A DNA stretch of 50,584 nucleotides, the filler included, from Stramenopiles sp. TOSAG23-2 (taxonomy: Eukaryota): assembly GCA_900128395.1 (NCBI GenBank). It is 2 parts of 2 records of this genome, joined end to end, with 100 filler letters (N's around TTAATTAATTAA, not from the genome) between each part and the next. Parts side by side here need not be neighbours in the genome. Positions count along the whole stretch, not along the records: positions 1 to 25,374 come from LT649454.1; 1 more part is not named here. One strand, written 5' to 3'. The position numbers were made by a program, and so were the translations under genes. Shown here one piece after another: positions 1-50,584 of the stretch. A model generated the notes under the pieces. It was given only the letters and a program-made list of their open reading frames with translations. It was not told the origin of the DNA and did no database searches. The first letter of the stretch is position 1. Each line of letters begins with the position of its first letter.

Positions 1-656
1 TTTGAACGTATAAGATCAATGATCTTTTGTTGAATTGGACTTTCATTATTATATTTATATGCACAGTCCAGGGGAGTGGATCCCCCGAACCTGGTCTTCT
101 TATTAATGCTAGTAAGAGACATATTAGTTAATAAGAAATCAATCAACTCAGTATTCTTTTTGTTATTACGTGCTGCCCAATGTAATGCATTCGATCCAGT
201 ACTACGTGCAATATTAGGATCAGCTTCACCTTGTTCAATCAAATATTTAACTATTTGAAAATGTTCGTATTTGGCAGCTACCATTAAAGGTGTCCTCTCA
301 TCACCATCACTATCTGTACCGACTTGATTCACGTATTCTTTTAATGTCATATTATTATCATTACCATTACTTCTATTAAAATCACGGCCTGTAATTAATA
401 ATTTCACATCCTCAAAACGTCCTTTTTCACATGCACATACTAATGGTATACCTTTTGGATATACTTCTTTGTATTTCTTGTATAAATTTTTTATGATTGT
501 TTCATCAATTGGTGGTGCTTTTTTTTTGTCATCACCGCCGTTGTTGTTATCGTTCCTCTTGTTATCTAACACTTCAGTAATACTTTTACTGTTAGTTTGA
601 TTTTCAACATGGGCTTGTTGTTCCAATTTCATTTCGGCTGTCACTAAACTAGACAT
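1..656 (-). CDS. Ankyrin-repeat protein (3' end runs off the window; absent from the ORF track)
   Basis: Manual translation from ATG at 656 is open to position 1: MSSLVTAEMK...YKKYKEVYPKGIPLVCACEKGRFEDVKLL...RTPLMVAAKYEHFQIVKYLIEQGEADPN...GSNALHWAARNN...GSTPLDCA. These are ankyrin TPLxxAA/ALHxAA motifs. Confidence 0.88.
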   Translation of the reverse strand, partial: MSSLVTAEMKLEQQAHVENQTNSKSITEVLDNKRNDNNNGGDDKKKAPPIDETIIKNLYKKYKEVYPKGIPLVCACEKGRFEDVKLLITGRDFNRSNGNDNNMTLKEYVNQVGTDSDGDERTPLMVAAKYEHFQIVKYLIEQGEADPNIARSTGSNALHWAARNNKKNTELIDFLLTNMSLTSINKKTRFGGSTPLDCAYKYNNESPIQQKIIDLIRS

Positions 657-972
657 TTTTAATTTTTTTTAAATCTTATATATATAAATTAGTTCAAGTC
701 TAAAACTGATATAGTTACACCTATATATTACAAGAATATATGTATTAGTAAAAACTATAATATCATATACTATTCAAATAATTCATTACAATATATCACG
801 ACCGACAGGAGGCATAGGAGAGGAGGAGTACAGAATATATATGATGAAATATCTTTTCTTATTATTTTTACCCTCTTTTTATTTTCCCTTCAAATTTTCC
901 AGCAGTGGTGCATATGCACCATGCACCACCACAGGTTTTAAGCGGCTGCCAGGGCTGCACTTATATACTCTA

Positions 973-999
973 ACTCTGGACACCAGAGATTTTCCTTGC
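973..999 (+). repeat. Dispersed 27-bp hairpin-containing repeat, copy 1 (copy 2 inverted at 35972-35998)
   Basis: ACTCTGGACACCAGAGATTTTCCTTGC versus the reverse complement of 35972-35998, ACTCTGGACACCAGAGATTTTTCTTGC: 26/27 identical. Confidence 0.75.
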
Positions 1000-1537
1000 T
1001 TTGTATTTAATATTATTACATTACAATACAAATAACAAAGATTATGTAATACACTTTAATTATTAAAAGCTACATCTTTTAACACACCTACTCGTTAATC
1101 CGAATATTAACCATGTTAGCATTGGACACATACTAACACCACTTCATATTAATTATGAAAACAGGAAACATACCTTAGTATAAATAGTATAATGAATATC
1201 CACTTTATGTCCATATTCACTTTATGCCCATTGTTTTCGTGAAATTTGGCCTTCTTTATGCAGTTTCGTACGTATAGTAATTACTATATATATATAAAGT
1301 TTATCTGGGTAATATATCCTCTCTTAAACCATAAACCGTCATTTATTAACAAAAAATTCGTAAAATTTTTATATCATACGCAGAAAGGTGTATGATATCA
1401 TATGATATGATATATATATATTATATATATATATATGATATGTGTGTATATATAATGTTTTCAAAAAAAAATATACAAAATGTATGCACAAATTACACAA
1501 GCGCCACACATGATTTACTGATTTACATATGATATAT

Positions 1538-2230
1538 TTATGATATGGTACAACAACCACCACCTTTTGGAACTTGTGGCTCTTCCTCTTTTTCTTGCCG
1601 TGGTTGTTGAGTATTCCTAGTGCTATTTATTGCTGGTGATGAGGTTATCTCTTTTGGCATTGTTTTTGTAACAGTTTTGTTGTCTGTTTTAGCAGTTTCA
1701 CATTTAACTTTGTTAGCTGGTGTATTTTCCTTTACAATCAATGGCAAAACACCGATACCAGAATCAGTTGCATTTTTAGCCTGATTTAATTTCTCTTCAA
1801 TAAGTTTCTTATCGATTGGAACAACTGTTTTCTTTTTTTCTTCTTTTTCTGCTGCTTTTTTTTGTTGAATTTTTATTGAATTGTCTTTTTTCTCCTCAAC
1901 AACATTAATGTCTGTAGTTACTTTCTCCTCCACTTTTGTCACAGTAGCATCACTAGATTCTGTTGTCGAGACAACATTTTGTGCAATTAAATTTACATCG
2001 ATATCGATATCTTTTGCCATTAATGGATGCTTAGAATATAATTTAAGTTTTTGGGTTTCACTTGTAGCGATATTTATATTTTGTTTTCCATTATTATTAT
2101 TATTATTATTCTCATTTTTATTATTATTTTGAATTAATGCTGACCATGAATAAATAGTATGTCCCAGTGGTATTGTATTTTCATCCGTTCCACACCATGA
2201 ATAATTCGTATGTCCTAATGGCGAGCTCAT
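1538..2230 (-). CDS. Low-complexity protein with duplicated PLGHTxYSW motif and C-terminal CaaX (CCTIS)
   Basis: 230-aa ATG ORF, Lys/Glu/Thr-rich, ending GGGCCTIS, a prenylation-type C-terminus. Confidence 0.75.
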   Translation of the reverse strand: MSSPLGHTNYSWCGTDENTIPLGHTIYSWSALIQNNNKNENNNNNNNGKQNINIATSETQKLKLYSKHPLMAKDIDIDVNLIAQNVVSTTESSDATVTKVEEKVTTDINVVEEKKDNSIKIQQKKAAEKEEKKKTVVPIDKKLIEEKLNQAKNATDSGIGVLPLIVKENTPANKVKCETAKTDNKTVTKTMPKEITSSPAINSTRNTQQPRQEKEEEPQVPKGGGCCTIS

Positions 2231-2776
2231 TTTGATTGTAACAACCTATATTAAAAAATATACAACAGAGAAATTGTTTTTTGATGAAATAATATGATGG
2301 AGGAAAAATTTGAACAACGTGGTAACAACAAACCAATATTTAATATTTTGAATTTTCGTTTTGATTTGATTTTTTTAATGATGATATTATTTGTGGTCTT
2401 TTTTCTCTATAAAAAATAAAAAAAAAAGATCTTTTTTTTTGCATCAGGTTATAAGGTCAAAATTCCCTGCGATAATATTAAGGTATTTATACCCCATCAA
2501 AATAAAAAAATCCGATCATCCGAAAATTCGATTGAAAAAATTTAATAATAATAAATTGAAAATATTTTAAAATATATATATACAAATTGTTTTTTTTCAT
2601 CTACAGTATAGTAGTAAGAAATCGTAATAATATAACTTTTTGTGTGTGTATTTGAAGTAGTAGCAAATATCTCTATAAATTGATTTTGTAAATTATCAAT
2701 CGATACATACATAACGATTTTTTTTGACCCTTGATTGATTTATTTCATTTTTTTTTTGTGTGTTTTTACATTTAAA

Positions 2777-4255
2777 ATGAGCGTTGCAAAACATATCTCG
2801 AAATTACGCGTTTTTGTATGGGGTGATTCGAAAATTGGATCATTAGGTGGTAAAGGAATAAAAAAATATAATATAAATAAACCATTAATTTTTGACATAC
2901 CCAATCCTTCCGCTGTTGCGGCTGGTTGGTCACATAATGGTATCTTGTCATCAGATGGGCTTAGCTATGTATTAGGCAGAACACATGATATCAAAAACGT
3001 TTTTTACATCTCTAGAATGTTTCGTCTAACTTGTCGTTTATTACGTGTTTGGAATAGTATTGAAAGTCCTACTCCACGATATTTAACTTTTCCAGAGGAT
3101 CATTTACCAAAAGATGATCCAATCATATCCATGGATGCATCTGCTTGTTTAACTGGTATAGTAACTGAATCTGGAAAAGCATTTTTGTATGGTGATAATC
3201 GACATGGTCAATGTGGAAATGGTGAACCATGTGAACGTGTATGGGATCCATCCCCATTAGTTGGTGTTCGTGAGGAAGACCGGATAGAAAGTATAGCACT
3301 TGGTTTTTCACATGGTTTAGCGATGACACGTGGTGGAGCAGTTTATGCATGGGGGAAGGGGGAAAGAGGTCAATTAGGAATTAAAGGTGCACAAAGTTCA
3401 GAGTTTGCAAAAATTATACCAGCATTTGATCATGAACGTGAATTGCCAAAGGTGAAACAATTACCAGCAGAAACAATGATGCGAATTGGTGGTGGTGAAC
3501 ATAATAATAATATGCAAGCACAAATTGGAGATGGGGATAATAATAGTTATAATATAGCAGCAGATACTTTGCTTGATAATTTAGGCGATAATAATGAAAA
3601 AAATGTACAAAAAAGCAACTTAATTGCACAAAGGAAATATGCACAATTGGATAAATCAAATATTAATGATGATTCATTTCGTTTAGAAGATGAATCATTT
3701 CATGCCATGAAAATAGAATGTGGATTGAATCACAGTGCATGTGTAACTAGTAAAGGAGATTTATTACTATGGGGTAAATATTGTTCATCTAAAATCGATG
3801 AAGAAGGAAAACAAAATAAAATGGAAGATCAATTTGTTCCACGAAAATTAAATTTAACATCAAAAGCATTAGATGTTGCATGTGGTCAATTTCATACAAC
3901 GGCATTAACGGCAGACGGTTCATTATGGATTTGTGGTTTTCAAACTGCTGAAATTGCAAAAAGACGTGCATTGGCAAATGAAGAAGAATATGATGAATTA
4001 GATCTTTTATCAAGATTTATACCACAACCAGAACGTGTTGATATAGAAAGTTCACAATTATTTCATACAGATGGTGAAGAAATTGTGAAAATAAAAGCTG
4101 GTTGGGGAACAAATGTTGCTATTACAAATCAAGGCAATGTATATGAATATGATTGGGATGAACCTCCAAGGCGTATGAAAGGATTGGAAAATATTTTTGT
4201 ACATGATATTGGATTAGGGTGGCAACATACAATTGTTATAGGTGAGGAACGGTGA
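2777..4255 (+). CDS. RCC1-repeat (beta-propeller) protein
   Basis: Repeated RCC1 signatures: VFVWGD, VAAGWSH, YGDNRHGQCG, IALGFSHGLA..GAVYAWGKGERGQLG, IECGLNHSA, VACGQFHT. First ATG at 2777. Confidence 0.9.
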   Translation: MSVAKHISKLRVFVWGDSKIGSLGGKGIKKYNINKPLIFDIPNPSAVAAGWSHNGILSSDGLSYVLGRTHDIKNVFYISRMFRLTCRLLRVWNSIESPTPRYLTFPEDHLPKDDPIISMDASACLTGIVTESGKAFLYGDNRHGQCGNGEPCERVWDPSPLVGVREEDRIESIALGFSHGLAMTRGGAVYAWGKGERGQLGIKGAQSSEFAKIIPAFDHERELPKVKQLPAETMMRIGGGEHNNNMQAQIGDGDNNSYNIAADTLLDNLGDNNEKNVQKSNLIAQRKYAQLDKSNINDDSFRLEDESFHAMKIECGLNHSACVTSKGDLLLWGKYCSSKIDEEGKQNKMEDQFVPRKLNLTSKALDVACGQFHTTALTADGSLWICGFQTAEIAKRRALANEEEYDELDLLSRFIPQPERVDIESSQLFHTDGEEIVKIKAGWGTNVAITNQGNVYEYDWDEPPRRMKGLENIFVHDIGLGWQHTIVIGEER

Positions 4256-4477
4256 TGATGTGATGATGGCGAGATGAGATGAGATGCGCACGTGTTTCTT
4301 TTTATATATATAATTTACGCATAATTTATATATTTCACAAAAATGTGCGTTTATGTGTGCACATATTTGTTTCACGTAGGTCGCGTAGGTGCATAGGATT
4401 TTATGTATAACAATATAAATATTAAAATATTACACTCCTTGAAACTGGATACACGATATGACAATTTTACTTTTCCA

Positions 4478-5682
4478 TCACTTTGGACATCCAGGCCGCG
4501 GTGACAATTGATACCACGTCTTCATGAAAAGATCAAATGCAAAATCAAATTCCACATCCAACAAACTACCTTTCTTCGCTTTTTGCCCTTTACCTTTAAT
4601 GCTTTCAAGCATTCGTTGTACATTTGGATTTGAAAGGTTTTGTTTAAATACATCTGTTAAAGCTTTCAAGCAACTATTTAATTTAATTAAACACGGATCA
4701 TCATCCATGCGTTCTTCAATCGCATCTGGTGGAAATACTCGTTGTAATACATATAGAAAAACATCAATAGCATTTTTATCATATTCCACATCCATTTCTT
4801 CCATACCTTCATGTTTTTGAACTTTCCAACCCATCAATGTGCCAAACCATTTTACACGTATACTTTTCTTCGATTGGACTTTTACTCCTTGTTCTAATTC
4901 ATAATTTTTTTTACCTGCTAATGCAGCAATACCAAACATTTGCGTGAAAAAATCTTCACAAAATTCAGGCAATGTATCCCGATCTTTACCAGATGCATCG
5001 TCTACTGAATCTGCTTTTACTTTTTTTTCATACATACATGCAATATAATCGAGTACTTTTGCTAATGTTAATTTCACTTTCGATTTATATATTCTTTTCT
5101 TCTTTTTTTTCTTTTTCACTGGTGGCACTTCTTCATTTTTCTTTTCTTCCACTTTCTTTGGAGATGGCTATCATTATTTTTATCATTCGTAATTGCATTC
5201 GATGATAAACTATTGGTTAAAAGTACGTCTTCTTCATCGCTTACTTCTTTTTTTGTTTCCTTGATAATTTGATCGTCAGCATCATCGATTTTTTTAAACG
5301 TAGGTGAATACAATTGCACTTTTTTACGAACACGTGATGTATTTGTTTCAAATTTATTTTGGCGTTCGATATTTTGGCGTTCGATTTCATTAACATAAAT
5401 TTGCTTCGCTACACGATATTCTTTCATATTTTTTTGATATTGTGTCGTGTATGGCAATTTTTCGTCATCTGATAACATTTTCCAACGATGACGAATTTCG
5501 AGCATGATATCGGTCTTACTCATATTTGGCTTTTCTTTTTTTGCAATCGGTAGCATCGTTTTCAAATACAAAAAATATTTGTTACATGGTATTTTCGGAG
5601 GTTGTAATGTGGCATAATTTTTCAAAACTTGATGTTGTTTTTCATAAGAAATTGTTGTTGATTTTGTTGATTGTTTTACCAT
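4478..5682 (-). CDS. HMG-box protein probably joined (putative intron 5168-5244) to a TSNAXIP1-like helical domain
   Basis: 5682 ORF has HMG-box residues PPKIPCNKYFLY...IRHRWKMLSDDEKLPY. The second ORF (MYEKKVKADSVDD...LPEFCEDFFTQMFG) lacks an ATG start. A GTAAGC...ATAG intron of 77 nt joins the two in phase 0. Confidence 0.6.
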
Positions 5683-6361
5683 CTTTATACTTTTTGTTTT
5701 TCAATATGTTTCGGTTTTCTGATATTTTTGTTTTTCTTCTGTTGATACAATATACACGCGGGTTTGATGAATTGTATTATCTTAAAAAAAATGTTTTTGA
5801 ATGCATCTGTATGTATATATATATATCACATCTATCATTTTCTATTTCTATGGGTCGTCTCATAATTCAAAAATCAAAAAAAAAATGTTTTTTTGTTTTC
5901 TTCGTCAAAATGTGTACATTCGTTAAGGTATATATTAAAGGTACTGTACCAGCTGTAGAGAAAGAGTCTACGACGCAGACTATACCGGTATAGCTGCTAT
6001 ACTGAGATAGAACGTTAAGGTAAAATCATCCATCAATTTTAATAAATAATAATTTAAATTTTGGCCAACTTCCAATGTGCAAATATTAATATATATGACA
6101 TTTATAAATTAATAATTATAAATGTAGACAGGGGAGAGAGATATTTACAATTCCTTTCATCTCTCTCTCTATATATATATATATATTATATCTTTTTATT
6201 TATATTTTTTGTTCTTCTTTCAATTATATCACATTAATATAATAGTAGAAAAAAAAAATCAAGACGAATACATATAATATATATTATCTCTTTTTATTTA
6301 TTTTTTGTTCTTCTTTCAATTATTATATCTCATTAATATAATAGTAAATAAAAAAAAAATT

Positions 6362-9184
6362 ATGAGTAAACAAAATGCACGTACACCATTATTATCAAAC
6401 CCTGGAAGTTTACCTGGAATATCAGAAGTTGGAAATGATAATATGACCACTAATTTATTACAAGAAGTAAACAACGTAGATAGTAATTCTTATGGCAGTA
6501 GCGGCGGTGAATCATCCAATGATACGCCAAGTACTGAACCGACGAAAAATAAATTAGGAGCTTTAAATGGTGTGTTTATACCATGTTGTTTAAATATTAT
6601 GGGTATTATATTATTTCTAAGAATGGGATGGGGTGTAGGACAAGCTGGTATATTAGGTACTATTGCTATATTAGCAGTTGCTGAAACAATGGCTTTATTA
6701 ACAGTATTGTCTTTCTCTGCTATTGTTACAAATGGAAACATGGCGGGGGGTGGCTCGTATTTCATGATATCTAGAAGTTTAGGCCCTGAATTTGGTGGTG
6801 CTATTGGCATTTTATTTTATTTTGCATATGCAGTTGGTGTTAGTTTTTATGTTGTTGGTTTTGCAACGGAAGTTCAAAGTACATTTTATCCAGATCACGA
6901 TCCATTAACTGTTGTACGTATTGTTGGTACATTAGGATTATTTGCAGCCCTTATTATATCATGGATTGGTGCAGAGGCATTTGCTAAATTTAATACGTGG
7001 TTTTTCGTTTTACAATATGGTGCAATTGTATGGAGCATCATGTCTATTTTAAGCACAAAGAAATTAACAATGGAACGTTTGAATAATAATTTATTTCCTG
7101 AATTTACAGATACAATGGATGGTACGAAAGAAGTAAATAGCATGTGCAGTGGTGGGATGTGCAATGTACAATACGTATTTGCTATTTTATTCCCTGCTGC
7201 TACTGGCATCATGGAAGGGGCTAATTTAAGTGGTGATTTGAAAAATCCATCAAAAGCAATACCAAAAGGAACTATATTAGCTGTAATGGCAGCAATTGTA
7301 ACATATTTAGTGTTGATATTTACATTAGCATCTGGTTTTGAGCGAAAAGAATTAAGAACATCAATGACTGTAATGCAAGATGCCGCGTTAATATCACCAT
7401 ATATAGTCGTTTCAGGCATATTAATAAGCGCACTTTCAAGTGCATTGGGAAGTTTATTTGGCGGTAGCCGTGTTTTGCAAGCTATTGCACGAGATAATTT
7501 GTTTCCCGGCCTGGCATATTTTGGCAAAGGTACAGCACATGGGGATGAACCAAGACGTGCCGTTTTTTTGACTTGGATAATTGCACAATGTTGTGTATTA
7601 GTTGGTAATTTAGATATTTTAGCTCCTGTAATCACCTCGTTCTTTTTAATATCATATGCATTATGCAATTTAACTGCATTTTCATTAAGTGTAACTGGGG
7701 CACCAAATTTTAGACCGACATTTCGGTATTTTTCGTGGCATTTATCATTACTTGGTTTTATCTTGTGTTTCGGCGTAATGTTTTATTTAGACGCATTGAA
7801 TGCAACAGTAGCCCTTGTATTGCTTATTGGAATTACTATTTTCTTATGGTTTCGCCACCCTGCTACGAATTGGGGTGATGTCAGTCAAGCATTAATGTAC
7901 CACCAAGTTAGAAAATATTTATTACGTTTAGATGTAGATGCAGTAGAACATAGTAAATTTTGGAGACCTTCGATATTATTATTTGTTGATGATATGAGGA
8001 CTGATTTAATTGATTTTTGTAGAACATTGAAGAAAGGTGGCCTATTAGTTCTAGGCAATGTACTTGTTGGTGAATTAGTGGATCTTGGAGAACAAAGCAT
8101 TGAAATGAGGAAAAATTGGCTATCGTTTATACAAAAACGATCGATTAAAGCATTTCCACAAGTAACCGTAGCACCATCTTTACGTGTTGGGTATCAATTT
8201 TTAATGCAAGGTAGTGGTCTTGGTGGTTTAAGATGCAATACCATCTCGTTACCTTTTTACAACGTAGTTCGTGTGAAAGAATTATCCCAACGTGATTCTG
8301 TACGTAATTTAAAAGGTCCACGATCACCATCATTTTATAAAGATGTTGGCCGTGTTTTAAAAGAAGGCGACGAGCCTACAAGAAAAGTTATAAGGAGCTC
8401 AAGCGATATTGATGATAGTTTAGATGCTTTTGAAATGGGTGAAACTAAATTATTCAATAACAATAGTAGTAAACGTTCTTCAAACCATCATAGGCATAAA
8501 AGTGATCAATTAAGAAAAGTGACCGGGGATATTCCTGTTAGGGATTCTGGGGAATATGTTGGTATTATTTATGATGCATTGATGTTGGAAAAAAATGTAT
8601 TGATATGTAGAAACTTTCGTGACTGGTCGAAAGTAACAGTTCGGGGTAAAAAATATATTGATGTATGGTTTGAGGACGATTGGAATGGGTCCCATAATGA
8701 TGATAAAGCGTTGATGCTGCAATTAGCAACCATTTTGACGTTAAAAAGTACATTGAAATCAAAAGTTGCCATACGCATTTTTAGACTTTTAAATGGTATA
8801 GATGATGATAATGATGATCAAATACAGAAAACGTTGGAAAATCAATTATCATTAGCACGTATACCAGTATCAAAAGTAAAGCTTGTTCGAATGCTTGGAG
8901 AAAATCAAAATCGTGCTGTCGTTAAAGGTACAAAGGAATATGAAGTAGCATTTCATGAATTGTTATTGTTATATTCCAACGAGGATACGTCTGTAATATT
9001 TCTTTCTTTGCCTTCATTACCATCTAAAATCATGCGTAAAGCATATGCACGAGGACGTGATCAAGACGATGCAATACGGGCAGGGGATGCATATTTAAGT
9101 TCATTAGAACGCCTTACCGATAATTTATCCGTCGCATTAGTACGAGCTGGTGAAAAAGCAGATATGATTAGTACATCTATTTGA
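6362..9184 (+). CDS. SLC12 cation-chloride cotransporter family protein (SLC12A9/CCC-like)
   Basis: LGALNGVFIPCCLNIMGIILFLR, GGGSYFMISRSLGPEFGGAIG, FPAATGIMEGANLSGDLKNPSKAIPKGT, APNFRPTFRYFSW, NWGDVSQALMYHQVRKYLLRL; about 12 TM segments. Confidence 0.95.
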   Translation: MSKQNARTPLLSNPGSLPGISEVGNDNMTTNLLQEVNNVDSNSYGSSGGESSNDTPSTEPTKNKLGALNGVFIPCCLNIMGIILFLRMGWGVGQAGILGTIAILAVAETMALLTVLSFSAIVTNGNMAGGGSYFMISRSLGPEFGGAIGILFYFAYAVGVSFYVVGFATEVQSTFYPDHDPLTVVRIVGTLGLFAALIISWIGAEAFAKFNTWFFVLQYGAIVWSIMSILSTKKLTMERLNNNLFPEFTDTMDGTKEVNSMCSGGMCNVQYVFAILFPAATGIMEGANLSGDLKNPSKAIPKGTILAVMAAIVTYLVLIFTLASGFERKELRTSMTVMQDAALISPYIVVSGILISALSSALGSLFGGSRVLQAIARDNLFPGLAYFGKGTAHGDEPRRAVFLTWIIAQCCVLVGNLDILAPVITSFFLISYALCNLTAFSLSVTGAPNFRPTFRYFSWHLSLLGFILCFGVMFYLDALNATVALVLLIGITIFLWFRHPATNWGDVSQALMYHQVRKYLLRLDVDAVEHSKFWRPSILLFVDDMRTDLIDFCRTLKKGGLLVLGNVLVGELVDLGEQSIEMRKNWLSFIQKRSIKAFPQVTVAPSLRVGYQFLMQGSGLGGLRCNTISLPFYNVVRVKELSQRDSVRNLKGPRSPSFYKDVGRVLKEGDEPTRKVIRSSSDIDDSLDAFEMGETKLFNNNSSKRSSNHHRHKSDQLRKVTGDIPVRDSGEYVGIIYDALMLEKNVLICRNFRDWSKVTVRGKKYIDVWFEDDWNGSHNDDKALMLQLATILTLKSTLKSKVAIRIFRLLNGIDDDNDDQIQKTLENQLSLARIPVSKVKLVRMLGENQNRAVVKGTKEYEVAFHELLLLYSNEDTSVIFLSLPSLPSKIMRKAYARGRDQDDAIRAGDAYLSSLERLTDNLSVALVRAGEKADMISTSI

Positions 9185-9467
9185 TTTTTGCTGTTGTGTG
9201 TGTGTATAAACGTATAAACATATATAAATATTGCTATATTCCTAATTTTCCCAAACCTTTTTACAAAAAAATTAAAAAAATCAAAAAGTGCCGAAGTTGC
9301 AAGTATTTATCTGTCCTACTGTCCTACTTAATATATATATAGAGTTTTATATTTTTACCAACTCGTACATTGTGTGTGAAAAATAAAACAAAAACATATA
9401 TATACACGAGTCAATTCATTCTGTGCAAACTATTATTATAATTCATAATTTTTAAACTTGAAAAAAC

Positions 9468-10034
9468 ATGAAAGCACCAACGGAGGCACAACGAAAACGA
9501 GGTTTGACCGCAAGGAAAGTAGTAGAAGCATTTGGAAATTGCGATGAATTAGCTAAAATGTATTGTAAACATGTTACTTGGAGATTGAATCATAGTTTGG
9601 CCCCAAATGTTAAAGGCCCGCACGTAGGAAAGGAAAAAGTAATGGCGTTTAATTTTGCTGTCTTCAATAAATTTTATAAAACTGGTACTACAGAAGTCGA
9701 AATTCTAGATTCAGTTGGAAATGAAGCATCTTCCGTATGTCGTTTTAATATGAAAGCTACGAAGCCAAATGGAAAACCATATTATGTCGAATATGTATTG
9801 TTTTGCAAAACTTGCGTTAATAGTGGCCTTGTTACGGAAATCGTTGAACTTTTAGATACACAGTAAGTTATCTTTAAAAAATACTCTTTTCCCCAAATTC
9901 CACAAGACATTGTTTGTTCTAACATTGTATAAAATACATTAACAATACCAATATATATCATTTCTAATAGTGCATCTAATGAACAACATGCTGGAAATAG
10001 TAATGTCGGTGTTCCACCACCAGCAAAATTGTAA
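9468..10034 (+). CDS. SnoaL-like/NTF2-fold protein with PTS1 (AKL); exons 9468-9862 and 9971-10034
   Basis: NTF2-like pattern (VTWRL...GPHVGKEKV...NGKPYYVEY...GLVTEIVELLDT). Intron GTAAGT(9863)...TAG(9970) gives ...LDTHASNEQHAGNSNVGVPPPAKL*. Confidence 0.8.
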
Positions 10035-10526
10035 ATACTATATTAATGTGAAAGTGGATTAAATGGCAAAGAGAGATTTTTTGGGGGATGTAGTTCACTC
10101 TGTTTTGACTTTTTAAACGCACACAATCCAGGACGAATATCATTGTACATATACGTAATACGTAATATCATAATCAAATGTTTTAAAATATTTGTATTTT
10201 ATATATATATATTACGAGTATAAGATTCTTTTATAATTTTATATTATTTATTATTAACACCTCTCACCTCTCTCTTCTCTCTTCCTTGTATGTTACTCTA
10301 AAACACATTACGAAATATTGTTTTACACCACTGGAGATATGTATATGTGTGTAATTTTTTTGACTGAAACACCCCGACGCACATCGCTCCTTTACCGTAC
10401 ATCTACACTTACATAGATGTTATAAATGTTGCAGGGCCTAATATGTATAATATATATATATATATATATATATAAGATAACAGTTATAACAATAACACAT
10501 ATATCCCTTTTCTTTGTGTTGTCTGT

Positions 10527-11560
10527 TTAATCTTTTTTCACTGTTTTTTTATTTGATGATTTTTTCGCTTTTGTCCAGCATGGGCAATAACGATCTACTG
10601 CAAAAAATACAAATAAAGCAAAATAAGACATGTACATAACAAGTCCAGCTGTCCAATTTTCCCATGTAACACTGCAAGATGCATCACGTGTTTTATAAAC
10701 GTATGTCCAAAAACATATCTGTATATAATATAAATATTTAATAAGTTAGTATATCTTTATTTATGTATAAAATGTGTGTGTATTGATAGATCGATAGATA
10801 TATGTGTATTTTATATACATACCATTACGCCAACAAACATTTGTGAAATTTGAATAATGGTAACAAAAAAAGCCCATTTTGGTCGATAACCAAGCCCAGT
10901 AAGGAAATAATAAAAGTACATAATTGCATGTACAGTGTAATTCATTGAGATAAACCAAAGTCCAGCTGCATTTCTTGTGCCATATGAATGCCAACAATAT
11001 AATAATACAGTTACATGATGGTACCAATGTAAAAATATTAATTTTTTTTTGCCTAATACAATAAATGCAGTATCAAATAATTCAGGTATTTTGGAAAATA
11101 TAAATAACATAGTCCATAAACCTGATGCACCTAAACCATAATCACGTGCAGCAGGATAACACACAGTATACTCAAAGCCTTTCGTGTACATGTTTTTCAT
11201 CAAATGTGGCACCGTGCGCATTGATCCACAGAAACTGAAGACACTCAAACCAAGATTCCACCATTTCCAAGCTTCTTTTACGTTGTAGCCTTTCACGTTT
11301 TCTCCACTTAACATATATTTAATGGTAAATATTGCTATGACATATACGGTGACTATTACATATGCAATATTCATGTTTTCACCTGCCCAAGATGATCCAG
11401 GACCACCATAACCAAACCCATTTTCACTTTCGAATGGGTACAGAGCTTTCGTTGCAGGAAATACATGAAAAAGTTGTTCTAATTGTTCCCCTTGATAATT
11501 ATAACCTGGTTTAGGCAATACGTCCCAATTATAAAATTCGGTATCAGGTGGATATGGCAT
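10527..11560 (-). CDS. ELO/GNS1-SUR4 fatty acid elongase (ELOVL6-like); intron 10719-10822
   Basis: SKIPELFDT, FLHWYHH, MNYTVHAIMYFYY, TIIQISQM. After a GTATGT...CAG intron it continues ICFW...MYMSYFALFVFF...KKTVKKD* (dilysine-type ER tail). Confidence 0.93.
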
Positions 11561-11966
11561 GATAATAATTTATTAATAATATATATAAAAAAAATGTTAT
11601 TTTTTAAATTTCGTCCCAATTTTGTTTTGTTTTCTTTATACGTATATATATTATGTTCTTCTACGCGTAAACAAAAAAAAAACACAATATATATATATAA
11701 AACACTATAGTAAGTAGAAGTATGATATATATATTCTATATATTTGTTTTGTTTTTTTTTCCTCCACACACCAAAAAATACAATATCAACAACAACAAAT
11801 TCATTCCTACAATTTAGAGTTTTTGTCGTTAAATTACAGTTAAATACATATATAAATATTCATTTCTTGTATTATTATGTACCTTATGCCGCGGTATGCA
11901 TGATGTTTGCCTGCTAAGGCCTGGTTTGGCCGAGAGGAGAATTTAGCTAGATGATTTTATGGTGCT

Positions 11967-12049
11967 GAGAATTTTAACTCTATTCACTATGGGGAGAATT
12001 TTAACTCTATTCACTATGGGGAGAATTTTAACTCTATTCACTATATGGG
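11967..12049. repeat. 27-bp tandem repeat x3
   Basis: GAGAATTTTAACTCTATTCACTATGGG at 11967, 11994 and 12021 (third copy has an AT insertion near its end). Confidence 0.9.
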
Positions 12050-12372
12050 AAAAAATATATTTATTTATATTTAGTTAAAATATATATCAATTTTGTTGTT
12101 GTTTTGTTTTGCGGATATTTCGTATTTCGTAGCTTACTCATCAGGAAACCTAGAGAGGATCCGAAACCCGTATACTGGAATTTATTATATTTGCACATTT
12201 GGGAATTTGGGAATTATCGAAGAAACACAGGAGCACAGCAGCAGCATCGCAGCAGAATTCCTCGTAGAATCCAAAATTATTACATTGTAATAGGTGCATA
12301 TATTAGTATACAAATCTACATACTTAATGTGTGTTATTGGTGGTGAATATAATAAATATGCATATCTTAATA

Positions 12373-12936
12373 TATCCTCTCGTCGGATAAATTGCCCCAT
12401 GGGGCAATTTAAGGGATTTATTTTTATAAACCTACGATCTCCGTAACTACTGATTTTTACACCAATTTGACCACATAAATCGATTCTACACATAAAAAAC
12501 TTTTATATACATATCTCAAACATATAAATCAGACAAGTAGAATTTGAATTACAAGCTCATGAATATGTGCTAAAATCCATAAAATGTCATATTACAATAC
12601 TTCAAGTAACGTTCATTACATTTAAAGTGGTGTAATCATATTAAACTGATTAAACGATCTTTTGTATTTTTGTCATATTTTTGGTATCTTTTTCATGATA
12701 TATTTATAACGTATTATAATAGGATTTTACTATTCGGCGAATATTTTCCTAGATATAGCTATGTTTTCCTTCGTATACTAAAAGTATAAAATACACAATT
12801 TACTATCAAAAATAAAGGGTTAACTGATGCTGTGTTCATGTACATTTTAACACCAACACATCACTACTGTAATGCTATTTACTTGTTCCTTAAATTGCCC
12901 CGAGGGGCAATTTAGCGTTTTTCCGACGAGAGGATA
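12373..12936. mobile_element. MITE-like non-autonomous TIR element (~560 bp) with subterminal palindromes
   Basis: Left end TATCCTCTCGTCGGA-TAAATTGCCCCATGGGGCAATTTAAGG; reverse complement of right end TATCCTCTCGTCGGA-AAAACGC-TAAATTGCCCCTCGGGGCAATTTAAGG. AT-rich non-coding interior. Confidence 0.75.
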
Positions 12937-13149
12937 ATATCTTGAATATATATGTGCATGCATGTATCAGAAGCCGATGTAGTAGGAAAAATATATAATA
13001 CAATATCGAGATATAGATCGAGATATATATATATACACACATATATTTAGAAGCAATTGGACGCACCTACGTATATTATATCGTATTGCTATTAATCCAT
13101 TTACATTTGTAACAACAGCAACAACAAATAATAATAAACAAAAAAAAAT

Positions 13150-14097
13150 ATGAGACAACGAAGAAATATTAATCCAAGTGATTCGACTTCTTCGAATAAT
13201 AATAATGCAGCATCTGATGAAACAGAAGCATCTAGGACTATTGGTAAATTTTTACCACAACAAAGGTCCGTGCTATTTGTAATTGTTCTAGCATTTGTTG
13301 GATTATATATTGGTGGTTGGGCTAATCCACCGGTAACAGTCACGCCAGAAGTTGATTCGAACTATAATATGGATTTAATTAAAGCAGATAATGTGAATGG
13401 TTTGCATGAAGCAAGGGAAGATGTTATGCGTCAGAAACAAAATGTCTATAAAGCTAGTGGTTGGTTTTCGTGTGATGCTGCATGCCAAAGTGCAAAAGCA
13501 CGACTGAATACAGCCGTACAAACATTGAAACCGTTGGAAGATGAGCGATATGCCATAATCAAAGCAGCAAAACATGAAGTAGGGGTTTGGTCTAAATATG
13601 GCGTTGATGAGACACGTGAAAAGTTTTGGGAAACATTTCAAGACGGTAAAGACTTTGCTAAACGTATGACATTTTGGGATATGATGTTTTCTATCGGTAG
13701 ACGAGATGAAAATGGTGGTGCATTTATCGCTAAATGGGTATTGCGTGTACTTATGAATTACACCATGGGGATGGTTTATACTTTGATATCATTCATGTTT
13801 CAATTATTTGGTATTGTTAGAAGTTATACACCAAATTTTGCTAGTGGTTTGGTATTTTATTTGATTGCTGTATTTTCAGCATTATCCATTATTGGTGCAT
13901 TTTTATTTCTATTATACGCAACATGCATTGGTGGATTTTATATGTTGGCAAAGAATGCAAGACCAATGCCTCGTCATGGTGGTGGCAATCGTGCTTTTCA
14001 ACAAAGACAAAGGGTTCAATATTCATCAAGACCAGATAATAATGGTAGACAACAACAATATAATCAACCACGCCAGGATTTTGGAGACATGGATTGA
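13150..14097 (+). CDS. Multi-pass membrane protein of unknown function
   Basis: 315-aa ATG ORF with one N-terminal and 2-3 C-terminal hydrophobic helices, WFSCDAACQ motif and a Gln/Arg-rich tail. Confidence 0.8.
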   Translation: MRQRRNINPSDSTSSNNNNAASDETEASRTIGKFLPQQRSVLFVIVLAFVGLYIGGWANPPVTVTPEVDSNYNMDLIKADNVNGLHEAREDVMRQKQNVYKASGWFSCDAACQSAKARLNTAVQTLKPLEDERYAIIKAAKHEVGVWSKYGVDETREKFWETFQDGKDFAKRMTFWDMMFSIGRRDENGGAFIAKWVLRVLMNYTMGMVYTLISFMFQLFGIVRSYTPNFASGLVFYLIAVFSALSIIGAFLFLLYATCIGGFYMLAKNARPMPRHGGGNRAFQQRQRVQYSSRPDNNGRQQQYNQPRQDFGDMD

Positions 14098-14820
14098 TTA
14101 TAGTTTAAATGGTTGTTCGGTTGATCTTCTATTAATCCTATCGTATATATGTATGATAGTAGAAAGAGAGAGAGAGAGAGAGAGAGAGATACTACGCGCA
14201 CGCGCACTCTCTATACTTTTTTATGTTACAAATTACGAGAGTTCGTACATACGCGAAGTATATATGTATAATACTTCGTACATGAATATACAAATATGAT
14301 TTTGCTCTCCCAACAACACACAGATATAAAAATATAACATAAAGTTTATGTTTTCTAATTTTATTTTTAATATATATATTATATATCATATATATTATCA
14401 TAGATCTAAAGATTTTTATTTTATTATTTTTTTTTTTTTTTAAATATTAAAAAAAATGTAAAACTACTTTCTCTCTCTACTCTACCAATTATATGTGCGG
14501 GCAAGAATCTTTTTACAAATTTTTTTAAATCTTTTTTTTTCATTTTTTTAAAAATATACTCGTACATCATAACATATTTTTTTGAAATAATTTAATTAAT
14601 GAATGTATATCTGAATCACAGACAGAGGAACAATCTTTTGAATACTAAATAATTTTTACTAAAACTTTATAAAAATCATTTTTGATTTGAGATGTTAATG
14701 AACGGGAGCAAAAGAAATTTATATATGATATAATAATATGAGTAAGAGAACATTTTATAATATATATATACATGAATATAAAAACACACACACAGACATC
14801 ACAATAATATTCCAAATTTT

Positions 14821-15022
14821 TTACAACATAACAGTCGTTGCTTGTCTTCTTAACGATTTCTTTTTTTTTGGTTCTGGTGGTGGTTCATCATCAAGATCAA
14901 GCATAGTAGCAAACTCTTGACCAAAATCCTCATCCTCCTCTTCCATCAACATACCACCAAGTAAATCATCAAGATCTTCTAAGTGTACCTCTTCTTCAAT
15001 TTCTGGTTGTTTCTCATCTTTG
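14821..15022 (-). other. Orphan coding-like terminal exon (acidic, then PPPEPKKKK)
   Basis: After ttatgTAG it reads KDEKQPEIEEEVHLEDLDDLLGGMLMEEEDEDFGQEFATMLDLDDEPPPEPKKKKSLRRQATTVML*. No compatible upstream exon was found. Confidence 0.45.
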
Positions 15023-15208
15023 CTACATAATTAAAATAATTGTTTTAATATTGATTAATGTAATGGGATTGTTTGATTCAAATGACACATCGTTATTTAG
15101 AAACTAGCATATCGTTATTTAGAAACTAGCAAAAACAAACGTTTCATCAACCACGCAATAATAATAACAAAATTTAATAAAGCAAGTAAGAAAAAAAAAA
15201 AAGGGAGG

Positions 15209-15781
15209 ATGTTATCGTTGCAACAGCAAGTATTGTCGGTACGTGATGAAATTACGGAAAAACATCAAATTGCATTAGATGCAATTGCTGAGGAAGCTGG
15301 TAATTCCAGCACAGGGCGTGTCAGATTAAAGGAAGCATTGGAAACGGAAATGAGGGCACGTATGGCAGCTGAACGGCAAATTAAAGATTTGCGTCAAATT
15401 GTTACGCAGCATGATGAACGAGCTGATAGAGAAAGGGTAATATTAGGTAAACAATTAGAACAGGTTGAACTCGCACGTGCCTCATTGCAAGCAAGGGTAG
15501 ATAAAGCAGAACAAGAAATACGAGCATTGAAACAATATATAGGAATTGAAGATTATTCACCAGCACGGAAAAGTCCACCAAAATATAAAAATAGTAAGTT
15601 TATAATCTCATATATATATAAATATGTCATACAATTTCTCTAACACAAATTATATTTATGTTATATAATGTGCAAAACAGTGCCACCTGTTAATATGAGA
15701 AAAAGTGCATCCTTTCGTGGTGGGAGTCCTAGAGGCAATGGAATACGTAATCAAAGCAGGTTAAAGAATAATAAATTTTAG
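15209..15781 (+). CDS. Coiled-coil protein; intron 15594-15680
   Basis: Heptad-rich ORF. A GTAAGT...AAACAG intron extends the frame to ...MPPVNMRKSASFRGGSPRGNGIRNQSRLKNNKF*. Confidence 0.72.
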
Positions 15782-16078
15782 AGTGCCTTTTTTTAACATC
15801 GTACAAAAAAAAAAAATTAAAACAAGAAGAAGATGATGTGTATAATGTTTAAAAATGTGATATTTTAGTTATCACACATGTAATAGTTCGTGGCATTACC
15901 CGGGGATTTGAAAAATGAAAAAAATTAAAAGTGTACGCTCTACTTTATTAAATTACATTTATCTTATATCTCATATATCATAGTTTTTAAACTCTGAAAA
16001 AAATTATTTTATCATACACAACGGGCGCATGTTTTAAAACATTAAAATATTATCATTTACTCGTATATTTTTTATCTT

Positions 16079-17271
16079 TTAAACACTTTTCTCCCTCTTA
16101 TACACTAAACAATTGCCATTTTTACACCCTAATGCAATTGCATCATTATTTTCACCACCAATCGTTATAGCTGTAATAGGCTCTTCACTAACTTTATATG
16201 CCCATGATTGACTTAATACTCCGGCATTACCACTGCCAGCACCACTTTTCCACAATCTTAAATAACCATCAGCACCACCAGACAATATATTCATGCCTGC
16301 ACATGCTGTTAAACATAATGTTGGTTGCGCAGTTGGAATAGAAAATAGGACGGACCATCCAGATTCTTCATCATGTATATTCATTTCGCTTTCCGATGCA
16401 CAAACAAATCTATTACTTGAGCACCATTTCACATCTGCAATTGGGCTATCATTTTCAAACAACGCTAATGCTGGACTGCCATCTCCATCTTGAAGATCAT
16501 TAACCGCTAATGTGCCATCATTTCCACCAGATACAAATAAATTGCCATACATTGCAACACAATTCACTTCCGCATCGTGATCATATGCCGTGTAAATTGG
16601 TGTCGTGTTAATGCCACTTGATATTAATTCCCAAATCTTCACCGTTGAATCCCATGAACCACTACATATATATTTCCCATTTGATTCATTCGTAGTTAAA
16701 CAAGACACGGCATCGTCATGTGCATCATTTAATTGCTGTATCATCAAACCCATTTCAACTGAATATACATAAATATTATTATCCCAACTACCTGCTACTA
16801 CTACTGGTACTTTATTATTTTCAACAGTAATTTCGCAACAGGATGACAAAGACAAGGAGCTTAATCGTATACTTCTACGTTGTGACCATCCTTTTTCCCT
16901 ATTAAATTCATGTAATTTTAAAGTTGTATCTTCCGACGTGGTAAATACAGATACCGTATTAGTATTACCAATACTTATTGTTGAGCTGCTACTATTACTA
17001 CTATTCGGTTTATTATTATTTCTGTTACTACTATTTTCTCCAATCCTTACACATGTAATCGCACTTCGATGATATTGTTTAAATGCAAATATTGATTTTG
17101 GATTGGTTGTATTTTCTAATTTTTTACCTAATTCTTCAATAACATATACATTGACTGTAGTAGGTAACATCGATACCGACGAAGAAGAATTGCGTTTATC
17201 TACATTTAAATTACTATTACCTGATATTTTACTTGTTGTGGAATTGCTTTTAATATCATTATTTGAAGTAA

Positions 17272-17302
<31 letters not shown>

Positions 17303-19636
17303 GGTATTCGATGATGTTGTAGTTTGAAATGGATTTCCAAATGGATTTCCTTTCCCAAACTTTGGTTCCTTATTCACATTAGTATTATTATCAATAGTGA
17401 TGGGATTGTTCATTCGTTTGTGATTATCATCCGCTGATATATTATTCCTCATGCTGCTACCTGTTGTTGATGATGATAACGGCGCTTCTATCTTTGGTAC
17501 AGGCATTGGTGGTGGCACAATTTTCTTTGATGGGGGAATTGCATCATATGCTGGTGGTGGTATCGGTTCTTGTTGTTGTTGTTGATTTGAATTATATGCT
17601 GGCGGTGATGGTTGATTTGTCAACTTTTTTGCTGAAGAATTGTCATTATTAGTTCTTAACCCACCATCATCAATAACTATTTTCATTCCATTTCTTGCTA
17701 TATGTGGAGTTGTAAATAATTGTTTCGGTGTTTGTCCAAATTCTCTAATTTGATCTTCAATGGAAGATCTTTCGCGTGGATCAGTAACTTTTTCCAAATC
17801 AACTGCACCTTCATATGTCATATGAAAAAATAAATTATTTGCATCTATCGCTGCATCGCCTTTTTGTTTTGAACCAAATATTAAATCAATCCATTCATGT
17901 AAATGTTCAGAGACATATTCTGATTCCAGTGCATCTCTCATTTGATTTATAAAATCATTTGGATCATTTGCCCAAGGTGGTAATTCTACATCATTTACAC
18001 GGTCCCCGTTTTGACGCACACCCATCCGTAAATCTTGAAAGTTCGATAAAAACTCACCCGCACTGTAAGATGAATTGTCGTAAAATTCCGGTATAAGTTC
18101 TTTTAAATCAGCCGGATTTGTCAGCACACTATCCCATGTTTTAGGAATACTGAAAAACATTCGATCTGGCGCATCAAATGCACCATTTTGCAAGCATAGC
18201 ATATATTCAGGTGCGACGCGTACAATATAAAATAAAACATATCCAGGCGTACTATAATGCGTGCCATACATAAATGGTGGAGGTATTCCTTCTGGTAATG
18301 GCCGACCAGGCCTTGCACGTGGCATATCATCGAATCTTCGACGTATATGTTTTAAACGCTCCTCATTCAATGCACCAATAGGTTTTGAAAGGTCCCGATA
18401 TGTCTTTGGATCATTTAAATCTAATGTTTGGCTTTTATAATCTTGAACAACCCATGGAAACACTGGATATTGCGTCAGGTCATTTACTGAGCGATCTGCC
18501 ATTGTATTTAAATACATTAAATATTTATAATTATCAATTTCCCGATTTTGCCATTTTAATGTCATCGTTTGAATTTCAATTTGTTTTCGTAAACGTTCCT
18601 CGTTGCTATTATTATTATTATAACGATTCAAATTATTATTGTTCTTTCTATATTGAAAGCTATTATTGTTATTATTATTATTATGTTCACATAATACATC
18701 ATCCAATACTGCAACAATTTGATCACGTTCTGTACTAGAAGAACATTTTAAAAATATACTTTTTTTATTATTATCAAAAAAAATTTCCAAGCTTGATTGT
18801 TGCAACATATACCTACGTTTATGTATGGAATTAATATCCATAATAGGACAACGAAATACAGGTTCCCCAACATTATTTACTTGTGCAGGCTGTACATATA
18901 AATGCCTTGTTGTGATCATTAAACATCCTTGTTGTTGTACTAATGGTAATATACGATCTACATAATATACTTTTCTTAACAATGGCCGTTCCGTAAAATC
19001 AACTAATAAACTATTATCAAATTTTTCTGGAATACGATCATTCAACAATGCTCCTAATATCGATCGTTCTTCCCAACGTGTTCTGCTTTTTTGACTAGTA
19101 CTCCATAAAAATTGTAAATTTTCAAAAATTTGATCTACTTGTGTATGAACCAATGAAAATAGACTTTCAAGCGCTCCGTCACTATTATTATTATTATTAT
19201 TATTATCACCACTATTTGCTTCCCGTCTAATATATGGTGCATGGACTCCATCTTCCCTCATTTCAGTGAGACGGCTAGATTTGACTGTGAATATATCATT
19301 ACCAAGTTCTTGACCAGAGTTATCTCGTCCACGTGTATATATTTTTGGTGGTGAATCTTTCATATTTTTAAAACTATATCGCGTCAACGGAATGGAAATA
19401 TCATCTGGTTCAAACATAATGGATTTAGTGCATATTTTTAAACGGCCCTTAATCCTTCTAGAAGCTAATCTTCTTAAATCTAACAACATATTGTTATTGT
19501 TACCATTGTTATTGAATTTATCTCTTGGATTAATATTACACATGAATGCTGAATAATCATCTAAAAAAAATTCACCATCTTCTAATAATAATAAATCAAA
19601 TCTACCACGAGAATCACGTGTTTTTTTCGTAAACAT
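16079..19636 (-). CDS. Protein FAN (NSMAF)-like: GRAM/PH + BEACH + WD40 repeats
   Basis: N-terminal RFDLLLLEDGEFF; BEACH motifs YLMYLNTMADRSVNDLTQYPVFPWV, YGTHYSTPGYV, KELIPEFY, VELPPWA, EWIDLIFG, FGQTPKQLF; WD40 motifs GSWDNNI, SGSWDSTVKIW. Confidence 0.93.
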
Positions 19637-19952
19637 TGTTGTAATATCTATATCTGTGTATCTATATGTGTATATATGTATATAGATAGATATATTTATA
19701 GATAGATACGAAGAATAGATGTATATCCCAAGTCTGTGTAGATGAGATGAACATTTGTTGTTGTCGTTATATATATTTGTTTATTCAAAATATGATTTGT
19801 TGTTGCACGTGCATTTTTATGGACAGCTTGGCTCTTCCCCCTATCAAATGACAGGTGCTGTACTTAAAAGGTAAATTAGAATACAAGTATGTCTATTACG
19901 ATATCAATAGGCTTGGTATAGAATATTTCATCTTCCAATGCATATATCTGTT

Positions 19953-20531
19953 TTAATCTCCCACATGTATAAACAAAATTAGATTCTTTCCTAATTTTTT
20001 CCAAAAAAGCCATTTGGCTTTCTTCACTTTCTTCTTCTTCATATTTTTCTCTACATGCATATAATATTTTACATATGCCTCTGATAGTGATTTGCTCATG
20101 TTGCAATATGTGTGCCCACCACTTTTCATGCCATAGGGTGGGTCACTGAATACAATATGTGCATTACCATTAGCAACAGTATCTAACTCATCATATGCTG
20201 TTAAAAATGGAAACGGTGCGTAGATATCAATGAAGATTCTATAATTATATCCTGATAGGATATAAATGATTCTTGGATCAATATAATGCAAAGTTGCTGT
20301 AGAAACACGATGCCCGAAAATACGTTGCACTTTTCCTAATGCAAATTTCATTGCTTCCAATGGTGTAGAATCATTTATTTTATTTCTTGTAAATTGTTCA
20401 AATGTTGATGTAGCTAATACATGTCGAAAATGTCTCATTTCAAAACCATTCAACCAATTGTTTATAGAGTTGTTTACTCCCAGATCGTTGCCAAATAATG
20501 CATAATTATCCGGGGATACTCCAATGAGCTC
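19953..20531 (-). pseudogene. 5'-truncated topoisomerase IB/tyrosine-recombinase catalytic C-terminus in frame with a DPPY amino-methyltransferase fragment
   Basis: Open frame 20531-19953: LF...NNWLNGFEMRHFRHVLAT...VQRIFGHRVSTATLHYIDPRII (His-x8-Tyr), followed by AHIVFSDPPYG. Confidence 0.6.
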
Positions 20532-21383
20532 TTATGGGAATATTTCAAGACGAAAAATATGGGATTTTTGGAAGAATTAGTATGTAAAATGAGTTCAAAG
20601 GAAGTAACTGAAACACAAGTACAGGACTATTATAACAATTTAAAACCATTCGAATAATAATAATATATTTTACTAAAGCTTCCAGCTCGTTTATTTTTAT
20701 TTTATCTAGTTTCTTTTCCAGTCTTTATTGAGTATATTTGCTTGGTGTAAATTGAAATTACAACACCATTCACTCACATAATCAGTCATCAGATCTTTAA
20801 TATATTTATCTGCCATGTTATAATTGCTTGATTTTTTTGTTTGTTCAATGTCATATATATATCCATCTAATTGATTATCCTCATGATTCATTTCTTGCTC
20901 AATTTATTGAAGTAATTGAATTCACCTATTTCACAATCAGTACAAATGTGAAGAATGTGACCGAATGCGGAATACATGGACGAAGGCTGGTTAATGACAC
21001 TGGGTCGGCATTGCTAAACATGATATCATTTTTGTGGCATGTCGACCTAGAATTAGACAATGATGATTAATATATAACACCGAAAATTGTAGATAATGTA
21101 TTGTAGCTACTGTAATGCTATGGCCATGTATTTTACAATTTTCATGTTCGAAATAGGTTAAAATCCAAAAGAAGAAGAAGAAAATTTTCGAAGTTACCTG
21201 GTAAAGTGCATATCTTGTATTGTATATGGTTGCTAAGAATTATTGTAATGTAAATAAGTATAATAGATATACAACATAGATAGAATCTTTTCACATCCAC
21301 ACAATGTATATAAGGGATATATATATGTATATATAGACACACATGTAAACAGATAATAATAATAATAATTATTAATAAAAACG

Positions 21384-22364
21384 ATGTCACGAATATCATG
21401 GTTTCCTGGCCATATGAAAAAAGCAACACGATTGATTGAAGAGAAACTCAAATTAGCAGATGCAGTCATTGAAGTTCGTGATGCTAGAATACCAATATCT
21501 TCTATTAATCCAACTTTTAATGAGTTAATTGAAAAATATAAACGTCCAAAATTAGTAATTATAAATAAATCAGATTTGATTAATGTTCAAGACCGAAAGT
21601 GGGTCAAAGATTATATATGTAAAACAGAAGTCACGGATGATGTCATATTTACCTCGGCAAAGAAAAATAAAAAGAAAATTGTAAATAATATTAAAAAAAC
21701 ACTTGTAAAAAATACAACATTTAGTAATAAAAAAAAAAAATTCAAACACTCTGGAACTATGGTTATGGTAGTTGGTATGCCAAACGTAGGTAAATCATCA
21801 ATTATCAACTTAATGAGAACATCGATGAACAGTGGTTATAATGCAATTACAAATATGGAGAATAGAAGAAGAAGAAACGCATCATTGTCCAAAAAAAAAA
21901 GACGTTCGCATGTTGCAAAAACTGGTGCAAAACCCGGATTGACTAGACACGTAGCACCAATACAAATTACAACTGATCCAAATATCTTTTTATTTGATAC
22001 ACCAGGTGTTATGATACCTCGTATTGAATCAGATGAAATTGGATTTAATTTAGCATTAGCAAATGTTTTACCAGAAAAAATTGTTGAGAAAGAATTACTT
22101 GCTGAACATTTATTATCTATTATGAATGATAGAATGGCAAATAATAATAATAATAACAAAGATCATCCACAATATATTAAAGCATTGAAATTACCAATGA
22201 ACAAACCAATATATGATATTAATGAATTATTAGATATTGTTGGTAATAATATTGGACGTCCAAGTGATACAACTAGTGGATCATTAGATGCTGCAACATT
22301 TATTTTAAATAAATTCAATAAAGGACAATTTGGAAAATTTTTATTAGACGAACGACAATGTTGA
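21384..22364 (+). CDS. MTG1: Circularly permuted ribosome-biogenesis GTPase, RbgA/YlqF/MTG1 family
   Basis: ISWFPGHMKKA, EVRDARIPISS, NKSD (G4), GMPNVGKSS (G1), PGLTR (G2), DTPG (G3), in circularly permuted order. Confidence 0.9.
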   Translation: MSRISWFPGHMKKATRLIEEKLKLADAVIEVRDARIPISSINPTFNELIEKYKRPKLVIINKSDLINVQDRKWVKDYICKTEVTDDVIFTSAKKNKKKIVNNIKKTLVKNTTFSNKKKKFKHSGTMVMVVGMPNVGKSSIINLMRTSMNSGYNAITNMENRRRRNASLSKKKRRSHVAKTGAKPGLTRHVAPIQITTDPNIFLFDTPGVMIPRIESDEIGFNLALANVLPEKIVEKELLAEHLLSIMNDRMANNNNNNKDHPQYIKALKLPMNKPIYDINELLDIVGNNIGRPSDTTSGSLDAATFILNKFNKGQFGKFLLDERQC

Positions 22365-22557
22365 CTAGAGTAAAAGGTAGAGAGAGAGTTGTTTATGATA
22401 ACTATTTGTAAAAAAGTATATGCGTATATTAATATATTTTTTAAAGTCAAATTATTTTGTTGATCGCGAAACTCCTCACACAAGTATTTATTATGCCCTT
22501 TGAAAATCACAATATAAAATATATATATATATAGATAAAGAAAACACAAATCAAATA

Positions 22558-23445
22558 ATGAAGATTTTGTCGGCTGGTCAAAATAAAAACAATATGGGGA
22601 AAGTAAAAAAACATCTCAAGGACAAGAAGAAACGTTCCAATGCAAAAACATTGTGGCCGGGTGGATCGAATTGGCTTCCACCTGTACCACCAGGAAGAAG
22701 AGTGAAAGGAAAGTATGGTTGTGGAAAATGTCGGTGGCGTCCAACAGGTTGCAGAGGATGCAAGCAACAAAATCATTCTAATTTAAAAATATGTAAAAAA
22801 ATGATCGATGGTAATAACGATGGTAAAATTATCTATTCTCCAGAATCTTTTAAATTTTGTGATTTTGGACAACGTGGTAAAAACAAAGACAATAGAAAAT
22901 TTGGCCAACCATATAGTTTATCGGAGTATGTAGAAATTGTAAATGATGCAAGGCAATCTGATGAAAATGGATACGGTGTTGTAGCAAGAAAGCAATTGTT
23001 ACCAACTAAAGCAAAAATGAATATTGATGATGGCGATGGAAGTAACACTAATTTACGACGACGACGACGACTGTCTAATAGGTCTACCGTGAACAACAAC
23101 AATAATAGTAACAATAATTTCAACAACACTTTAATTGATGAAACTGGTATATATGTAACAAAACCATCTGTTTATGCTCAAGCACACTTACCGGAATATG
23201 CCTATATATCATGTGGTAAAAATTCATATTTTCAATTAAAAGAAGAAGTTCTTGGTCATATCAGTTTCACCTATTATTTAAATGAAGCACGTGGAGTGAA
23301 TCAAACACCGAATGTGAAATGGAAACCAATAGTAACAAACAATGGAGAAAAAAGAATCTCATGGGAAATATTACGTACCATTGAAACAGGGGAAGAATTA
23401 CTTGTGAAATATAAAGAGGAGGAGGAGGAGGAGGAGGGTTTCTAA
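22558..23445 (+). CDS. Divergent SET-domain protein with N-terminal CxxCRWxxxGCxxC motif
   Basis: GYGVVARK, YYLNEA...PNVKW and ILRTIETGEELLVKY match SET motifs GxG, NH-like and GEELxxxY. Confidence 0.65.
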   Translation: MKILSAGQNKNNMGKVKKHLKDKKKRSNAKTLWPGGSNWLPPVPPGRRVKGKYGCGKCRWRPTGCRGCKQQNHSNLKICKKMIDGNNDGKIIYSPESFKFCDFGQRGKNKDNRKFGQPYSLSEYVEIVNDARQSDENGYGVVARKQLLPTKAKMNIDDGDGSNTNLRRRRRLSNRSTVNNNNNSNNNFNNTLIDETGIYVTKPSVYAQAHLPEYAYISCGKNSYFQLKEEVLGHISFTYYLNEARGVNQTPNVKWKPIVTNNGEKRISWEILRTIETGEELLVKYKEEEEEEEGF

Positions 23446-23543
23446 ATTTTTGATTTAAATATTTAATATAAAAAAAGCAAATACACCGATAACATATATA
23501 TATATGATGCACATATCATTTTTTTATTCTCTCTTCTCTCTTT

Positions 23544-25112
23544 TTACATATTTTTCTTTTGCTTTTTACGACTGGTGTTGTTATTATTATCATCATCATC
23601 GTCATTATTATTATGATTTTTTTTACGTTGAGTTTCCTCTCTTAATTTCTTATTCAATGCACCATCATTCCCTCTCATGATTTTTTCACGTAAAGACATT
23701 GTATTCATTTGTTTATTAGCCGATATTGAACCACTACTACCATCATTTGGAACACCGCCAAATTCACGATAATCTGTATAATATGCAACATCCTTCTTCT
23801 TATCGACAGGTTCTTTAATTTTTTCCATTGTAATTAAACGTCTAGCTAATTTCCAACCTAATCGATCTTCACAATTTGAAATTAATTTTAAACAACCATG
23901 CCTTGGAATATCATGTTCTGTATATTCTTCTACTGCTACTGGTAAAAAATAAACCAATCGACCATTCATAACTAAAAGTGTTGCTGCAAGGTCTAATAAA
24001 TCTAACATGACTTCTTCTGCATGATATGGTTGTGTTTGTGGTATGTGTTTTTGTAAATATTTTTCAGGTACTTTTTCAACAATTTCTCTTTTACTTCCAC
24101 TTTTTTTTGCCCCTGCACGTACACCATACGGTGGATCACAAATAATGGCATCCAATATTGGCTTATTTATACGCATGCATATTCCACTTTTCGACATGTC
24201 GCCTCGTATTAAACATGGTTTTGGAAGATTATATTGTTCTGAATTGGAAAATATATTTGTAGTTTTCTTAAACTCTTGTGCATGTAAAATGCGAATATCA
24301 ATATCAGTTCCTATACAATATGCACCAAATGCTTGCGCAGCAACTATAATACTGCCAGTACCAACAAATGGATCTAAAACAAAACTGCCTTGCCGTGCCA
24401 ATGCATTGTTTGCCATAATAAATGCTAACTCTGCATCCATCGAAGTTGGACCTAAAAATTTTCTTTGTTTTAATGAATATTTTACTGGCAAATCACTACG
24501 TCCATTTGCAATTTCTAATAAAAAATATTTATTAGTAGGTATACGTGTATCTTTCACGCCACTTGGAACGCCTTTTGGTGTATATTCTTCAATAAACCAA
24601 AATGTTAAATCTGGTTTTGACAATTTAACAGGTCCTTCAAATGGTATAAATGCAAATAATTTTCGTTTGTCTTCTTGACTCTTAAAATTGATTTTCTTAC
24701 CAAAGGCACCGACGTTGATTTTCCAAGATATTTTTTTATCAAATAAATTATAGTCTTTTTTAAATAAATTATATTCTTTCGGATCATGATTTTTCATATC
24801 CTCAATAACTTCTTCATCTGTTTTTCCTACACCATAAATTTTATATATACGATTTATCAACAAACAACGAGAACATACATTTTCAGCATCTTTCTCCGAT
24901 TTAAACGTTGCAAACATGAATGGCGATGTAATATTATCTAAATCTGTTTTATTATAAATTTCACTTGGTTTTAATTGAAATAATTGCAATATTGAATCTA
25001 ATTCTCCTTTCCAAAAATTTTGATGTTTCCATGTAAAATGTATGATATAATCTTGTTTCATTTGTTTGTCATTGTTGTTGTTATTATTAGTAGTAGTAGT
25101 AAGTGATGCCAT
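23544..25112 (-). CDS. TRM11: tRNA (guanine(10)-N2)-methyltransferase Trm11
   Basis: YSLKQRKFLGPTSMDAELAFIMAN, VLDPFVGTGS, GTDID, DAIICDPPYGVRAG, GRLVYFLP, RRLITMEK. Confidence 0.93.
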   Translation of the reverse strand: MASLTTTTNNNNNNDKQMKQDYIIHFTWKHQNFWKGELDSILQLFQLKPSEIYNKTDLDNITSPFMFATFKSEKDAENVCSRCLLINRIYKIYGVGKTDEEVIEDMKNHDPKEYNLFKKDYNLFDKKISWKINVGAFGKKINFKSQEDKRKLFAFIPFEGPVKLSKPDLTFWFIEEYTPKGVPSGVKDTRIPTNKYFLLEIANGRSDLPVKYSLKQRKFLGPTSMDAELAFIMANNALARQGSFVLDPFVGTGSIIVAAQAFGAYCIGTDIDIRILHAQEFKKTTNIFSNSEQYNLPKPCLIRGDMSKSGICMRINKPILDAIICDPPYGVRAGAKKSGSKREIVEKVPEKYLQKHIPQTQPYHAEEVMLDLLDLAATLLVMNGRLVYFLPVAVEEYTEHDIPRHGCLKLISNCEDRLGWKLARRLITMEKIKEPVDKKKDVAYYTDYREFGGVPNDGSSGSISANKQMNTMSLREKIMRGNDGALNKKLREETQRKKNHNNNDDDDDNNNNTSRKKQKKNM

Positions 25113-25374
25113 TGTTTTAATAACGATGATGGAGGTGGTGATGGGGATAAACGATTGGTTGATTTTATGCTTTGTTTTTTGGTATAAAATATATATATCT
25201 GTATGTTTGTATTTCTTTCTTATTATATAGAGAGTTTAAGTTCTATAACTTTATTCTAATTTTTTTTAATTTGTCCCGATATAATTTTTACTGTGCCGGC
25301 CAGTCGTAAATTTTCGGTACAAATTTTTTATTATACTTAAACACTATATTAGCTATCAAATACACAAATTAATC

Positions 25375-25474
25375 NNNNNNNNNNNNNNNNNNNNNNNNNN
25401 NNNNNNNNNNNNNNNNNNTTAATTAATTAANNNNNNNNNNNNNNNNNNNNNNNNNNNNNNNNNNNNNNNNNNNN
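25375..25474. other. Artificial contig linker
   Basis: 44 N + TTAATTAATTAA (stops in all six frames) + 44 N, 100 bp in total. Confidence 0.97.
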
Positions 25475-25791
25475 ACAGAACGATACTTTATTTTGGACCT
25501 CAATGCTATTCCATGCTAACCTATCGTTCTCTAAAAAAAATTGACTGGGCCAGGCCCAGCAGGCCCTCTCCTGGCTGGGCTGGCCCTGGGCTGGCCAGCT
25601 GTGGCTTGGTAAAGATAATAATTTCAATAATAATAATTTCAATAATAATGCAGGGGATAAATCACATATTAATACATGTAAATATAAATCATTAAGACAT
25701 GTGTAACATCTTCTGAGACGAAGGCCATATTAACATATAATATATATACATATAACATAAAAAAAGAACCAATTGATTACACCAATAGCGA

Positions 25792-26988
25792 ATGACTGAA
25801 TTAAGTTATATAAGTTTATCACAGGATGATGTAAGCGAACCAGAAATTGGTGTAGTACCAAGACAAGATGTTGATGGAGTGAGTATTAGGTTTTTGCTTG
25901 GAACATTTGCTGAGGAATGTGCAAAAGCTGGCTTTGATTGGCGCCTTCCTAACGGAAACTCTGAATGGCGGGAGCGGTTGCAAAAAGGAGCTCGCATAAG
26001 TATCACATCTAAAGCAAATGAGGTTGCAAATGGGCATTACTACATGCCCGCATTGTTTGGTAATGGTGGTTTCAGCGAACCTTTTAAACTAGTTCAAGCC
26101 AAAGTATTGAGTGATCTGCCTGCTACCATTAATCGCCACATTCTTGTCAAAGCTGCACCCCAAGGCGCAGATGGGAAGTACTATGAAAATCTTTCAGTAA
26201 CCATTTCGGCAGGCGAGCTATGTTTGCTCAAAACTCGTGATTTGGTTTATAACATGCCGCCATGTTGTAACATTGGTAACATACATGCCCAAGGTGTAAC
26301 AAGTCTTAAAAAAGAAAAATATATTGATTATGCCAAACGGGAGTTAAGCTCTTCACTGTTTTGGATTCGCGATTCCTGGGATCCATCCCTGAAGGAATAT
26401 TTGCGCCATCTTCCTCGTAACCAAGATAATGACAAACGCAAATTTTATGACGGAGATTTCCTTCGTTGGGACATTGGTGAAGCAGAAATTTTTGTGAGTC
26501 ATAGTTGGGGTGATTGTTTTTGCGACACAGTAGATGCAATTGCTCCTACTTATCTCGAGTGTTTGGAGGCATGCATAATTTGGTGCTTCCCTCACATCTT
26601 TTCAGGCCAAAGAATTGCTGAAATTGCATCTTGTTGTTTCCCTCTTTGTCGCGCTTGGTGGATGAATAGTAGGGTTAGTATTTTGTGCCGTATTATTGTT
26701 TTTGTGTTGTTGGCGCCGTTAGCCTTAGCTATAGCCTTAGCTACCAGCATTATTTCCATTATTGGGTTTCTTGTAATCATGCTTCTATCCTACACCATAC
26801 CTGTGGGAATCATTATGTCGGCATTTCTTAACCGAAAAATAATTTTGCGTGAGGCTGTCCGGGCTGATCCTAAATGGTTTACACCACATACAGTGCGAAG
26901 ACTTGGTAGAAGTAAGCTATTCTGGATTGATATTTTTTGCAAAAACCAGCATCAGGAAACCGTACGAGCAAATCTTAATATTTCTTAA
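25792..26988 (+). CDS. HET-like (TIR-related) domain protein with hydrophobic insertion, apparently C-terminally truncated
   Basis: GVSIRFL, AEIFVSHSWGDCFCDTVDAI and LFWIDIFCKNQH match the SHxW and WIDxxCxxQ motifs of HET-like domains. The ORF ends about 11 codons later. Confidence 0.6.
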   Translation: MTELSYISLSQDDVSEPEIGVVPRQDVDGVSIRFLLGTFAEECAKAGFDWRLPNGNSEWRERLQKGARISITSKANEVANGHYYMPALFGNGGFSEPFKLVQAKVLSDLPATINRHILVKAAPQGADGKYYENLSVTISAGELCLLKTRDLVYNMPPCCNIGNIHAQGVTSLKKEKYIDYAKRELSSSLFWIRDSWDPSLKEYLRHLPRNQDNDKRKFYDGDFLRWDIGEAEIFVSHSWGDCFCDTVDAIAPTYLECLEACIIWCFPHIFSGQRIAEIASCCFPLCRAWWMNSRVSILCRIIVFVLLAPLALAIALATSIISIIGFLVIMLLSYTIPVGIIMSAFLNRKIILREAVRADPKWFTPHTVRRLGRSKLFWIDIFCKNQHQETVRANLNIS

Positions 26989-26998
26989 TATAAATGAG

Positions 26999-27207
26999 AT
27001 GAGACTTTCACATCCAGCGAGAAGACTTTATTTATTAATTGAAAGATATAAAAGAGAGTTTCCACAAGGTACAATTAACAGAGGTCGAATACCAACACCT
27101 ATCGTATGTGCATGTCAATACGGACGTATGGATGATGTATGATAGAGTTATTCGTTTCTCTTCATCCATTTCATCATTATATTACTAATCGTGATGTGAA
27201 TGGCTAC
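26999..27207 (+). pseudogene. Fragment of an ankyrin-family paralogue of the gene at 1-656
   Basis: ERYKREFPQG...TPIVCACQYGRMDDV*, then after 5 extra nt (TGATA) ELFVSLHPFHHYITNRDVNG. Aligns to KKYKEVYPKGIPLVCACEKGRFEDVKLLITGRDFN. Confidence 0.7.
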
Positions 27208-27356
27208 GTTATAATTATAGGTTTTCATTGATAGGTGTTTGTACTAATAGTATAGTCGGAACACACGACGACTAATATAGTATAAGAAATTTTAGTGTAA
27301 AAAACTTTTAAAGTGGTTTTATACTGTAGCTATGCAACCTATGTGTTCACATTTTT

Positions 27357-29328
27357 TCACTCATTGTATTCCAATTCTTTATCAAAAATTTCTTGAATTT
27401 CACTTGGCGAGACATTTGCTTTTAACAATAAACGTGCAGTTTGAAATAATAAATCATAAATTTGAGAAGAACAAACAAATCCAATACCAGTTGCAGTTTT
27501 ACCATATGTATTATATAGACCTAATTCTTTCTCTAAAAATTCCAATTCACGCTCTCCAATATGTTTATCTAACAATGCACATATATTACTTGCTGGTACA
27601 TCTTGCGATTGTATTAAATGGCGTATGGAATCAACTGTTCTAGTTGTTGAATCTTGATAAACCAGACATGGCGCCATTGAATATTTTTCTTTACATATAA
27701 AATCTTTACTACTACTTTGACCATCTAATACTTTCCATCCATATTTAGCCAATGCATGTTTTACTGATTGAAAATAATGTTCATTGGTAGTATCAAAATA
27801 TAAAATTTTATTATTTGGTTTCCCCATTTTCTTTGATGTTTCAACTGCCCATACCATGATGCTTTTTAATAATGGTTTTCTTGCATCAATTAAAATATCT
27901 ACCACATTATTTTCTACAACATGTTCACGTATATTAATTTTTAGACCACCACTGTGTATATATGCATGCATGTATATTATTTATAATATATATATATATA
28001 TAATATATTAATATATATAAAAGTAAAGGTGAAATATATAATAGAATATAATTTGTTGTTAGAGAGGGATATTTTTACCATATATATATATATATATATT
28101 ATAGTATAATAGACAGATATGGAGATTTAAAAATGTTTTTCACTTACCCACTAACTATTTGATTTGATTCATCTGCAAGTAATACACGTACTATTTTATC
28201 ATATTTTCCCATACTTTTTTGCGCCTTTGCAAGCCTTTCGATCATACGAAAACCTAAACTAACTTCAGCAACATTTAAATCATTATTATTTTCTTGTGTA
28301 AATGCCAATGCTTCTTCGCCAACACTTGAATCAGCTTCAACAATTAATAGTTTATTTTTCGTCTTTTTTTGTTTCTTATTATCTACATTACTGCCATCAC
28401 TATCATCATCACCATATAAAATTGATAACCATTGATTTTTTATTTGAAATGTAGCATCTTTTAATACATCTTGATCTTTATTATTAAGAGACAATTCAGC
28501 CGCCCCCCACGAACTGGGATTTCCATAGGAATTATCTGGAATATTCCAAAAAACAGGAACCGAAAGATTATCACTATGATCACGAATGATATTTGTTACT
28601 AATTCAGGATTTTCATATATAAATAAAAAATTATAAATACCAAACCTATCTATGGTGTAATCGGAAACATCACTAGATTTACCAGACATACGGATAATTT
28701 TTTCACCATCACCTTGAATTTGTACTTTACCATTTTTTAATTTCTGTTCATATTCTTCTGTAGCATCTGAAAATGCAAATACCATTGCAAAAATTTGACT
28801 AATACCAAGGAAGCCAGCAAATGTTGAACGGGCAGTTTGCAAACCCAATATTTTCAATTTCGTTTTGCTACTATTCGTAGAATTCAAATATTCCCAGGGT
28901 TTTTTTCCCATACTTTTTAAGATCATTTCAGCTGGTTTTGTTGCCCATATAATGGATGAAAATATTTGTTGACGAGCATATGTAAAAATGAATGACGGGG
29001 AGTTATATTTTTTTCTTGGATGTAATAATAAAAATGCTTCGAATGCACCTATTGCAAAAATTCCTGTTCCAGATGCAATTAATCCCCAAAATTTACTTGG
29101 AGATGTCATTCTATCAAATGCAAGCGATACTTTTTGTTGATAAGAAGTTATATGCGCATTATTTGCCAAAATTTGCTGATTTAAACGACGAAATTCTTGC
29201 GTATATGGTTTCGGATAAGTTTCAATATCTTTATCATAACATCTCCACATTCCATAATGTAAAAATGATTTACATTGTTCAATAATATTAGTACTATTAT
29301 TATTTGTTATTGTTGATGGTGAATTCAT
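27357..29328 (-). CDS. Uncharacterised membrane protein; intron 27952-28147
   Basis: Two ORFs joined in frame by GG|GTAAGT...CACAG|T (VSG-GGLKINIREHV); two hydrophobic segments in the N-terminal half. Confidence 0.75.
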
Positions 29329-29805
29329 TTTATAATTTATATATGGGATATAATTTCAAAAAATATATACTCAATCCTGCAATCTAATTATTAATCAAAA
29401 AGGAAGAAAAGGATACGTATGGATGTGGCTGTATATGTGACATGTATAATATATATATGTATTAATTATTATTATAATTTGGTGTCATTCACGCCGAATC
29501 CGAGATTTTTGACGGCCTCATCTGGAGAACTGAATGCAAAAAAAAATAAATTCGATTTGTGCGCGGGTGTCACGTCGTGAGCACGTGAAAGCCAAATCTT
29601 CTTTTTTTTAAGCTGAAGGATTATGGAAATTTTAATTTTACTCGATTATTTTCCAACTCTTTAATAACTGCCTATTCTAAGCTTACGAAAAGTACGGGTG
29701 ATATTCACCTGCTAAATTTACTATCAGAGTTATGAGATATAATAATAAATAATACCAGGTAGTGTAAAAAAAAAATAATAAATAATTATTGCTGTGTGTT
29801 GCTAT

Positions 29806-30283
29806 TTAACCTGTTACATATTCATAAGATGTATCGAAATCCTCGTTCTTTGCTCTGCTATAATATGCTACAACTGATCCACGTCGATGGCTACATCCAT
29901 TAGGCAAATTATGAAATGAAAACCATGGACCACTGAGCTCCACAATTGAATCCTCAGGAAATTGTTTTTGTGCAGCGTTAAGACAGTCTTCGTACAAAAC
30001 GCTTTTGTCCTCAGTCGTTGTTGTAGTCTTAAATATCCTTTTCAGCTCTGGTATCTTATGCTTCAAATGAATTAACATGATGCGCACCAATAGCAGCATT
30101 ATCAGGATAGCGATAACAAGATAACATCCATTGATACATAACAATAAACCAAGTCAAATAAAAAGCAAATTTGTTGAATCCTTCATATGCATATCGATCT
30201 TCCAACACTTCAAAGAGATCAATCGATTCGGTATTACCCTCTTGCCTTTCAGACTCCGCTGGGACTACCTGTGACAATGACAT
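29806..30283 (-). pseudogene. Frameshifted fragment of a membrane protein with an extracellular Cys module
   Basis: ATG ORF with one TM segment (FAFYLTWFIVMYQWML) stops at 30056. An overlapping frame continues EDCLNAAQK...SGPW...LPNGCS and then stops. Confidence 0.45.
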
Positions 30284-31550
30284 CGTTTTGATAAAGGATT
30301 AGGTTTAGATTCCTGTAGCGTAAATTGCCAGTTATGTTGTCCAGTTGTGTTCGAGCGTAAGAGTATGTTCATGATGCCGACATGAGTACTGCACATGGAT
30401 CATGATGTGGTCAATAATAATAATAAAATTTCTTATTAATTATTAGAATCTGCCATTATCTATTATTATTATATTATTCATTATTCTACTCACTTGCTAA
30501 TATTATTATTATATTTTTTTTTGGCATTTGGCTCTACCCAGCTACTGTACCAATTATTGTGTTCCACCTATTATTAGAATTATAGTGCTACTAATAATTT
30601 ATGATTTCAACACCAAATCGCTAAAATTGAATATTTTAAGGGTCGTATTTTTTTCCTTGGATTCTAAAACTTACCGCTGACACAGAATCTGCTGCAAGTT
30701 TACATAATGTTATTTACCTGCTAATGTAAAATTACATGTAAAATGACTGCAATGTAATTTTTCTAGCAGGGAAATATGAAGGTGATTAGGATTATTATTA
30801 GTCTAGTCTAGTCTAATAATAATTTTTTTTTTATTTTTTTTAGATCTATCTATTATTTCAATATTTGCACATTTCAATATTATACATGGTCTTTTTTTTT
30901 TGTTGGGTATAAATTTTGGCTATTTGTTTGGCTATATTGTTTGGCTATATTTTTCATTTTGGCTATATTATTGCTTAAGAAAACAGACTGTGTTAGCGGT
31001 AATTTTTTGATAATTAATATTTTTTTGACAATATAGCACATCATACATTTTATCCGGGAAATTGTTGTAGCTCTATATTTTTTTGTTGTTTATGTTGTGT
31101 TGTTTTGTTGTTGTTGTTGTTGTGAAGAATGATGAAGAATGTATTAGTAATGTCGTCAATCAACAAAATAATAATAAATATTTGGCAAAAAAAAGTGTCA
31201 CACACAACAACAACCACACACTTTTGGAATCATATGGAATCAATTGGTATAGAAAAAATTACCAAACATTTATTAAATATTGTGGCTGAAATTAGTAAAC
31301 ATTGGCAGAAAACATTTTTGTGGCATTTATTTGGCATCCCCGTGGCATTTATTTGGCAGTGGCATCACACCGCAGAGTAAAACAAAAGCATTAAAAAAAC
31401 GGCACGCGTCCTAGCCAACCACCCACAGCCATCCATATATAGACAGACAATATATATATATATATATATATAATGATAAATAAGATACAGGCATATACCC
31501 AAGGACAAACAAAAATATATAAAAGGATATAATTAGGAAAACGTAACAAT

Positions 31551-33923
31551 ATGAAATTCCCTACTGTATCTGATTTGAAAGAGTCTGAAAGAAATTTAAA
31601 AATTCAATTTGCTAGCAATGATTATTTTCCATATCCTGATTATATGAAGAAAGATCTAGAAACTATGTTAAGTTTTGCAAATAAATGCATTCAGGAAAAA
31701 TTAAGCTTGCAAGATTTGCTTCGGTCAAGATTACAAGACCCGGATTGCCATGTTCCTTATATCTGGGACGACAGATATAATGGTATGAATTATTGGGGTG
31801 TACCAGAAGCGCCTGATGATGATACCCAGACAGAGATGGCCAGAATTATGCAAGGACAGTTTATGTATATGGGCAAGGAAAAACCTGAAGCGCAGCTTAT
31901 GCATTTCTTTGCAAAACCAATTGAAAGAAAGGTAAAAATATATTCACAGTCGGATGAATATAAAACACTTTCTGAAAAAATATTTGTATTCAAAATCAAT
32001 ATATGCCCTTTCAACAGCAGTAAATACTGTGGATCCCGTGAGACCCCAGGCAAGTCTTGGCAAACTGAGTTTCGGAAACGTGTAGAAGATGAGGAAGTGA
32101 AAGTTTGGCGTTTGATTTGTTGTCCTAGTAATATGACATTAGCAAACTTCCACGACCGTATAATTGGACCTGTTATGGGATGGGCAAGAAATTATCATTC
32201 ATATTTGTTCACAGATAATGAAAGTGGCGCGTGTTTTGCACCAAAACGAAGTATGGCAGTGGATTCAATGCATTTTAACCGAGTAATACCATATTTTCTT
32301 GATGACACAAAATATAGGTTATGTCATATTTTACGTAAGGTTGGCGATAGTATGTCATATAATTATGATTTAGGTGATACTTGGTTACATAATATTGAGT
32401 TAATTCAAATAGGTCATTCAGGGGATGCGTTGGTAAATGAAACTGGGCATCTTGAAGTGGACAAGTGGTTGAGGAACAAGAACAACAGTCGCGATTTTAA
32501 ATTGGATAGTGTTCAGTTATTTGCAGGAGAAATAAATTGTCCACCAGAAGACTCTTTCGGTTGTCAAAGAGGGGAATATGGCGAAATATTAAATAAAGGG
32601 AAAAATTGTAAATACTTCCCTGAAGCTATGAATGGATTAAATTGGAAACAACACAATATTAAAGATCCATACAATTTCAATCTTGATGCACATAGGCAAC
32701 GATTGCAAGATGCTATGAAGGGAAAAGCTAGCTCTAAAACTGGTCAAAAAAGCTTCAGTTTCCCGTTCTTTCGTGGGAATAGCAGTGGTGACATTCATGA
32801 TGTAACAAAACAGACATCAGAAAAAGTTGTCAAATCAAAACTTAATAAATACATGAGTGAGAAAATACGTATAGCTCCGGATGATAGAAATGATGCTATT
32901 TGTAGCAACTGTGGCCGGCAACCAGATATATCTACAGGAGCTCCTGCTTTAAAACTCTGTAAAGGTTGTAGAAGTGTGTGGTATTGTGATGCAGAATGCC
33001 AAAAAAATGACTGGAAGCACCATAAACCTAAGTGTAAAGCAGCAAGAAAAGAGCGAAAAGAATATCAAAAAAGAAAAGAGAAAAACAAAGAAAAAAAGAA
33101 GGTCAGAAAAACTACGGACAAAGCTGAAGATGATGCACTTGCATATTTGAAAAAGATGCAAGAAGCATCAGATAAAAGGTTGAAAGAGACGAAACCAGAA
33201 GCACATGCTGCGTTACAAAGCATTTTCAAAGAAGCAGAAGAAATTGCTGCTGAAACTGGTGCTGATCCTGCAATACAAATGTTGCAAACTCATTTTGAAC
33301 GTAGAATTCGACCCAGACAAATTGCCAGAGAAATTGATACTTTAGAGGCTACATGGGAAAAATATGTGGCCGGTATTTATCAAAAAAACTTCCCAGAACC
33401 AAGGGGTACTGATAATGATTACAATGGCAATTACATAGTTGATTTTGATCGGGATTATGGTTATCAGCTGATAGGTCGCATGGCTGGAAACTTTGGTGTA
33501 AAATATATGCAGGAGTTATACTTATTGCACAATCCAATTGGAATTTCAGTGGAATGTACAACTGGGATAAGACTTAAAGTAATTGATAGTTCATGCGGTG
33601 GAACACTTGGTTCTAATATATTTGTGTTTTTAAGGCAAGTGTATACCAATACTAGTGACAGAGCAATTGGATATAACATACAAGAGATATATATTGTGGA
33701 TTTTGTTGATCAAGATGAACATAAAAACATTCATTGGTTTTCTGTTCCTGATCCAGCGGGTAAGAACAGGGATGAACCGATCCCTTTTCTTCGCATGAAA
33801 AATTGGTTGTGCAGCGCAATACAAAAGACTAAAGTAAATTGTGGGGATTACTATTTCTATTTGACAGGTAAAAATGAACCACCATTAAATGTACGAAATT
33901 TGGCCTCATCGCGAAATCTCTGA
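31551..33923 (+). CDS. pRiA4b ORF-3-like (MM3350-like) domain + MYND zinc finger protein
   Basis: VWRLICCPSNMTLANFHDRIIGPVMGW..YHSYLF, YNYDLGDTWLHNIEL, GEINCPPEDSFG; MYND CSNC...CKGCRSVWYCDAECQKNDWKHHKPKC. Confidence 0.85.
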   Translation: MKFPTVSDLKESERNLKIQFASNDYFPYPDYMKKDLETMLSFANKCIQEKLSLQDLLRSRLQDPDCHVPYIWDDRYNGMNYWGVPEAPDDDTQTEMARIMQGQFMYMGKEKPEAQLMHFFAKPIERKVKIYSQSDEYKTLSEKIFVFKINICPFNSSKYCGSRETPGKSWQTEFRKRVEDEEVKVWRLICCPSNMTLANFHDRIIGPVMGWARNYHSYLFTDNESGACFAPKRSMAVDSMHFNRVIPYFLDDTKYRLCHILRKVGDSMSYNYDLGDTWLHNIELIQIGHSGDALVNETGHLEVDKWLRNKNNSRDFKLDSVQLFAGEINCPPEDSFGCQRGEYGEILNKGKNCKYFPEAMNGLNWKQHNIKDPYNFNLDAHRQRLQDAMKGKASSKTGQKSFSFPFFRGNSSGDIHDVTKQTSEKVVKSKLNKYMSEKIRIAPDDRNDAICSNCGRQPDISTGAPALKLCKGCRSVWYCDAECQKNDWKHHKPKCKAARKERKEYQKRKEKNKEKKKVRKTTDKAEDDALAYLKKMQEASDKRLKETKPEAHAALQSIFKEAEEIAAETGADPAIQMLQTHFERRIRPRQIAREIDTLEATWEKYVAGIYQKNFPEPRGTDNDYNGNYIVDFDRDYGYQLIGRMAGNFGVKYMQELYLLHNPIGISVECTTGIRLKVIDSSCGGTLGSNIFVFLRQVYTNTSDRAIGYNIQEIYIVDFVDQDEHKNIHWFSVPDPAGKNRDEPIPFLRMKNWLCSAIQKTKVNCGDYYFYLTGKNEPPLNVRNLASSRNL

Positions 33924-34580
33924 AATGGCGACATGGGGGATAATAAAAAAAAATAATATTATAAATAAAAAAATAACCACTCGACACACACGTGTACTCT
34001 GCAAGCGCAGAGTCTTCCCAGCTGAGATTTATTTAACACACGTGCACACGACTGAAAAACCATTGAAATCTTTTTCTTTAAGAATCATACTCAATACCTT
34101 CATTCCATGCACCGCATTGATAACATGCTATTTTAACATATTATACTTGATAGAGTATACATTTTGATTGGAAAGTATGAAATGAGGTTAAAAATCAATC
34201 ATTTTTGCGGAAATATTTACAATTTTCAGGAGAAATTGCAAAAAAATGTGAAAATGCAAATCACTAAAAGACCTATCAAAATATTCATAACTATAGCACT
34301 TGCTATACTTAAAAGTGGTAATTAGTAGAAAGGATACAACAAATTATAAAAATATAAAAATAATAGCATCATTTTGAATGACGACGACTACTATCACTTA
34401 CACTGTTTTTAGTTTTTACATATATTCTAGATATATATATTAAACGTCTTTTTACATATTAAACGACTGGCCACGACACGCTTCTTTTTAAATGCAATAT
34501 CCCCGTAGAGACCAACGAATAAAGAGCAAAAACTTGCGTACATCGTCTCTATCTCCCTTACAAATAGATTGAAAGTGAAA

Positions 34581-35711
34581 ATGGGGGCGTCTAAAAGTAA
34601 ATATTTTTATAAGAAGAAGAGTGCAGAAAAGGACTGCACTGGGACTGTTGAATATGATGAAGAAAATCAATATCTACATGGGCCACCTTTGGTTTCTGGT
34701 AAAGCATGGGAGGAATCGGCATTTATGTATCCTTTTAATTCTCCACCACCAAATTTTTTTGCACAGTTACTGCAAGATTTACTAAATCGAGATTACATCT
34801 ATTTGTTATCAGTTATTATAGGAATTATCATGGCGTTTGTTTTAATCTTTTGGATTCCCATTGTGATAGTTGTTTTACTGGATAGTGTGCCAGGGACATC
34901 TATACGTAATGTTATTAGCCCGGTTGGGGCACTGGCATTTTCGTTTTCAAGTCTATTTTCTGTGACAACAAATTACATGGCAGTGTCAACCGTATCCGTG
35001 TTTATTGTCACTTTTGAAGTTGTTTTAGGAAAATTATTAATAGCGTCTTTAACTGCATTATTGGTTTTAAAAATATCACGTACACCATCACATATTGTAC
35101 AAAGTCATCGTTTATTAATACATAAACGTAATGGTAAGTGGACGTTATCGATGCGAGTAGCCATTTTATATGGACAACGTATATACAACCCAAAGATGAC
35201 ATTAAGTTCCATTGCAAAAACCGTTAAAGGATGGATGCCAGCAACGTTAGAGTGGGACAACCACTGCTTAGGCCATGGTTTTGGTAGATTAGATGGTCTC
35301 CCATTGAATTTACGACATGTTGTAGATGAGAATTCACCACTTCGATCGATTAATTTTGAAAGCGAACAGGACGTTCGTGCATCAATATTTGGCATCATTT
35401 TTACGGTGAGTGGATTTGACAAAATTACCGGAAGAAATGTTGGGCATGAACAAAGGTTTGATTGGAAAAGCCATGGGGACACAAGAGGTTTAATATATTA
35501 TGCACCAGATGGTGAAATGAGTGATGTTTTATTAAATTCTAATAAAATTCAAAAAATTATCGAAAGCAAAGAATGCTCTACGCATGATAAATTTGGCGTT
35601 GAAAAGTTTTTCAAAAAATATGGCGTTGAAATGACTGCCGGAGTTGATTGGGCAAAATTCCATACTATTCAGACCCGAAGAACAGTGGCCAGTGAAGCAG
35701 AATCTAATTGA
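34581..35711 (+). CDS. Inward-rectifier (Kir/KirBac)-like channel with non-canonical filter
   Basis: M1-pore-M2 followed by a Kir cytoplasmic domain (KISR...NGKWTLSMRVA, LRHVVDENSPL, FTVSGFDKITG). ATG at 34581 gives MGASKS, a myristoylation-type start. Confidence 0.8.
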   Translation: MGASKSKYFYKKKSAEKDCTGTVEYDEENQYLHGPPLVSGKAWEESAFMYPFNSPPPNFFAQLLQDLLNRDYIYLLSVIIGIIMAFVLIFWIPIVIVVLLDSVPGTSIRNVISPVGALAFSFSSLFSVTTNYMAVSTVSVFIVTFEVVLGKLLIASLTALLVLKISRTPSHIVQSHRLLIHKRNGKWTLSMRVAILYGQRIYNPKMTLSSIAKTVKGWMPATLEWDNHCLGHGFGRLDGLPLNLRHVVDENSPLRSINFESEQDVRASIFGIIFTVSGFDKITGRNVGHEQRFDWKSHGDTRGLIYYAPDGEMSDVLLNSNKIQKIIESKECSTHDKFGVEKFFKKYGVEMTAGVDWAKFHTIQTRRTVASEAESN

Positions 35712-35971
35712 CACTCCTCCAATGATGTAGTATGTATGTAGAAAGTGATTAAATATAATGAATAATGAAATGAATAATAAAATAAATAATTATAATACAA
35801 TATATATATTGTACTACAATGTAATATAATAACAGCACATGATAATTAACACGCTTTATCATTCAGGGCAGTACAGTACCTGGTATACTATCAGGGTAAA
35901 ATTAATACTTTTTTTTTTGTCTTAAATTATTGGCGCGTCTATCACCTTTTCCTTGTCAGAATACTAATCTG

Positions 35972-35998
35972 GCAAGAAAAATCTCTGGTGTCCAGAGT
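35972..35998 (-). repeat. Dispersed 27-bp hairpin-containing repeat, copy 2
   Basis: Reverse complement of 973-999 with one mismatch. Confidence 0.75.
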
Positions 35999-36338
35999 AA
36001 CCTTAACCTGCGCACGACAGCACAATTTACAGTACTGTAGATCTAGAATAGAGGCCGTTGGTAATTATTTATTTTATTATTCAAAAATGTGTTCCAAATA
36101 ATTCACGTACAGATATATTAGAATAATACATATAATTCTAATTCATTCATGTGTTTTTGTATATATGACATATATAATTCGAATTATAAAATAATAGACG
36201 TTAGAAGGTGTACATACAAAATGAAATGCGTATATGATATATATATAACAAATTGAATTCGTTATATGTTTTGAAATTTTACTTATTTTCTTACCAATCC
36301 CTACTTCATTAATATATATATATATATATATATGTATA

Positions 36339-37355
36339 ATGTATGGCGCCAGTACATATTATGCAAAAATAACAACTGTTCGTGTTCATTATGAACCATT
36401 TTATCAAGATCATTTAGTTGATGATGTACCAAGACGTTTGGCGACAGTACTAAGTGATGGCAACACGTCATTGAACACGTCAACGTTTACTTATAATTAC
36501 TCTCAATTTAATGTATCATTTTGTGAAAATTTCTTTGATAGTTATGGAATAAATTTAACAAGTTTATTGTCAACCCTTAATGTATCTAGTCTTTCAATGG
36601 AACAATTATCATGTTTTCGCAAAGAAGATATAGCGGCTAGCCCAATACCAGGATTTTATGATCCGGCATTTATGTTTCTTACTCTATTTTTCATGTTTCT
36701 CATATACCAGTCGATATTTATAGTCAAACAGATGCGATATCGCAGATTACATAGAGTTATGAGGTTTTTGATGAATGTACATTCATTCAAGCAGTTACAT
36801 CGTATCAAATTAATAAAATCATGTATGAGACAGCATGAAAAGCTATCATATAATGACAATGCTGACATTGTAAAATCAATGAAAAAAGCAAATTTTACAA
36901 AAAGTACATTACAACGTTTTGGATGGGAGCAATTAAAGGATGGCAATAATAATAACAACGATGATGATGATGGAGATGATGATTACAACAATATATTATC
37001 ATATAAAGAATACGTTGTTTCTTCATACAAAAAATTATTCAAAGTAATTTGTGATCATGTTATCGATCCACTTACCCTTAACTTAATTGTACATAAAAAA
37101 AATGAATCAATACGTCAATTTCTTGAACGTGTAAAAAGATCATTGCCGAGGGAAGATCCTCTGATATCTATGTTGGACAAATATATTGATGATTATGAAG
37201 CTTCTAGGTATTCACCAAATCTCCTTAATTCACAAGAACAATATGAATTCCGAAAAAAATATAATTTTTTATTGTCCATGTTTGTTTCTACAACATCACC
37301 CACATTAATGCATAGAATGGGAAGCGGGAGTAATGACAGCAAAGATGGTATATGA
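36339..37355 (+). CDS. Single-pass membrane protein of unknown function (5' end uncertain)
   Basis: 338-aa ORF with N-glycosylation sequons, one TM segment (FMFLTLFFMFLIYQSIFIV) and a C-terminal ESIRQFL...YEASRYS helical region. Confidence 0.65.
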   Translation: MYGASTYYAKITTVRVHYEPFYQDHLVDDVPRRLATVLSDGNTSLNTSTFTYNYSQFNVSFCENFFDSYGINLTSLLSTLNVSSLSMEQLSCFRKEDIAASPIPGFYDPAFMFLTLFFMFLIYQSIFIVKQMRYRRLHRVMRFLMNVHSFKQLHRIKLIKSCMRQHEKLSYNDNADIVKSMKKANFTKSTLQRFGWEQLKDGNNNNNDDDDGDDDYNNILSYKEYVVSSYKKLFKVICDHVIDPLTLNLIVHKKNESIRQFLERVKRSLPREDPLISMLDKYIDDYEASRYSPNLLNSQEQYEFRKKYNFLLSMFVSTTSPTLMHRMGSGSNDSKDGI

Positions 37356-37693
37356 TGGGAAAGTGTGGAGAGAAATTGTCATCGGGAGAGTAACATTTAA
37401 TATGATTCCGCATACAAAATGGTCCCCACGCGTATTTATTATTTTTCCAGTAAAAAGCCCCATTATTTTTTAAAAAATTAAAAATCTTTATATTTCGATT
37501 TGTACATTAATATATTTTTTTTATTAAAAATTAGTTCGTAATGCATATATGATATATATATGCATATATATTACATGAGTAAGAGAAAATTTTTACTCGT
37601 ATATATTACATTGATATTTTTATACAAATATTTACAGTATATGGTATTCGTACATATTTAATATTTTAGAAGTTTTTTTGTCTACTCTCAGCC

Positions 37694-39139
37694 TTACTTT
37701 TGCGATTTTAAATCACCACATATACGTTGCCTTGCATATGTTGGTGTTCCTAAAAAATTAATTTCACCATGATGAAAATACCAACATGATGCTGCTGAAA
37801 AAAATCCAATAAAGATATCAATGGAATAATGATGACCTTCCCCAACAATCATTATGGCACTATATAACCATGCAATCCATGTCAACCAACATGTAATTCC
37901 ACCACGATACTTAGCAATGGTAAGGCAACAAATTGTTCCAATGATAGCATGTCCACTAGGAACAAGATCATTGCAACCTCCTGTCATTGTTTTCCATGGC
38001 TCCCTAATTTTTTTCCATACTATCCAACGCTGCGTTATGTATCCAAATCGTGTAGCATAACATTGATTAAATTGTGATGGAAATGTTGTACTTGAAAACA
38101 TGATAGGTCTGAAAAAAGAATGACTTGTCAAGATAGCTTTGACAATTTTAATAGCTTCTTCAACAACATTGACATTATTTCCTTTCTTTGGGGAAATAAA
38201 ATATTTACTTGGATATACACCCGCTAAATTGACTATTAATAAAAATAATATTGGAAGGACTTCATATTCCATATCAGCAGGTTTCCATACCTGTAATCCA
38301 AAAGAAACAAGGCTTGGAAATCGGTCCTTTAAACTAGTTTGCCACATATCAAAAACTGGAGGAAATTCATCAAAACGTTGCGGGTTAACTTGTGCAACAA
38401 AATATAACATATTTCCTTGCATAAATTGTGTAATTGCAAGTAAAGCTCCCCATGAAAGCAAGCGAACGACAGACCAAATGTCAGAACTACCAGGCGGTCC
38501 CATTTTGGCACTATATTTATTCCACGGAAGTAAAGTAGCACAACCAAATGTAATAGCAAGGGGTATTTTCCAACTGCCCATATAAATGGAACCAAATATC
38601 ACAAGATCACAACAAAAAAATTCTATACTCATGATAGGCATATCTTTAAAATATTCTGGTGCATCAACAAATAACCATTTTGATACACGTTGGGGGACGG
38701 AAAACATCCAACTTAGCATGATAATATATGCAATATATGTCAATTGAATACCTTTCCATGCAATCATTTTTTTTTCATGTTCATATATCCAATACCAAGC
38801 AATATCTTCGTTCTTCTCGTTTTTAACGGTACTAGGCGCCTCAAGGATATCTTTGAAAAATTGCATCGATTTATATTGCTTTGACCAAGTAAATTTACAT
38901 TGGTTTGTAAAATTTCTTTGTGGTATTATACGCGATCTTCTCTTCCAAGTGTTGTAATTTTCTAGAACCTTACCATTAAACAATTTGTCTTGTATTAATT
39001 CAGGCAGTATTACTGCAAAAATAATTAGAAGACAAATAATTATTCGAATACGATTTAACATTGTTAAAATCATATCTTTATTATTCGCAACAATGGGAAC
39101 GTCACTAAAATAATGAAATATAACTCTTTTTAATAACAT
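37694..39139 (-). CDS. Sphingomyelin synthase / IPC synthase-like protein (PAP2_C)
   Basis: GGCNDLVPSGHA and HHYSIDIFIG match the SMS D3 (CxDxxxSGH) and D4 (HYxxD) motifs; multiple TM segments. Confidence 0.85.
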   Translation of the reverse strand: MLLKRVIFHYFSDVPIVANNKDMILTMLNRIRIIICLLIIFAVILPELIQDKLFNGKVLENYNTWKRRSRIIPQRNFTNQCKFTWSKQYKSMQFFKDILEAPSTVKNEKNEDIAWYWIYEHEKKMIAWKGIQLTYIAYIIMLSWMFSVPQRVSKWLFVDAPEYFKDMPIMSIEFFCCDLVIFGSIYMGSWKIPLAITFGCATLLPWNKYSAKMGPPGSSDIWSVVRLLSWGALLAITQFMQGNMLYFVAQVNPQRFDEFPPVFDMWQTSLKDRFPSLVSFGLQVWKPADMEYEVLPILFLLIVNLAGVYPSKYFISPKKGNNVNVVEEAIKIVKAILTSHSFFRPIMFSSTTFPSQFNQCYATRFGYITQRWIVWKKIREPWKTMTGGCNDLVPSGHAIIGTICCLTIAKYRGGITCWLTWIAWLYSAIMIVGEGHHYSIDIFIGFFSAASCWYFHHGEINFLGTPTYARQRICGDLKSQK

Positions 39140-39878
39140 TTTTCTTGATAATATGTTTTATATATACATATATTGAAGAATATAGGGAAAACACTATGGA
39201 AAGAAAAATATAGTTTAATGTGTTGTAGCAATAGATGCCAGTTGATGAATGTATGTGTAATATATATATTATACGTAATTATGTTGTTGACTTATAAAAT
39301 AGTATGAATCAATAGTGTATTATGTAATAATATTTAAAAGTTTTTAAATATATTATTTATATTGGCACTGTTGCATTGGCACATCATTGTATAGTATAAA
39401 CAATTGCTGCAGGGGTAAGCTATATTTTAATAGCTGATGTGGTCTGGTAAGTGCGTAGAAAGGCACACTACCTGTAAGTGTAATAAAAAAAAACTCTGTA
39501 CTGTAGTAATAAAGCAGCACACAGCACTTGCCAGCCTTTAGCCAGCAGGTGGTATAAAAGTGGTGAGTTTAGGTGTTGACGATCAATGGTGTGTGCATAC
39601 TAATATTATAAGGTATTAATATAGCCCGTTATTATAGTTTTCAATTACGGTATCCTCCGAGGATATATTATTTTAAAAATAAATTATTTATATATCCCAG
39701 AATATCATTTATAATTATAACACGTACGAACGGTTCGTACTATATATACATCTATACGAAGGTTCGTATTACTGTATATTAAATACCTGGTTTTTAATGT
39801 GCAGTTTCATTTAAGCAAGCTTAACCCCCTGTGTCAATTAATTTTTTTATCGTTGCTGCGCTTATCTTTTTCTTTTTT

Positions 39879-40673
39879 TTAATCATTCAAACGATGAATA
39901 GCACTCAATGTACCGAGTTTCCCAGACAATGTTTCGTTCTTTTCTTTTAAACGTACAATTTTTTTATTTAATTTTTCTATTTCCGTTTGTTGTGCCTCAA
40001 TGACATCCCCCATACTAAATCCATAACGTGATGGTTCCATTTCTGCATCTAATAATTTATCTGATTGTATTTCAGAAACAAGATAACGACGATATCGATC
40101 CTTTTCAAACATAAGTTCTCTTGCAAGTTTTTTATTTTCTTTTATTAAACGTTTATTTACAGAATTATTCGATTTTCTATTATTACTATTGTTAAAGCCG
40201 TTTGCCATCATCATTCCAAAATCATTTGTCCCACTACCATTGTTTTGATTACCATATAATATTGAACGTAATCTAGCAACTTCTGATGCATATTCTTCAT
40301 TCATAGCTTTCACTTCTCTAGTTTTGATAGTAGAACGTTCACGTGTTAATTTTCTAATTATTTCATCTTTTTCGTGTAATACTCTTTCTAAATAGACAAT
40401 CCGACTTTGGGATTTTGACTTTGAATCACCATGTGCAGAATGCGGTCTGCCAGAGCTACTGCTACTACTAATACTACTACTGCCACCTTTTACTAGTAAC
40501 GGAGTTAATCGTAACGTTTCATTTTCTTCACGTAAATTAGCAACAATAGTATTTGTATTTTGTAACGTACGTTCTACTTTTCTGCAACGAGAGACAATCT
40601 TTGTATATTTCACACGTAATTCTTTCAACTCCAATGCTATATCTTTTGTATTGGATGTACGAGTTTCCCACAT
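39879..40673 (-). CDS. Coiled-coil protein of unknown function
   Basis: 264-aa ATG ORF dominated by heptad repeats. Confidence 0.72.
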   Translation of the reverse strand: MWETRTSNTKDIALELKELRVKYTKIVSRCRKVERTLQNTNTIVANLREENETLRLTPLLVKGGSSSISSSSSSGRPHSAHGDSKSKSQSRIVYLERVLHEKDEIIRKLTRERSTIKTREVKAMNEEYASEVARLRSILYGNQNNGSGTNDFGMMMANGFNNSNNRKSNNSVNKRLIKENKKLARELMFEKDRYRRYLVSEIQSDKLLDAEMEPSRYGFSMGDVIEAQQTEIEKLNKKIVRLKEKNETLSGKLGTLSAIHRLND

Positions 40674-41254
40674 GTTAATATATATATTTATTTATGTATG
40701 TATGTATGTATGTATGTATGTATGATTGGATCGAACTAATTTATTTCATATGTATATATATATTTACATATATGTATGATTTGATTCAATTGGATATATG
40801 AATATAATGTATTTGTTGTTATATCTATATAGTATAGTACTGGAGTAGTATAATATGAGTATATAATATTATTTTTGAAAAAAAAAAATTAATAATTATT
40901 TTTTTAGACTAGTCTAAGAATTTGCTTCGAAAATTTTTTGTGATATTGAATTATAAATTAAGGTATATTAATATTATAATACAATCTGAAATTTAAATTA
41001 AAATGAGAGTTTTTTTAGGACCTACACCTTACCAGCTTTAGCTTTTACTGATAATATGCACCATAATAATAAGTACAACCGTTATTATGCCGTATTATTA
41101 TTATAAAATATAAGTTTACCCACATGTTCATGTGGTACATGTATATATATAAATACGTTTAGTATAAACTATATATGTGTATAAATACACATATTACAGT
41201 GCACAAACAAAATAGAAAACAAACCACCAATCGTTATTAACGATTCGAACAAAA

Positions 41255-41821
41255 ATGGGTGGATCGCCCTCGAAAGTCATTGAAAATCCTACGTCTGATA
41301 TATGGTTGGGTGGCATCAATGTCATTGATAAAGAATCAACGGAATATAAATCTTGCTACACTTTGAGCAAACACGGGAACGAAGTGGAAAATGAAACGTT
41401 GGGCTGGGAAATATTTTGTAAAAAAGAAAACATTCATTGTGTTGTAAGTGTATGCCAAGATACACCACCAGAAGTTGTGATAAATGATATATTAAAAGGT
41501 AATATTTTGCATATTAGTTTAGAAGATGTCAGCGAAACAAATTTATTGAAACATTTTGAAGCATCTGCATTATTTATTCATAAAAATAGATTGGAAGGGA
41601 ACAATATTTATATACACTGCCACGCTGGAATTTCACGAAGTACAACCATATTGGCAGCATATTTAATGGCTCATCTAAAATTTGGCATGCTTGATGTATT
41701 AGGGCATTTGCAACGTTTACGAGAAACGATATGTCCAAACGGAGGATTTAGAAAGCAATTGCTTGAATTTGAAGACACAAAGGGTTATTTAAAATTGAAT
41801 GATATATTAGCAAAGACAAAC

Positions 41822-41853
<32 letters not shown>

Positions 41854-42253
41854 TAATGCTATATTAGCAACCAATGACATGAAATTTATAGTAGCAATTA
41901 TGAAACAATTTCAAGAGAAACAGAATTCTAGTAAGTTGAAGAAAGATGCATTTGGTCATACTGGAGAATATAGACGTGTTGATAATCTAGACAGATATTG
42001 TAAAACTAAAGTTGATGACCACTATGAATGTAATGATGGAAATTTTTTATGTATTCATGGACATGATGTATTAGAATTTGATCATTGGTCTTGTTGTGGT
42101 GTCGCAAAAAGAAATGGAACATGTACAAATGGTTCCATGGATGGTGGTTGGGGAAAATTTAAGTTTAACGAACAAGTCGAGCGTTTAAAAATGCGATTTA
42201 TAAATACAAAAGATGAAGAAGATGCAGGGTTAAAATGGTTAAATAGTGATTGA
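41255..42253 (+). CDS. Dual-specificity protein phosphatase with C-terminal Cys/His motif
   Basis: IHCHAGISRS (HCxxGxxR), ICPNGGFRKQL; N-terminal MGGSPS; C-terminal HWSCCG...C. Confidence 0.9.
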
Positions 42254-42382
42254 TTTTTTTTTTGCTTTTTTAAATAAAATTCTAAAATGATGTTTAGTCT
42301 ATTGCCTCAGTTATTGTATTTTCTTTTCAAGAGAGTATGCATTTTTAAGAATTATCACATGAGTAAATTATAAATAAAATAT

Positions 42383-44488
42383 TTACGCGTATATGATATT
42401 TTTTATGTACTCGTGTGAGGAGAGGCACGAACCCGTGCCAGCGGGGGCGCCACAGGGGCTGTGCACGGCACAGTCGCAGACAGGATTGGTGCGACTGCAC
42501 ACAGATGCCAGGTCCGTCACCACGCCTGAGCCGCACTTGCGTCGATCACCGAGCCTTGCTCCGGAATCTGCAACACATGGTGCCGGCCCGGCCGGCAAGC
42601 AACCGCACGACCCAAGCCCAGTCCCGGCGCAGTCGCGACCCGGGCCACAGCAAGCTTCACCAGTCGGATCGCCAGGACAGCAGCAGGTGGTGAGATTGCA
42701 AGAGCGAAACTGCCGCGCGAAAAAACAATTATTTTTAACTTCCTTTAACAAAGCACTTGGTGTAATAATTTCAAAATTTCCCGTCTTCATTAACTCATTG
42801 GCCACAGTAACTACATCATCTACTGTATGCGACCAAACATTTACTGGTACCAAACTATATCCATTGACATCCTTCATATCTCTTGAAATTTCTTTATTTT
42901 TTAACAAATTTTTAAAATGTTGAATAGTGCCGATTACACCTTGCATAGTCCCAGAAGTAGAATTCCCCCATAGCGACACCCTACCACCAATAACAGGCTT
43001 TTTTGTATTTGGATCAAACTTTGTACCAGTCCAGCCAGAATAACCAGCACCAAATGTATACCAAAATATCCCTTCTATTGTCTCCTGTTCCAATAATGGT
43101 TGCAATACGGACATGTTTGGCGAATTTAGATTACCAGCACCAATTACACTTACAACACCGCCATTATTATTATTATTATTACTTCCTGCTGCATCATCAC
43201 CATCACCTATTATTAGATTATGTCTTGTTTTGTTTAAATAATATCCAGTCAAGTTTGCAAATTCGTTGAATTGATCTTTTTTCCATGTGGCGGGATAAAC
43301 ATATCCTAAACCACTTGGGGCACCAATAAAATCATCATTTGCTGTACTAGTTTTTTTCAAATATTCAATAATCGGTAAGCCTAATTCAACAAGTCCAGGT
43401 GAAATTGTCCAGCCAAGTGGAACTTTCCCTCTACTCTTGCTACCCCACCAATTTTGATTAGTAACAAATGAATTCATTAGCCATTGTATATTATCTCCAT
43501 CTGTCATTAAAAACGCTATACGGTGTTTATTATTATCAGTAACACCTTTTTTCATCTTTTTTCTTTCTTTTACAACTGAATTGTTTAAATGTTTTTTTAT
43601 TTCACCACATTTATAGTTTGATAATACAGCAACATTATGAGCCATATCTGAAGCATGAACAAAAAATCCTTTTTCTCCAAGCTTGGAGACGTATTGATAT
43701 TCTGGCCCCCATCCCATCGCTGCCTTCAAATCTTTTGTCTTACTAAATTCAGCAATGGCTTCTTGAACTTGTTCACCACCATTTGGATATTTTGTTGTAT
43801 CTGTTGAATATTCTAACGTCGGCATTCTGCCAAAAATTGCATACTCTGCTAAGTTTGGGTATATATTTGGATGTTGAAATGATATCATGTTTCCACTATA
43901 TGCGCTAATTCCACCTCTTGATTTGTAAGCATCTCGTTCACGTGTGCCAGATAGATCTATTACAAAAGGTATACTCCATGATTTTAACATCGATAATGTT
44001 TTCGTGGAAGTAGAGGACGTTGCCACTAATAGTTCGTTTTGTTTTTGCCCAGCAATATATGTCAATGCGGCGTTAACCGAACCATCCGTTGTATTGTACA
44101 ATACATATCCAGTAATTTTATTGTAAAATAATGATAAAATGTCATATGGTTTTTGAATCATGGATAAATTAATGTTAATTTCATTTGGGCAATTATTTTT
44201 CATTATTGTAAGCCACGCCGAATATGAATCACTTCCATCTTTTGATGGATAATCTTTTGGTATGCGATATAACTTAGGTTGTGTTCTAGCTAAACCACCA
44301 CCTAATGTCAATAGAGTGATTAATAAATTATCACCTGCATTAAGATACATATCAGAATAAACAATTATTTCACCAGGTGGATTAATAGAGGATGGATATG
44401 GAAATTCTTCACGTGCATTATTTGTTGCAAATGTAACTGATATGAATAATAATAGAAGCAGTGATAAATATATAGAAGAATTTATCAT
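42383..44488 (-). CDS. Secreted GxGYxYP putative glycoside hydrolase with Cys-rich C-terminal tail
   Basis: Signal peptide after ATG 44488; FLMTDGDNIQW, RGKVPLGWTISP, APSGLGYVYP, GYSLVPVNVWS; 16-Cys tail. Confidence 0.85.
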   Translation of the reverse strand: MINSSIYLSLLLLLFISVTFATNNAREEFPYPSSINPPGEIIVYSDMYLNAGDNLLITLLTLGGGLARTQPKLYRIPKDYPSKDGSDSYSAWLTIMKNNCPNEININLSMIQKPYDILSLFYNKITGYVLYNTTDGSVNAALTYIAGQKQNELLVATSSTSTKTLSMLKSWSIPFVIDLSGTRERDAYKSRGGISAYSGNMISFQHPNIYPNLAEYAIFGRMPTLEYSTDTTKYPNGGEQVQEAIAEFSKTKDLKAAMGWGPEYQYVSKLGEKGFFVHASDMAHNVAVLSNYKCGEIKKHLNNSVVKERKKMKKGVTDNNKHRIAFLMTDGDNIQWLMNSFVTNQNWWGSKSRGKVPLGWTISPGLVELGLPIIEYLKKTSTANDDFIGAPSGLGYVYPATWKKDQFNEFANLTGYYLNKTRHNLIIGDGDDAAGSNNNNNNGGVVSVIGAGNLNSPNMSVLQPLLEQETIEGIFWYTFGAGYSGWTGTKFDPNTKKPVIGGRVSLWGNSTSGTMQGVIGTIQHFKNLLKNKEISRDMKDVNGYSLVPVNVWSHTVDDVVTVANELMKTGNFEIITPSALLKEVKNNCFFARQFRSCNLTTCCCPGDPTGEACCGPGRDCAGTGLGSCGCLPAGPAPCVADSGARLGDRRKCGSGVVTDLASVCSRTNPVCDCAVHSPCGAPAGTGSCLSSHEYIKNIIYA

Positions 44489-44989
44489 GGTGATATGGAT
44501 ACTTGATCTTGTTGTATTATTCGTCAATTATATATAATAATTTGTCAATATAAAGTATAAACAATCGAATAGAGTTTGTATATATTGTTTTGCTGTTTAT
44601 TAGTAATTTCGATATGTGTGTGTATATATATAAATGAATGATTATTTTTTTTTATTATATTTATATTGCGTTGTTGTTGTTGTGTTTTTTTTTGGCTTCT
44701 TCTTTTTTATTTAATAAAGCTTATGTGTGTATAATTAATTTATACTACTTAGACTACTTTTCGTATTAATATTACCACAGGTATATGGGGGTATATCCCC
44801 TTTTAACCCTTAAATTTATAATATAATGTAAATTGTATATACTTATACTTTTACTTTATAAATATTAAAAAAATTTCATTAATTCACTTCAGAGCATCAT
44901 GTTAGATAATATATATATATACAGTATATTTGTATTATACTTGAGATACACAATACGTCTCTCTCCTGTGACACTTCGTTATATACACA

Positions 44990-45271
44990 TCCACACATTA
45001 GTTTTAATACATGGATGATGCATCTCTTCAACTATGGAGCCAGAGAGGATGGAGCTATTTCTTGAAATAAATCTGGATGATTTTCCATGATTTCAGGCAA
45101 CAAGTTAGTAGCCCAACGAAACCATCTAGCTCCACACATTAGTTTTAATACATGGATGATGCATCTCTTCAACTATGGAGCCAGAGAGGATGGAGCTATT
45201 TCTTGAAATAAATCTGGATGATTTTCCATGATTTCAGGCAACAAGTTAGTAGCCCAACGAAACCATCTAGC
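44990..45271. repeat. Perfect 141-bp tandem duplication covering the 3' end of the kinase-like gene
   Basis: 44990-45130 is identical to 45131-45271. Confidence 0.9.
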
Positions 45272-47002
45272 TTGTATTAAACATGCTGAACTTTTGAACT
45301 TTTCCACTTGATTTTTCCAAACTTTTTTTCCAGCCTGTTCTTTTGCAAGGTTTGCTTGTAATTTTTTCAACGTTTTTTTATAAACGCCATTTCTCAATTC
45401 CTTTTTGTCTGTGTTTGGTTTAAACATTATAGGAACTAAAACACATGCCAACGTGTTCACGCACCATGAAAGCATCTGTATCCAATATTGTTTTTTAAAT
45501 GCATCCAAGCCACCAGGATAATCAACTCCACCTTTTGTTAACGATTCAAAGTATTGCTCGATCACAACCGTTTGCATTGCATAACCATAACCAATGTTAC
45601 TTTGATACATAAAATAGACGATTTCCCAAACGCAACGACCAGGAGCAATACCCTGCCAATCACCATACATACATTCATCAGGTACATCATTTTCATCAAA
45701 AGATGCGTTTTGTTCAATATTCTCCCATTGGAAATATTCCAACTCTGGCATACTTTTATTTGTATCTCGGCCATCGCTAAATTTCCAAAACAGATTCCAA
45801 GCATGACTATCACCATGATTTACTGTATCGCATTTAGTCGATTGAATTTCGATTAATATGTCATCTCTCAACATGCTTTTTTGCAGTAGTCCAATAGCCT
45901 TTTGGACTTCAGGCTTTAATAAATTTGGACACATTTCACTGTAAGTAGCAACAAACCAATTAACATCATTTGCAAAGAATTGCCTTTGTATACCTGGAAA
46001 CCCAAACGTGCATGGTCCCGTATGTATTATCCAAGTATAGCAGTGACCCATTCCTTTCATATTAAATTCCGGCTTGTCAAATTTCATATAACCTTCTGCA
46101 TGGATTTTCCCAAGAAATCTTGCTGCTCCAATAGAAATACCTAATGGAGTCGATCGCGCAATTGTCGTTCCCTTAGCTGTAGTCCACCCATCTAGATCTT
46201 CCATTATAATGACATTGTAATATTTATAAAATGAATATTTTAAAAAAGCATTCATGAAATTGATCTTTTCGCCACCCTCTTGTAACGGCCCAACATCTCG
46301 TCGAATGTAACCACGATCGTCAAGCTGGTGCAATGAACAATACGCACTTGGTGCAAATTTGGCATATGGGCTCGCAATTTCTCCAGCATAAAATCTTGGT
46401 TCAGAAATATAAAACGAAACGATACCTGAATGATATAATTGTTTATAATCATTTTCTGAAATTGCACAAATACGCATATCATCAACACCTGCTATACCAT
46501 TTTTAAAATTTGCACTTGTTCCTTTGTAAATCAATGGATTAAGAACCATTTTAGCAATTCGACGCATAAATTTATTTGAATACCACATCGATATACCAGG
46601 TAAGTCATTTGTATTTAACATTTTAAATACTGCAGTTTTTGGTCGTTCTTTTTCCGGAAGTGAATCTGCATCTGAAGAATATGTAAAATGTAAGCGCCTT
46701 ATCTGTGGCCCAGAGAAGCCACCACCATTCTTTATTTCAACATTTCCTTGCACTTTTACTAAAGGTTTGATTTCAACATTAGTTAAATATTCTGCTCCTT
46801 TGAATTTACAGTAAGTTTTTACAAAATTCAATCCATTAGAATTTTCACCAACCCATGCTTTTTCATTTAATACTTGCACGCAGTTAACAGACTTTCCTTG
46901 AATATCTTCTATTAAATCATTAGCATAATTCCATGCTTTTGTACGAACTGTTTTTGGTCCTTCCCATCCATTATTATCCCTTACCGGCGCTGCATTTCCC
47001 AT
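45173..47002 (-). CDS. EcKinase-like / aminoglycoside-choline phosphotransferase-fold protein
   Basis: IIMEDL, LGKIHA, Brenner-type HGDSHAWNL, YGDWQ..PGRCVWEIVYFM. Confidence 0.82.
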   Translation of the reverse strand: MGNAAPVRDNNGWEGPKTVRTKAWNYANDLIEDIQGKSVNCVQVLNEKAWVGENSNGLNFVKTYCKFKGAEYLTNVEIKPLVKVQGNVEIKNGGGFSGPQIRRLHFTYSSDADSLPEKERPKTAVFKMLNTNDLPGISMWYSNKFMRRIAKMVLNPLIYKGTSANFKNGIAGVDDMRICAISENDYKQLYHSGIVSFYISEPRFYAGEIASPYAKFAPSAYCSLHQLDDRGYIRRDVGPLQEGGEKINFMNAFLKYSFYKYYNVIIMEDLDGWTTAKGTTIARSTPLGISIGAARFLGKIHAEGYMKFDKPEFNMKGMGHCYTWIIHTGPCTFGFPGIQRQFFANDVNWFVATYSEMCPNLLKPEVQKAIGLLQKSMLRDDILIEIQSTKCDTVNHGDSHAWNLFWKFSDGRDTNKSMPELEYFQWENIEQNASFDENDVPDECMYGDWQGIAPGRCVWEIVYFMYQSNIGYGYAMQTVVIEQYFESLTKGGVDYPGGLDAFKKQYWIQMLSWCVNTLACVLVPIMFKPNTDKKELRNGVYKKTLKKLQANLAKEQAGKKVWKNQVEKFKSSACLIQARWFRWATNLLPEIMENHPDLFQEIAPSSLAP

Positions 47003-47158
47003 GTTTATTATATTTTATATCTTTGTTATTAATATTATTTGTTCTTTTCAAAAGATACTATATGTGATATATTTTATCTATTATTTTTCACGTATATGTT
47101 GACGGATAAACATATATGTATACATATAAACTTTTATATATATATATAGTAGTATGAT

Positions 47159-47416
47159 TACATTCAAGGTGTGTTTTTAGTTCATTTTTTAGACGACTTG
47201 TATATATATATTACGTGTATGTAAATGACGCGATCTTATCTTACATGTTGTACCAGCTTATAGAGGCGTACTCTGTAAAACAGATCCTACATTCAAGGTG
47301 TGTTTTTAGTTCATTTTTTAGACGACTTGTATATATATATTACGTGTATGTAAATGACGCGATCTTATCTTACATGTTGTACCAGCTTATAGAGGCGTAC
47401 TCTGTAAAACAGATCC
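47159..47416. repeat. Perfect 129-bp tandem duplication spanning the left TIR junction
   Basis: 47159-47287 is identical to 47288-47416. Copy 1 ends in a partial TIR (TACTCTGTAAAACAGATCC from 47269). Confidence 0.9.
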
Positions 47417-47786
47417 TGACCAATCCTGACTTTCCTGATCAATCCTGACTAATGTATTAGGATGAGAATATCATTACAATATAGACATAGCATTATGAAC
47501 AAATTAGGGTTTTAAATTTCGTTTACTTGTTACACTATAGCTTATTGATAGTATAATAAATGTACACAAAATAGAAACTGACCTTAAATTTCATCATGAT
47601 GATCAGGATTGATCAGGATTGATCAGGAATAGCAGTCCATGGCACTGTATATAAAAAGTAAAAAGCAGATATAGTATAAAATATATGAATTAAATATCTT
47701 TATTATAAATATATATTCGTTGTGGACGATATCTATATAGACATTTATTCATGGTATATATCTATATGTATCCATCTTTACACACA

Positions 47787-48113
47787 ATGACTACCACCAA
47801 CACTACAATTCAATGCACCACATGCACAAATAAACATGAGGTTCATAACCATAAAATTCTCTTGCATTATCACTGTCAAGAAAGTAAAATTTGGATTGTG
47901 CAATGCCAATATTGATTAAATTTGTATTGGTGTAAGTTTTCATCTTACAAACATATAGGTTCATTACAAATATCTGAATGGAAGACAATAATACGATTCA
48001 TTGCATTCATATATATTGATGACTATGATGAAATAAATATCATGCATAGTTTAATTGGATTGGTTGCAAGTGCAATCCATAGCTGGAAAATGGCAGTTAT
48101 ATATTTGTACTGA
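47787..48113 (+). pseudogene. Small Zn-ribbon-like ORF interrupted by one in-frame TGA (47913-47915), inside the TIR element
   Basis: MTTTNTTIQCTTC...WIVQCQY*LNLYWCKF...AVIYLY*. The TGA sits where the last Cys of a second CxxC would be. Confidence 0.35.
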
Positions 48114-48492
48114 AGTTTTTGCTATGTTAGAATACATTTTAATAGGAAAAAATGGTACTTGAGCTTATTTTCAAATACTATCTATAATATCTGTGGCTTT
48201 GTGCTGCTGAACTTTTCATTTTAAGCCCATATATATAGTAATTTAATGGTATTCCTATGCCATATAATTTGACAGTTAGTTGTGTGTGTTCTGTGTTGCC
48301 GTGAGGGTGGCTTTGCTATTTTAGAATACATTTTAATAGGAGCAAATCGTACTTGAACATATTAAAATTCAACTTCAAATTTTTATTATATTATTGAAGA
48401 CAATATTACGGTGGTATATATATCAATATATATATAAACACATACACACAAATATATATATATATATATATATAAATATATATATTGTCAGC

Positions 48493-48986
48493 ATGGAAAG
48501 ATTTTTGTCAAATCATAATGTTATAAATGTAAATGTAAGTACCTTTTCTATAATTCCTTGCTATAATTCCTTGCTAACAACACTCAGATGACATATTTAA
48601 ATTCTAACCCACACTATAATGAACAAAATATAATAAATCAATGCTTAAATGGAGGGGTAAGGATTACATCTATCTCCTGTAAATCTACTAATGAATCTAG
48701 ACCAAGAAAGGACTTCCCCTGCAAAAATTGTGGGTCTAATGCCAACGGTGCATGTTCTGCATGTGGAATTTATTGCAAGAAGTGCATTTGCACATATTAT
48801 ATTACAGGAGAGGCAATCAATAAAGAGGAGGAAGAAAGGAAATTGATTGGGAGGAGGAAAGAACAAAAAGAGGTAAAAAAGAATAAAAGTGTAGCATCAA
48901 AGAAAAAGAAAAGAAAAAGAAAGGATGATGATGATGGTGGTAGTGATGGTGGTAGTGGTTGGTTAAAAAGTTGGTTTAAAAAATAA
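48493..48986 (+). CDS. Small Cys-rich zinc-finger protein with basic NLS-like tract; intron 48535-48587; cargo of the TIR element
   Basis: MERFLSNHNVINVN | GTAAGT...GCTAAC...CTCAG | MTYLN...CKNC-x6-CSAC-x3-CKKC...KKKKRKRK. Confidence 0.7.
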
Positions 48987-50148
48987 AAATTCTAAAAAAA
49001 TTCTAAAAAAAAAATTCTAAAAAAAATAAAATTCTAAAAAAAATTCGTGAAATAATACCTTAAATATGCACCTTAAATGTTTTTTCACGGCTTGATTATC
49101 AGATCCTGACCAATCCTGACTAAATTTCCTGATTATTATTTCTAAATCTCTGATTTACCATTTTATTTTAGTACATTGATCGCGTATAGTTAATTTCATA
49201 TTGTGCTATCAAATATTACAAGTCAAAACAGAAGAAAAGCCTTAAATGAAATTTCAAAAAAGTCAGGATTGGTCATGGTTGATCAGGACCTAATATGGTT
49301 CGCGGCCTGGGGTTTTTGACCTTATTTTGGGAAAAAACACCGTTTTAAGGATAACTGCACAAAAAAGTGGTGAAATCTGTCTGTTTTGATTGAAATACCA
49401 TTACAACAAACCTCTGGCGGAGCCAGATTTATGAGGGTTTTTATTGCTAACTCTAATTTAGTGCTATTGCATGCTAACAGAAAAAGTGAAAAAATAGCAG
49501 GGACACAGTAAGGGCTTAAAATAGTCAGGATTGATCAGGAAAGTCAGGATTGGTCAGGATCTGTTTTACAGAGTAGTACTGATGAAATACTATAATAAGG
49601 GACTATATATAAATATCTTAATCTGTTTTAAATATAAATATCTAACTTCAAGTTAAATTATTATAGCAGCAATCTAGTAAATCTGGCGAGATTTTTAAGT
49701 GTGTGATCTGGGTATTATAATAGCACAATTTTATACTTGAAGATAGTTTTATAATTTTCAATAATGTCATTAGCAATTTTAATTTAAGGATTGAACTTTT
49801 AGTCCTGTGTCCTGTGTGTAAGGGTTTGGTTTGCCAGGTTTGATGGTATAGTATTAAGTGGTATTGCCATAGTAGGTCTGTATTCTCGAATAGTAGTGCT
49901 GGAGTGCCAGATTGGTGCATTTTTTTAGCATTGGATGTAGATTTTTACAATATATGGCCAAATGTTTTCATTAAATCATGTTTGGCATTTTAAAAATATT
50001 ATTATTTTTACACGTACAGTTTTCAAACATCTCTTGGGATGGTATTAATATTAATATTAATATTACTTATTTCTTCATATCCCTGTGTATGATATGTCTC
50101 TCTATGCGTATATTTTATTTCTTACGTTCGTATATATACAAACTTATG

Positions 50149-50499
50149 AAATATCTCTCAAATTAAATTTGTTTGGTTTGTTTTTCTTTTTTTTCTTTTT
50201 CTTTCACAAAGTTTAATTATCATTGTTGTCACACAAATATCACGCCATAAAACATTCATTCCCATTATACAATTTTTATATCATTAAAAATACTTTTTCC
50301 AGTTGGTCCCGACTCGGAAACTGAATTAAATATCTCTCAAATTAAATTTGTTTGGTTTGTTTTTCTTTTTTTTTTTTCTTTCACAAAGTTTAATTATCAT
50401 TGTTGTCACACAAATATCACGCCATAAAACATTCATTCCCATTATACAATTTTTATATCATTAAAAATACTTTTTCCAGTTGGTCCCGACTCGGAAACT
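50149..50499. repeat. Near-perfect ~175-bp tandem duplication
   Basis: 50149-50322 versus 50328-50499, differing in the T-rich tract. Confidence 0.85.
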
Positions 50500-50584
50500 T
50501 TTTTTAAACATTCAAAAACTTCATTTGCACGTGCGGCACCATTAATTAAATAACTTCCATCAACAATCAAAGTAGGAATACTAT

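What the first reader, a model, noticed from the sequence alone, without database searches (positions are those of the whole stretch)
19953..20531. Topoisomerase IB/tyrosine-recombinase active site fused in frame to a DPPY methyltransferase motif
Seen: one open frame encodes LF...NNWLNGFEMRHFRHVLAT, then GH-x8-Y in GHRVSTATLHYIDPRII (Tyr codon 20285-20283), then 47 codons later IVFSDPPYG (DPPY 20144-20133). Established: vaccinia TopIB H265/Y274 and lambda Int H333/Y342 share this 9-residue His-Tyr spacing; eukaryotic Top1 has YLDPRI at its catalytic Tyr; KxFRT/HxxRH precedes it; DPPY is motif IV of N6A/N4C methyltransferases. YR and adenine-MTase genes co-occur in DIRS elements and Polinton-like viruses. 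Inference: relic of an endogenous virus or mobile element using a TopIB-like integrase/resolvase coupled to a DNA MTase, possibly an undescribed fusion. The N-terminal half is missing, so this copy is probably dead, and the fusion could be a deletion artefact.
Basis: partly seen in the sequence, partly recalled or inferred. Interest (0 to 1): 0.75.

Follow-up and report, generated by a model that had tools for sequence, protein, structure and literature searches.

The report
Decayed topoisomerase-IB and methyltransferase remnant
A 192-codon open frame between two ordinary genes of a marine protist holds the tail end of a short bacterial/viral-type topoisomerase IB joined to a scrap of a DNA-methyltransferase-like gene; both halves are incomplete, so it is most likely a decaying leftover of foreign DNA and not a new fusion enzyme.

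Summary
Window 19953-20531 (-) is one 192-codon open frame with R33-x-x-R36, G-H74-x8-Y83-IDPRII and DPPY at 130-133, at the stated coordinates.

The first half resembles the C-terminal catalytic segment of short type IB topoisomerases more than that of tyrosine recombinases. A profile of the ORF and two relatives ranked 11 TopIBs first among 1009 control ORFs; 1 of 300 shuffled profiles did so. No curated model reaches threshold.

The second half matches only the motif IV region of amino-methyltransferases.

Neither enzyme is whole. No upstream TopIB part is detectable and no AdoMet-binding motif I is present.

The two halves separate in relatives. Some keep the TopIB tail without DPPY and others keep DPPY with a different upstream sequence.

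Key residues are replaced in relatives: H74Y in a 99%-identical strain and R36H in a more distant relative.

All 30 other ORFs of 150 aa or more in the window are cellular or have no Pfam match, and none is a viral hallmark gene.

Verdict: a relic of two adjacent foreign genes welded in frame by deletion. Interest is low to moderate.

The parts
19953..20531 (-). 192-codon open frame, with its stop codon at 19953-19955. It is the large exon of a database gene model (P0131, 205 aa).
20265..20444 (-). TopIB-like C-terminal catalytic segment: R33-H-F-R36, about 38 residues, then G-H74-x8-Y83-I-D-P-R-I-I.
   Evidence: Alignments to TopIB profiles; codon positions
20209..20210 (-). Junction between the TopIB-like part and the DPPY part. 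The X20 contig departs from the window here. Relatives P0007 and P0133 diverge just after the residues IYAPF.
20082..20200 (-). Methyltransferase motif IV region: YDELDTV..NAHIVFS-DPPY-GMKSGG, with DPPY at 20144-20133.
19945..20081 (-). 137-139 nt segment encoding EAYVKYY...FIHVGD. It is absent from the X20 contig and from relatives P0006, P0135, P0136 and P0137, which continue with FALEDE. Its ends are not GT..AG, so it is an insertion/deletion difference and not a spliced intron.
20660..20917 (-). Stretch missing in the 98%-identical strain L001. It removes the upstream open piece 20706-20903 and lies inside the 407-nt intron (20519-20925) of gene model P0131.
20926..20977 (-). Predicted first exon (MYSAFGHILHICTDCEI) of gene model P0131, with GT at 20925-20924 and AG at 20520-20519. 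No RNA support was seen here.
21069..21134 (-). Second, weaker copy of the G-H-x8-Y motif (KIHGHSITVATIHYLQFSVLYI), in the same strand and frame. It may be a relic of a tandem copy.
   Evidence: tblastn E=0.04; A2 profile 11.2 bits, E=0.0082 among 494 window ORFs

Best explanation
The frame is a decayed remnant of two adjacent, co-oriented foreign genes that a deletion has welded into one frame. The upstream gene was a short (bacterial/viral-type) type IB topoisomerase. Only its C-terminal catalytic segment survives: the [R/K]-x-F-R helix, about 38 residues, then G-H-x8-Y-I-D-P. The downstream gene was an amino-methyltransferase. Only its motif IV strand (hydrophobic strand plus DPPY-G) and a little flanking sequence survive. 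It was most likely the N-terminus of an N6/N4 (beta-class) DNA methyltransferase. The product, if made, cannot work as either enzyme. It lacks the first catalytic Arg and the hairpin Lys of a TopIB, and it lacks the AdoMet-binding motif I of a methyltransferase. Shown here: the motifs, the preference for TopIB, the incompleteness of both halves, the separability of the halves in relatives, the loss of key residues in relatives, and the cellular neighbourhood. Inferred: the foreign (bacterial, phage or large-DNA-virus) origin, the original gene order, and the lack of function.
For: TopIB assignment:
- Profile A2 against 1009 distinct ORFs from control loci (60 TopIB, 28 tyrosine recombinases, 921 others) placed TopIBs at ranks 1-11. 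The alignments cover about 60 columns, from [KR]xFR to YIxPxI. Recombinases first appear at rank 12 and match only the GH..Y part.
- Of 300 shuffled profiles, 1 gave 11 of 11 and 0 reached 11.3 bits.
- The window's 110 residues alone put TopIBs at ranks 1 and 2, and 10 TopIBs in the top 25.
- hhalign of A2 against 14 TopIBs gave P=9.9e-4 over 63 nearly gapless columns.
- The language-model atlas gave PF01028 clusters as hits 2 and 3 (scores 0.88 and 0.87, 184 and 160 shared features). No recombinase set was listed among the 30 hits.
- PF14370 gave weak hits on the Y-IDPRI stretch of P0003 (E=0.046) and P0007 (E=0.5).
- The residue three before the Arg is R or K in all relatives, as in the K-x-x-R of TopIB. 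It is not the H of the recombinase H-x-x-R (the family motifs are recalled).

Methyltransferase part:
- Weak hits to several families: PF02086 E=0.0015 on P0002, TIGR00095 E=0.0058, a PHROG DNA methyltransferase E=0.0097, and M.MboIIA residues 9-36 E=0.33.
- The A4 rank test and its shuffles.
- Atlas: 18 of 30 hits are DNA-methyltransferase clusters, a minority of whose members carry PF01555 (12-21% in the listed clusters); best score 0.91.

Incompleteness:
- No TopIB or recombinase profile hit upstream of 20444 in any of the six frames of 19640-21400.
- No [FLIVMAC]xGxG or GxGx(1-2)[GAST] pattern in the three minus-strand frames of 19640-21400.

Decay:
- H74Y and F72L in L002, X3 and P0001. 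R70H in L001. R36H in P0004 and P0134.
- L001 lacks about 249 nt upstream.
- The exhaustive protein search found only 7 clusters, 63-185 aa. The longest cluster member is 205 aa, and no full-length relative was found.

Context:
- The frame lies between a BEACH/FAN-like gene and an MTG1-like GTPase gene. This arrangement is collinear in strains L001 and L002.
Against: - No curated model (Pfam PF01028, PF00589 or PF01555) reaches threshold on the window ORF.
- TopIB profiles scored against the window ORF give 0-2 bits, which is background.
- hhalign against a single Agrobacterium TopIB gave P=0.44.
- A recombinase profile gave 11.7 bits, but its seed had been picked by similarity to the query and is therefore biased. 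An unbiased recombinase profile gave 0.3 bits for the window and 9.0 for P0004.
- The structure model was poor (pLDDT 44), so no fold test was possible.
- Points against 'dead': the frame is 192 codons long in 31% GC DNA. In strain L001 it carries 4 substitutions and no indel, while about 10 indels lie in the 1.2 kb around it. Relatives at about 70% identity still hold open frames of up to 170 aa. A database gene model exists (P0131). Three small contigs from RNA libraries touch the region, but DNA carry-over is not excluded.
- The methyltransferase class is unresolved. D12, RsmD-like and beta-class models all give weak hits.
Confidence: 0.58

Rival explanations
1. The frame is a living, lineage-restricted gene (gene model P0131: a 17-aa exon, a 407-nt intron and this exon). 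Its product is a small protein built from a catalytically dead TopIB tail and a methyltransferase scrap, kept for some non-enzymatic role such as DNA binding.
For: The long open frame. In L001 there is no indel inside the two predicted exons, while about 10 indels, including the 249-nt deletion, fall in the predicted intron and the flanks. The frame is open in four near-identical sequences: P0130, P0131, P0132 and P0001. Relatives at about 70% identity keep open frames (P0133, 170 aa). Contigs from RNA libraries lie at 20038-20202 and 21011-21181.
Against: No contig shows the predicted splice, and the RNA-library contigs have depth of about 3 and may be DNA. The 5 substitutions among strains are 3 non-synonymous to 2 synonymous, including H74Y. 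A 2-nt deletion changes the C-terminus in L002 and P0001. Relatives end at different places: P0004 has 93 aa and is marked complete, and P0005 carries an internal deletion. The flanking indels lie partly in low-complexity DNA.
Confidence: 0.2
2. The first half is the C-terminal box of a tyrosine recombinase (an integrase of a Crypton-, DIRS- or phage-like element), not of a TopIB.
For: In a tblastn search of plasmids, 3 of the 12 weak hits (E 5-6) are annotated integrases covering R36 to Y83. hhalign against two of them gave P=3.4e-4 and 1.3e-3. A recombinase profile seeded on one of them gave 11.7 bits, the top score among the 494 window ORFs. PF00589 gave E=0.12 on P0133. An unbiased recombinase profile gave 9.0 bits on P0004.
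Against: Those recombinases were picked from 7.3 Gb by likeness to the query, so the tests are biased. The unbiased recombinase profile gives the window 0.3 bits. In the A2 rank test recombinases come after 11 TopIBs and align over only about 20-28 columns. The residue at -3 is R or K, not H. The R-to-H spacing is 38, close to the roughly 41-42 of TopIB (41 counted by hand in the Agrobacterium TopIB) and far from the roughly 22-23 recalled for typical recombinases. The atlas lists only PF01028 sets.
Confidence: 0.12
3. The motifs are chance patterns in a lineage-specific ORFan or in non-coding DNA.
For: All database hits are below curated thresholds. The fold model is poor. Shuffled profiles sometimes place many TopIBs high, up to 11 of 11 in 1 of 300.
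Against: Two independent halves each pass a shuffle control. The alignments fall on the catalytic residues in the right order and spacing. Atlas leads for each half point to the same families.
Confidence: 0.06
4. It is one exon of a genuine bifunctional TopIB-methyltransferase enzyme of an undescribed virus or mobile element.
For: The in-frame junction exists in four near-identical strains. A second GH-x8-Y motif lies 813 nt upstream in the same frame.
Against: Motif I is absent and the upstream TopIB parts are absent. The junction is not shared by relatives. There are no hallmark genes and no terminal repeats. No longer homologue was found.
Confidence: 0.03

Closest known systems
Short type IB topoisomerases of bacteria and large DNA viruses (Pfam PF01028 Topoisom_I; poxvirus/Deinococcus type)
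   Same: The C-terminal catalytic segment: basic residue-x-x-Arg, about 40 residues, then His (Asn in most bacterial members) -x8-Tyr followed by I-x-P-x-[IV]. Alignment to bacterial TopIBs is nearly gapless over about 60 residues. The existence of a short form in some bacteria and viruses is stated in the abstract of PMC4824112, which I saw only in the search listing.
   Different: Only about 60-90 of roughly 330-400 residues are present. The first Arg and the hairpin Lys region cannot be found. Scores are far below the family threshold. The His or the Arg is replaced in some relatives. A profile of giant-virus TopIBs (13 sequences) gives nothing, 1.2 bits.
Tyrosine recombinases (Pfam PF00589 Phage_integrase), including eukaryotic Crypton/DIRS recombinases
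   Same: The shared superfamily pattern R...G-H-x8-Y. Weak matches to some integrases that carry a long insert between the two boxes.
   Different: R or K instead of H three residues before the Arg. A longer R-to-H spacing. Ranked behind TopIBs. No N-terminal recombinase parts.
N6/N4 amino-methyltransferases (Pfam PF01555 N6_N4_Mtase, beta class, e.g. M.MboIIA and CcrM-like; alternatively D12 class PF02086)
   Same: A hydrophobic strand plus DPPY-G, preceded by a D-x-L-D-x-V stretch. It aligns to residues 9-36 of M.MboIIA and to 26 columns at the N-terminus of CcrM-like proteins. Atlas: 18 of 30 hits are DNA-methyltransferase clusters, a minority of whose members carry PF01555.
   Different: No motif I and no target-recognition domain. 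Only 13-26 residues align. The class is not resolved, since D12 and RsmD-like models also give weak hits. All scores are below curated cut-offs.
Trm11-like tRNA methyltransferase gene of the same window (23544-25235, -)
   Same: It also carries DPPYG (IICDPPYGVRAG) 3.5 kb away on the same strand.
   Different: The likeness is limited to 13-16 residues around the motif (BLASTP E=0.006, hhalign P=3.2e-4 for single comparisons). The A4 profile ranks it only 4th among the window's ORFs at 5.7 bits, E=0.53. There is no evidence that the fragment is a copy of it.

Membership tests
Type IB topoisomerase (PF01028) | Match to the curated family model at or above its gathering score | tested here: not met
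   No PF01028 hit at E<=10 on the ORF, the read-through P0008 or the relatives. TopIB profiles built here give the window ORF 0-2 bits and P0003 6.6-7.4 bits.
Type IB topoisomerase (PF01028) | C-terminal catalytic triad in order and spacing: basic-x-x-Arg, about 40 residues, His/Asn, 8 residues, Tyr | tested here: met
   R33, R36, H74 and Y83, with R-to-H spacing 38 and H-to-Y spacing 9. These align to the corresponding positions of TopIB profiles.
Type IB topoisomerase (PF01028) | A profile of the query family retrieves TopIBs ahead of unrelated proteins and of tyrosine recombinases | tested here: met
   Top 11 of 11 among 1009 ORFs. Of 300 shuffles, 1 equalled the count and 0 the top score.
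Type IB topoisomerase (PF01028) | First catalytic Arg and beta-hairpin Lys in an upstream core domain | tested here: not met
   No profile hit upstream of 20444 in any of six frames of 19640-21400. My by-eye matches to the piece 20706-20903 were not supported.
Type IB topoisomerase (PF01028) | TopIB/recombinase C-terminal fold | tested here: inconclusive
   The AlphaFold2 model has mean pLDDT 44, with only residues 32-72 at 54-71. No fold search was run on it.
Tyrosine recombinase (PF00589) | His-x-x-Arg box (His three residues before the Arg) | tested here: not met
   That position is R in the window, P0001 and P0004, and K in P0003, P0005 and P0133. The family motif is recalled.
Tyrosine recombinase (PF00589) | Match to the family model | tested here: not met
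   No hit on the window ORF. E=0.12 on P0133. An unbiased profile of 15 recombinases gives 0.3 bits for the window and 9.0 for P0004.
Amino-methyltransferase (PF01555 / PF02086) | Motif IV (D/N-P-P-Y/F/W) after a hydrophobic strand | tested here: met
   HIVFS-DPPY-G at residues 125-134. The A4 profile ranks MTase ORFs 1-7 of 1376, and 0 of 200 shuffles reach its top score.
Amino-methyltransferase (PF01555 / PF02086) | AdoMet-binding motif I (F-x-G-x-G type) | tested here: not met
   No such pattern in the three minus-strand frames of 19640-21400.
Amino-methyltransferase (PF01555 / PF02086) | Match to a curated family model at its cut-off | tested here: not met
   The best is PF02086 at 18.7 bits on relative P0002, against a cut-off of 22. 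Nothing is found on the window ORF. P0136, the longest DPPY relative, has no Pfam hit.
TopIB-methyltransferase fusion protein | The same domain junction conserved in relatives | tested here: not met
   P0007 and P0133 continue after IYAPF with other sequence. P0002, P0006, P0136 and the X20 contig have a different sequence before the DPPY part. Only the 98-99% identical strains share the junction.
Endogenous viral or mobile element | Hallmark genes or terminal repeats nearby; multiple copies | tested here: inconclusive
   None of the 30 other ORFs of 150 aa or more has a viral or transposon family. Only low-complexity repeats are present. There are no copies elsewhere in the window except the weak motif at 21069-21134. 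Genome-wide copy number is not testable because no assembly is held.

The most novel reading that the evidence does not exclude
The ORF family (7 clusters, known only from marine samples) descends from an undescribed integrating element or virus of marine protists. That element would have carried tandem short-TopIB genes next to a DNA methyltransferase. Alternatively, the TopIB tail has been domesticated as a small, catalytically dead DNA-binding protein that is still under constraint. Hints: the frame is indel-free amid indel-rich flanks. A second GH-x8-Y motif lies one gene-length (813 nt) upstream in the same frame. In P0133 a weak TopIB-core-like stretch follows the TopIB tail.
Probability: 0.1. 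Interest if true: 0.6.

Novelty: new member of a known kind. Interest (0 to 1): 0.28.

Why it matters
If the reading is right, this is a small fossil of foreign DNA (bacterial, phage or large-virus type) in the nuclear genome of an uncultured-type marine protist. It shows how deletions can weld scraps of two genes into a long open frame that gene predictors then annotate as a protein (gene model P0131). It warns against reading in-frame motif pairs as new fusion enzymes. It would matter more only if intact copies exist. A TopIB-based integrating element of eukaryotes is not known to me. I ran no literature search aimed at that point; the three listings showed none.

Tried and rejected
- Whole-genome searches were not possible because no assembly is held. 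The earlier-findings index held nothing.
- Word-indexed homologue searches for longer relatives found none, but the tool calls this weak evidence.
- The viral-contig scan with A2 found no relative among 77 candidates. tblastn against phages gave 14 records at E 3-7, none informative. Rfam gave no family in 18500-22500.
- The top tblastn hit in plasmids (H1, Agrobacterium vitis) lies in a stretch with no open frame of 80 aa or more and no annotation, so I dropped it as spurious.
- I thought by eye that 20706-20903 (…IEQTKKSS…YIKDLMTDY) plus a GT..AG intron at 20777-20529 supplied the TopIB hairpin Lys. No profile supports this, and strain L001 lacks the piece.
- I considered reading the four in-frame stops at 20904-20994 (three TGA, one TAA) as a code change or tiny introns. 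I rejected this because the neighbouring genes are long open frames under the standard code.
- I considered the 137-139 nt skip in contig X20 as an intron. I rejected this because its ends are not GT..AG even after allowing for the 1-nt ambiguity, and because DNA-derived relatives lack the segment too.
- I considered the whole ORF as a Dam-like (D12) methyltransferase whose N-part only mimics TopIB. PF02086 does not hit the full ORF, and the atlas gives TopIB for the N-part.
- The hypergeometric P of 1.3e-14 for the rank test overstates the case, because the TopIBs are related to each other. I replaced it with the shuffle control.
- The giant-virus TopIB profile gave no signal, so no closer tie to giant viruses than to bacteria can be claimed.
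- RNA-library contigs cover only 20038-20209 and 21011-21181, plus a 26-nt piece at 19917-19942. Absence of cover elsewhere says nothing.
- The structure model was too poor for a fold search.
Full report
**Setting.** The window is AT-rich (about 29-38% GC in 2-kb steps) and carries long, mostly intron-free eukaryotic genes. All 31 open frames of 150 aa or more were scanned against Pfam. They include ankyrin, RCC1, HMG-box, SLC12 permease, ELO, a BEACH/FAN-WD40 protein (16079-19780, -), an MTG1-like GTPase (21369-22364, +), SET, a Trm11-like methyltransferase (23544-25235, -), DUF6739, PRiA4_ORF3+MYND, PAP2, a dual-specificity phosphatase and a GxGYxYP hydrolase. None is a capsid, packaging ATPase, protein-primed polymerase, transposase or integrase. 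The same DNA occurs in small runs that may be the window's source (X1, X2) and, in part, in runs on record as marine or aquatic metagenomes. Only X3 of these was laid. The finding lies in the 1.7-kb gap between the BEACH gene and the GTPase gene.

**The observation.** Window 19953-20531 (-) is open for 192 codons. The quoted peptides and codon positions are correct: R33 20435-20433, R36 20426-20424, H74 20312-20310, Y83 20285-20283, DPPY 20144-20133.

**Direct database tests.**
- The window's ORF has no Pfam, NCBIfam or PHROG match near threshold and no meaningful PDB sequence match.
- An exhaustive phmmer search of 1.84 billion representatives found only 7 proteins at E<=0.001, all 63-185 aa.
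- Their clusters hold 15 listed members. The longest is a 205-aa database gene model, P0131.
- Word-indexed searches for longer relatives found none.
- The family is therefore narrow and, as far as sampled, never full length.

**Which family is the first half?**
- The pattern R-H-F-R-H-x-L-A-T … G-H-x8-Y fits both type IB topoisomerases and tyrosine recombinases, which share a catalytic fold (recalled).
- To separate them I fetched reference sequences with the tools:
  - 30 TopIB genes from 401 unnamed Pseudomonadota genomes;
  - TopIB genes from 32 IMG/VR loci, 13 of them used for a giant-virus-type profile;
  - 25 recombinase matches from three genomes, giving 15 distinct proteins.
- A profile of the window's first 110 residues plus relatives P0003 and P0004 (A2) was scored against all 1009 distinct open frames of 100 aa or more in those loci (60 TopIB, 28 recombinases, 921 others).
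  - The 11 best are all TopIBs.
  - They align over about 60 columns, from the basic-x-F-R box to Y-I-x-P-x-I.
  - Recombinases first appear at rank 12 and match only the G-H…Y stretch.
- Because TopIBs resemble each other, I calibrated the test with 300 column-shuffled profiles. One gave 11 of 11. None reached the real top score of 11.3 bits; the highest was 10.0.
- The window's sequence alone still puts TopIBs at ranks 1 and 2, and 10 in the top 25.
- hhalign of A2 against 14 TopIBs gives P=9.9e-4 over 63 nearly gapless columns.
- Independent leads agree. The atlas returns PF01028 clusters as hits 2 and 3 and lists no recombinase set. PF14370 weakly hits the Y-IDPRI stretch of P0003 and P0007.
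- The residue three before the Arg is R or K in every relative, as in the K-x-x-R of TopIB and unlike the H-x-x-R of recombinases (recalled).
- The Arg-His spacing is 38. It is 41 in the Agrobacterium TopIB by my own count.
- Results against this reading:
  - TopIB profiles scored on the window's ORF give 0-2 bits, no better than other window ORFs.
  - A single TopIB gives hhalign P=0.44.
  - The giant-virus TopIB profile gives nothing.
  - A recombinase profile gave 11.7 bits, the top among 494 window ORFs. Its seed had been chosen from 7.3 Gb by likeness to the query. An unbiased recombinase profile gives the window 0.3 bits and P0004 9.0.
- I conclude that the segment belongs to the TopIB/recombinase superfamily and that TopIB is the better fit. 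I put this at about 4 to 1.

**Is the rest of a TopIB there?**
- No. TopIB and recombinase profiles find nothing upstream of 20444 in any of the six frames of 19640-21400.
- My by-eye matches of 20706-20903 to the Lys hairpin were not supported.
- That piece is absent from strain L001.
- A second, weaker G-H-x8-Y motif lies at 21069-21134 in the same frame (tblastn E=0.04; A2 profile E=0.0082 among 494 ORFs). It may be a trace of a tandem copy.

**The DPPY half.**
- Only sub-threshold hits appear, but all are to methyltransferases and all fall on the motif IV region:
  - PF02086 on relative P0002, E=0.0015, 18.7 bits against a cut-off of 22;
  - RsmD TIGR00095, E=0.0058 on P0002 and 0.051 on the window ORF;
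  - PHROG DNA methyltransferases, E=0.0097;
  - M.MboIIA residues 9-36, E=0.33.
- A profile of the DPPY part (A4) ranks open frames from methyltransferase loci 1-7 of 1376, over 11-26 aligned columns.
- Of 200 shuffled profiles, none reached its top score (10.7 against at most 5.7), and none put more than 3 in the top 7.
- The atlas gives DNA-methyltransferase clusters, a minority of whose members carry PF01555, for 18 of 30 hits. The best score is 0.91 with 156 shared features, below the 170 that marks a confident family call.
- The longest alignments are to the N-termini of beta-class enzymes. Relative P0002 starts with Met 12 residues before the aligned Asp. A beta-class N-terminus is therefore my best guess, but D12 or RsmD-like classes are not excluded.
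- Whatever the class, no AdoMet-binding motif I pattern exists in the minus-strand frames of 19640-21400. The BEACH gene starts about 300 nt downstream. The methyltransferase is therefore a fragment.
- The Trm11-like gene 3.5 kb away also has DPPYG, but the likeness stops at 13-16 residues.

**The junction.**
- In P0007 and P0133 the TopIB tail continues after IYAPF with other, mutually conserved sequence and no DPPY.
- In P0002 the DPPY part is preceded by other residues.
- A 272-nt contig from RNA library X20 is identical to the window over 20082-20209, then departs completely at 20209/20210. The departing sequence is not in the window.
- X20 and relatives P0006, P0135, P0136 and P0137 also lack 137-139 nt (19945-20081) and continue with FALEDE. 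The window encodes FALEDE in another frame at about 19940.
- The ends of that segment are not GT..AG, so it is an insertion/deletion difference and not an intron.
- Only the 98-99% identical sequences share the window's junction: L001/P0132, L002/P0001/X3 and P0130.
- The in-frame fusion is therefore a local accident.

**Decay or constraint?**
- Two metagenome contigs are collinear with the window, flanking genes included.
- In 19600-21420, L001 has about 10 indels outside the frame, including a roughly 249-nt deletion at 20660-20917. It has none inside the frame, where there are 4 substitutions.
- L002 has a 2-nt deletion six codons before the stop. This changes the C-terminus, as in P0001.
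- The five distinct substitutions inside the frame are:
  - synonymous: 20409 and 20220;
  - R70H: 20323;
  - F72L: 20316;
  - H74Y: 20312.
  The codon effects were read and agree with P0132 and P0001.
- P0004 and P0134 have His in place of Arg36.
- Loss of the Arg and of the His argues against catalysis.
- The indel-free frame, its length (P about 1.7e-7 for a given random stretch) and the open frames in 70%-identical relatives leave room for a non-enzymatic function or for recent decay.
- The database gene model P0131 joins a 17-aa exon (20977-20926) to 20518-19953 through a GT..AG intron. L001's big deletion falls inside that intron.
- No contig shows this splice. The three RNA-library contigs are short, have depth of about 3, and may be DNA.

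**Origin.**
- The two remnants lie about 25 residues apart, co-oriented, as in compact bacterial, phage or viral genomes.
- The best-aligning TopIBs are bacterial or from a virus-labelled contig (L123, L157, L140).
- The donor cannot be named from 60 residues.
- There are no terminal repeats, only TA-rich 28-mers at 19671-19698 and 21320-21347 and ATT-type runs. There are no Rfam families.

**Literature.**
- I saw only search listings and the starts of abstracts.
- They state that a short TopIB occurs in some bacteria and viruses (PMC4824112, PMC2621148).
- They list Mimiviridae gene-repertoire papers that mention TopIB (PMC3620924, PMC8097291).
- I did not read the papers. No supplements were consulted.

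**Verdict.** The TopIB reading of the first motif and the methyltransferase reading of the second are supported at the motif-region level. The fusion is a deletion artefact confined to one lineage, and both enzymes are incomplete. This is a relic of foreign genes, of low to moderate interest. Its value would rise only if intact or multi-copy relatives are found.

Noticed in passing
window 21069-21134 (-): A second G-H-x8-Y motif (KIHGHSITVATIHYLQFSVLYI) lies 813 nt upstream of the first, on the same strand and in the same frame. The A2 profile gives E=0.0082 among 494 window ORFs. It may be a trace of a tandem TopIB copy. An RNA-library contig (X19) covers 21011-21181.
   Followed up: partly
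window 23544-25235 (-): A Trm11-like methyltransferase gene (PF01170 E=6.8e-11) carries its own DPPYG motif, 3.5 kb from the finding on the same strand. The likeness to the fragment is limited to the motif.
   Followed up: yes
window 42383-44527 (-), GC 0.38 in 42001-44000: A GxGYxYP putative glycoside hydrolase (PF14323 E=4.6e-51) lies in the most GC-rich stretch of the window. It may be a horizontally acquired gene.
   Followed up: no
window 31533-33923 (+): A 796-aa open frame combines a plasmid pRiA4b ORF-3-like domain (PF07929 E=3.5e-19) with a MYND zinc finger.
   Followed up: no
window 19671-19698 and 21320-21347: TA-rich 28-nt direct repeats (79% alike) sit at both edges of the 1.65-kb intergenic relic. 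They are low-complexity, so they are probably promoter-type sequence and not target-site or terminal repeats.
   Followed up: partly
protein P0133, residues 103-128 (relative, not in the window): After the TopIB tail, a stretch (…GKEKYLAA…) aligns weakly (about -2 to +1 bits) to the start of the TopIB core in two profiles. This hints that a second TopIB copy followed in that lineage.
   Followed up: partly
window 25375-25418 and 25431-25474: Two runs of N (44 each) lie just upstream of the Trm11-like gene. They are assembly gaps.
   Followed up: no
window 27357-29355 (-): Two adjacent open frames both match DUF6739 (E=5.2e-7 and 3.2e-32) at different profile positions. This is probably one gene split by an intron or a frameshift.
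   Followed up: no
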